Shown: positions 1 to 64,000, numbered from the stretch's first letter. The stretch: DNA of 64,000 nt from Owenia fusiformis (GCA_903813345.2 CAIIXF020000001.1:22320001-22384000); one strand, 5' to 3'. The notes: a model not told the origin generated them from the letters alone. Made by a program: numbers and translations.

Positions 1-589
1 TTCATGAGTATAATCCTTCAAAATATCAAGGGCATTCAGGATGTCAGATGTATGCCTTTTTAGGAGACATTTTAGTGATAGGATATTACAAAGTTGTATT
101 TTTCTCTTTCTCATGATATAATTTTGTCTGCAAATGTGTCTGTGTTGTCTTTGTGATTATAAAACATTTACTGATTGAATCTTAGCTATCATAACAGACC
201 CATGGGATGCAAAACAGTTAAGACGTGTTCATAATCCAAATCAAAAACATCCAGTTAATTTACAATGAGGATAAACCAATTATCTCCCAGATTCTCATCT
301 TTCTCATAATCCAAATCAAAAACATTCTTCTTGATTCACACCTTTCTCTTAATCCAAACATAAAATATTCAGTTCTTTTCTAATAGGAAAAACCAATTAA
401 CTCCTGTACTCACACCTTTCCAAAACATCCTGTTGTTTTCCACAATTAGGGATGTCTCTGAGACTAAATAAGTTAATTATGACAATATTGGTTCTTTGAT
501 TACATTGTATATGTAAAGATAAATAACAACTATAACATTGGCTCAATATGTGGCTATTATTGAAATGTCCACACATTTGATTTCTGATA

Positions 590-777
590 AAAATGTTCAG
601 ATTAGACAGGTCACTTTTTCAAATCTGGTATTTCACTGTTCAGATTAGGAGGTGTTCAGATTTCAAGTTTTTTTTAACATGGGAGTCAATGGGAGGAAAA
701 AATGGGACCGAAAAAAACTGTTCAAATTGGAAGGTGTTCGGATTAGACAGGTGTTCAGATATACAGGTTCTACTGTA
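590..777. repeat. Tc1/pogo-like MITE fragment
   Basis: Repeated GTTC(A/G)GATTAGACAGGT units ending in GGTTCTACTG|TA. Only one terminus is visible. Confidence 0.45.
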
Positions 778-3486
778 TAGCAACATTACATGCATTATGT
801 AAGAATTTCTAAATATACATTAGAAATACCATCTCACTGTATAACTATGACCCATCTTGTGTTAATCTCTCGGAATGAGGAGTAGAAATAGATTTTATGG
901 AAAGTTTGAAAATGCAAAATAATTCTGAATACTTATAATGAAAATGTACCTTGGTTACATCTAATAACAATGTCTCTTACAAAAGTAGCATAAAAATATA
1001 GCTCAAAACATAATGTTACATACCTTTATCATAACATACATGTACAACCTCTGCTTATGCAGGTATCGTCTCAAAATTCATTCAGAATTTGAAAATACAT
1101 GTGATGGAAACTAAACATGGCCGCCAACACTGTACAAAAAGACCTTTACATGTATTAGCAATGACCAACCATTTTTTCAAACTGAAAAAATATCATCAAA
1201 CTGTACATTTTTGGAAAGCTTGGAGTGTGAGTAGTATAATACAATAAGAACCAATCTTCTATCTTGTTGCATTAAATATTAATGAGGGTCCAAAGAAGGC
1301 AACCCTCAAAAACCCTGTTTTCTTTTTTTCTCAAAAAGTGGCTAAAAATGACCCCAACTTAAACAAGCTATAATGTCATCACTATTTCAGCTAAAGCTTT
1401 GTGAAATGGCTCATTTAATAGTGCAATGTCATCCCTTTACTCCACTTTTTACAGAATGACTCTATCTGGAACAGGATAAAAGATATACCCATGAATAGCT
1501 AGCTACCTCACACGTTTTTCAACAATTTTACAGAAAATTTGTCAAACTTATATCATAAAGGATATAAGTTTTCGCTTTTCGCTATTCCGCTGAATAGAAA
1601 AAAGTAGTATTCAAAAATGAATGTAGTCCCAACACAATTGTGATCATGACGAGTCAGTAAGCTAGTATGTAGGCACAGTTGTAATCTTTTTGCAATGGCA
1701 ACATGACATTTCTTCTGAAAATGCGTTTATTTGGGTTATCTGAAGGAAAATTTCGAGTCAAGTGGCGTATTAATTTTGCCTTCATTTTTGTGAATTTCAA
1801 TTTGTGTCTGCAGAGAGAGGGGGTAGTGTCACAATTGACCAATTATTTCAAAAAGTAGATGATTGGCCCCTATTGAGTTTAGTGTCAAGATGTAGCTTAG
1901 ACATAGCTTTAGAACCTCAGATAGGCCAGTGAGGCCACATAAATCCATAACTCGAGATAAAAAGTCAGGCGTTTGCCCTTTTGCCCATTGACTAGTATGG
2001 TGACGTGAATTAGGGCAGTTTTGCCAAATAGCCAACAGATCACCTTTATATTACATCAAAATGCAAAACATTCCTCGTAGATTGATATTATTGCTATCCT
2101 ATATTGATTTTCTCAAGTTAAAGTGCGCAAATCGAATGTGACAATTCCCACATGTGAATATTCGCTCCGCCATATTGAATTATTACAGGGAAATTTAATG
2201 CTCATTTGAGACCAGATTTCTCTATTTTTGCTTTATATTATTCACAAATCAATCGAACATTCATGATGGGTACATATTTAACCCGATTTGGAGGATATAT
2301 TTAATCACGAGCCGCCGCCGAAAACGCAAAATAATCGCAAATGAAAACTTACCAGTCAATTTTCTGTCATATTTATCATGTCAATTTGACTTTTGCACTC
2401 ATTTGCAGCAACTATTACCTCTTTACTAACAATCCGGCACATAAAATTAGGGATCTATTATGTTTATCTGGGAGAAAAACCACGAGCCAAATCATGTCTA
2501 TTTGTGGGGTCAAGTTTCTGACCAACTTTTTTTTCGCGCCAAAACGCGCCACCTATACGTTGGTCATTGCTACATCATGTATGCTATTCCCAGGAAACAT
2601 TTCCCACACTATCACAGTTCGGGGTACAGAAAACGTTTGTACCTAGCCATGCGGAATGTATTCGACGATATTACCCCTGCTTTTCGGTAAATCTGGTTCC
2701 TTAATGAATTTTGAATCTTAAATGAGATTCCACTTGACGATGCGCGCCAATTGCAGAATTGAAAAGCGCAAGCTACATTTTTATGTTTCTTACTTCACTG
2801 TGGCTAGTCGATCTATGTGGATGCAGTCATTTATATGTAATGTATTGTGGGTACTCGCGTACATTATAGGGAATGGGATCATTGCAAAAATATGACAGCA
2901 AATCGAGGTAAGTGATCTCAGAGTTTCTATTTAACATTGTGACTTGAAATCTTGCACACATATTCAATATACATAGTATGACAATGTGTGAAAGTTTCAG
3001 CTAGCATATTCCTGTTATAGGGAAGATATTTGAAAAACATTTCGTAAACGTCAACATATATGTATAAAATGGATGCACCTATGTATCATTTGGATTCAGA
3101 ACGGTAACAAATGGATGCTTTAATAAATTATACTTTTATCATGATGGTTTATTTACTGATGGACAACTGGCCAGATTTTCTTTGTATCCATTGTTTGGAT
3201 AAACATTCCTCATTCAGTAAAGTAATTAGCCACCCCATTATAAGTAGTCTAAAGGCACCCTCATGAAAAATTGAAAATACTATATATAAACCCATCAACT
3301 GGAAAATGCCATTACAGATGAAATAAAGGACCCACGGTCCTGTGCTCACATAGTGTAGAACCTACAGAGGAAGGAATGTATATCCTGATTTACAAACAAA
3401 AGTATTGGTAAATATGAGATCAATTAAAGATGAGTCCTTTGTTGTTGGTTCAGATATGATTTGTTGTAGTCAAAAGAAAAACTATG

Positions 3487-4364
3487 AATTTGACCTAGGC
3501 CTTTTAGTGTTCAAATTTTGAAGGAAAGTAGATTTTGAGAGACGGCTTCTATTGTAGATTCTTCTTAAGTTGGCTACATCCAAGCTGTATCTAGTGTTGT
3601 GTTGTTACAATTGATAATTTTCTCAAGCCCCAATGACTTAACATGGGATACCAAAATAGCGATTTTTGAGATTTCAAAAAATGCCATAACTTCCGAACGG
3701 GAAGTCGGATCAAAATTTGGTTTGCAGATTCGGATTCCTTGGACAATTTTACACATATTTCATAACTTATACATTGAATTCCAAGAACTTTTTATTGTAA
3801 CCTACTTTTCGGATGCCATATCTCAAAAACGGTAAGAGTGATCAAAAACAACTTGCCTGTAGGGATTAGCTTTTTTCCAAGGAACATGATTAAAAAAACT
3901 GAGCAAAAATATTCAAGGACGACTGAGAAAATCGAAAAAAATGACAAAGTACTGGATTTGACCTAGTTCTTGACCTTTGACCTGGTTTAAACCTGATTAC
4001 ACCCAGATCTGGACTTGGACCTGAACTGGACCTTGACTTGGACCTGGACTTGGACCTGGAAATGGACTGGACTGGTATTTTTTCAATCTTTTCATCACTT
4101 CTCTTGACTTTCTATAAGGCTATCATAAGATCGATTTTCGCGAAATTTAAAAATCAGCAATTTCTCGGAAACCGGGCGAACTTGGGAAATGGCGATGATA
4201 GGTCAAATAGACATTATGGATATGCATAAAATGAATGTGGAAATGACTCAATCCGAAGGGCAGTTTTAATTTGTGCAACCAATGTTGACAGACGGACGGA
4301 CCAACGGACGGACGGACCAACGGACGGACGCCTGGTCGACCCCATAGTCTCACTGTGTGAGCCA
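3487..4364 (+). mobile_element. Helentron/DINE-1-like (HINE) non-autonomous element nested in the Transib-like element
   Basis: Internal (GACCTT/GACTTG)n repeats, GACG/GACA microsatellite at about 4287-4330 and a 3' hairpin CTCACTGTGTGAG followed by an A-run. AAAACTATG is present on both flanks (3478-3486, 4365-4373). Confidence 0.65.
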
Positions 4365-4519
4365 AAAACTATGGTTTTATCGCTGATACTGTTAATTTGA
4401 AAAACGGGTCCATAACATGTAATGATGACAATGAAAATGTTGAAATTAGGTACGCTAATGAAGTGAATTCAGAGCAAAAGACCCATCGACCCACTGGAAT
4501 ACCCACAAATCAAGTTTCA

Positions 4520-5095
4520 TAGCCTTGCCAAAGTCGGTCTATTTTACTTATCTTGATTTCTATTATGACTGCCTTGTACCCAAGAGAAAGCCATGTGCTT
4601 TACCGACCCAATGTTTTTGTCGGTAAAATTTGACAAATCAACGACGGCCCTACTTTGCCTGACTAGGTCTTCATGCATTCCCATCGCGAATTAAGTTTTG
4701 ATTTTGAATCAACATTAAATTGCATGATTTCATTTAGACGAGTATTAATGACTGCTTACATTCCAATGTACATTTAATAACATAATATATTGTAACTCTC
4801 AAGAAACACTCGATCAGATCATTGAATTTCAAGTCCTAGACGGGTAGTTTGCTTTTTTATGCAGGTCAACCTGATAACGTTTTGATTGGTCAATCAGCCT
4901 GAAGTCACACATTGTGTCCATGTCCATATTGTCAATCAATATGGTTTTGCGATACCCTTAGGTAGCCTAGGTATTATGGGAATCTCGGAACCACTGAATA
5001 AGTTAGCATAATATCAGCGATGATACATTGGATTGTACAAGGTGGTAATAATTCAAGATCAGATAAGTAAATAAATACCGACTTGGGCAAGGCTA
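4520..5095. mobile_element. MITE nested in the Transib-like element
   Basis: Imperfect TIRs of about 60 bp (TAGCCTTGCCAAAGTCGGT... / ...ACCGACTTGGGCAAGGCTA). 9-bp TSD with one mismatch: CAAGTTTCA 4511-4519, CCAGTTTCA 5096-5104. Confidence 0.75.
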
Positions 5096-6339
5096 CCAGT
5101 TTCAGAGCCATTTACATTCCTTGAAGGTGGCAATGAGCAGCCAACAGATGGACCATCCGTAAATCTTGATGATTTTGTCAGCTCAGCTGAACGAGCCTCC
5201 AGATTCCTTGAAACAAATGACCATAATTCAAGAATAATATTATCTATTTACAATTTTTTTAAATCGTGGTAAGTGGAATTTTTCCAATTACCAATACAGC
5301 ATTATTATTGTTTTCAGACACTGTTGATTAAAATATTAAAAATACACACATTCAAAATGATTCAATTGAAATCTAACCAGTCTGTTCAATGAATCCAATC
5401 AGAACGTCTTCTAATCCACATGATACATCATAATTAAATTGCTTTTTTAAAGCTGATATTTCATACCATAACTCCATATTATAGAACGCATTGTATTTGT
5501 ATTTTACTTCACACAGACATATATGTATTGTATGTGAAATAATTATATTACTTGACTTTTTTATTCCCCATTACAAGGTAAACCTATGGCAAATTATACA
5601 TACCTTCTCACAGCTATGAGCGAGATGATAAAACTGGTCAAGTGAACTCGTTTCAGTTATCTATTCTCCGTAAAACTATCAGCGAATGTGTGTTTATAGC
5701 GTAGCTGTGGTTTTGTAAATCAATGAAGTATGATATACACGGATGAGTAAATATAGATTATTTAAACAGAAGTGCAAAATTCTTCCATTGAAAAGTACAG
5801 AGGCGGGTACTCACGAAACATTACATGTGCCTGACTGCATCCACATAGATCGACTAGCCACAGTGTACTTGGTGAGTTAGTTTCTAAAAAAAGATTTTTC
5901 GGACTTCAGTTGGGTCACTCTCTGTTGCTTGTTCATCCTTCTGCCTGTTAATCCTGTTTTGATTATCTACCTTCTTGACACCGTTGTCTATCCTGCTGCG
6001 CACAATGCACATATCAGCAAAAGGTGTTCAATGAATATAGAGAATACCTTAACCCGTCCCCTCGTTTGAGAACAACTCGACTAGTTGCAGCCAGACTCAA
6101 CTATGTTTGTTTAAAAAATACCTAGTTATGAAAAATGGATTTACTCTTTCAAATAAAAGGTTTACATTCATGGGCGTGGCCAGGCATAAGGCAGGAAATA
6201 CTTATTCAGTTTTTTTCAGATAAAACTTTGAAAGTGAGGTCACAGGGTAGTATAATTTTACCTTTAAATTACGCCTCTCTGAACTTGACTTTTCCCAGCT
6301 ATATGAATTTGATGATGTTAATTTAGGCTATGCATATTT

Positions 6340-7780
6340 TATTGAAAAAATTCAAAGTCTCTATAATGAATGCTTCCCGATAACTCCTAAATGTATTAAA
6401 TATCACTTCAACAATAAAAAATCTTACAAAAAGTATAAACGCATTCTAAGGCAAACTATTCAACATGCAGAAAAACTACATTACAAAAATTTTGATCAAA
6501 CATCTGGTAATATAAAAGACACCTGGACACACATTAATGAAATATTAAACAGATGAAAGAAATTGCAAATATCACTTGATAAATTTATACATAATAATAA
6601 AACAGTTACTAATCCCAAAGAAATGGCTAATGGTTTTAATGATTATTTTGTCAATGTTTTAAATAATTTGGCAAAAACATACATAATTCTCATAAAACAT
6701 TTCAACATTATTTGAATAAAATGTCTACTTCTTTAAGCCAAAGTTTATATCTATGACGTGTAACTTTTGACGAAATAAAATCAATTTTAGATAATTTGAA
6801 AGATAAATCTGCTGGAATTGATGATATAAAGCCTATAGTTATCAAAAATAGGAACTTGCTATCCTTGCATATTTGGCTTCAGAAAAAATAGTTCAACTTA
6901 CTTGGCTATTCTTTCTTTTTAAGAAAATTTACTCAGCATTAGATGATAAACAGTTCTCTATTGGCATATTCTTGGACCTCAGTAAAGCATTTGATACTAT
7001 TAATCATGACATTTTATTATCTAAACTCAATTTTTGTTGTATTAGAGGAAAAGCTAATGATTGGTTCAGAAGTTATCTAAATAATCGAAAACAAGTTACT
7101 TTATATTGAGATAATAATATTAAATCTCAGGAACAGTCAATCACATGTGGAGTTCCACAGGCACTACCTATTTTGTTTATTATATATCAATGACATTATG
7201 TGTTCAAATTCTTTGTTAAAGTTGTTTTTGCAGATGATACAAACATCTTGTGAATTAAATTGTGAACTCTATAAAATTGATGATTGGTTTTGTGCTAATA
7301 AGCTATCTCTTAATGTACAGAAGACTGAATTCATGATATAAAATTATACAACCTGCAAACATAAAGTTCCACCAAATATTGAAATCAAACTAAGAAATAA
7401 TTTAATAGAGAGACTTCAATCAATCAATTTCGCAGGGATAATTATTGATGAGGATTTAAACTGGAAGGAACATATGAAAAAATATCACTTAAAATATCAA
7501 AACTCATCGGGATACTATTTGAAAGTAGACATAAGCTAAATAGAAAAACACTACTATCGATTTACTATTCTCTTATATACTTCAAGAATGTATATGTGCT
7601 TGGGGAAATGCAGGCAAAACTGCGACGAGTTCAATATTTAAACTACAAAAACGTTTTTTAAGAATTATTACTTATAGCGAAAATAGGGAACATACCGGGC
7701 CGGCCATTCTTTAAACAAAAATTCTAAAATTTACAGACATATATAACTTAATATTCTACTACTAACTTACAAATGTATTA
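6340..7780 (+). mobile_element. Degraded CR1/L2-group LINE, reverse transcriptase fragment
   Basis: RT motifs in broken frames: IGIFLDLSKAFDTINHDILLSKL, WFRSYLNNRKQ, GVPQ, LLYIND, FADDT, WFCANKLSLNVQKT. Many stops and frameshifts; boundaries approximate. Confidence 0.88.
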
Positions 7781-9180
7781 ACATTTTATAGACTTCTTTG
7801 ACTGCGCCCCTGACATTATTATACCGAAGTTAACATTCTCATGAGTATCTGTTCAAAGTATCCCTTTAATGTATGAGCCATCATATTATGATGGTTATAC
7901 ATGTTTAATATCAGGTTATCAAAATAGATGTAGAATTTGCACTGAACGAAAGTTTTGAGTGATGGATGATGGCCAGCTTCAAGGTGCATCTGATTTGATA
8001 TTAGGCCTGTAGTAATGCATAAAACCAATTTAAATGTGAAAATATTCAAGGTTCTCATATATGTTTGGTTCTGATAGGGAGAGTATGGAGTTTCCAAGAC
8101 GGTCTATCCTCCGAACGCAGTGTTCCAGACATCATCTATTGTGTATTGTGTTCCTTTATTCTTCCAGCAAGAAGGAGGTTCGAGTTCAGGACGCCTGTGT
8201 TCGGAAAATGAGCCGGTCCCTCTGCATCTATTCATGGTTTATAGGAGCGAACACCAGCTTGCCAATACATTTAAAAATCATTCGAAAGATCTAGGATGAA
8301 GAAAAGGATTAATTGTCGCTGTGGCTCGAGGAGTAATAAATAAAATCGTTAATATATATCCATTTTATTAGCCTAAAATATGTCTTTCGGTGAATGGTTT
8401 AGAGATCAATTTTAGCAATAATGAAATGTGGAATGAATCTGTAAAAATTGCCGATTTTAATAGTAACCAAAGAAATACGTTCCAAAAAAGCAAGATAAAC
8501 AAAACCAGATGAAGTGACATTAGTACATATCAAAACTTCCCAGTCATGTTAAATAATATTTATGCAGATTAGCTGACGCAATGACTAGTTCTTGGTTTAT
8601 TACCAGATTTCCGCTCTTTACCCGTTCCAAAATCGTATCCCAGGTAATCCGCCGAATCGTTAGATTAGGAAATTCACAGAACCGATTTGATATACCAATG
8701 ATATAGACGGTTATTAAGATTGTTGTAAAATCGGGTTTGGACTGCTCAAACAAATTCGCTCATGCCCTTTGTATCTTAAAACTTCTGAATGCACATCAAC
8801 CATATTTCAAATGCGTCTTATTTTTGCAAGCCGTTGTAACAACGTTGGCCAAAGGGTGGAAATCAAGATAATGTTTCTGAAGAATATGTTGGAGTGTTGG
8901 TTGGCCTTTGCGTATCTTAGATTTTGATTGACTACACGTAAACTTACTTGCTTGATGCAGAAAATTACACTGTACAAGAAATGACTTTCTGAAGTCGGTT
9001 GAATACCGTAATCCTTGTATTGCCGAGATCACAGAAAAGAGGAGAAAACATTGGATTTGACCTAGTTAGATCCATTGCCACAACATAAATCCAAATATAT
9101 GAACGGATAACCGTATTTTTGTATCTAACCAATCGAGTCGCATACCTTGACCGAGGCCTTTCATTGAAAAATAAGTACTG

Positions 9181-9270
9181 GATAAAGCATAAGAATGAGA
9201 TTTTATAAGAAATAATACACCGAAGGCCTGAGGTTATTATTTCTTATCAAATCGAATTCGAATGCTTTAT
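9181..9270. repeat. Short palindromic (hairpin) repeat
   Basis: Imperfect inverted arms GATAAAGCAT...ATAAGAAATAATA / TTATTTCTTAT...ATGCTTTATC. Confidence 0.5.
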
Positions 9271-9939
9271 CTTACTTAAATCACACACATTCTTATTACA
9301 GGTAAATGGTATATTGCAGGTAAATGGTCAATGATCTAATCTGGAAAATTTTATTTCTTTTGTGTTGACTGTTCATGTAGGGGTAAGTGGTTTGATACAT
9401 GTAAGTGAGTGAGTTCTTTTGAGTTGACTGTTCATGTAGTTATATAGCCAATTAATTGTAACAACAAAAAGAGTTGGTCGCATTGACCTCATGAGTGTGA
9501 GTTGATGTAAGTGACTGAGTGGGCTATAATTAGTCTAGCTTCAGTGCACTAGGTGACTGTCCAGTCCAGAACATTGCATTTGAATACAGCAGAATATTTG
9601 TAAGTAAGATAAGATCAATGATGTAGATAACAACAAAAATTGATAAATTGTTTTATTCTAAAGAATGCACAGTAACAAGAGAAGGGTACATGTATTTTTG
9701 TATATTGTTTTTAGGGAATGAAAACTATCAAAAACTGTCAATGGTCATTTATGTCTCACTTGTTTTTGATAGCTTGCCAAGTGTACATTCTTTAAAAACA
9801 ATAGAAAAATAATGCACTTTCCTTTTGATAAAACCATACATTCTTAAAAATAAACCACAGCAAATTCTATTGTGTTGCTACCCAAGTGGGATTTAAAGAC
9901 AAATAAAAAACTTAGTAATTACATATTTTTTCTTTGGGA

Positions 9940-11064
9940 TCATTGAATCTTAAATCCAAGCGATTGAATCACTTCTCTGCAGTCTGTTATATTTTGAATC
10001 ATGTTTAGTTCCACGGGGCTCAACTGGACCATCCATTTAGTCGGGATACTAGTAGAGTTCCTACTCGTTCCATATGTCCCTCCAGAAAAAGTTGACGTGT
10101 TTTTCCCTATCCAATAACGTACTGATTGGTGGAATGGTATGTCCAATGCCTTGTACAGTTTTTGAGCGTTAGTTAGAGTATCATAAGCAAAGTCTTCATA
10201 AATTACCTGTTTGATTAACGGTTTCAGATCAAGCTCTTTCCTCTTGGCTTTCAAATCCTTTATAAAGTTTATATTAGTTAAGCTATTGTAGCAAAGAGAT
10301 TCCATATCTTTTTTCTTAAGTTCCAACGCCAGGTTTTTGTAACTGCGAGTCTCATGATTCCTAGAGTTTAGGATTCCCCTCGGGTCCCTCGCCAAAAAGA
10401 GAATAGCGGTATCCTTCCCAAAGTATGGAGCAATTTGACCAATATTTGCTAAACGAATAATCTTTGAAGCAACAATGTCGCTATCCACACATACCTTAGG
10501 AACATCATTTAGTATTTTCACATTCCGGAAGATGGCTTGCCATCTCCAACCATGCATTGATGTTACTTGCGAAAGATATGAGTTACCACTGAAACGACAA
10601 TTCATGATTTCTTTTAAGAATGCCGGTCCAGCAACTGGCGTATCAATGTCATAACGTTCAACGACTGCCTTGAGAGGCTCGAACATATAAAAGATATTTG
10701 GATTCTGCTTGAACAACTCGGCAAAAAAACTAGAGCCACTCCGCCTGTAGGTTAATATAATTATTTTTGTAATGTTTTGTGCTGTCATTGTCCCTGCACT
10801 TTGAAATTCTCCTTTCGTAGTCGGGATTGTTCTTTTCGAACTGTTATCTTTCGACGCCGGAATGATTATTTTCGAATTCCCAATTTTACTTCCATATCGT
10901 GGGACTGACACCTTCCTCAGTGGAACTGGATCACCAGGGTTTCCAAATGGCTTGGAATATGTCGAACTTATAATATTTATCCCTCCAAACAAAAATCCAA
11001 TTAGTACACCAACAAATGTTAGTGTTATGTAAACAAAAAACTTATTTTTTGTCATTTCTATCAT
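9940..11064 (-). CDS. Golgi carbohydrate sulfotransferase (CHST1/CHST3/GlcNAc6ST-like), single coding exon
   Basis: N-terminal TM helix (FFVYITLTFVGVLIGFLFGGI), 5'-PSB loop TYRRSGSSF, YMFEPL, KIIRL, 3'-PB ARDPRGILNSR and YEDFA. First true ATG at 11064, with a splice acceptor just upstream (about 11110). Confidence 0.92.
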   Translation of the reverse strand: MIEMTKNKFFVYITLTFVGVLIGFLFGGINIISSTYSKPFGNPGDPVPLRKVSVPRYGSKIGNSKIIIPASKDNSSKRTIPTTKGEFQSAGTMTAQNITKIIILTYRRSGSSFFAELFKQNPNIFYMFEPLKAVVERYDIDTPVAGPAFLKEIMNCRFSGNSYLSQVTSMHGWRWQAIFRNVKILNDVPKVCVDSDIVASKIIRLANIGQIAPYFGKDTAILFLARDPRGILNSRNHETRSYKNLALELKKKDMESLCYNSLTNINFIKDLKAKRKELDLKPLIKQVIYEDFAYDTLTNAQKLYKALDIPFHQSVRYWIGKNTSTFSGGTYGTSRNSTSIPTKWMVQLSPVELNMIQNITDCREVIQSLGFKIQ

Positions 11065-14000
11065 TTGGCACGACTTAATGAGAACCTGCCTCAATAGAAC
11101 TCAAACAATCTGAAGACTACATGTACATATAAGTTGGTCATGAAATAATTCTCTTATATATGAATTGATTTTATGTTGAACGTCATTAAAGCGACTTAAC
11201 GGGGTCATATTACCATATACTGGGGATTACAAAAGGATAGGTGGAAACGCTTTTAAAGCCGTGAAACGTCCTCTGGTACTTCAAAAGAAGAACCATAGCC
11301 GTTACGTATAGCCAGGTATGGCGTAACCAAAAAATAATCAGAGAAAGTCACAAAAATAACTGGGCGTAGCTAGGCACGAGGCAAAACATCCTTTAGAATA
11401 GAAATCTTGAATGAAAATATGAAATGAAATCTAATAATATGATTTCCCTTGATTAACATGAAAATTAACAATTAAGTTAATGAAATTACTACTTGTATAG
11501 TAGATAGTGAAGTCGAAGTCGACGTATTGGGCACAATAAGATAGCATTAACGAATTTTAGGAATTATATTAGAAATATTATACTGTGCTGTAAAATCTTT
11601 TTTCTTTATGTCGTCGGACTCAAGCAAATTCCCTTTGTGTATCTATCTAATTTCAATAGATGATACAGTACAGTATCGGTACAGTGTGAGCATTAACATT
11701 AACATCCTTGATATAACGGTATGGAGCCAGGAATTTTTATATGTCAAAATTAAAATCCCCACATGGGTGTAGCACCTGTTACGCCTGTTTTGCGTTCTTG
11801 TTTCCCGTATACCCCCATCAGGATAAAAATTCATGTTGAAATAAGTCATCTGATTTAGGTAGACCAACAACACGGGTAGGGATCGAACAATTTGTCCGCT
11901 ATGACGGAGTGTGCATGCTATTTGTCATGAAAACGTCACATTTTATTTTTTAAACTCATGTTTCGTCTAATAAAGCAATGAGTAAAAGCTATAGAAAACG
12001 GCTTCAGAATATATGTTCAAACATAAATCTGAAGGTATTCATGATGCAATGTGTCTTTTTACTTTTTTAATAAAAAAATAATGTTGACATTTTTTGTCCG
12101 CTATGACGGAACTGTTTTACGTTTTACATTTTGATTTTAATTTTGAAGGGTTGAAATTTAAAATAAGGCAACACATTCCTCTTCCAATTTCAATTAATTT
12201 TGTCATTTTTGCATCTCAAATCAGTTATTGATCAGTCACCTCATTTTCAGAAAAATGAAAATTGAAGGAAAAAATTGGAAACGTTTTATACTCATCAGGT
12301 ATGATTTACACAAGATCTAGATCTGTTCCTTCTACATGCAATTCTCTTTAATGGGTTTGCCCTGCTGCAGAAGCACTCGATTAACAAAACATCTTTAAAA
12401 AATTGACCCAGATTGTTAAGGCGGAATTAGACCGAACGATCAATTTTTCCAAGTTTTATGTTGAATCAAACTTGATATACAGATTGGATCAACCCCGATT
12501 TGCCATCAATCTTGATTCAACCTTGAGAAATGTTTCTATGTATGATACTGGTTTAGTTCGAATTCGAAAAGAGGTTGGGGAGAGGAGATCGAATCGTTCA
12601 TCTTCTTTTAAAGGTTTTCGGCTGAAAACTTGCCTTACCAAAAAATGATCCTAGAGCCCACCCCTCCCTAGATATGACCCTGAGAATTGAAAGCACTTCG
12701 GCACTTCGGGCAACGTTGGTTCTACACATCAGAATAGCCTTAGTCAGACCTGTATTTTTCTATGCAGGCAGATATTTCATGATACCTTGCGCTCAACAAA
12801 AAAGAACCAAAGAAATTTTTAATCTGCAATAAAAAACCTGAGCTACTAATGACTCGGAATTTATGAGCACCCTGTATCAAGGGCCTTGCTCTAATTTATG
12901 ATGAGATATTTACAAACTAGCAAATACACTTATATGTGTATAAATTAGTCTTAACATCAAGAACAATAAACAGTGTGTACTGTAGGCACTAGATTATTCA
13001 GTTTTGGTTTGCCAATATAATTATTTATTATTTGTGTATGGCAGCTGATTCGCTCCCTCTAGTAGTCGCAGCTTGGGAGGGATTAAGAGGGAACTTGGTT
13101 CGTGTGAGAGATTATCGATTATGTATTAATGCATTTCAGTAAATGGCTGGGCAGTTTTATGTAATAATTATTATGAGTCACACGAATGAAGATAGCAGAA
13201 AATGCGTGTGAATTCAGAAATTCCTGTCGTCAGAATTCATAGGATACAAATGCGTAACTAGGTGATCATGGTCATTATGTAGAAATCTAGGTGACACAAA
13301 CATGTGAAACAATGGCCAGTATGAGTAGTGAGTACAACAGGATTGTCATTTAGGTGACATTTTGTCGTTTTTATTGCCGTACTCTCTTATTGTATCTACA
13401 GGGTGGGCCAAAAAACGCCACTTTTTTTCAAAATCCTATAACTTTTTTAATTTTTGATACAAAATCATAATTTGCATACCAAATGAAACTTGAGGATGCT
13501 ATCTAGTCATGGATTATGAATTGTACACTTTTACTTGAAGAAAAGATGTCACCAGCGTCTCACTTAAACATGTGGTGTGCCATGAGAAATAAACATAATT
13601 TGCAAAATGTTCCTGACTGATACGGCCTGATAACCATCAAGCTAATAGCCCTGATGCAAACCCCAGTGAGTATAGGGTATGGGAAGGTCTCCAGACCCTC
13701 CAGGAGATGGTATGAAGGCACCCAATCTAAAATATTGCCCAACTAAAGCTGCCAATTAAAGGTCGAAAGAAACATTTCACCGATATATATCAGCAAGGCA
13801 ACTAAGACTAAAAGCTATCATCAAAGAGGGTTTTATCATATGTTTAACAGATAATGACCACCCATAGTCAATGCATGTAAGTCAAGCTATAGCTATGTAA
13901 ACCAAACCTAGTCAACTCATGCAAATTCTTATGAACGTATTCAGGCCCCTCAGACACTTTTCTTCCAGGGGTGCGGTTTTTACTAAAACAGAATTGAATG

Positions 14001-15292
14001 TAATATGAGAAATGGGATCTTCTCTGCTTTAAGAGTAGATACTTACATAGTAAGATGCTGTCTGATATGAAAAATATTTTTCAAAGGACCGCGAGTTGTT
14101 TGTAGAATGAATCTGGAGAGCTTTTTCATTGCATTTCGCTTGTGTTGTTCATCTAAAAACCGTCAATACACTTTAAAACATTTTAATGACTATAAGATTG
14201 CACCATATAATCCGAAAAAAATGTTTCTCATTTTCAAGGATTATCTATGGATTAACACCCAGGTATTGTTATTTTTCAAACTTCATAGGGCTGGGAATCA
14301 TTATTACGATCGTTTTTGAATAATAGTCTGAAAACCATGCCTCTCTATCATTTCAAAAAGAACAAATAGCTATAGACACCCCTGGGGTCACTTAACTTTT
14401 TTTAATGTCGTTAATATCCTTGATATGTAGGATCAAATTGTAGATAAATATGTATTTTTCAAGAAATAGCAATAAAAAGCATTCAAGATTACTGATAAAA
14501 GTATATTTTGGTTGATTTGGGAGGTATGTATCACTTCCTGTGAAAATATGAATTTTTTATCAGTCTCAGAAAATTTCTCCAGAATGTATAAACCCAACTT
14601 GGCAGATGTCCCATTGTTTGATTGTGTCACTCTATACACTCATTGCCTGGATTAATATTTTGTACACATAAATAGTCATATTTCAATAGTCATTGAGTAG
14701 GGATTAGTTATGTTTGCAATTGTGTTGACCTACTTATTTTTAGAGAGAGGAAGGTAATGATAAACTCTTGCATTGTTCGCCTGGTTCTTACCTAGAAAGT
14801 TATTTGTAGTAAGGGAATAGTGTACTTCTAAGGTACTTCTTGAGATATATAAAAATCTAGGTAAGGACCAGGCGTTGTGCAAAAATGGAACTTTTCTGCA
14901 ATTTACAGCATGAAATTAAATTATGTCAGCCATTTTGAAAATCCTTAGAATGATTGTGACAGTTGTGCTTTATATATTTGAGTATATTTTCTTTATTCAT
15001 ATGATATTTTCATGAACTAATATGTATGCTTGCACTGGAGCATGACCTCTTGAGAAGCATATACATTTACCATGGCTTTAAGCAACATAATAACATGCAA
15101 TTCCTTTCAATACATTCATTGAATTGAATGAGATGATTGTTGTGCAATCATTTCATCTTCATGTGAAATGCATCATTTTTGTCAATGATTTATCACAGTT
15201 CACTGGCTGTTCATACCAATGTTTATATTTAGAAATCCAGCTCAACTATATTACGCAGAAGAAATATATTAAGGACAGTCGAGCGACGTGTG

Positions 15293-16374
15293 TTTGAATA
15301 ATTCTGTTATTTCTGATTCACACGACTCTGATTTGTTTAATTAAAAAAAAAGTTTTAAAAATATTACTTAGGAACGTAACCGGAGCTGGGAACGTAACCG
15401 GAGCAGATCAGTTGAATTATATAATTTAAAAAAATAAAGTATATGATTTAAAGCATATATATTATTTACAAACACATATGAATGTTAAAATGAGCATTTA
15501 TTACCCTTCACTTACAGGAAAATCAATGCATGGCAAAACATATAAATTTTCTAAAGATATATTTTTTTGCACTTATATTTTAGAGTATCAAAAAATTCAT
15601 TGATAGTTATTGCTTCAGTGGGAAGCTGGGAAGTAACACAAGGAGATACATGTATAGTACAAAGTTCTGTCAAACAAAGAAGAGGCAGTCATCAGTCGCA
15701 TCGCTAATTAAAAGCAAATATGCCTAATACAAAAGTGATGCCATAAAATAGTTATTTTTTCATGAGTTAATAAATTCCTAAATTGTTCAGTGATTTTTTT
15801 TAATGTGATTGATCATGTTTGCCCTTTTCTTCCATGTTTTTCCACAATGGGGACATTCAAATACAACTTTTCCGTGGGTAATCCTTTTGTGTTTGTCAAG
15901 ATATTCCTTGGTTTTAAAGGATCGTACTTCCATATCACTTAGTCCAATTTCTTGACATAGTATAACAGAGTGGGTTCTAATAGTTCGCTGAACAAATACA
16001 ATGGGTGAAATCAAATGGAATTATTTGCTTACTACATTTAATCACTTCATTCTCCATACAATGATTGTTCTATGTTTGCCTTTCTAAGGTAAGTGCACTT
16101 ATGCATGGTAAATACCAAATTTAATTTTTCACAATGGATAAATTTTTTTCTTTAAATAAAATGTAATAAATACGCATTCGAACAATCCCGTATGTTTTTA
16201 AATTAGTATATGTGCTTTAAATCATATATTTTAATTTTTTGATTAAATAATTCAACTGATCTGCTCCGGTTACGTTCCCAGCTCCGGTAACGTTCCTAAG
16301 TAATATTTTTAAAACTTTTTTTTTAATTAAACAAATCAGAGTCGTGTGAATCAGAAATAACACAATTATTCAAA
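15293..16374. mobile_element. Non-autonomous TIR element carrying C2H2 zinc-finger remnants
   Basis: Near-perfect inverted repeats of about 165 bp (15293-15460 vs 16208-16374), each with a doubled GGAACGTAACCGGAGC unit. Minus-strand internal peptide KHKRITHGKVVFECPHCGKTWKKRANMINHIKKNH. No clear TSD. Confidence 0.8.
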
Positions 16375-17029
16375 AGTATAAGGACTATTCTGCACTTTTG
16401 TCAAATGTCTATACTTAAATGTTGTAAAAAGTTATAATCGAAAAACCATCTTTCGGAGTAAAGTCCGTCTGCGCCGATTTCAATAACTTCGTACTTGATC
16501 AGAACTGGGTTCCAACAGAATTCCTACAAACTCATGAATGAAATAGTTATTGCATGGAATACTTACTTTTGTCAAAATCAAAATAGAACTCTAGTTAAAA
16601 AATATATTGTGCTAAATTATTGCCATTTCTTAGTAAAATGTCGTTCTCCGGTACGTTGCCAAAATTATTCGATGGTACCCCGTGATTGTAATTGAGGAAA
16701 AAAATTGAGAAAATTTGGAGGTATTGGAAATAAAGTCAAATTACGTTTCCATCAAAAGTATTTTCTTCGCGGGTTAAGTATATAAAAATTGAAAAGTAAA
16801 GAGGCTTTAACACGTAGTTCAATGAGGGAGCTAAGGTTGCCAAACTTATGGTGTAAATCTAGTCAAAGGAAAATAGCATTTATATAAAATGTTTCAAAAG
16901 AGGGCATTTAATCTGGAACGTTTGTCATAACATTGTAATATTGATGCTATTTATGTATTCATATAAGTGTCTCATAAGCCGGCATCGGCTAGAGGTTTTT
17001 TATTAATGTATTTTAGTATTGTATTTTAT

Positions 17030-17175
17030 TTATCGTATGATCTGTAAAATGAAGCCCTTTGATTGGTCAGTTCTTGTGCTGAGCCAATCTGTATTGCTAC
17101 TGAGATTGTCCCCGTTGATCATCTCCGTCGCAATACAGAAAATATTGGTACGGAGGGGACAATCTCAGTAGCAAT
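17030..17175 (+). repeat. Dispersed repeat, second copy at about 22485-22630
   Basis: Shared TATCGTATGATCTG.AAAATGAAGCCC...GATTGGTCA...TTGATCATCTCCGT...CGGAGGGGACAAT. Confidence 0.7.
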
Positions 17176-17343
17176 AGAGGATCACACGATAAAAACGTCA
17201 TTGAATGATTTGAAGTGCAATACAGACACATTGACCTGTGATACTATAATGAACTATATAAACTAAACTATATAACATATGTCTTCCGTTGATGCTGTTT
17301 AAGAGCATTCTTGGTAAAGTTAAGTTAAAGAGGGCTGGTGGCA

Positions 17344-18562
17344 CCTGAGGCCCAAGAATACGTTAAAAATGTTTAAAAAGTCCCCTAGTGTACTGAGTTG
17401 GTAATGCGTGGTGTACGAGGGGTGATCAATAAGTAATGGACGCTTTTTTACACAGATACTTTTTATGGACCAATCTCTTTGATTTTCCTACCAGTGATAC
17501 ATCATTCAATTATCTATCAATTCTTAAGATTTGAAGACAAAATATATAATACATGTTGATATATCCTTATTTCCATGAAGGGGCGACATTTTAGTCACAT
17601 TTTCAGTTTTTAGCCAGTTTGGCTTTCAGTTAGATTTGAACTTCTTTTACATGCAACAAGTGTTGTGAGTTGAAATATTTTGCTGACTGGTAACACACAA
17701 ACAGTAAGTATTGTGATGTCAGAGTGTTGTATGGTTGGGGTTTGCAGGAATTTGAGGAAGCATTGTGGAAGAATGAGTTGGTGGGAGAAAGGAACACCCT
17801 ACTCCATATGGACAATGCACCTGCCCACAGATCTCAAAATGTTCAGAAAACGATATCCCTGGACCTCAAAACTGAGCCCTTGGCCAATGCACCATATTGT
17901 CCAGATCTGCTCACATGTGACTTATTTATTCTTATAGTATTTCTATAAAGACGGGACGTAGGTTTATTGACATTGATGAAATAAAACAACCCGTACAACT
18001 GCATCTTGCTACCATGTCAGAAAATGGATTCAGCCTTGTCTCACAATCTTGAGTTAGAGGATTAGGAATTGTGTACATGTAGCACTTGATGGAACCTATG
18101 TAGAGGGCCCTGTAGAATGAATGTGGCATGAATATACCACAAAGTGATGATAAAATATTCAAAATCAACTGTGGCATAACATAATGGGGTAATTCATGAC
18201 CATAATGGTTTGTTTTGTCAACCTGCATTCAACTGCGTTGCATGTTAAACAAGCTAAAATACCTTCAGAATGTTTGACGTAAATGTCGGTCCCGGGGTAC
18301 CTATACCTCCTTCACGGAAATAAAGATATAGCAAAATATATTACATGTCTTGTTTTCAAATCTTCAGAGTTAATAGATAATTGAACGATGTATCACTGGT
18401 AAGAAAGTCGAAGGTATTGGTCCATAAAAAGTATCTGTGCAAAAAAGCGTCCATTACTTATTGATCACCCCTCGTATACATGTATATCTTTTACTATAGA
18501 ATACTTACATGTATAAGAATAAGACTGACTTTTTATTAATTACTGTATACCCGGGCTTCAGG
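17344..18562. mobile_element. Middle small TIR element with 6-bp TSD
   Basis: Ends CCTGAGGCCC... / ...GGGCTTCAGG. GTGGCA is duplicated at 17338-17343 and 18563-18568. Confidence 0.6.
17416..18474 (+). mobile_element. Internally deleted mariner transposon
   Basis: TA TSD and TIRs of about 165 bp starting CGAGGGGTGATCAATAAGTAATG. Transposase remnant LLHMDNAPAHRS...APYCPDLLTCDLF (mariner HDNAxxH and YSPDL motifs) at 17724-17948. Confidence 0.92.
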
Positions 18563-18867
18563 GTGGCACCCTTAATATCAATGATTTAGACTGCCATTGG
18601 TTTATGATGTTTGTGAGAGGCTCCGACAATTTAAAATGGGACACACATGGTTTATTACTCATGCTGTTTTATCAATCAATGTTTTTATAATCAGTCATCG
18701 AATGCTTTCTGTGTCCTGTACTTACATCGCCCCATCCCTGGCCCCATCATCTCAACAAATTGACAACAATTGACAGTCTAAATCATTGATATAAGGGTGC
18801 CACCAGCTCTCTTTAACTTAGCTTTACCAAGAATGCTCAACTGTATGTCCAATATGTTGTTAATGTA

Positions 18868-19367
18868 CAGGGTGGTCAGAAAAATGGAAACCCTAATACC
18901 ATTTCCTTATATCTTTGTACATGACCATCAGCTTAATAGTCACAATGTTACAGTACTTTAAAGAACATGCCCAGTGGCCACTATTGCCCTTTCGGGAAAC
19001 CTGCACTCATCGTCTAAAATGTCCCTACCTGTGGGCATACAGCAGAGAGAGAGAGTATATGAGAATGACCTCTGGATAATTGCAAACCTCAAAAGTGAGA
19101 TCATTCATGTCATTCAGGCCATACCTGCTGAGGAATGCTTTCGGTCATTGACAACTGTGCTGTTTTGCCAACATCGCGAGGATGGCCAAATCTGAAGCAT
19201 GTTATTCAAAGTGCTGTAAAATTGTGACTATCAGTCTGATGGTCATGAAATATGGTAGGGTGGTAGGAAATTGAACGATGTACAAATGTGTGAAATATCA
19301 AGGAGTAATTTTTAAAGTGACAACGATATAAGGAAAATGTAGGGTTTCCATTTTTTGACCACCTCAG
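18868..19367 (+). mobile_element. Tc1/mariner-family deletion derivative
   Basis: TA|CAGGGTGGTCAGAAAAATGGAAACCCTA left TIR with a degenerate inverse at about 19320-19367. The internal peptide VYENDLWIIANLKSEIIHVIQAIPAEEC resembles a transposase C-terminus. Confidence 0.65.
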
Positions 19368-19680
19368 TCTGAATTAACTGATAGTGTTGTAGAACTCGAA
19401 TGTTTGCAATATGCAGCTTAAAATATAGGGATAAGCAGTACGATGTGAATTCACCAAAAATGTTTTGTGAAGCTACGGCCACTATACGGCCACCGTAGAG
19501 CTAATGTGACAGAAACTTTATTCAATTTCAACATTAAGTATATTTTCAAATGTAAGTTTGCCACATTTGAGAGAGATTACAAAATGTCAACATATCTCCA
19601 AGAGTACTAGTAAGATAGATGGGGGGGGGGGGTATTTTACAATGCAGACCATCTGATGCAGACGGGCGTTTAATGAGATT

Positions 19681-21877
19681 TTAGATTACTATGAATCTAT
19701 TTACAAATGGAAGTTTTTCCTTGTTACACTCAGGTGCTCCTTTAAATACATGTGTCTTGTTATGGAAACAACTATAGCCATTCAGTTTGTAAGGTATAAA
19801 TCTGGAACCAACTTTATCCCACGTCCCTATATCATTGCATGTTCCTCCATAGCAACCAACTACGGGGAGATTTTCATCTAGTAGCCCCCAGTTTCTTTCA
19901 TTTTTATATGACATGAATCTTGGATTGAACCTTTTGTTATCATTCCTAGGATGCCATATATGATAGAATGGACTATGGACCGAAACGCCCCAGTAGTTAG
20001 TATTGATAAAGGGCACGCCATATTTGTGCAAACGACAGAAGAATCCCCATTCGACATAAGCAAAATAGATCATCCCTTCATTATACCCTCCGGAGCACAT
20101 CCAAGCGTCCTTGGGGATGGCAAATACTCCTATTGCAGCCCCGAAGTAATCTTTAGTCGCCCTGTAGGGAAACCAATTATCAAACCAATAGGGGATGGCT
20201 TTCCCGTACTGCTCAAGGAACCGATAGGGATCTTTGACGATTTTCTCGTAGTCGAATCTCTCAGTGTCTCGTCTCCCACTCCACCAGACTTTGTTGATCT
20301 CAGGCCAGCCTTGTTGTCGTTGAATCTTCAACCAATGAAAGAATGCTGGTCCTACGAGTGTATCTTGATCTATTCTGAGTATCATTTCTCCATGTGCAAA
20401 CCTCGCTGCTACGTTAAGAGCGTGTACCTCAGAGAGGGGCGATTCTGCTTGTTTTGCTGCTATCTCAGGGGAGACTTTCACCCAATATATTTTGCAACTC
20501 GGGTGATGGTAATACACCGGTTGTAACCAGTCTATTTGATACACCGGGGATTTCGAGTTCCAATCTGTTATTACCACTTCGGAGACGTCGCTGAGGCCAT
20601 TCCGTTCCATGCCTGTGCAGACCTCGCGCAGGGTTGTGGCCAGACGCTCCATCGTTGTCCCCCTATAATTGTCGTTACGGGTCATCAATATAAAAGACAA
20701 CTTCATCTGTTTGTAGGATCTGATATTGTAGTGAAAACCTGAAATGGAATAAGCTGATATTTAGTATTAAACATTTATTTATTCAGATATATTTTAACAG
20801 TGGCACTCTCAAAATAAGTATATAGTATATTATGGAAAGTTATATGTAGATGAAGTGATATGTAGATTAAAAACATATTCCTACGTCTAAGAAGTACCAG
20901 AATAAAAACGTGTTAAAATTACCTTTAAAAAGGTTTTACTGTAAAGAATTAAATAAAACACTCAAAAGGGTAGTATTAATAACAATAGTATTTTTCTTCA
21001 TTTCATGGTATTTCATTTTTCCCACTCGTTGACCACTGTCGCCCAATTGGTGACCATTTTGCCAACTTTCTGACAATTTTGCCCATTTGGAAAAATAAAT
21101 GTAGACAGGATTGTTTGTGAAAACTGTTTGACATACAACCTGTTTATCAAATATGTTTGATCCCAGGTTTCATCGATTTCCCAATCGGTGTAACCAATCT
21201 GAACAGGGTCCATAACCTTTGAATTGATTTTAAAATCAGTTTCAAATAAAATGTCTCTCTGTGCTTAACATGTAAACTAATCAAATCTATTATTTTTTCT
21301 ATTATTTTCTCTTCTTCATAGTTTGTTACCCATTTTTTGTAACAACATGCCATTTGTTACAGACGTTGACGGTCAAACGCAAAACGCCTTGCGTCAACCG
21401 GTGAATGTCGAACACCCCTCGCGGTGGTGACAAAATAAGAAAAGACACAGTCATTCACAGTAAAAAAAAGTTGTTAATCTGAACATTATGTCTTAAGTAA
21501 TTGCAAATTACAAAATTGCAACAATTGTAACAGATGCCAATACCGAATAAAACGATATATAACATACTCGTACATGTACTTCTCTTTTCACTTGCAAAAA
21601 AAGAAACATATACATATCAGATACACGATATGTGAATTAATAAATTTCTGACAATGGATTTTCGGATTCTACTTTTCATTATATCTATTATACCACGTGT
21701 ACCATTGGCCTACCTTGGGTTCATATGATACTATGGTTTTCGGATCACTCAAATGGTTTACTTACTTGCTGGCTTATATATCCAATCACGAAAAAGTTTC
21801 ATGACAATTATTAGAATTATAACAGAAATCACACAGATGTACGGCCTCTTGGGAGACCTGCCTAGACATTTGATCAT
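19681..21877 (-). CDS. Type II membrane GT-A glycosyltransferase (GT2/GT7-like), two exons, about 389 aa
   Basis: Exon 1 (21766-21877): MIKCLGRSPKRPYICVISVIILIIVMKLF..., a TM anchor with a GTAAGT donor in phase 1. It splices in frame to exon 2 (19681-20738), which has RNDNY, VVITDWNS, ALNVAARFAHGEMILRIDQD (DxD), GGYNEG and YHIWH. Confidence 0.85.
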
Positions 21878-23297
21878 TTTACTAATGCTTCCTTTGGTTT
21901 AATAGATATTGAACTATCAAAAATACGTTGATTTGTCGGTGATCCTTATTAAATGTTTCCATGTACTCCTGTAATTCATATAGGACAAATACAGATTTTG
22001 TTTAGATTAAACTGTTTGAACTATATAAGGCTAAATATCATAATCCATTTCTCTACATTAACCCATTGTTAAATATACTAGGTATCCTGTGTGAATGAAA
22101 CGTCAGTAGCGAATGTTACCCTTATCTCTACCAATGATCTGTCCGGCATCGATTTAAATAATGAATTAATTTTAGTTCTACAGTGTAAGTCAAAGGTACA
22201 TATCTGTTTCAAGTCAATATTTTAAACACGTGCATTTTGTTTTGTGTTTTTCTGATAATATTTTATTTTACCTTCAAAGCACATCCATCTGTTCGCTTTT
22301 TATGAAAGACGTTTGGCACAAACCGCAAATAGCAGTCGGTCTTTTGAAACTTATATACATTGATTGATGTTTTTGTTAAAACAATAAACGTGCAATTAAT
22401 GAGATTATGTGAAAGGTATTGATATTGTTATTTGTAAACCACGGAATAAGGCCCAATTTATAAACAGAAATAACATTATAAGAATTTATCGTATGATCTG
22501 CAAAATGAAGCCCTCTGAAGCCCTCTGATTGGTCATTTCTTGTGCTGTACCATATTGCTATTGAAATTTTCCCCATTGATCATCTCCGTAGCAATAGGAA
22601 AATATTGATACGGAGGGGACAATATCAATTGCATTACTTCGCCTTCGTCTCGTGCCGGTACATAATTTCTCGAGCACAATATATCCTGTATTGCACTTCA
22701 AACCATTCAACAACTTATAATATTTTGACATAAGCTTGGAAAGATCCCCCTTGATCTTCTACTTTCAAAATAAAAGTCTGCATGTCGAGGTAAAGTTGAT
22801 TGATTATAAAGTTTTCTCATTAAATAAGTGACTTCGTACATCTTCGTGAACATTCCTGTTTGAGCATGACCATATGTGGAGTGCTTCAGGGCTCCAATTT
22901 AAAACAGGGCTCCATTTAAAACAAAGGGCAGGTAACATAATGACTAGTTTAAGGCTGCGTAATGGCTAATTGTACAGCTGTACAGAGTGTCCCGAAAGTA
23001 TGCGACCCCCCCCCCCCATCCACCCTCCCTAGGCAAACATATACCCATTTCACCATATTGTGTGTCATATATCATTTCAAAGTGCAAAAATAAATTGTGT
23101 GGATTTCCTAGTTTTTCTATGTAAAATATCACGCTCCGTAACAGCGGACAAAATTTTCGATACCAGCCTGTGATTCTAACAAAGAGGCTGGGTCAACATG
23201 CCCATTATCAATTTTGAGATAAATCATGACAAAAATAAACTGTCTTGCTAAGTATATGTGCATCAAATCTGTACACGGCTTAGATAGGCGTTTCAAA

Positions 23298-24860
23298 ATG
23301 ACTGACTCAAGGCATAGATGGCCAGTCTTAATGTGTGTGATCTTAAGTATGAGTTGTGGAATAAGATCAAAGAACGTATTGATCTACCAAATGGCGTCTC
23401 TGAGAAACTCCAGGGTGAGTGCTATGGAAACAATATCAGAGATATTGGCTCAAGCAGGACATAACATCAGTCTTCTGGTTCACACCGAGTATGACCCAAC
23501 GGTAAATGTGAGGCTACAAGGTGTAAACATTATAAGACATAAATACCCAGACGATTTACAGTATTCTGTAGAAGAAGGCGTAATTCAAGAAAGTCTCGTT
23601 ACCCCGGTGTTAACACAGATGGATCAATGGATGGGGAAGGGACAGGTACTTGATTCCTACACATCAAAGGTATGTCCGAAATTGTTGGAAGACCTAAAAC
23701 TGATGAGACGTTTAAAATCTGCAAAATTTGATCTCCTTATTACGGATATGTTTCATTTTGTGTGCGGGGGCATTCTTATGGACTATTTACAAACGCCTAC
23801 CATACTATGGGCCAATGCTGGATTTGAGATAAACTACGACTGGTTAACTCCGAACTTTTTGTCACATGTACCAGTTTTATATTCACCATATGGAGACTCA
23901 ATGACTATATGGGAGCGATTCTGGAATGTGATCTTGTACGTTGGCATAGAGTACCATAAACCAGTTTTTTCCGAGAGAAAACTCGAACTTATGACTAAGT
24001 ATGGACCAGCACTGGGACTGGTGCCTAATTCTAGGGACTCGTTCAGAAATGCAGACATTTTGTTCGTGCAGACAAGCTTTGCATACTTTTACCCAAGACC
24101 ACTGATGCCAAACGTTATCCCAGTGTTAGGATTGAAGGAAAAGAAATGCAACAAATTAGATGTGACGCTTGAAAAGTTCATCGAGGGCTCTGGCGATGCA
24201 GGCTTTATCGTTTTATCATTCGGGTCCTTGCCAAGGGGCTTAGTGCCAAGACTGAGAGAGATCTTTGCAACGGTTTTTTCACAATTACGGCAGAGAGTAG
24301 TATGGAGATACGGCGGCCCTAAACCAGATAATCTAGGAGATAATACATTGACATTGCCCTGGTTGCCTCAATATGACCTCCTTTGTCATCCAAAAATAAA
24401 ACTATTTATCACACATTGTGGAGTTTCTGGTTCGGCTGAAGCAGTCTATAACGCAGTACCTACGATTGGCATCCCTTTCTTTTACGATCAGTACCAGCAT
24501 TGTCGATTACTTACGGAACGACACAACATGGGCATTACGATATCCAAAACCAACATCAGTGTTACATCCATAACGTGGGCCATCAACAAGGTGATCGGAA
24601 CACCAGAGTACGCACACAATGCTGCGCTTACAATGAAGTTGATTAAAGATACACCGGTGAATGCATCACACACTATTAGATACTGGAGTGAATATGTCAT
24701 GAAACATGGGGCAAAACATCTTAGATCCCAGGGATTGGACAACCTAAGTTTTGCACAATACTTTCTTTTGGATATAATTGGATTTTGTCTTATCCTTTCC
24801 TCGTTATTGGCCTATTTTGTGTATCTGATTGTAACGAAAGTTTGCCTCTCCCCGTCGTAG
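23298..24860 (+). CDS. UDP-glucuronosyl/UDP-glycosyltransferase (GT1, UGT family), intronless
   Basis: Signal peptide, FDLLITD, PRPLMPNVI, SFGS, UGT signature WLPQYDLLCHPKIKLFITHCG...IPFFYDQ, GAKHLR and a C-terminal TM. The ORF is open from 23226, but the ATG at 23298 fits the signal peptide best. Confidence 0.95.
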   Translation: MTDSRHRWPVLMCVILSMSCGIRSKNVLIYQMASLRNSRVSAMETISEILAQAGHNISLLVHTEYDPTVNVRLQGVNIIRHKYPDDLQYSVEEGVIQESLVTPVLTQMDQWMGKGQVLDSYTSKVCPKLLEDLKLMRRLKSAKFDLLITDMFHFVCGGILMDYLQTPTILWANAGFEINYDWLTPNFLSHVPVLYSPYGDSMTIWERFWNVILYVGIEYHKPVFSERKLELMTKYGPALGLVPNSRDSFRNADILFVQTSFAYFYPRPLMPNVIPVLGLKEKKCNKLDVTLEKFIEGSGDAGFIVLSFGSLPRGLVPRLREIFATVFSQLRQRVVWRYGGPKPDNLGDNTLTLPWLPQYDLLCHPKIKLFITHCGVSGSAEAVYNAVPTIGIPFFYDQYQHCRLLTERHNMGITISKTNISVTSITWAINKVIGTPEYAHNAALTMKLIKDTPVNASHTIRYWSEYVMKHGAKHLRSQGLDNLSFAQYFLLDIIGFCLILSSLLAYFVYLIVTKVCLSPS

Positions 24861-25620
24861 ACCATTTAGGTAGGCTTAGTATAAGAACTTCAATTGTGAG
24901 GAAGCAATATTAGCTATCAAAGTTTTATCTCATATCAATTCTTGTTATTCCTTTTTCCACCCCCACCCCCCCCCCCTCCCCTGAAAGAAATAATACATAA
25001 CTACTTATTCACGGAATTACGACTATTGTTCTTAGTATGACTGCATAAAACTATTGTCACGGTATGAGTTAAAACGATTTTTGTAAACCCTACTTACACT
25101 TACTAAGAGATGCCAAGAGAATAAATAGAAAGTATTAATAAAAGTTTTCATAATTAAGTCAATATGACGATTTGGTCATATGTTAATTTCAAACAGAAAC
25201 GATTTTTAAATAATTTAAACGATTAGAATTCATTTATTTCCATATTTATACATATCAGATCTATAGAACTACTTGTCTACACAGTGTTTCAACAAGCATA
25301 TTTGTCATCAGTCATCATCTTTACAACATGTACAATATACAACATGTAAAATTTACAACATGTACAATTTACAATATTTACAATTTTCAGTATTTAGGCA
25401 GACACACATCTTCACTGATAAAGCTTCGCCTCCAAAGGCTATAGTCATATGTGTATATATTATATGAAAGGGCACCATCCATTATCTATCATGTTATAGT
25501 TTCAACATCTGAAAGTTAAAAATCCTCTAACCTCAAACATCATTTTGACACTTGTTTTTGTAAAATTTGAGGAAAGATTTTGAGAGAGTCCATACTAATT
25601 TTACTACATAGATTGTTTGG

Positions 25621-28600
25621 CTACTGTTTGTTCTTATTCCTTCTTCTTTTTGTGCGTTTTCCAGTTCGTGATGATTTCACTTTTCCTCGTTTATTGTCTG
25701 AAAGTCAAAGTTTTCTTGTATAGCAAAGTATCTAGTTAATATGTTGAGTTTTTACATTGACCCTTTTGCCAAAATTATGTTTTTAATCATGAAGCAATAT
25801 TTTAATGCTCTCTTGTGCTCCTGATGAAGGACTTTTGTTTCATAAGTAAATTCAACAGCAATACTCAAAATTAAATCCTGGTATATTTGAACAGTTTTTT
25901 ACCTGCACATACGGGACAACAAGAATCTGTCTTGCGTTTAATTCTACGACAATTCCGTAGTTTTGGACAATTTGTTCTTTTGCATTGGCTTACGCTGTCC
26001 TGAAAAAAAGCAAAAACATTGTCAGATAAGCTGTACGTTATATAATTTGTTTAACCTTTACTATATAAGTGAAGTGTTTTGTGTTAACTATATACCACTC
26101 TTAAAACAATCAAGCAAGCAAGCAGTTGAATCAATCAATCAAATTCCATCAATGATACAAATGATTTTAGAAAACAATCACCCTATCAGTATTTAGAATA
26201 ACTGTTTATTTATTAGAGCAATCTGTAACATGTGCTTTCAAGTAAACCAAAATAAAAAATAAATCAACATCAAGCCGGTTGATAATTTTATGGCATTCGC
26301 CATTTTTGTGTTTCCCGATAACTTACTTTGCAGGTACACGTGATGCATTTTATCCTGCCAACTGAAGATACGTTTGGATGCCAGGAGTCACCATTATTGT
26401 ATAAATCTCCCTTCCATTTGCAACCTGTGAACAGTTTACAGAATTTCACTTTTAGGCACAAGCATAGCATACATGTATGATATGTGTGATATAATGTACT
26501 ATAAACACTATTTCAGTGTAAACGATGTGTTAAGATAATATTTGCACGATTTTTAAATTCTTTTCTTATTGAGCTGCTAGTTTTAGATCTGGTCTTATCA
26601 TTTGATTTGATTTATTAAGGATTTTAGTGTGTAATTGTTGACCGTTAAGACTTCTGAATACACTTACTACCGGGGTTTGAATCCTCCGATTCAATCTGTG
26701 CCTTGGCGGCATCATCGGCTCTGTAGTCGTTGCGGAATACATCAATTGTGTCGGCAACAACAGAGTTTGGTGGCTTGGCTAAAAATTGTATCACATGTAT
26801 TAGAGATATGTCAATCAATGATCAGAACATATAACCCATAGTGGTTTAAACTTTCTACAGTGTCTTTAAAGGAATTTTGCATGGAAAGATTGCCACTAAG
26901 CCTCAGTCACATTTCCCCTACACCGGCCATGAATTCTCAAAATCGATATAGGAAATCTACATTGTATTGCTTATCCCTACATCTCATGCTGCATATTTCT
27001 TTAGATTTATATTTTTCAGATGTTGACTCCTGTGCTAATAATTGCATTGGATAGTTAGATAAACAGTTTAAAAATACAATATATATATTTTGTGGTAGTT
27101 ACCTGGGCATATCTTACAGCAATCAGACTCATTCAAACGGATCGCCTCGGAATCAGGACAGTTGAGAGGGGGACAAGAATTCTGGGTACAATTCACCTCA
27201 TCGGCGCCCGGCTGGAGAGAAAGTTCATGTTTAGTAATATTAAAATCATTGTAATTTAATAGTTTATGTTATTGCATATATAGAATTGTCCTGAATGTGA
27301 TGAGGCCAAGATGTAAGAAGGTTTTCGTGTGTCAATTCAAGAACTAAGAAAGCACTGGCGAATTCAACTGCAGGCTGGCGGCGGATTTACCTACTGATTT
27401 AAGGCCAACTCCTTTATAACTCAGATACGAGTAAGTAGTTACCAGTTTCACTACCAGGTGGCTCATTCGGGTCAGATAGTATGGTGAGTATAGTAGAATG
27501 TTCCCTTTTCTCTAATGGTTATGCAAATTAAAAGTCCAGTAAAACAAAATATCATTTGTCCAATACAAGAAAAGATATTTCACTTTTTGTGATTTTATAA
27601 CATGGGGTCTATGGGGAATTTCCCCGAACTAGAAGTCACATTTTCAAAAAAAAATTCAAAGTTGATAACCAATTTTCAAAACCATATTTTTAGATGTACT
27701 TTTACATTTTTACATTTCAATAATCCAATAATATTGAAAAAATAAGTAGGCCATAAAAAGTAAATTAAGTACCGCCAGTCGTCAGCTGAATTCACGTCAC
27801 GAATGCTAAATGGGTAATAACCCTCATTTAAATTGTTTAACATATTATAATAATTCTTATAATTTATTACCAATCAATATATCAATAATTTATGTTGTAT
27901 CAAATAACATACACATATAGACCTAAATATCGCCCAACAAAGGTGCACTGCAATAAATCAAACCATGGATTTTCTGTAGGTCCATGATAATTAAACCGTT
28001 GACCTCCATTTCCATAAAACTGTCTAAAACACTGATAAAAGTTTCAAATGAATTGTATTAATAGGGTTTGAAATGTATAATCCCTCATATTCCTGAATTT
28101 AATTTCATATTGACGGTCATGACGCTTATCAATTTGATATTGTTCCACTTATATACATTTTGATCTTAAATGTTTCATGTATTTCACGCTTGAGAGTCTT
28201 CGATGATCTTGCTATATAAGTAAATCTTCTTACCACACATGAGCACAGGGCACATTTCACATAGCCAAATGGTGGGACATAAGGGTGCCATATTGTTCCA
28301 ACTCGGTGTCTCCTCTGGTCACCATTAAAATAACAGGTTTCAGAACTCAAGCTACTTTGCTCTGAAATAAAAAAAATGTTTTAAAAAATCAGATATTAAG
28401 TAATACATATACAGGGTATGTAGTGTTGATATTACAGTAACTCCTTGTTATACATGTGTCACTAGTCCCTATGAAATCAGAACTGTTGAGAGACAAGAGA
28501 TAGGAGTCAAAGAAGAATATGTAGGATATAGGATATGGTAAAATAAGGGGAAATAAGTGTTTAATGAATATTTATCAGTACTGAATTCATAGTTGTAAAC

Positions 28601-31600
28601 ATAGATAAGACTGATGCGTGGTACCACAAAGCATGGCAAACTTATTTAATTTTCATATCACAGATACAATCAAAAAGAGAATGGAAGATATCGTATTGAA
28701 ATAGTAGAAAGAAGTCTCAAATGAATATATATCAGTACTGAATTCATCGTTGTAAAACAGATGAGACTGATGCATGGTGCCACAACGAATGGCAATTTTT
28801 TAATATTTTATTTTAATATTATATTTTATAATCAAGATAAAATATAATATTATTTTTATGTTATATTTCATTTTAATTTCACATATAAAATTACCTATAC
28901 ACTGTGGACAACACTCTCCTTCTATAGTAATAGGATCTTCACAGTCCATCTTGGGACAGATAGCTTGATGGCATTTCATCTTGCCTCTCTGAAATATAAA
29001 ATTAACTTAAATTTGAATAAGCTGTACGTATGGATACTTAAAATTGCTCCAGTAGCAAGAAAAATCTGGTTGTAAATTAAATTTTTAAGATAAAATCAGT
29101 TCAATGTTGTTTGGTGATATTCTAATTTCATGAATCCCATGCCATGATAATAATATTTTAAGTTAACACTATACCTTGCAGCTGCATGTCGTGCATGGGT
29201 CTGACTCGTCGGGTAGCCAGCTGTCCCCATCATTACAACCATACTTCCCCGACACATCTAAAGATGGCAGGATTGCATTCTCATGTTTATCATTCATGAT
29301 TTCACGATCACTGACTCCTTCACAGTCATTTGGGATGTGAATCTGAAGAGAAAGTATAGTGATAATGATAATATGCTTGAACAGGTCCAAATGAGATTGC
29401 GACTCAAGTCCAAACATGTATATCCTTGAATAGATGTGTGCCACGTTTTGTATATATCCATAGTAGTCCATTATCAAAATAATTACAAAAGTTCGATAAA
29501 TATGTTAGCAAAAGAGTAAAAAACACAAAAAGTGAAGCAAATGAAAAATCTCCATTATCCAAAAATTGATTCATAAACTAACATTTACCTTAGCCCTTAG
29601 TTCTCCACCAAGATAGGCATTTGTCTTCACTTGGATGAATGCATTATGACCATCTAGTGTCCTCATCATAGAGGTTGATAAATCATTCACGTACCCCTGT
29701 GCCTAAAACAAAAAAATATTCATCCAATGCCAAACCATTGCATAGTTGATCCTCAAAACTAAAAATCATATTAATTATTTATCAGGCTTGTATTTGAATC
29801 TTAATCTGTTCCTAATGCAAAATATTTAAAATAATGATTCCAAATTACCATATTTCCAACAAATCCCTTTAGTTGAGTAGGAAGTATATCACCAGTGGTG
29901 GCACCAATCTCAACAATTCCATGCAGATGGGGACTCAGTTTCTCGTGGCTCAAGCCCTGCACAATGACACTATAGCGTAGGTTACAGCGGGAGTCAATGG
30001 TTACCCAAGCATGCCCCGCAGCAGGGGTTGGCACTTTGGGATCCAATGAAGCTCCATTCAGTATAACAGGGTCTACTAAAAAATAAAGAATCGAAGTGTC
30101 AGGATTTATGTAGAAACAAAAATAATAAATCTATTTTTTATGATTTCTTGCGATATCTGTCTCTGATATGATTAATGATAAAATTTCTCACCTATATCCA
30201 TTGAGATTTTGTCATCAAAGAGTGTTTGAGTTATCTGACCCCTTAACTCACTGACTTTGTGTTTGGACGTCTTGATGTTTACAAATAGACCATTTGTAAG
30301 AAGGAGGTGGATCTGTCGACCATTTAACTTCTTCAGTATTCCTCTAGCCTGAAATTAAATATATATGCGCAAGTGCCAAAGAGGAAAGGACAAAAAGTAT
30401 TGCAGAACACAGCAAGAAAAGGAAAACATCTAGAGTACACTGGTCATAAGGAAAACAAACCCCAATTATCACAAACTATGACATTATATCACATTTCTGT
30501 TCTCCTCGTTCTGTCTTTAGGTGTCATAAAATACATAGAGTGATCAGATATCAGCGAAACAAGAACACAAACAATAATGGTTTACATTTTATACAGAGTC
30601 ACATATGTCTCTGTTTTATACAATGCTGTTGAATCACCCTATGAATGATTGGCGGACATTAACAAGTTGTATTATATATTTAAATCATATAGAGTCTATA
30701 TAATAGAGTTCACTTACCATACCACCATAATCTGTTTTCGAATGTTGTTTGAATTTCTTGGTTAATTTGGCAACTCTTCGTCTTCTGTCACGTTTGTTCG
30801 GTGCACCCTCGATTGAAAGCTCTGTTAACTTACTCTTCAAGCCCTCCACTTTGATCTAACAAAACAGGTACAGCACATTGTTAGCTTTGTGGAGACAATC
30901 ATAACGTTCGTTTGTTGATTATAAATCAGCTTCAATTTTGTTGTAATTGTGTTACCTTATCATCCACGTTTGAATGGTATCGTCGAAATACATAATAGGG
31001 AATAGGGTCAGTTGGATAGATAAATGTGATATAATCATTCTTTCATTTCCATACATACCTGGTAAGTGATATATCCATTGCTCTTGAGTATAAAGATAGC
31101 AGATCCACCTGCTCCAGTTTCTGTTTGTTGCAGAGCATCATACCCGGATAGAACAGCTTGAAGAGCTGAAATATGTAGAACGTACATGTCACAAAGCTGA
31201 CACGTGTGCAATATACCATACACAGCTGATACATCTGCAGTGTATCGTATAGCAGTAACAAGTGCATCATGATATACCATGACATCTCACTCCTATCAGC
31301 CCTGAGATGTTTCAGGTGAAACAGAAAGATGCTATGAGTATCAGAATGTAACAAGTGCAATAAATCTGATTCGAACATGACTGTATTCACGCCTTCTATA
31401 AACTGTAAACAAAGTCAACATTTCACCCGGGGTATATTCGCGAACAAACCCCCTGGTAATACGTGTAATGTGTGACGTCATAACGGCGGGCAGTAGTAAT
31501 GGCGAACCATAATGAATATTCGAAACATTTTGGTGAGTTTTCATGTTCGAATTGTAATATAGACCTCAGAGCAGGTGTAATATTGTCGAATACACCCTGC

Positions 31601-34600
31601 AGGGCTAGGCACAAACGTTTTCTGTACCCCAAACGACCGAAGGGAGTGTATTCGACAATATTACCCCTGCTCTTCGGTCTATATTTCTTAAATAAATCTG
31701 AAACATGTGCAATAAGTCATAATTGAATATTTACCATTGCATGTAATTTTAGGTGTTATCTTTCCTTTCATTTGTTTGCCAGATTCAGTTCTAATGAGAA
31801 TTGTTATCTTCCCTCTCGCCAATTGCTTGAATTCTTGTTTCTGTAGCTTCGACCAAAGCTCGGCGAACTCAGCATCCTAAATGCAGAAATAAAGATAATT
31901 TATTTTATTTTTTAGATTTTATTTATTATTGTATTGACATAATATTTCAGTAGGATAAAATACGATGGTTGAGTCTAATTCAAAATGAAAGGGTAACATT
32001 TGAAGGAAGAAGCAGATAATGATCCAAGTACACAGAAAATAGCATTTAACATTATAAATATATGTATGTGTGCAATACTTACATGTCTTGATACGATAAC
32101 ATTTATCCTCTGTAAAACCTCCGAATTCTTCATAAAGTATACTGAAACTATGGTTTTTGCATCTGTAAAATACAAAAAGAATACTCAAAGAAATATTGTA
32201 TCCAAACAATAATTACTAATCACATGTATTTTTCATGATTTGTAAATTGCATTGAAATGAATTAAACATGATGACAACTATTTTTTGAAGAAGGTGCTTT
32301 ATTTGTTTTACCTGCTTCTTTATCCAACAGTCCGTTGTGTCTTACAATAAAACTGAGACTTCCATCTCCTCCAACAGTCATCATGACCAACGCACCACTT
32401 CCGTCACCCACATCTGAGGACAACACGGCGCTTAACGTCTCTGAAATCAAATAGCAGAAAGATAACGTCGTTGAAATCAAATAAATTATTGGATTGATTT
32501 TAACTAAAATGGTATACTATCTTACCTTAAACGCAATGCAACTTGCGGCTGTCGGCTATTGGATTAACCTACTATTTTATGACCCAACTCATTTAAATAT
32601 GAATAGTACCTGCGACTAATCCATTTGAGTTTGCCATAAAAAGAATGTTAATTTGGTAGCCGACAGCCGTTATTTGCATTTGCGAATACTGTACTACCTT
32701 AGGCTGGATATATATGATATAAAACATATACATATAATTTATAGACATACCATCTTCCAGAGCTCTGTGTTTTATTATTTCGCCTCCAAGTTCACCAGCT
32801 TCATGTTTTTTCGTAACAATTCTCACGCGCATGCGTTGATTATTCAAGAACCGCTGATATATAGTTGGCAAATTATTCCAAACTCCACAGATCTACAATA
32901 AAACACAAGTTTACAAGAAAGGAGAATTTAGTTCCCTGATTATTTTGGAACGTAGTGACCTTGACATCATGAAAAGCATCTGAAAGTTCAAGTGCCAAAA
33001 GGGCAGAGTATTATAACGAAATACATCAAGAGCTGATCGAGTAGCTTTGAAACCAAGCATGAATAAAACAAACCCAAATATCTCAAAATATAATCAAAAG
33101 CACACATGAATATCAATTTTATTTTGTAAACACGATTGACGTTTGCTTACCTTATTATCTTTTTCCTTAGTTGGTTTGACCACATGCTCGTACAGGACAT
33201 TGTCGTTGAAGTCAACAAATTCTATCCGGGTTATTTTGTTAACATTGGCGTAGAATGTAAAGTGTAAATTACTTTTGAAGAGCGTAAACGCTCCTCGGGC
33301 TGACCCTTTAGTCCTTGTGGGCGACTTCATAGTTTTGCCCAACAGAAGTGCCATGTACTCGGTTCTATGGTAATCATGTAGCATTTCCTTCCCGTCGTTC
33401 ACCTCGGTCGTATAGTCATATACGCCATCGACAGATACACTCGTGGTTTCTTCCGAAAATCCTGAAAGTGATGAGGTGACATCTTTCGATAATGTTCTAA
33501 ACTCTTTGATATGCCATCAAAACTTCAAACTGAACTGAACCATGATCAATAAATAAGTTATCCAATGCATGGAAACTGAATAAATATTCATTGAAGTAAG
33601 ATGGCAAGTCATTCCGGACCATTTACAACTAGGCTGGAGCCAACATCTTTTTCTTCATTTTGACATACTAATAAAATAGTAAAAGTAATAAAACACGAAA
33701 GTTAGAATAAGAAATTAAGAATGAACAAAGGGCAAGATATGGGTATATTCCCCTAAAAATGTTTGACAAACGGAAGTTCCCTTGTATGGAGTTGATCCAA
33801 AGCCATAGTTATTCCAATTATCTACACTACTATAGATAATTGGCAAAGTTCTAGTGACTTTGCTTAAGACTGACTACAATCGTACCTTTCTGGGGGCAGG
33901 TTTTGCAGCACTGTCCCGGCAATAGCTCTGGAGTGTCACACTTGGGTACTGAGCATTCGTCCTTTATATTTTTGCATATCACCTTTCCCTTGCGTTGTAA
34001 AATATTTTTCTTCTCGACCTAAAAAGAAGACCATGTTTTACTTTTGAATGTACAAATATGTACCCAATGGGTTCTGAAGCAATAATTAATTTTGTTAGTT
34101 CGGGGAGTGGGTACAGTTGACGCAGCTTTAAATGGACATTGAACAGCAAAATCAAAACAAACACACAAAAACATGCTGGTTAAAGGCCATTATTAAGATG
34201 TCAGTATGGCAATGTTAATTCCACGGTGCAACCAGCTATTCACTTGCATGCTCCAAACACAAATTTCTCTTATGAATAGTGGATAAGAAATAAGAACAAA
34301 TTCAAGTATTAAACCAAAATTAAACTGGAAGATTTTTAAAAGTACACCAAATACCACACGCTCGTCGTTACCAAATATAACATCTAAACCGTAAACATCC
34401 AAGCATTGTTTGATGCGAAGTGTTATTTTGTTCTAAAGTAGTGGGTCTTTGGAAGGGATATGTACACATCATTTACGTCGCAAGAATTCCATTTCACGCA
34501 GCGCTGAATTCAGTTATTAGACTATCAAGCAGAATTGAGGCATGTCGACCAATTACAAAATTATGTCATTATCTCATTTTATTGATGCTGATAAGGTATG

Positions 34601-37600
34601 ACTTCATTAAATCATTGGAAGATGTTTGTTTCTGGCAAATATATAGTTGTTATTAACACATCATGATCAGCTCAAATTGTTCAAAATAAATATTACATGT
34701 GACCGGTGACGTCGATGCCAATTATGAAATTCTATCAGACTGAATGTGCATGATAGAGAATCTAAATTGACGTTTGTTTATTTATAGTTTTTTGACACCA
34801 TTTTGTGTGAGATTAAAGTTGATTTTAGTTAAATACTTCTAAACTATGCCCGGCATGCAGTCGAGCTTCTCGTGTTTCATTTACTCTTTGTCATCGTATT
34901 GCCTCTGAGCTGTAAATGGCGCTAAAATACACAAACTTGTTTGTTTGGGATGTTTAGATGTATCAAAAGGTATGTACACATTAATACCTGTATGTTTTGA
35001 AAGCAATCCCACTTTAAAGTCTGTTCACACAGGTAATCCCCTCAACTTTAACCCCACTTCTAATATTAAAGACCAAACTACGGATATGTTTTTTAAATCT
35101 CACACATTCCAGACTCTTTGAAAACAGTGTTCCTTTATTTCAAGGCGCCTAATCAACACAGTTGGTGAACAATAATTTTGGCTGCTTCAGCAAAAGTCTC
35201 AATTTGGACTCTAGGCCTATCTTCAAGTAGGTCGATATAAATGACAGCTATTTAGATTTTGAACAAAAATGTGGTGTGAACATTTAATCATAAGGCATTA
35301 AATTGAGTAAATAAACTCAGACTGTCGTCTGCATTTTGACAATTAATTTGTAATAAATTCACATATATTCATCATCAACAGGTTACCATGGTGAAGTTCC
35401 TGATTTGGAAGTTTCTCTTTTTGATATAGACGAATATAAATACTCAAATTAACACACAGGTATCAAGATGTTTTCAAGGAGACTGAGTCAAGTGATGTGT
35501 TGGTAAAGATCCCATCGACTTAATAGTCACAAGTCATTAAGTGCTAAAGACTAACTGATAAAAAAGAAAGTTGGCCTAAAGCCCTTAGGCTAGAAGTAAT
35601 TACTCTCTTAAAGAAGAGAAATCAAACTATTGAATGGGTAAAAGAAAGTCGGAGCATGATCGATAAATAACTCAATTGCATTTAGATATTATTTAGATAA
35701 ATAAAAGTTGTTATAATATGTTGAGCTTAAAGAGGTATTATTATAGCTTGAGGTACTCACAGCATTACACAAGTTACATTTCGTTTCAACATATTATTTA
35801 TTCAAAGCAATGGAAGTGTCTGTCTGTATCGATTCTGTCAAAAATATGACACAGAGGTGGATAATGGGCGGGATAATGGGTCGTCACAGAGAGGTTTACC
35901 TCATGCATGCCCGTGGCCATTTCGATCAAAGAGGGTACGAATTTTTCCAATTTTTCAGGGATAAAATAGACAATCTTGCCGGAAACGTACGAATTTTTTA
36001 CAAATACAATCAAATTAACTCACCGGCATACATTTGCAGAGAACACAAAACATCTCCCCTTGTGGTTCCAATGTTGGATGCCATGTCTCTCCTAGTTCGT
36101 GGAAGACGGGACCAAGTTTGCAACCTGTAAACATTGAATATGTGGAAATATGGTTAAGACTTTGAGACCTAATTTACCATTTAGAATGATACAAAACTGA
36201 ATCCCAGCCTTGATTAATTTAATGATTTTAAATTCATTTAGTATCATCGAAATGTATACAGAGGACCATGGTGTCTCGATCACGTCACGTGACTAGCTGA
36301 TATTTGAAATATCACACGGTTTTTAAATGATTGCTAATAGACCCAATGAAAATTGTTTTATTGGAAAGAATATGGTGGTGTGTAATATAGCCTTTTATTG
36401 GAAATGACATCAACTGGTGGGTCTCTAAATTACGCCCGTCGTTGTGTAATATCATATTTTGTGTAGTTTTGCAGTTTAATGTAGTGATTGGCATTTAAAA
36501 TGCTGAATTGCCGTTCCTATATTTGTATATGTTAATAATGTTATATGAGGTTAGAACGTCGGATGTAAAAGGCTCATTTACAACGGCTTAATTGAGTCAT
36601 TATAAACATAACACCTTCACTTATTGACAGAGATATAGAATCCCAAAGTAAATTGATATTAAAACAATAAGCGCACGAGGCAAATATCATGTTGAAAGTT
36701 GCGCTTAATTTGACGTGGACTGAAAGAAATACTATGAAGTATCTATTAAATTAAAACCTGAAAGAAATATGGGAAATTGGGAAGAACTTATCAACTTTTA
36801 TTCGGAGTCACGTTTCAAAACGGAAATGTCTTCCGGTTTATTTTACATGCATATAAATCTGAATGAATTTTCTTTATGCTTTTATGACTGTCATAATGTC
36901 TTTTTAACGCAAAACTTCCTGAAATGTTTATACCCGATTGTTCATCTAACACCTTTTCTCTTTCATCCCTCCCACAAGTCATTAGATGATAATTTCGACA
37001 ATATGCGGTGATTCAACGAACGCCTCAAAGCTAATTGTAAGTGGCTAGCTATTGTTAACTGGCCACAATATTGAAACCCCTAAATTTCCGTAGCGTATAA
37101 TTGGTTTATAATCATTGCCACCTCTCAATTGTCATCAATAAAAACTACCAATTATGAAGCCATTTTACAAATTGTTATTTTTGAATCTCCAAAAACCGAC
37201 CACACGCGGAATGCGTCTCACGCGCTTCGCAGCCTCTCACGACAGACGACTAGTCCTCATACATAACTGGACTTTGCAATGAATATAATGGTGACGGCTT
37301 TATTTTCCTTAAACAGTTTTCCTTAAACAATCACTTAGATCTCTTTATGTTCATATTTTTAAAATAGTTTCATTGACTTATTGAATATGAAAATAAGATT
37401 ACATTACATCCAAAACGTTTCAGTCGTGAAATTGAGTGTTAAAACAATTCGATACCATTTAATTTCACTTGGTATCCTATCCTACAGTCCCATGCTTAAA
37501 GTTCACTATGGTTTCCTTGTTAAACTGCGGAACAGGGAAATTCGTAACAAACAAAAATAAAATGGGCAAATATTTTACATTTCTAACATGTTGATAGCTT

Positions 37601-39617
37601 AGATCTAATTTTGTCTGAAATTAACATTTTACAAAAATACGCAATATAACAGCTCCATCCAAGGGTCCGCCCCTCAATAAGCTGTGGCTATTTTAAATGT
37701 TTGACTTTAATAGTACTTATACTAATCATTTTGACATTCCATTTAATATTATTCAAAGAACGGTATATTTTAGTAACATTTGCAGAGAACTAAGTAAAGA
37801 TTTGAAACATACTACAGATACACACCAACTACGAAGGATTTAGCAATCAACAATATCAATATCTAGTATTTTAGATAAGTTTGAAACCGTTCATTGTAGA
37901 AATAAAAAATGCATTTAGCTTGTGACAGTGTGTATCCTCTGAGAGAGGTTAAAAGTCCTTATGACATATTTGTCGATTATTTTACAGTTTTAATCAGTTC
38001 AGAACAGCATTCCAGAATAGAGATGACTTTTATAAAAGAAGATCTGTCAATTTTTGAGTCCACTATGGATTGAAAATTCTGACACATGTCAAAAATCTTC
38101 TTAGTGAGAAATACCAGAGACTCTTGTCGCCAAAAGTATCGATTTTTCATCAACAAGACTATATTTAACAATTTCTTTAAGGATAATTTAAGTGTTTTAG
38201 TAGATTGAATCCTAAGCTGATTTGTACAATTGTAGAACGAATTTATAGGTCACACTTTCCAACTTGTATTTAGGTTTGAACGTGTGACCTTATGACAGTG
38301 TTAATACCTGGGTGTTAATATTAGATTAAGTGCCAAGCTGTCCATCAAACGTCAGCATACAGTTGATACCATGTCGTAATCGAAGTGAGACACGCTCAAG
38401 TGCTTCCATTGCCTTTTAACAATATACCAATGCCCATAACACCCGTACCTGCCCCCTGATGTATATAAAGCATCAATTGGTCTTATTCTAGTTTCGAATA
38501 AAATTATTGCAATATTCTTACCCCATCTCCGTCTCCCTCTAAGACTACTGAATATTACTTTTACAGAAAAGTGAGACGCAAACGTTATCAAACAATGCAA
38601 TTAATTACTAGATCGGAGCATCACTTGAACTCTTATCGGAATGTTATTTCTAACTACGCCTTCGCCTGTCTCAACTCTACTACGCAATACTTTTTCACGT
38701 TCTTACTTTATAAGTTCATTGATACTTGTTGCAGTCTCAATTAGCAAATATACTACGCTTAGCTTGGAGTTGATTGATACATTGACTATTACGCAAATAC
38801 ATTGACTATTACGCAAATCTAAAAAACAGCTCGACGAAGCCTGTAGTGACCTTACCCGGGTACTGATCACTATCAGGACAGACTAGCTTGGCTGGCGATG
38901 TTATAATCGACTACCCTTCCACATTAATCACAGTTTGGCGTGTTTTATCCTCATAACCCGATCAAAATTATAGTTAGAAATCGTTCATGGTTTGTGATTG
39001 CAGCATTTTAAGATGGCAATAAATTATTCAATTTCCTATATCTTGACATTTTTTATAATTTTTCTGTTTTGTTGGTGCTGGGTTTAGGAAGAGACGCGCC
39101 ATATCTATCTGGCTGAAAGTATCAATGCATTAATAAACTACGAAATGAACTCAAGCTTGCTATTAAATATCATCTTCTTGTGAAAATTCCGTAAATCAAT
39201 TTAGATTAAATTAGTTCTCGAGGAATATTAGACTCGGAAGTCTCCAAATTTTCTAGACGGGTCTGAGTTTACGCCGCCTCGAGGGAGTAGTGGCTTATTC
39301 ATTATGGATAACATGGTTAAAACAACTTTCTAGGAAGAGATAAGACATCAAAATTAGATCATCTTCATCTCCTAAGACATACAACTGCCAAAACAAAAAG
39401 GAACGTATGAGTCTATTGAACAAAAAGTTACCAACAAGCCACGTGCATTCTGGAACATACGCACTTTGTTTCGTTTTTTTAATTACAAATTATTAAATTT
39501 TTTACCTGGAGTTTTCTTGTTGAATTCGCCATCATCTTCGCCCTGTAATGGAAGGAGTCCAAATCCGGACACTCCAATATCCAGAAAAAAGAGAGTTAAA
39601 AGTCGCCTGTAAAACAT
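25621..39617 (-). CDS. chrd: Chordin (BMP antagonist, Sog orthologue), 21 exons, about 924 aa: signal peptide, CR1, four CHRD domains, CR2-CR4
   Basis: Phase-consistent GT-AG exons: 39506-39617, 36024-36124, 33886-34018, 33151-33461, 32751-32892, 32312-32440, 32083-32162, 31735-31876, 31059-31165, 30718-30855, 30192-30348, 29849-30075, 29589-29702, 29175-29342, 28895-28988, 28234-28361, 27103-27211, 26668-26778, 26327-26424, 25903-25999, 25621-25697. Diagnostic motifs [54 protein letters not shown] and GELRAK. Confidence 0.95.
28563..28800. repeat. Tandem duplication in a chordin intron, period about 160 bp
   Basis: AATGAATAT.TATCAGTACTGAATTCAT.GTTGTAAA...GACTGATGC.TGGT.CCACAA occurs at about 28563 and 28721. 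Confidence 0.7.
31562..31680. repeat. Palindromic repeat, related copy at about 2600-2690
   Basis: Inverted arms GAGCAGG.GTAATATTGTCGAATACAC / GTGTATTCGACAATATTACCCCTGCTC. TATTCGAC.ATATTACCCCTGC also occurs at about 2659-2680. Confidence 0.6.
32535..32690. mobile_element. Short MITE, second copy at about 62000-62155
   Basis: Inverted ends AATGCAACT...GTCGGCTA / TAGCCGACAG...TTGCATT and a shared core ACTATTTTATG..CAACTCATTTAAATATGAAT in both copies. Confidence 0.7.
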
Positions 39618-42600
39618 CTTCGATTTCATTTTCAAATGAATATTTGGCAAAGTGCGTCAACTCCTAAACTAATTTTACATGAATGTTTGAAGTAGTTTCG
39701 TGTTGAGTAACTCGTAGGCCTCAATTGAATTTGCGTCCTGTTTTTCTTTTGACGTTCTGTTTGAATGTTTCCCGAAAGTTTCAGACTGGATAAAGTTATT
39801 TCTGAGTATTTTGAAGTGTTATTGTATATCCGTAGTGGATGCTATTTACTTGTATTTACTCGAGTTAAATAAATTCTAATATTGTGCTCCTAAGTTTTGA
39901 TAGTGGACCTAAGCAAACGACTTCAGTCCCCCTACTTGAAATGCATTCACATGAATCCACTAGAAAACTGTATGTCAAAACGTCAACTTTTAAACAGCAT
40001 ATTTTTGGCTTCGTATTTTTTATTAATCGTCTCGAAAACCAAATCCTCGTCATTCGTGTGTTCCGCTTAAGCCCCGGGCTATTATTATCTCATTTAACAT
40101 TTTTATAGGATTTAATGTTTTGTGGCTTCTTCTTTTGTGAATTTATTCTGCCTCATTTCCATGGTTCACTGTTAGATTCTGACTTCTCGTACGTTCATTC
40201 TTTGGATTCTTCCCTCTCTTGCCCGTTTATTTATTCAAGAACTTAGCTGCAATTGCTCATGGTTTTCTTTTGTTAAGCCAAGTGGTTTTAACGATAAAAC
40301 TTGTGAAAAGACTTGAATTGAGATTGCAGGAAATTGATTGTATTCGGTATGATATCAGGCCTTTATATAAACCATCCCACATTTCTCCAAATTATTCAGT
40401 ACCGCTGCTAATAATGATAATTTCATAATCTAATATTGGTATTATATAGCTGATTATTCATTTCTAATTAACGGCTCTAATTTTTTATAGCATTAACTGT
40501 TATAACAATCAAAGTGATAAAAGAAAATATGTTGGTATTTGAAAATTCTTTGAATCAACATTTCCATGTGTTTGTCGTTTGGACTTCACTTTTATGATAT
40601 TGAATGTCGATTCTGAATTTTGAAATCTTTACTTTTGAAACTAAAAATGGCTTTATTTGGCTAGCTAAAAGATTCATTGTGAAATATGACTTAAAGGTGC
40701 AACAATTAGTGCAGAGGGGCAATTCAACTATTATGGACCAGTGTCAAAATATATTTAAGTTTGGAAATTTCTTCAAGACTGACTTACATCCATTTACTTC
40801 TGTTAGAGACATCTGTCAAAAAGTATGCCCTACAATGTTTCCCTTAAAAGTAGTAATGTTTTTCGAAAAAATAAGTGATCAATTGTGGTAGTTATCAGTT
40901 GAAGACCTAAAATGCAGAAATGGCCAATTCTTTAGAATTTAAAAAGATTGATCCCAACATTTTACGCTCTGTTTTTGTTACCACTTTAATACTATGGACG
41001 GCTTCAGCAAAAATAAGATTATCAAAATATTGAATATCCATGTTTTTAAGTTTGAAAGTATTCAAGTACTTCCAAAGGAATACACTATGTGACAGTATCT
41101 CATTGAAACATCTAATTTTCCACTCACGAATACTATAAACGTTCTATGAAACATTCTATGATAGAAAGCAGTAAATTAGCACATTTACTTTTAATCTGAT
41201 TATCAGGTCTATGACACTAATGAAACCATGAGACTTATTCAAATGTCACGGAAAAAATCAAGGTAGGACTTACGGTATTGCACAAAATGAAATGAAATCT
41301 TTAAAAGCGAATATTTATCCATTTGGTTGTTTACTATGATTGATTTACCGGAGAAATTGCGCAATTGTTGTCAGCATTGCGACATTTTTCGACATATACT
41401 CAGAACAGGTGTTAGCAGATTACCATGGCAGTGCTCGTCTAAGTAATCTTCATACCGTGGCACGGCCATGGAACTCCATGGGCTACCATGGCAACTTTTT
41501 ATAATGGCCCAGTGTTAGGTTCAGTTATAAGAGCTTTGCACTAGACAACTTGATCAGCTCGCCATCTTATAATCATTTTAAGAGATGCTCAAGTGTAGTA
41601 TTTTTCTACAAATCAAACCGACCTGTTGACTAAAGCATTTGCCTACAAACCCATCTGTTAGTTTGAAACTTCTAATTTTGCAATAGAGTTCTTTTTTAAA
41701 TATGTCAAACTGAATTATCTTGAAAATTGTAGCCCAATTTAAATATTAAAGGCTTTCAGGCTTAGGGTGATGGATAGAGGGTTCATAAAATAATGCCACT
41801 GTGTCAACTATCTATATATCCTCCATTTCAGATGAAGGTATCATATATTAAGTACAGTGCTGCCATCTTTAAATTAACCACTAAACCGTGTCATGTTTTT
41901 TATTTAAAACAACATAACCCGATAACAACAGGTACATGTAATTCATTATTCACAAATGGCAATAATCACAGATAGCATATTAGTTGTTTTCAGACAATTT
42001 CAATGCATAAGAATCCTTTTCTTGTATGTTAATGCACACACTGGCCACTTAATTAGAAATTTGAATGTCAAAGAGGAAAAATTTGTTTTTCATCCTCTTC
42101 CAAATAAGTACACATGGGGTTACAAGTAGACTATATCCTATTTAGTCTGAATTATATTCAGACTATAAGGCACCTATGTTAAAGTTTGGCAATTAAAAGT
42201 ATTTGTTTACATAGGAAGTGCTATTCAAAATGGCTGATTGGGTAAAATTAATTTGCACATTTGTTACTTCAACTAGCTTTATTTCCACTTGACAATATGC
42301 TGTGTTGCTTTTTATTGCATTTAGTTGTACCTTACTATTTAATTGACATTTTGTTATGTTTATTTTATTGAATAAATGGTTCCTCTAATTGATAATTTTG
42401 TGCAAAAAATTTCACTGCAATTTCCACAGGAAAGTAGTACATCATAACAGACTGACTTCTAGTCAGTCTGTTGGATACATACTAGGGTTACAAGCAAGAA
42501 GCTCTGGTTTGCTTTGTTCCATGTTGCTTTTCCCGACCCAGATACAAGGAATGCATGCAATAGTTCACATATTGGAGATGTAGAACAAAGTAAAGGATAG

Positions 42601-43818
42601 GTATCGATATGGAGAACTGAATTCAACAATGTTTTTCTCTTAACCAATCATTGAAAACATTCTGTAAAAAAACATGGTGTTTTATGTAATGTTGACTGAT
42701 TGACAACAATTTGATGCGAAAATTATTAAGAAATATTTTATATAACTGTTTTTGTTAACATTTTTTGTTTTTTTAGTGCAATTGTTTTTGCTCCTTTCTA
42801 CCAGTTCTCAAGAATGAAGTAAAATGTCTTTCCGACCCTTGTTGGAACAAAATAGCATAAACAACATGTTTAAAGACCTCTCAATATAAAAGTTATACAA
42901 AGGAATTTTTGGTTGATTTTAAAAAAGTATTCAAAAAATTAAAACAAAATCCCCCCAAAATAGATAAAAATCAAGAAAAACCTCTTATTTCATTAACAAG
43001 ATACTTTTTTAAAATCAACCAAAATTTCCTTTGTACAATTACAATATTGAGAGACCTAAACATGTTGTGTTTATGTCGTTTTGTTCCAATGAGGTTCGGA
43101 AAGATGTTTCATTTCCCTCTGGAAACATGATACCAAGAACAAAACAAGTGTTTGATGGGTTTTTTAAAACAATATAGATGAAAGTGTGTATATCTATTTC
43201 AAAGTATATTGTTACCATTCAAAAGATGGCCATTTAATTGACAATTCGTAAGATTTTCAGAAATTTTTGATAACTGGTTTAAGAGAAACGTGTGTTCAAA
43301 AATTTCGCCATATCGATACCCATTCTTTGATTACTTATTCTCGTATCAAAGTCCTTAGCTTCCTCCCAATCTGGAGGGGAGTTAGAAGCATGATGCAACA
43401 TGGAAATAAGAGGTTTTTCTAAACGACTCTAAAAATGTCTTTAAATCACAAGAATTCATTTCTCATCAGATCCTCTTAGCTAGGGAGAGCTACCTTAAAA
43501 TTTGAATACTAGTATTGTTAATATAAAAAATGATTTGCCTTTTAACAAGAGTAGGAGGAGTATAGAAATGCCTCAATGAATTGGATATCTGGTATAAAGC
43601 TAGGAAAATGAGTTATAAGTACCGAAGAGAAAACAATGAAATCACTTTTTATTCATTATTTATTCACTAACTACATAGATTTCCTTAAAAAGATAAAAAT
43701 GTTTTTATGTTGAACAATACCACAATATTTTACACTTTTGTATGCTTCATTCCTACACATTGATCAAATAGAGTAAAGAAGGCATAAAGTAGCTTAGAAA
43801 TTAAACCTCCACAGTTCT

Positions 43819-44271
43819 TCAATGTTTCTTTGTTTTCTCCAGCGGAATATTTCCAGGAGGTGCGATAAAATAGTCATCTTCAGTCACAACTGCATTTCTC
43901 ATAACATCTTCACGAGTATTGTCCATTGTTACCACATCTTCTCTGAGAAAGAGAGGATAATTTTCTAAAACAGTGTCCATTGGCTCAACATTTGTAGTGT
44001 CTACAAGACTGAGTTGGTCAGCAAAACGTATCGCTTTTTGAAGCCTTTCTATAGCCTCTTCATTGGTGAAATCTACTAATGCTTGCCTTTCCAAATGTTC
44101 CACTGTTTCTGTATCAATTTTTGTAAATTGTGGTAGCTGTGAATCACCAATGGCCGACCATGTTGGTGCCTTCGGAATGTAAGAGGTGGATCTTTTACTA
44201 CATGTAAATCCACATAACATTGTACGAGGCACCCTTATGAACATTTGTTTGACGTTCCTTAGAAATTGCAT
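43819..44271 (-). CDS. gatc: Mitochondrial glutamyl-tRNA(Gln) amidotransferase subunit C, intronless
   Basis: Basic N-terminal presequence, HLERQALVDF, AIRFADQL, VDTTNVEPM, LREDVV, NAVVTEDDYFIAPPGNIPL. Confidence 0.95.
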   Translation of the reverse strand: MQFLRNVKQMFIRVPRTMLCGFTCSKRSTSYIPKAPTWSAIGDSQLPQFTKIDTETVEHLERQALVDFTNEEAIERLQKAIRFADQLSLVDTTNVEPMDTVLENYPLFLREDVVTMDNTREDVMRNAVVTEDDYFIAPPGNIPLEKTKKH

Positions 44272-44402
44272 GATTGTACTTTATAAAAGATATGTATCGA
44301 TAAATATAACACTTTGCGGACAATTTAGAATATTCCAATAATGTAGTCTTCTGTAGATCAGAGTAGCAGGAGTTCAAAAAGTTCTTGATGATTGTTAATA
44401 TA

Positions 44403-44660
44403 TTAGTCCTCTGGTCTCTCAGGTGGTGGACCACAAGGTTGAAGCATTTTCTCCATAAAATTAAATCTCACTCTAGCTTTTGACTCGTTTTCAACCAGAG
44501 CAAAATGATTGAGCATGTCAAAATGTCCCATGTATGATGCGAAGCTATCTCGGTGCTGGTTAGTCATCCATTCCCATTTATTGGTGTCAGCGTGACCAGT
44601 CCCAACGTACTTGGATTGAAGATGCTCTAACTGACTATGAATATTGTATCTATCACCCAT
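44403..44660 (-). CDS. sf3b5: Splicing factor 3B subunit 5 (SF3b10), intronless, 85 aa
   Basis: MGDRYNIHSQLEHLQSKYVGTGHADT.KWEW..NQHRDS...ENESKARVRFN.MEKMLQPCGPPP closely matches SF3B5. True ATG at 44660. Confidence 0.98.
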   Translation of the reverse strand: MGDRYNIHSQLEHLQSKYVGTGHADTNKWEWMTNQHRDSFASYMGHFDMLNHFALVENESKARVRFNFMEKMLQPCGPPPERPED

Positions 44661-45007
44661 AATATTGCTATAAACAAACAACTTTTGTGTGCAGCGATTT
44701 TCCAAATTTCCAAAACGGAAACGTTCATACTATAGTTACAAAACACCGGAAAGCGAATAAAACATGAAATTTATCGTTTATCCATTGCTTATTGATAACA
44801 TTTTGTAAACTAGAGAATGAATGATCAACCGGAATGCAGATTATTGCATTCAAGTGTGCATCAATGTGTCAAATAAGAGAAATAGAGAGACATATGTCGG
44901 ACAAAAAGGGATCAGGTAACCGGAACATGCGCAGTAAATCGACTCAGTGGCAATCGGCGTGAAATTTAAAAAAAAGAAAAACATTTCTACCTTTACAGAT
45001 AATTTAG
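44661..45007. promoter_or_regulatory. Probable bidirectional promoter for SF3B5/GATC and RCC1
   Basis: Head-to-head genes. Three ACCGGAA ETS-like cores (about 44746, 44828, 44919), an ATGCGCA NRF1-like half site and a + strand donor AG|GTAAAG at 45007/45008 (candidate non-coding RCC1 exon 1). Confidence 0.55.
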
Positions 45008-46587
45008 GTAAAGTATATATTATTATTCGATATTAAAGCCTTTGGAGTTAGATTTAATTATATTACACTTACGAGTCATATTTAGAATGCATAGGTATTC
45101 ATTATAGTCTCATGTTTATTATTCAGAAAAAGCTCTCTTGAAAGCCCATCAGCAAAAATGAAACCGGCAAAATTTCATTCATATGACGCCATAATAAGCA
45201 TAGATTGTAAAATTGTAACAAACTGTGACACACCAATGATTTTAAGATTGAGATTGCGTCATATAATCGATCTACAATAAAATATTTATTATATTTTCGA
45301 CTCTTTGCACCACTCTCTGTTATGAGACAATTTGAGGTCCTGTTGAGAACTTTTCGGGTTCTGCGCATTCAAAAGAACCACATGTTATATTTCAAAAGTA
45401 AAAAATATCTACTTTACGTTAGCTACGCACATATTTTTTACCTCAATTGATTCTAAACACCAGCCTAAACTTTCTCTCGGATCCAAAACAAAAAAGTTCT
45501 GGCAGTCTCAAATTAGTACACAGAACACACTTCAATCTTTAAATCGGCCAGTTATTCAAAATGTCCATCAACTTCGTGTGTATTTTCGTTTTATATGTAA
45601 TCTCATTTTGATTTTGCTTGGCTTTGGAATAAACCGAATGTAACCTCACTTCTAAATGATAGAATCCATAAAGAAATCCAGGTAAGAAATAAGTGTATAC
45701 ATAGCGTCTTAATTATACGATTTTGAAGAATAATGTTAGCTTGAATCAGGGTTCCTCAAAGGTCACAACCACACTGCAGAGTAGGCGTGGCACATTGATA
45801 ACTATTTACCTTTGTTGATTATAAACTATAGTGACTTTGTTCCCTCAAGGTTACAAAAAGTCTCATCAATCTCTTATTATAAAGGGTTAAAGGTCACTTT
45901 AGAATTTAAAAGTACAAACAGTTAGTCCAAAATGTTCACCAAAGATATTTGAAATGAAATGCTAAGAAATACTTTTCAAACGTTGCGTAAGCAAACATTC
46001 ATGGACCATGGTATATGAGTGAATTAACAATGAAATCAAAACATTTATGCAGTTTCTAAATCGAGTTAGAAATATGCAGAAAGCTTTTTATTTGATTGAT
46101 GATGGGTCGGACCTAAGATGCTGAATGGTTTCTTTTCATTGACTTGCTGCATATTTGCTACTTTTTATGAAATGCAATAAGTTATTGATGCAAGCAGAGG
46201 AGTTAACATTGAAATCTTAGTGCCCGTCATTAAAAATTTTGAATAAAACTGAAAATAAAGGATCCTGAATATTTCAATAAATTTTTTAATCATTGGTACA
46301 TCTGTATGGGACTTACTGGATCATATTCACATTAAGATCTCATATTTTACCAGTAATTTTAATAGTGATTGCAGAACAATAATACAATCATCATAAATTA
46401 TGATGTATGGTCATAAAATAAATACAATATATTTTTTCAGAGTTTGTACACAAATAAATTAAATGGAAGGTGGTGGTAAGATAACTAGCTAACAGTGTTA
46501 ATATGGTTGTATAAGGGTGAACTTTAGATCTTGGAAAAGAAAGACCTATGAACTAATTCTAAGTTGTGCAAAGAAAAACATTTAGAT

Positions 46588-46669
46588 AATGCCTCGTCGG
46601 TCACATTTGTTCCAACCCATCTGCTGCCGCCTGGCCAATTGAGTCAGACCAAATGTGACTCAGGCATTG
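46588..46669. repeat. Hairpin/palindromic element in RCC1 5' intron
   Basis: Inverted arms AATGCCT...GTCACATTTG / CAAATGTGAC...AGGCATT. Confidence 0.55.
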
Positions 46670-47296
46670 ATCAGTATGTGTAGGCTTGAGAAAGAAAAAG
46701 TTTGATTGTTTTGAAAAAAAAGATGTGTAAGAGTATAAGGTCCTAATTACCGACGACTCTCGAGATCTTGTATAGCCTAAGATTGATACGCAGGAATTAA
46801 TATTTATGATATTGTTTGTATTTTTACTTCACGTTCTTGTTTAAATAACTGTTAGGATGTTTATAATAATTAAGCCTTTGTTTCCTTTAATCTCTCTAAT
46901 TGCAGGACATTACATAATTGTTAAACGTTATGATATTAAGTTCACAGTTAAACTGTTTAATTAACCAATTAAATTGTTAAATATCTGCGAAATTCAAATA
47001 TTAATTATTTAATTGTGTAAATGTTGCACATGCTTAATTTAACTTATATATCAAACTGAAATCGTTTAATTAAGTAAAGAATCAAACTTTTCTGTAAAAA
47101 TGATCACATCAGTTTATGAATATTTTTAGATTTTGGAGAACCCACATGTATTTCAAGTCTTGAACTAGATATTGATGATTTTAACTCTCGCCTGAGTTTT
47201 GATGATTTTAACGAGCCAGCAAACTGTACAGCAGAGAGACTAGATAACAACACTGACTTCACCAACCATTTATTAACAAGCGCCACTTGCATCATC

Positions 47297-50200
47297 ATGC
47301 CTGCTCCACGTGGAAGAAAGAGGGGCAGTACAGCTACACCTGTGGCCAATAAGGGAGGGGCAGATAGTCAACCAGCTAAGAGAACCAAAAGTAAGTTTTT
47401 TATGCCCTAACACACACTTTCCTCGAGTTAGTAAGTAAATTTCTGGATTCATTTAGGAATAGGCTTATTACGTCACCAACAGGAGCGGCGACATATTATT
47501 ATAGTCTCCAACTTTTTTGTGGATGGTATTTGGCAGTTCATGGTTGGTTTTTGGCATTTGGCATCTGTAACAAATGACAGATGATAACATTTTCTATGCT
47601 GATGCCTCTGTAAGATTAGAGAAGACTTCAAAAATTCAATATCAGACAAAGCACAATTTCCATTGCTATCTAGCATGATTACTAGTTTTCTGTATTCAAT
47701 ATTGAAATTATCATGTCATCACCAGAAATGGTGACATATTGTTATGGTCTCAGACTCTTTTGTGGATAACAAATGGCAGGTGGTGACAATTTGCATGTTA
47801 ATGCCTTGTTTTATAAACTTTGGTTATTATTTTTGAATGAACCTTATGTTTTGTTCCAGTTTACCACCGCTCCCACCAGAAGTTGTCGGGGACAGTTCTG
47901 GCCTGTGGAGAGGGAGATGTCGGTCAGCTAGGGATGGGGGAGAATATACTGGATCGTACTAAACCAGGAAAGGTGGCGCTACCATCTCCTGTCATACAAG
48001 CTGTAGCTGGTGGCATGCACACAGTTTGTTTGTTAGAGAATGGAGAGGTAGGCATCTCTGTTTTCTTTAAAATATTTCTATTCACCCCAAAAAAAATTTA
48101 GAATTGTTGCTCTGAAAAAATCTGAGTTGAGGTGAACCTTTCAGTAAATTGCCGAGTAATTATCACTTAGAAAAAAACAAGTTGCTTATGCAAAAGGAGG
48201 ATTCAAGTCACATCAAAAGCAGCACATGGTTTTTTTTCATCGATAAAAAATAAGAATCGCATATCGAAATTTGCTGGATATCTGGATCGGTTAATTCAGA
48301 AATACTTAATCGGTATTGCTGGTTTCTAGATCTACACATTTGGTTGCAATGATGATGGAGCATTGGGCCACGATACATCTGAAGATGGCAGTGAGATGTC
48401 CCCAGCAAAAGTAGAAAACTTGGGTGCTAAGATTATAATGGTGTCGGCAGGGGATAGCCACACGGCAGCCTTGGCAGATGATGGGAGGGTCTACATATGG
48501 GGAGCTTTCAGGGTAGGTATTCCCTAACTTCCTTTTTACTTTCTAAGATAGAAACTCCTGTATTTTAGAACATTGCACTGGGATCCCAATGTTTTTTGGG
48601 GATGAATTTACTGCAGTACTTGTTTGAATTCACCGATCAGATTTTTGTTGTTAGATGACTTCTTGTACTCAGATAACCAGTTTTAATGAGAAACTGTCGT
48701 AAAGTTGTCATCAGAAAATGTTCAGAAACAGTTCTTAACCATTCTAAACGTTCATGAAAAATATTTCAATGCTATACAAGTTAGAGTAATTTAATTGTTT
48801 ATATTATTTTCTAGGATGCAAATGGTATGATGGGAATGCTCGCTGCGGGGAAGACAGAAAACACTCCTGTTCCCATCTTAGAAGACAAAACAATCGTCAA
48901 GATTGCCTCAGGAGGAGATTTTCTGGTCTGTTTATCAGATGCTGGGGAGATTTTTACCCTAGGTACATTTTCAAGATGCTGTCTCGTATCTAAGATCCTA
49001 CCTTTTCATAGCTATTAAACCCATCATACATGACCTTGTATCACAAAAAAGATGTTACTATTTTTGTACATCCACTCCATTGAAACTAAGTCAGTGTGTG
49101 AAAAATAACAGCTCTGCATGCTATATTCTATTAGGGATGAAAAATCCAGCAATTCATAGTTTAATCAATCTCCATTTCCTCTCTTGTACTCTTATAAGAT
49201 GTCGATGCTTGATTATGTTTCTAGGGTGTGCAGAGCAGGGTCAGTTAGGACGTGTAGCAGAATGTTTTTCACAGCGAGGGGGTAGAAAAGGATTAGGTGA
49301 GTATTTATCATGTCTCATATCAGAATTTATGTACTCCCGCCTAGACCACTTAACAAAAGGTGTGCTTTTGGGAGGATACATTTATATTTGCATACTCTTT
49401 GGCTCATTAAGATATAGGCTCACGGGGAGACTTGTAAAATAATTTCAAGATTAAATGATCCCAAATCCTTTACACAGATGTTATTTTCTACAGTCGGGGG
49501 AATATCATGGCAAAATATGTTAATCATGATTGATTCTTTTCTTTTTCCAGACCTGATATTATTACCAGGAGAGGTTCATTTTAAAAAAAGCAAAGGATCC
49601 AAACGGAAATTTTCAGATATCTGGGTGTCCACGTACTCAACATATGCCCAAGTAGCTGACACTAATGAGATTTATGCATGGGGTCTTAATAACTATTACC
49701 AGCTAGGTGAGTATAGATGGCAATCAACTAGATTTAACATACTTTAAAGTGGGTTTCAAATGTTTCAACTTGTTCTCTGTAAAATATGAGCATTTAAGGA
49801 ATATGTACATTGAAAGAAAATATGAATGTTGTTGTTTGTTTTGTGAAATGTCTTGCACGTTACTCTACTGAATCATAATATTTTTCAATCATTGACCCAG
49901 ATGGTTATACCATGACAATGTTTAGACCAATCAGATAGATAGCAGCATGAGTCATATATGCATATTCTAGACTATCCAGGTCTGGTAGTTTTTGAGAACA
50001 AAACAGCTATTATACTTTTTGTTGTATGGTTCCAGGTATTAATGATTTGTCAAACCGTTTCGTCCCTACAAGGGTGCCATCTTTTGATGGAAAGGAATGG
50101 CTCTCTATCAGTGGAGGTCAGCACCATCTGGTGGCACTTGACTCAGAAGGTAAATGTTTTAAAAGAAATCAGAAAATGAGGAAATACAATAAGATGAAAT

Positions 50201-51429
50201 ACATGAACACACATGAAGAAAGTGAAAACATAAAAGCAGATCTTCCAGAATATCGGATATGGATCCATGTATTGAATGTTTCAATTAATACCTGAACAAC
50301 AGTCAAACCCATCATTCAGGCACTAGTTTGGGTTAATTATTTTTACAACTTCCGTATCTTATATTCTAGGAAAGGTGTATACATTAGGCAGAGGAACCTA
50401 TGGGCAGTTAGGATTGGGTGAAGACGTCAAGGCAGAAATAGCAAAGCCAACTGTCAATGAAAAACTAAATAACAAGTGTGTTTGCATCGCAACTGGTTCA
50501 GCAGTGTCCTTTGCAATAGATGAACAAGGTATGCATGCTACAATTCAGTGAATATGTATCGCAAATATTTTGATCAATTTTATGTCAGCACCACAAGTGG
50601 TGTTCAGCAGTTGTTTGGTGGTGTTTGGCTGCCACTGTCTTTAACAAATGGTAGGTGGTGATATTTTGCATGTTAATGCCTTGTTATGTATATATTTTGA
50701 GCAGTCAAACCAATTAATTAGATTGAATATGTCTAGAAACTTAAAATGCAAAAATGGATATACATGTATAGTAACATACTATGTATGGTAAAAACAAGGT
50801 ATCAATCCAATTAACTTTCTCGCTATCCGTCAATAGAGCAAGATAATAGATGCATTATATTGAGACTTATTTTCGTAAAATCAATCACTGCATTATGACA
50901 GATGTAAATGTATCAGTGATGTCCTTTAAACCTTACGTTTTATATTCCAGGTATTTGTTATGGCTGGGGTATGGGAACTAGTAAACAGCTAGCTCAGACT
51001 GAAGACGATGACTGTTTTGAACCAACCATTCTACAAGGAAAGCAGCTAGAAAACAAGTAGGAGACTAAGTTTGAATTTAAGAAGCTCCAAATGATTGAAA
51101 TGACTAAACATAAAAGTTTCTCTTGTTACTGAGAGATATCTTGATGACCTTGTCCTTGACATACCCTCGTGTTTTTGAATTTACAATTAAATCAAATATA
51201 CACAAGACAATTTAGCAAAATAAAATAAATATTTTCTTTACGATAAAATCACTATTGAAATCTGTAATACTGTATATCCTGATGTGTGTTCTCAGATGTA
51301 CTCATATTGATAATTAAACTTGCCATTATATCTCTTTCCTTGGTTTAATGTTAGAAACTGTATTTCAGGAAAACTATAGCTGTATCTTCAGGAGGTCAGC
51401 ATACAGTCTTACTGGTAACAGATAAATGA
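47297..51429 (+). CDS. rcc1: Regulator of chromosome condensation 1 (Ran GEF), 10 coding exons, about 426 aa
   Basis: Phase-consistent exons: 47297-47390, 47860-48047, 48330-48512, 48815-48962, 49225-49296, 49551-49706, 50036-50149, 50370-50528, 50951-51056, 51369-51429. Motifs [49 protein letters not shown] and SGGQHT, with a basic N-terminal tail. Confidence 0.95.
47715..47812. repeat. HINE/Helentron-like short repeat family, with copies at about 47470, 50585, 53540 and 61375
   Basis: Recurrent TGTCA.CACCA.AA.TGGTG...GGCAGGTGGTGACAATTTGCATGTTAATGCCTTGTT. Confidence 0.65.
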
Positions 51430-52113
51430 TTAACATCAGTGAAACAACTTATAATTGATTGTGTCGTCCATGAACCATATTGACAATGATTGAGGAAATC
51501 TGTCTTATATGAGTTGAAAGAAACGGGAAAATTTAGATTTTCTTCGTAATGGCAGTATCCAGTCAGTTCCAATTTTTATCAATGAATCTGTTTTTGTAAA
51601 GATGTAAAGTGAAATCATGTCAATGGAAATAAAAACATTAGATATCAATTTTGGAAAAAGAAGACATGATATTTTTCAAATATATTTTTATAAAAAATGT
51701 ATGCATGTAGCCTGCTCAAATATTGTGAAAGCTTGATAAGTTTTGAACCCTGCAGCTTAATTATGTCAATCAGATTCAGTTTTGCTCAACATTAGATTAA
51801 ATTGTGAAATTATTAGTTATTTAATCAATGTTTTAATAATGTATTAATCAAACAGAAAGTCAGTTGTATTTGATGAGTATATGAATTATATTCTCTTTTC
51901 TGTAAATTGTTTTCTCAATTTGCCTGAAGAGGCTTTATCCATTCAAAGCATACTTTCAGAACACAATAGGATGTAACGATATATGTAATCACTCTGATAA
52001 TATGTAGGAGTTAAAGTCTGATCAACCATGATTGATTGTTTAGACTTTGTACTGCGAATCATAGGACAGTGTTATGGTCAATGTGAGCATACAATATACA
52101 ATATATTACAGAC

Positions 52114-52200
52114 TATCTACAAGCCCTTGTGACCCCCTCTCTTCTGTGTGAGAACTTGAGTAGTCAAGTAGAGGGGGGGGTCACTGGGTCTTGTAGATAA
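52114..52200. repeat. Palindromic mini-element
   Basis: TATCTACAAG.CC...GTGACCCCC / GGGGGTCAC.GGG.CTTGTAGATA. Confidence 0.65.
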
Positions 52201-54442
52201 ACTAAATATATTGCATATACATGTACAATATATATATCACTAATCAATCATAGTTTAGTGCTTTTGCCCTTTTTGCACATGGTGAACTATCAAAAAGCAA
52301 GAGCATTCAACTCATAATATATTGTGAGGGCGTATAACTTTGCAATAAACAAAAGTGTAACAGCATGAATGTCTGAAACCATATATTTATTACATCGGTC
52401 AGAATTTCATCGCCAAGTTATATGTGAAAAATATAATTTTTTTAATCTGAAACTATAAGATGAAAATAACTCATAAAGGGCTACTCATTTTCATATTTAC
52501 TTATTGTAACTGACATGACAATATTTCATCCATCAATAATCATTTTCCAATTTACCAACCTCGTCTTCGGGTTCTTTATTTAAAAATACCAAATTGAACC
52601 TACATTAAAGTTTTATCTATCAAATTATCAAACCATAAAACATGTTGGCCTATCCAACTAGACTTATACAGAAATGCAACTAAATATTATGTATAATTTT
52701 CAATGTCATATTGATTTTAATTCTATTTATGAACTTATGATTTCTGCAATTTTAGTGTATTTGAGTAATGATAATGTATGAAAATGATCTAACTACAAAA
52801 CTGTTAGATGCAAAATCATGAGTTTATTATGGTGATTTTAAATGTAAATACTTTTTGTTGTGCTGTATAATGTAGATTTTTATGAAATCAATAAAAAAAA
52901 CTATAGGCATAATATAACTATATAGTTTGTCCAATATTCTATGATTGTCATAATGAACGACTGTCATACACAATGCTGTTAGGAGGAGTATAGAATGCAG
53001 ACATCTAGATTGCAAAATCTCATACCCTAACATGTATGAGATTTTTTGTTTTGAGTACACAAACAAACGAAAAAAGGATTAAATCACAATCTTTGAAAGG
53101 CACCTATTTGCTAAAACTCCATTCACCTGTTTACCAGAGATAAGTTTCCTTGAATGGAAGAAAATGGGGACTCTTGACTGTTTTAGTTCCCCAGAAATTA
53201 TTATTTTTGACCAAGTAAAAGTCTCTGTTGACTGCTTTTTAAGATATTTAGCCATTAATTTATTTCTATGCTTCATTGTTTAATGGCTCTACCTTGAGAC
53301 AAGAAGACAAATGAAAATAAATCTTCTGTTCAACACTGTAAACGGCAATATGCCTGAATACATAAATGATATATTTGACAAGTATAGAAACCAATCCACA
53401 AGGGAATTGATAAACAATTTTGAGTTAAGTTCCCTGCTCGTTGCACTGAAAAGTTCCGATACTTCAGTGTTTGAAATACCACAAAACATCACAAAAGTAA
53501 CTAATAAAATGACAGACACACTGTTAAAGATTTTTTGTGTCAGCACCTGAAGTGGTGACATGTTGTTATAATCTCCCAACTTTTTTATGGATGGTGTTTG
53601 GCTGGTTCGGTGTTCAGCATGTATGAATAGTATTGAAGTTAAAAGATAATCTGTTTTCAATCGGAGCGGGAACTTCATTTATCAAAATATCTTATTATTA
53701 GGTCACTGTTTTCAAGAAAAGCATGTCATTAGAATTTATAACAAGAAAAAAGTAGTTAAAGGACATTAAACATATATTTATCTTTAGTTTGAATGGCCTT
53801 ATGTCCCCCTTATGCATGGGTCTTTATTGGCACAAATTGAGTATGACAATCCCAGAATGACGGATATTTCTGTCACAAATAAAATTCAAGAGATCAAAAT
53901 TAGATTAAAAACCTTTAAATCAATACAAAAGGCGATTTAAGTTAGTTTTCACACTGGTCCAAAAGTTTTGCCATATTAAAACTACGAACATATAGTTCAA
54001 TTTTTTGCGTTCATAAATTTACTGCAACACCGCCATATTTAGAAGGCTGACCTTGCTGTATGTTGCAGAAAGTTTTTTGCGAAGTATTATTCCTTCTTAG
54101 CTACGCACCTTCATGGATTATTTATGAATTGATGTGTGCCTTACATTAGACATTGTCCGTAGCTATCGATCGATATCTCAGTAAGTTTCTTTACTAAACG
54201 ACATAGCCTAGATTTCTGTTCCATTTTTTATTCAAACCAGAAACAAATTTTCACATGGATGATGGATGCTGCTTCCTCTGTCACATAGATTTGAATCTGA
54301 TTGGGAGTTCGGCCACCAGTCTTTTACTAGAATCATTAGTCCTTCGCCGAGCTCCCCATTCAGCATAGACCCGGGAACATGTATAAATTGAGTCGAGTCC
54401 TACAATGTAAAATGGGCTGGGGTGCAAAAATAAATCCACATG

Positions 54443-55464
54443 CTATCTATTGCAAGACTTACGCCTGCCACAACCGTCGCCATGTTAATCAGTGTTTTTT
54501 AAGTAGCGCAAGGATCCTGCCATGACCGTGGTAGTGTTATCGTGTAAGCCTGGTATAACCGTGACAGGCTGGTATAAGCGTGACAATGTTGTATTCTATT
54601 GCAAGGCCTGTCATGACCCTGGAAGTGTTATCGTGGAAGCCTGGCGCGACCGTAGCCTTTATTGTGGTTTATAACCGAATGTGAATATTAATGTATAGTA
54701 GTAATTTTGATTTTGACATGATTAAGGTAGTTAAACACCATGATCATGGTATTAAACTGTTTAATTGTAATGAGGATCATTTAAAATTGTTAAGGATATT
54801 CCTGGCATTAATGTCATACATATTTACTAGTCATTGCAATACATTATAACGGTCATAGTAGAACTAAGCCTAAATCTCTACATTACCACCCTCATACCTG
54901 GCCTTGCAATACTATATTACATTGTCACGGCCATACCAGGCTTTGCGATCCCATAATACATTGTCATGGTCATGCCAGGTTTTCAAATACACATTGTCAC
55001 GGTCAATTATAGCAATCATAAATTTCTACATCACCACTCTCATACCCGAACTTGGAATACTATATCACATTGCCATGGCGGTCATACTAAGCCTTGCAAT
55101 ACTATATTACATTGGCATGGTCATGCCAGGCTTTGCAATACACATTGTCACGGTTATAGCAGTCCTAATTGTAAATTTCTACATTACCACTCTCATACTT
55201 GAACTTGCAATACTATGTTACATTGTCACGGTCATGCCAGGCTTTGCAGTACTATATTACATTGTTACGGTCATACCAAGCCTTGCAGAACTATATTACA
55301 TTGTCACGGTCATGGCAGGCATTGCAATATAATACTGCATTGTCGCGGTTATACCAGGCTTTCACGATAACATTACCACGGTCATGGCAGGATCCTTGCG
55401 CTACTTAAAAAACACTGAATAACATGGTGACGGTTACGCCAGGCGTTAGTCTTGCAACAGATAG
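54443..55464. mobile_element. Foldback-like non-autonomous element with internal ~39-bp tandem repeats
   Basis: Inverted repeats of about 125 bp (54443-54566 vs 55341-55464). Internal array of TTGCAATACTATATTACATTGTCACGGTCATGCCAGGC units, which accounts for the spurious ORFs at 54904-55408. Confidence 0.8.
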
Positions 55465-56587
55465 GGTCTCAATAAATCTCAACCCTCAAAAGTTGTCATG
55501 AGCTAAATTCTAAGTTTCGTGTCTCAAACTCTCACAAGCGGTAGAAAAATAATTCCCATTGACTTTAAGTAGCACAATAAATGAACCCAAAGCTTCATAC
55601 CTGCAAAAGTGCAAATGATGGATAAATCCCTACCAAATCGAACGAATGTTTTCATGAATCGCCATGTTTGTGATCCAAGGAGGATTGATTCCCAGAATGC
55701 AACATCAGGTAACCTTATTTACTTGTGACAGATTTCAAAATGGTGGAACGGCATTTTGAAAGCTGACACAATCCACATTGCCGCATAATCTGGCTCCAAA
55801 ATCACCTCAACATTTGAAGAGTCGGCATTAACATGTGAATTCCACTTCAGATTTTTAAGTTCTTATTTGTCATTATGGACACCAATTCCACTAATATATC
55901 TGGACTTACTAGGATGGAGAAAATAGAGCACTGAATACACTGAGGTAAGAATTTATTACATGTGCGACAGCATGTTCCATAGCTTTTGTAATTCTTTATG
56001 GTGAGCACTGTAGTAACTACTGTAAGCTCTTCCTTACTCCTAGTCTTAGGACATGTCTAGGACTCATCTTGATTTTTTAGAGAACATAGTGGCATTCTTG
56101 GCCACAGGGCATTCCCGGACAAACCCTTGGTATCAGGTGAAGATCCGGGGCATTGTCAGATTTTTTACAATATATCACCACATCAATAACCTCATGTCAA
56201 CTTAACAGTATGTGAAAGGTCCTTTGATGCCCTTAGGTTACATTGAAGATGGCTATAATCAAGTCTTAAGAAGCCATACATGTTTATAGCATACTATGTC
56301 AATTACATGTGATCATGAATCTTCATGGAAATTTATTTTCAGATTTTTCGAGACTTCTTTCCCTGTATTTGCTACAATTTAGACTACAAATCATCACTTC
56401 TGATACAAGTTGGAGTTTTACAGAGTGCTGGTACGTTTTAACATTTGGGCTGGGCTTCTGATTCTTGACTTAACTTAAGTTGTTAAAATATGATAAAATT
56501 ATATAAATCAGTTGAGCAATGCATGTTATTGGCAAGCATTAAGAGATGATATGTTTGTATGTTCCAGGGGCCTTTTTGGCAGGGACA

Positions 56588-59500
56588 ATGGACAAGGAAA
56601 AGAAGTTAAAGGATGTAAAGTCCATGTTGCGGGCAGTGCTCATGTCCAGCAAGGAGGGAGTCGTAGCAGATCGCCTCTCACGTATTAAACTTATTCAATT
56701 TATACAATTGTTCTAAAATCATTCAAAAGCAGCCATACATGGCGTGAAATGCTCTTTTACAAGATGTTCGCGTCATCACATTGTTCATTCATTATAACAT
56801 ATAATGCTTACAAAAACTCTTTTGTATTCAGCGATGTTTTGATAAGAATTTTATTCGAAAGGTATAGATTAGTGTTTTACTATGATGTACTTTTCCTTGT
56901 AAGTTTTATTGATCTAATTTTTGAGAAAATGATTTTAAATGAAAATGAGTTCTCTAACAGGTAGCCTCTCTTGTTTACAGGAGAATACAGAGGTATCTGC
57001 ATGGAGCCATTGCCATTCAGAGAGCTTGGCTTCAAATCCTTAGATGAGTTCATCTTAGCAGTACCTGACGTAGCTAGACTTGGCAGGTAGGAAAATCATT
57101 TTGTTAAATAATCATTTAAACTCTCTGGCTTGTTTATTACATGTTTATATTGTGTTGCTCTTTGTGCACTTTGTGTTAAGTTAAAAAAAATTAAATGCAC
57201 TGAAAATATATTTTAATGGATACTTTCATTGAAATAGATGTAGATGTAGTTAGACTATGCAGGTAAAAGGAGCATTTTATTGAGCATTCATTTGAACCTA
57301 CTGGATTGTTTTATGTATTATCCTTATGATGTGTGTGTTGCCTTTTGTGCTTCCTCGTGAGGCATTTCCCATTTCTTGAATTGATATGTTCTATTGATAT
57401 CAGTGTTAAGTCATACATGTAATCAGAACTTAATAGAAAACTGATAAAATGAAAGCAAAAATTAGTTTAATATGCACGCTCACCAATCCACAGTCTGTTT
57501 TCTTATGTGTTTTGTCTGTTCTTACTTGTTTCAGGTCCAAAGATGGTCAAGTAGCTTACTTTTCTGTGGCTGATGCCTCTACCGCCCACATTCAAAAGAT
57601 GGTACAAGCCCAAAAATCTACCAAGAAAAGAGGAAAACCATTGGTATGCTTTTGCATTTGAAATGAAATCAAGATTATTTATATGTTTAACCTCTTGAAT
57701 ACCCAGAGTGACGGATATATCCGTCACAAATGAAATAAGACTGGTGCCCAGAGGGACGAGAAAATCCGTCACAAATTTTTTCACAAAAATTGCTCTAATT
57801 TGAACAATTTTCATCCAATTTACACAAAAATTATTTTAAAACGTGTAGAAATGATCTCTGCCGTCCAATTTGACTAAGCTGAGCATCTAAAGTTGTATAG
57901 GTATGTAATAAAATGTCAAAAGGTGGCAAAAAATGAAAAATTCTCTGGTTTCATGCCAATTTTAGAGCCTGGGATTCAAGAGGTTGATAAACATGAGATA
58001 CAGACTTTGATATTATTACAGTGATCTCCCCAGCATTAAAGCAATTGGGCGCAGCACCGACCTGAAAATCAATTTGCACACACTTGGAAATGAGAAAAAT
58101 CATGAAAATTTGGCATATTTTGACCAATTTTGGTCTGAATTGTGAAAATGAGAATTTTGCACCCACCTTAGAAAATATCCTTGGGAGATCACTGTATTGA
58201 ATGACAATAACTTGAAAATAGTAAATATTTTTAAAGTAATGTATTTGATTTCAACTTAATATTCAATATTATAATTATAAACTAAAGCAAAAATAAAACA
58301 TGAAGAAATGATGCATTGTTTTTTCAGAGGTCATCCAGAAGGCCGACATTCCATGGGCCGTCTCACTTCAATCGCTTTGGTCCCCGCCTTAGTCATACCC
58401 CTAGGGGACCTCCACCACAGAGACGAACATTTGAGCCAAAGCCAAAGTCATTCCCTCCTGTTTCTAAACCATTTGCAAATCAAGGTTCCAATTATGGTGG
58501 ATTAAAAGTATGTTTATTAATGATTATCATTAAAAAACTATTCTGGATAAAACTTTATTTGTCTGCCTAGAAAATTTCGATTATATAAGATGTCAGATAT
58601 AGTTAAGTTTAAAATGATAGAATTAATATGTCAAGTATTTTGTAAATCGATTATTGCATACTGATACTGACACCTTAATAACTAACATTATTCCCTGTTT
58701 GAATTTCAGTTTTTGCCAAATTTTCTGTTTTTATTTATAGTTAAGTTTAAATGATAGAATTAATATGTTAAGTATTTTGTAAATTGATTATTGCATACTG
58801 ATACTGACACCATAATAACTAACATTATTCCCTGTTTGAATTTCAGTTTTTGCTAAATTTTCTGTTTTTATTTTTATTTATTGTGTTTCTAAGTACAGCT
58901 TTAGAAGTAGAATTAAAGGAGAGTTCAGCATGTATTCGTTGGTTAAATCAAAATATTTTCAGTAGTTTGAGCCCATTTAACATACATGCTATGTGTTATC
59001 TTATGGGCATCTAGTGGCCACCCTTATAAAAAGATCAATGGAGTTCAATTTATGCAACAACCATGGATATACCATGGATACAACAATTGTAGTTACAACC
59101 ATGGTTAGATGTATGAGTGGTTGTTGAGGGTGGAAATGAACATTGATAACCACTGTATCGATTTTAAAGACACCATGTAACAATGTAAAACAACAGGCCT
59201 GCTTTTGTCAAAGGGGGAAGCACTCCTCTTAAAATTCAAACGGGCTCACATTTGACTAGAATTACCCACCCCCTGGCTACTAGCCTGAACAACTATAGTA
59301 AATAACAAATAAGCAATAGACAGGCAACATACACATAGGATGTATTCCAAAAGTGTAATCAATATAATAGAATGTCACTAAAATCATTTTTATCATAATA
59401 CATGATGTGTTGTTTTGTTTAAAGATCACCGTAACTAACAAGCATGGCTCAAATAAAGTAAGTTAATAGATATATATTCCCATTTGTATCGCATAAATTT

Positions 59501-60850
59501 TGCTTTTGTGTTGTGCGTTAATATGTTATGTTGAATGCTTAAAATTAACATACTGCATGTATATTGTTGTTGGAAGGGGTGGCAAGGTGTCAGTGCCTGC
59601 TCTCAAGCAGTGCCTTACTTTATCATAATTGTCTTAAACTATGGAATGAGTGATTTTCAGGATTTCTCAATCATTTGAAAGTATAGACCATTAGTAGACA
59701 TTTTGAATTTATAATTCAGCCATGCCTGAAATCTGTCAAAACATTTTTAGGCAACTGTTTGAGGGATTGATTTTAGATTTTCAGGAGTACTCAGTGGTAT
59801 TTAAAACTAGTCTTGATCATTTCTTTAGGTGTTTTGCTCTATTAGGGAGACTTAATTCACCCCTACACCCCCAAAATGCAATCTGATTTTCGACACCGTT
59901 TCGGTGCCAAATTTCGGTGCCGTTTCGGCACCAAATGGACTGACTAGTCCGGTAGCAAATTTTGGTGTCGAAAGGTTTCGGTGCCGGAACGGTGTCGAAA
60001 CGGTGCCGGAACGGTGCCGAATTTGTTCGATGCCGAAACGGCGTCGAATTATATTGGCTGTGTACTTGTCTTGTTAACTTACAGGGTAACCCAAAAACGA
60101 ATATCCATGAACTGATTGTTAGCTGAGCTCAAGAATACTGGTAGTATAAATATCATTTGGTGTGATGACAACACTTCTAATATTTAGATTTATCAAAGAG
60201 GTCATAAATCTTTTCAAACTTCTTTCCATTTTTGAACCAATGTGAATGTATAGATAAAAAACTTGGCAATGGAAAACAAAATGCCAGTCAATCAAAGAAC
60301 CATATTAAGTTGTAATTACACACATCGCGGACTACATATGAGTTGTTGATAAATCATCTTTCAGCTGGAATTGGTGTAAGAAAATGAGCTGCGGTTATTT
60401 GAATAAAATACAGCTTTCTTCCAACTTGGCCAAAAATTCTGCTTACTAAATTCGATGAAAAATTTCCAAAACAGGAATTACCCCCACATATCCCAGTACA
60501 CTATCTAATCAGGGCATAAATACTACCCATGTCTGTGTGCACATTAATATTAGAATAGGCTTGCTTGCAAAATGATCACAACAATGTGAATGCCTTGAAA
60601 ACTTTTTCTTTATCAATCTGTTTTTCAGTACTATCAAAGCACTGTTCCCTCTAGTTACTATGACAACCAAACTTATGACAATTATGGATTCCCTAACGAT
60701 AGTTCCTTTTACGGTGACAATTATGGATTCCCTAACGATAGTTCCTTTTACGGATACAGTCCACAATACGAACAACAAGATTGTTCTTATGGGGACAGCT
60801 ATTCTGAGTATTATCAAGCAGGTTATTACCAGGGAGCTGAAGGTTATAGT
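56588..60850 (+). CDS. tdrd7: LOTUS (OST-HTH) domain protein, TDRD7/Tapas-like; 5' part only, probably continues beyond the window
   Basis: In-phase exons 56588-56681, 56981-57086, 57535-57643, 58328-58507 and probably 60629-60850. Peptide MDKEKKLKDVKSMLRAVLMSSKEGV..RL.REYRGICMEPLPFRELGFKSLDEFILAVPDVAR...AHIQKMVQAQKS matches an extended LOTUS domain. MLRAVL resembles TDRD7 more than TDRD5, but no Tudor domain is seen. Confidence 0.8.
57691..57983. mobile_element. piggyBac-like MITE
   Basis: TTAA|CCTCTTGAATACCCAG ... CTGGGATTCAAGAGG|TTGA (TTAA site with one change). Confidence 0.7.
58019..58194. mobile_element. Tc1/mariner-type MITE
   Basis: TA|CAGTGATCTCCC ... GGGAGATCACTG|TA. Confidence 0.75.
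58598..58873. repeat. Near-perfect tandem duplication, unit about 138 bp
   Basis: TATAGTTAAGTTTAAA...TTTTCTGTTTTTATT occurs twice. Confidence 0.85.
59864..60064. repeat. GC-rich element of short CGGTGCC/GGCACC/GTCGA repeats, probable MITE
   Basis: Multiple ~11-bp direct and inverted units, with TACAC.../...GTGTA ends. Confidence 0.5.
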
Positions 60851-63779
60851 GTAAATATGGAATTCTTAATAGAACTTCATAGAATAATTTGCTCCTCTTA
60901 CTAAGGCCCATACAAATTAATTGTTATTACTTGTTTAGCAGGATTGTTAAGCAGGATATGACTAGTTTTTGTACACATATTTTACTCAAACATCCAAAAG
61001 ATGTGTCAAAATGAAGGAAAATATGAGACATTAAAATGTTAAAAGGGAAGTTTTCCGAATGACCAGCTAGACACCGCTAAACAGAAGATATTTAATTTGT
61101 GAGGGCATATTTATTTATATTTTTTATTATATTGTAAGACTAACTAACATGCATGTAGTTCATTTGCTATGTTACACACTTTCTTTAATGAAATAAATAA
61201 ACGCTTATAAAATAATTCACTACTACAGTATGTAGTGATTCGAACTCTGTTATTCTAAGCCACATATGCCACAACTTTACTCAAGAAACCGACATGATTT
61301 TTTCTGTACATGTCAAAGAAAGAGAATTCATCTCCTTTTGAAAATGCTCTGACTTATTAGACAATTTATATTTATGTCAGCACCAGAAGTGGATGGTGTT
61401 TGGCAGTCTGCATTCACTGGTCGTCATTCGGCAGTGAGTGTCTGGCAAATGGCAGGCGGTGACAATTTGCATGTTAATGCTTTGTTTAAGCTTTTATATT
61501 AACAGAAGAGAAGGTTTGTATCAAAGTGAATTGAAGATTCAGTTTGTTTTGATTTTGTTGTTATGTAGGGTTGAGTTTGAGGTTGTGTCACTTTGACTAA
61601 GCAACAATGTGCATTGAATAAAAAAGCCATGTAAAATTCAAAAGAACTACATGTATAGCTTAAAATATATTCATCTCTGACTGATTGCATGTATTTTTTT
61701 AAAGTTATACCCAATATTCCAATATAGATTTACATGTACGTACATTTTGAGACTGTGCCATTGAAAAATGAATAACCAAGAATCTAATGTATTTCAATGA
61801 AATAGTCTCAATATGACTGACCAATTGTCAGACATTGTACATTTCTTTATAACCTCTCCCAAATGTTTTGCTTCAATTTAAATCTATATGATGTACAGTC
61901 TTTCATATGAGAAATACAATTTCAGATTATTTATAATTCTATAAATGGTTGTAGGATAAATACGAGTGTAATTTAAGTGGAAATTACCAACACTTAGCTT
62001 GTATTCGTGAATGCAACTAACGCCCGTCGGCTACTAACTAACTATTTTATGGGCAACTCATTTAAATATGAATTGTACCTGCCACTATTTTATTCATATT
62101 GGTCATGAGGTTAATCTGGTAGCCGACAGGCGTTAGTTGCATTCATGAATACAAGGTTAGACATTTTAATTTTTTTGTTTGAATGCATGTTTGTGTTTGC
62201 CTTACCTTAAACTTTTAAGTGACACCGTGATGTCATTGATAAACACCTTGATGTCATTGATAAACATGTTTGTTGTTTATTAAGGCAGCAAAGGGTTTGA
62301 CAAAAAGAAATGTGACTGCAGATTCTGTAAGTTGAAAGTATCACATTGTATTGCATAACTTGGGTACTTGGTGAAAATAAAGCTTTGGCCTTGTTGTGAG
62401 CTTTGCATTCAATGCTTTCATTCTGAATCTAACAGTTTAGGGAGCCTTAATTAGCACAATTAAATTATACTTAAATCAGCTCAATATTGAAGGAATAGTT
62501 CTTAAATCAAGGTGGTAGTGGTAGATATACCTACTCACCGAATATAGTGATCATCTTTCCTTTGCTTATAGTTGGTTCAATGATGGGTTAAGTGGCGTTT
62601 GGTTCTTTCGGAGAAAAATGAACAAAAATTGATTTAGAATCAGGAAAAAATGATTGGGAATATCAACCTGAACAGGGGAAACTTTTTTGAGATCTTAATT
62701 TTGGTAAGGAAGATTGGTGCAGTGCTAGATTGAGCCAGTGGCTATGATTGGGCCCACAAATTATACAAACAAATTTTAGTGTTCTTTTTGCCTCAGGTTT
62801 GTACTCTGTTTATCTTCCTTATCCAACATAAGAACATCTGACTCATTCAATTTCACCAAGAGGATGGTCACTTAGTCCCACCTTTCTTGAAGGTGAACCA
62901 GTACATCTGATCTTCCTCTTTGGTCTTGATATCCTCCTATTGCTTATAGCCACGTCAATAATGGGTTAGGAAATTCACCAAAATATGTACTCCTAGAAAT
63001 TTCAGCACAAAGACTAATACATTTTACTAGTATAGATATTCTAAAATACTATAGGATAAGCACCATTCACAATGTGACTATCTTATAGAACTGTACATCT
63101 GGTTCCAATATTATTAAGATCACTTCTAAATTGCAACATCAAACATTACCTTAAGAATAGGAGTTCGCATTCACAATCACACCCCTGTTAAATGTTAACC
63201 TTACTCAATGGCGTAGTTGTACGCATACTCTCAATTTAGAGAAAAGTTGATTTTTGAGATTGAATTGCCACACACTTTAAAAATGGCCAATAATTCTGAT
63301 TTTCTTAGTCATATAAGTCAGAATTTCGTATTTTAAAATGCCCCAGAATGCTCCAAATGCAACCTCATTTTCAAATTCTCAAAACTTGTGGCGTACACTC
63401 ACAAAATGCCCACGCTACGCTACTGTTACTTATTCATGTACTGCTATAATTATGCCATTTGAAGATATAATTATGCCATTTCAATATATAATGATGCCAT
63501 TTTAAGATCTATTATACAGTTGATTGCTGTATATGATGCGAAAATGTTATTGAAATACATGAATTACAAAAAAGCATTACTGTAATAAAAAGAATTGACA
63601 TTTTTGGCCCATTCTGTAAATACTGTATTCTGATTCTGTGTTGAGTGGTGAACATCACATTTGGTTTAGCCAGAAAAGTAAAAACAAATTTAGATCCCCC
63701 TGCTTTGCTGCTGTATTTGCTTATATAGGCTATACTTTATTGTTTACATTTCATGTTTAAACTTTTAGTTTTGGGTTGA

Positions 63780-63925
63780 AATTCAAAATATTTGATACAC
63801 ATAGATATACCGTAGTATAATATCAGGTTCATATTTGACACACATACAGGTAGAGGTAGATTCATATTTGATACGCATAGATTCATATTTGATACACATA
63901 GATTCATATTTGATACACATACTAC
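63780..63925. repeat. Minisatellite, unit about 21 bp
   Basis: ATAGATTCATATTTGATAC(A/G)C repeated. Confidence 0.7.
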
Positions 63926-64000
63926 AGTACTAATATATCAGGTTTTGGGTATTTGATTGAGCTTCTGAAGTTCGATTAGGAAATGATTCGGAGATTTATC

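Follow-up and report, generated by a model that had tools for sequence, protein, structure and literature searches.

Positions 2796-5865 of a 64-kb (64,000-nt) stretch of the Owenia fusiformis genome, referred to here as the window, hold a decayed, internally deleted and non-autonomous copy of a high-copy, cut-and-paste DNA transposon family that most likely belongs to the Transib superfamily, a placement whose chances we put slightly above even. Judging from the sequence, this placement would follow from two features, the sequence of the ends and the length of the target-site duplication (TSD). The parts of the element, with its flanking duplication, are as follows.

2791-2795, unstranded: left TSD copy, TACTT (5 bp)
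2796-5865, plus strand: whole non-autonomous element, 3,070 nt, or 1,440 nt minus its two nested inserts
2796-2858, plus strand: 5' terminal inverted repeat (TIR), starting with CACTGTG, its outer 34 nt equal to those of the other arm
3111-3318, plus strand: remnant of the family open reading frame (ORF), residues 1-68 of the 230-aa protein P0010, in two segments (79% and 83% identity)
3319-4363, unstranded: nested insert 1, about 1.04 kb of very abundant repeats with (CTGGAC)n and (GACG)n tracts
4364-4519, plus strand: ORF remnant, residues 70-121 of P0010 (81% identity)
4520-5095, unstranded: nested insert 2, a MITE-like element of 576 nt
5099-5328, plus strand: ORF remnant, residues 120-197 of P0010, frameshifted near 5255
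5329-5802, plus strand: non-coding 3' subterminal stretch, present at high copy in sequencing runs
5803-5865, minus strand: 3' TIR, with CACAGTG at its end on the plus strand
5866-5870, unstranded: right TSD copy, TACTT (5 bp)

The outline of the element had been proposed in a first-pass annotation of this DNA, and its description of the ends proved accurate. The 63-bp TIRs that it claimed are real: the arms, 63 nt each, match at 55 of 63 positions (87% complementary; 87.3% identity by blastn, E 4e-16), and their outer 34 nt are identical. Within the 64-kb window this 34-mer is found at these two sites only, two matches being reached in 0 of 100 shuffles, and the terminal 18-mer, with up to three mismatches allowed, returns the same two sites; the window thus contains no further copies or solo termini of the element. 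Direct reading of both ends inward gives CACTGTG, as claimed, and the TACTT duplication, also claimed, is exact on the two sides. When flank-repeat lengths of 1-10 were tried at this one copy, 1 and 5 fitted and 2, 3, 4 and 6-10 did not, the chance of a matching 5-mer being 0.0015 by base composition and 0.0012 empirically. The exact terminal 24-mer had 0 matches in each of metagenome_contigs, genome_contigs and viral_contigs, and of 285 papers containing a short terminal string, the 15 listed were unrelated ones with matches of primer type.

The element belongs to a high-copy DNA transposon family in O. fusiformis. Summed contig word depth in sequencing run X1 is 38,000-95,000 over the element's own parts vs 87-261 in the outermost flank bins, with similar word depths in runs X2 and X3, and the raw reads of X14 give 66-572 per bin in the element vs 0 in 5968-6239, all of these values being an abundance signal rather than copy numbers. 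Similarity to P0010 stops at 5328, the internal deletion breakpoint, and family members reach past this point. Because residues 198-230 of the ORF are absent, the window copy is internally deleted and non-autonomous; that earlier claim is supported by this absence together with the TIRs and the high depth. The empty-site joint, 2795 to 5866, was not among the 15 joints listed, beyond which there were 269 more, and this weighs neither way. The immediate flanks, 2689-2795 and 5866-5960, are themselves repeats. One X1 contig of 578 nt matches 5866-6307, its match stopping exactly at 5866 and 134 of its letters being unaligned, and given this contig the locus may carry an insertion polymorphism.

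The element carries two nested inserts. The length given in the first-pass annotation for the element minus nested inserts, about 1.6 kb, was not upheld, the boundaries set here giving 1,440 nt. Nested insert 1 is missing from other copies of the family, which have AGG (Arg69 of the ORF) in its place, and the joint from 3318 to 4364 with AGG between occurs in one contig each in runs X1, X2 and X3. Nested insert 2 is bounded by TIRs at 4520-4545 and 5070-5095 (TAGCCTTGCCAAAGTCGG...) and flanked by a 9-bp duplication, CAAGTTTCA at 4511-4519 and CCAGTTTCA at 5096-5104, identical at 8 of 9 positions; mapping of P0010 shows the QVS codons of the ORF to be duplicated there. Shorter relatives of this insert exist elsewhere, as seen in sequencing-run joints leading from 4565-4573 to 5043-5050. 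Pfam returned no family above threshold for eight short ORFs of the element, including the sole ORF scanned in the 3' subterminal part (5373-5570, minus strand). One NACHT-helical match to a short element ORF was sub-threshold (E 0.015) and was taken as chance. Rfam gave 0 matches over the whole window at the gathering threshold.

The coding remnants align with P0010 in five collinear segments of 79-83% identity. The family ORF thus runs to at least 230 aa, and the window copy retains residues 1-197 of it as a broken frame. A CxxC-x12-H-x4-H motif lies near the N-terminus of the 230-aa family ORF and is retained in the remnant at 3111-3318, which carries a frameshift between 3239 and 3256. Excising both nested inserts yields a 129-codon frame, a length reached in 19 of 2,000 shuffles. 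The window piece P0002 matches P0003, one of five candidates, over its full length (E 2.9e-17, 79% identity, 100% coverage), and another, P0001, matches P0003, P0005 and P0008. The 90% cluster of P0003 has seven members, all of them O. fusiformis gene models sitting on contigs of five distinct sizes (34.9-42.5 Mb); P0008 is an eighth O. fusiformis gene model carrying the ORF. The models P0010, P0011, P0012, P0013 and P0015 terminate in GKFLR. A further family protein, P0014, terminates in ...NFFLKSW and its window counterpart in ...NFFKSW. Because these two ends resemble one another, the frameshift behind the window's ending was probably passed down in a subfamily instead of originating here. 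When P0010 is compared with the diverged P0005, the last 34 residues are conserved at 31 positions, against 67% overall.

Neither P0003 nor P0010 has a Pfam family above threshold, and no solved structure is related to the ORF at E up to 10; with a mean pLDDT of 34.8, the AlphaFold model of P0010 is unusable. A search of 1.84 billion representatives gave seven matches at E up to 0.001, of which three are family members, and a pattern search with P0010 in metagenome_contigs gave 111 pattern matches and 0 confirmed. The remaining four of the seven were discarded as matches driven by repeats: P0006 and P0007, which are PKD-repeat proteins, P0009, which has weak unrelated Pfam matches alone, and P0004, a protein of 6,060 aa with 24 repeated stretches. 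Searches for proteins of more than 268-358 aa with the family ORF returned none, which is weak evidence. Since the ORF lacks Pfam and structural relatives and was not seen within any longer protein, no transposase is tied to the family. We infer the 230-aa ORF to be the opening exon of the transposase gene.

In the literature, Transib and RAG-like (RAGL) elements are recognised by CAC...GTG termini in combination with a 5-bp TSD (PMC1131882; PMC7204232; PMC12730594). [quoted passage not shown] In the Owenia element CAC...GTG occupies heptamer positions 1-3 at both ends and the TSD, read at one copy, is an exact 5-bp TACTT; within the clade, this combination favors Transib. Among the closest known systems are non-autonomous Transib families such as TransibN1_AG, TransibN1_DP and TransibN1_SP, which have in common with the Owenia family the CAC...GTG ends with a CACWRTG-type heptamer, the exact 5-bp TSD, the many non-autonomous copies and a TIR length in the tens of bp (Kapitonov and Jurka, 2005; PMC1131882). 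The Owenia family differs from Transib families in its annelid host, its orphan 230-aa ORF, its AT-rich target and its lack of an A-rich nonamer at either spacing, 23 or 12 bp, from the heptamer. The Transib group is not new to annelids, because the HzTransib core can be aligned with a transcript from a leech (PMC2996935). As for the nonamer, the insect Transib TIR consensus is described as placing an A-rich nonamer 23 bp beyond the heptamer, and the Transib nonamer consensus as AAAAAAATC, 23 or 12 bp after the heptamer and with A at positions 5-6 (PMC1131882). At the longer spacing (positions 31-39) the 5' arm reads GTCATTTAT and the 3' arm GTCAGGCAC, and at the shorter (positions 20-28) the sequence is ATGTGGATG, none of them the A-rich nonamer. 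This yardstick derives from 21 families of insects and sea urchins and might not apply across the whole of Transib. The first-pass annotation had likewise seen no nonamer, spacer asymmetry or catalytic gene, and we agree. Transib reportedly prefers GC-rich targets (PMC1131882), against which TACTT has one G/C base in five, an observation of low weight from a single site. Under the Transib placement, a longer member of the family would provide in trans a DDE transposase, which would bind the 34-63-nt inverted termini, cut at the CAC ends, perhaps by hairpin-type chemistry, and join the excised element to its target with a 5-bp stagger, the repair of which would leave the TACTT duplication.

Chapaev, EnSpm and Mirage, the CMC elements proper, make TSDs of 2-4 bp. 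The Owenia element has CA..TG (CAC) termini as they do, and its flanks lack a TSD of their length; repeats of 2-4 bp are incompatible with the flanks of this copy, which supports the earlier setting apart of Chapaev on TSD length. It shares with these groups the CACTG-type termini and the build of a cut-and-paste TIR element (PMC12730594) and departs from them in flanks that exclude 2-, 3- and 4-bp duplications. Another CMCT lineage (Chapaev, EnSpm/CACTA, Mirage or an undescribed one) that gave a 5-bp duplication at least here is unlikely, if still worth some weight: CACTG termini are common across the clade, in which TSDs span 2-5 bp (PMC12730594), the Transib-type nonamer is missing and the target is AT-rich rather than GC-rich as reported for Transib (PMC1131882), but this copy rules out repeats of 2, 3 or 4 bp and has an exact one of 5 bp, and within the clade 5 bp is the Transib/RAG value (PMC7204232; PMC1131882). 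A 5-bp TSD is not unique to Transib, because hAT5 and Ginger2 elements make it too. Ginger termini are of the integrase type, TG...CA, and Ginger2/TDD was rejected on this ground, its TSD length fitting but the termini here being CA...TG. The TSDs of Ginger2/TDD are given as 4-5 bp (PMC10045372). For hAT5, families with 5-bp TSDs are known and are placed among animal hAT lineages (Kapitonov and Jurka, 2007, cited in PMC12730594); TSD length and animal host agree with the Owenia element, and the CxxC-x12-H-x4-H motif near the N-terminus of the ORF would on this reading represent a BED-like zinc finger. At the third terminal position the Owenia element nevertheless has C, as do RSS and Transib, in contrast to the G of 22 hAT families, by a figure legend (PMC1131882) that predates the description of hAT5. 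Pfam scans of P0003 and P0010 with E values up to 10 also gave no zf-BED or hAT domain, a search covering the first 230 aa of the family's protein, and we consider a hAT5-type element the least probable of the readings weighed here. The N-terminal regions of transposases are frequently lineage-specific. This bears on an undescribed superfamily whose transposase starts with the orphan 230-aa exon, the CAC ends and 5-bp TSD being convergent, which is improbable. Such an origin would agree with an ORF for which 1.84 billion representatives contain no relative beyond its own family, which has no Pfam or solved-structure match, and in which conservation between P0010 and P0005 is far higher over the C-terminal third, as expected of a functional domain; an orphan first exon, however, tells little about the catalytic core, because transposase N-termini so often are lineage-specific, and the end sequence and TSD suit a known clade.

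The RAG-like part of the earlier label fared differently from the Transib part, in that Transib-type ends and a 5-bp TSD are present and RAG-specific features were not found. The protostome RAGL TIR consensus is CACTWMCAAACKTYKBB, in which the AAA at positions 8-10 (TR2) is conserved (PMC7204232). The Owenia terminus, CACTGTGGCTAGTCGAT, agrees with it at 9 of 17 positions, namely CACT and five later, mostly degenerate ones, and has GCT in place of AAA, leaving the label unsupported. An autonomous partner that is a true RAGL transposon, with convergent RAG1L and RAG2L genes between its TIRs, is very unlikely. RAGL elements do have CAC ends and a 5-bp TSD, the latter found at this one copy, and non-autonomous RAGL elements with TSDs are known from an oyster and several deuterostomes (PMC7204232). 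Beyond the mismatch of the terminus, Pfam gave neither a RAG1 zinc-finger nor a RAG1 match for the family ORF at E up to 10, and no RAG1L/RAG2L-like ORF was found in this copy or the window, where 11 ORFs of at least 120 aa were listed and the 7 scanned were all host genes or unassigned. Compared with the protostome RAGL elements of Martin et al. (2020; PMC7204232), the Owenia element shares CAC ends, a 5-bp TSD and the existence of non-autonomous TIR pairs, and differs in a TIR that is off consensus, with GCT for AAA, in RAG1L and RAG2L not being seen, and in abundance, the Owenia family being very abundant and non-autonomous RAGL pairs reportedly few. The main texts of three RAGL surveys (PMC7204232; PMC10462144; PMC9435367) do not mention Annelida. 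There is a slim chance that the family is a Transib/RAGL-type transposon that can still move in an early-branching annelid, with an autonomous partner that begins with an N-terminal domain without relatives; if that were true and the partner also had a RAG2-like gene, RAGL transposons would be extended to Annelida.

On the preferred reading, a Transib-type family, the element is rather unremarkable: an invertebrate genome carries a Transib-like family of MITE type, which is a matter of routine repeat annotation. A very abundant Owenia family is nonetheless now defined by precise ends and an orphan 230-aa ORF. Eight "unnamed proteins" in the current gene models are probably transposon fragments, and these eight ORF-bearing models should be masked. 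The 34-nt terminus and the exon ending in GKFLR offer a handle on whether annelids have Transib/RAG-like transposases, a question that bears on how widely V(D)J recombinase ancestors occur in protostomes.

The window is AT-rich eukaryotic DNA (GC 0.29-0.39), in which the repeat search found a single long inverted pair, 2796-2858 against 5803-5865, 63 nt in length and 87% complementary. These terminal inverted repeats (TIRs) match at 55 of 63 positions and are identical over their outer 34 nt; the 34-mer terminus has two sites only in the 64 kb (two matches arose in none of 100 shuffles), and a window scan for the terminal 18-mer with up to three mismatches returned the same two. Each end reads CACTGTG inward and is bordered immediately outside by the five bases TACTT. 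Among flank-repeat lengths of 1-10, only 1 and 5 are compatible, and the chance probability of a 5-mer flank match is 0.0012-0.0015. The first-pass annotation had described inward CACTGTG ends in 63-bp TIRs, an exact TACTT target-site duplication (TSD) and no spacer asymmetry; the arm alignment and flank-length test bear out the former, and the symmetric arms agree with the latter. No second copy of this element (2796-5865) was found inside the window by 34-mer, blastn or mismatch-tolerant 18-mer scans. With its TSD exact and the outer 34 nt of its arms intact, the element may have been inserted fairly recently, from a source copy that was already defective and carried inserts.

The element most likely belongs to the Transib superfamily, an assignment held with moderate confidence. 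Transib was distinguished by its 5-bp TSDs from all other superfamilies as of 2005, and its TIR consensus, CACAATG-N23-AAAAAAATC, has an invariant CAC (PMC1131882). The element shares the CAC ends and the 5-bp TSD but failed the nonamer test, its positions 31-39 being GTCATTTAT and GTCAGGCAC. Protostome RAG-like transposons (RAGL) have TSDs of invariably 5 bp and TIRs of the form CACTWMCAAACKTYKBB, in which positions 8-10 are a conserved AAA (PMC7204232). Here the element matches 9 of 17 positions, namely CACT and five later, mostly degenerate ones, and has GCT where RAGL has AAA; the earlier "RAG-like" label is accordingly dropped. CA..TG ends are common to the whole CACTA/EnSpm-Mirage-Chapaev-Transib (CMCT) clade, whose TSDs span 2-5 bp (PMC12730594), and another CMCT lineage is an unlikely though not negligible source of the family; lengths of 2-4 bp are excluded at the element's flanks, which counts against lineages with such duplications. 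A 5-bp TSD is also known for hAT5 (PMC12730594), and one of 4 or 5 bp for Ginger2 (PMC10045372). Membership of hAT5 is nevertheless very improbable, as the third terminal base of the element is C and not the hAT-type G (PMC1131882, legend). An undescribed superfamily we consider a long shot, less probable than another CMCT lineage and more probable than hAT5. Given CAC ends, a 5-bp TSD with 2-4 bp excluded, C at position 3, and failure of both the nonamer and the RAGL consensus, we file the element as most likely a Transib and not as RAG-like.

Invertebrate genomes commonly hold non-autonomous families of the Transib type. A literature search combining Transib and annelid returned, by title, nothing on such a family. 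For a leech, a transcript that aligns with the HzTransib core has been on record since 2010 (PMC2996935), and the word "annelid" is absent from the main texts of three RAGL surveys (PMC7204232, PMC10462144, PMC9435367).

Two nested inserts interrupt the element. Contigs of the sequencing runs X1, X2 and X3 contain a joint from 3318 to 4364 with AGG between, so other family copies lack 3319-4363, nested insert 1. This insert carries microsatellite-like tracts, (CTGGAC)n and (GACG)n, and its ends are weak inverted repeats (GCTCACAYAGTG). Nested insert 2 (4520-5095) is a 576-nt MITE-like element with its own 26-nt TIRs (TAGCCTTGCCAAAGTCGG...), flanked by CAAGTTTCA and CCAGTTTCA, a 9-bp duplication identical at 8 of 9 positions, which we take to suggest a Mutator-like family; many contig joints from 4565-4573 to 5043-5050 reveal shorter relatives elsewhere. 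Without both inserts the element measures 1,440 nt and a frame of 129 codons opens, a length reached by 19 of 2,000 shuffles.

The frame's two larger window pieces, P0001 and P0002, were queried separately. P0002 had one match among 5 candidates, P0003 (E 2.9e-17, 79% identity, full coverage), a 204-aa "unnamed protein product, partial [Owenia fusiformis]". P0001 had 7 matches at E ≤0.001 among 1.84 billion representatives, with P0003, P0008 and the diverged P0005 (from a 1,200-nt ENA contig) as relatives. The PKD-repeat proteins P0006 and P0007 were rejected as repeat-driven; P0009, with weak and unrelated Pfam matches, and P0004 (6,060 aa, 24 stretches) were set aside on the same ground. The 90% cluster of P0003 has seven members, all Owenia fusiformis models, on contigs of 34.9-42.5 Mb with five distinct sizes; P0008 is an eighth. 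These eight "unnamed protein product" models (P0003, P0008, P0010-P0015) are fragments of the transposon family's ORF, and probably not host genes. Searched against the window with tblastn, the 230-aa model P0010 aligned at 79-83% identity in three different frames:

P0010 residues 1-43, window 3111-3239
P0010 residues 46-68, window 3256-3318
P0010 residues 70-123, window 4364-4525
P0010 residues 120-175, window 5099-5263
P0010 residues 172-197, window 5251-5328

The window copy of this ORF has at least two frameshifts. Residues 198-230 lack a window counterpart, so that relative to longer members the copy is internally deleted after 5328, as the first-pass annotation had proposed. The P0014 C-terminus, ...NFFLKSW, resembles the window's ...NFFKSW; this shared ending suggests that the defect was passed down in a non-autonomous subfamily rather than arising at the element's present site.

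Pfam returned nothing above threshold for the family ORF (best GDH_2nd, E 0.03-0.07), the family profile matched no solved-structure chain at E ≤10, and the AlphaFold model of P0010 is unusable (mean pLDDT 34.8). A CxxC-x12-H-x4-H motif lies close to the N-terminus. P0010 and P0005 are 67% identical overall and have 31 of the last 34 residues in common, which suggests a functional domain there. Six of nine models end in ...RLFHGKFLR; since Arg followed by a stop is expected from an AG/GTAAG splice donor read in frame, we suspect an exon boundary after GKFLR. Length-restricted searches found no longer protein with the family ORF among 582 and 8 candidates, a negative of little weight. Most economically, the ORF would be exon 1 of a gene of the family, encoding either its transposase or an accessory protein.

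The element belongs to an abundant family of repeats, with occurrences numbering in the hundreds at least. A sequencing-run search placed parts of the stretch in 13 rows of one organism. Depth was assessed in X1, X2 and X3 (Logan contigs) and in X14 (raw reads); its values are not copy numbers and serve for that reading alone. In X1, the parts that belong to the element itself have a summed word depth of 38,000-95,000, compared with 87-261 for the flank bins farthest out. In X14 these parts collect 66-572 reads per bin, and 5968-6239 collects 0. The repeats with the highest abundance in the stretch sit in nested insert 1, especially at 3656-3791 and 4200-4335, with an X1 summed word depth of 0.9-1.2 million (1.2 million in bin 3656-3791). 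Only 481 of 31,887 X14 reads are ≥99% like the window, most being <95% alike, and 96% continue into unlike sequence. They bear the same species label and leave the unique right flank 5968-6239 uncovered. The X14 sample appears diverged from the window, and may represent a diverged lineage.

Just upstream of the element lies a small high-copy repeat (2617-2688; partner 31570-31678, both orientations, 88-92% identity), which accounts for the high depth of bin 2568-2703. The right flank 5866-5960 is moderately repeated, with four other X2 contigs (depth ~4,300) and 131 X14 reads at 5909, so the element may itself be nested in another repeat. One 578-nt X1 contig aligns without mismatch to 5866-6307 only, its match stopping exactly at the element boundary and leaving 134 letters unplaced (the contig-alignment strand convention is unstated, and the joints listed are 15 of 284). 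If those letters run leftward from the bases just before the left TACTT, their far end would fall some 30 nt into the small repeat (edge 2688), an expected de Bruijn contig break; the contig could thus be an empty-site allele, but we do not count it as evidence.

Elsewhere in the window, three host genes have long single open frames:

9943-11100, minus strand, sulfotransferase (PF00685, E 3.5e-8)
23223-24857, plus strand, UDP-glucuronosyltransferase (PF00201, E 3.8e-81)
43822-44280, minus strand, GatC-like exon (PF02686, E 3.3e-13)

An intronless 359-aa ORF at 19681-20760 (minus strand) has bacterial and phage glycosyltransferases as its nearest Atlas clusters (scores 0.98); Pfam assigned it no family. 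For an animal genome, this ORF could represent a glycosyltransferase that was gained by horizontal transfer or that evolves fast.

The window copy has no functional coding capacity, and its movement could be driven in trans only. By analogy with the named transposon families, a DDE transposase from a longer family member would bind the conserved termini, cut at the CAC ends and insert the element with a 5-bp stagger.
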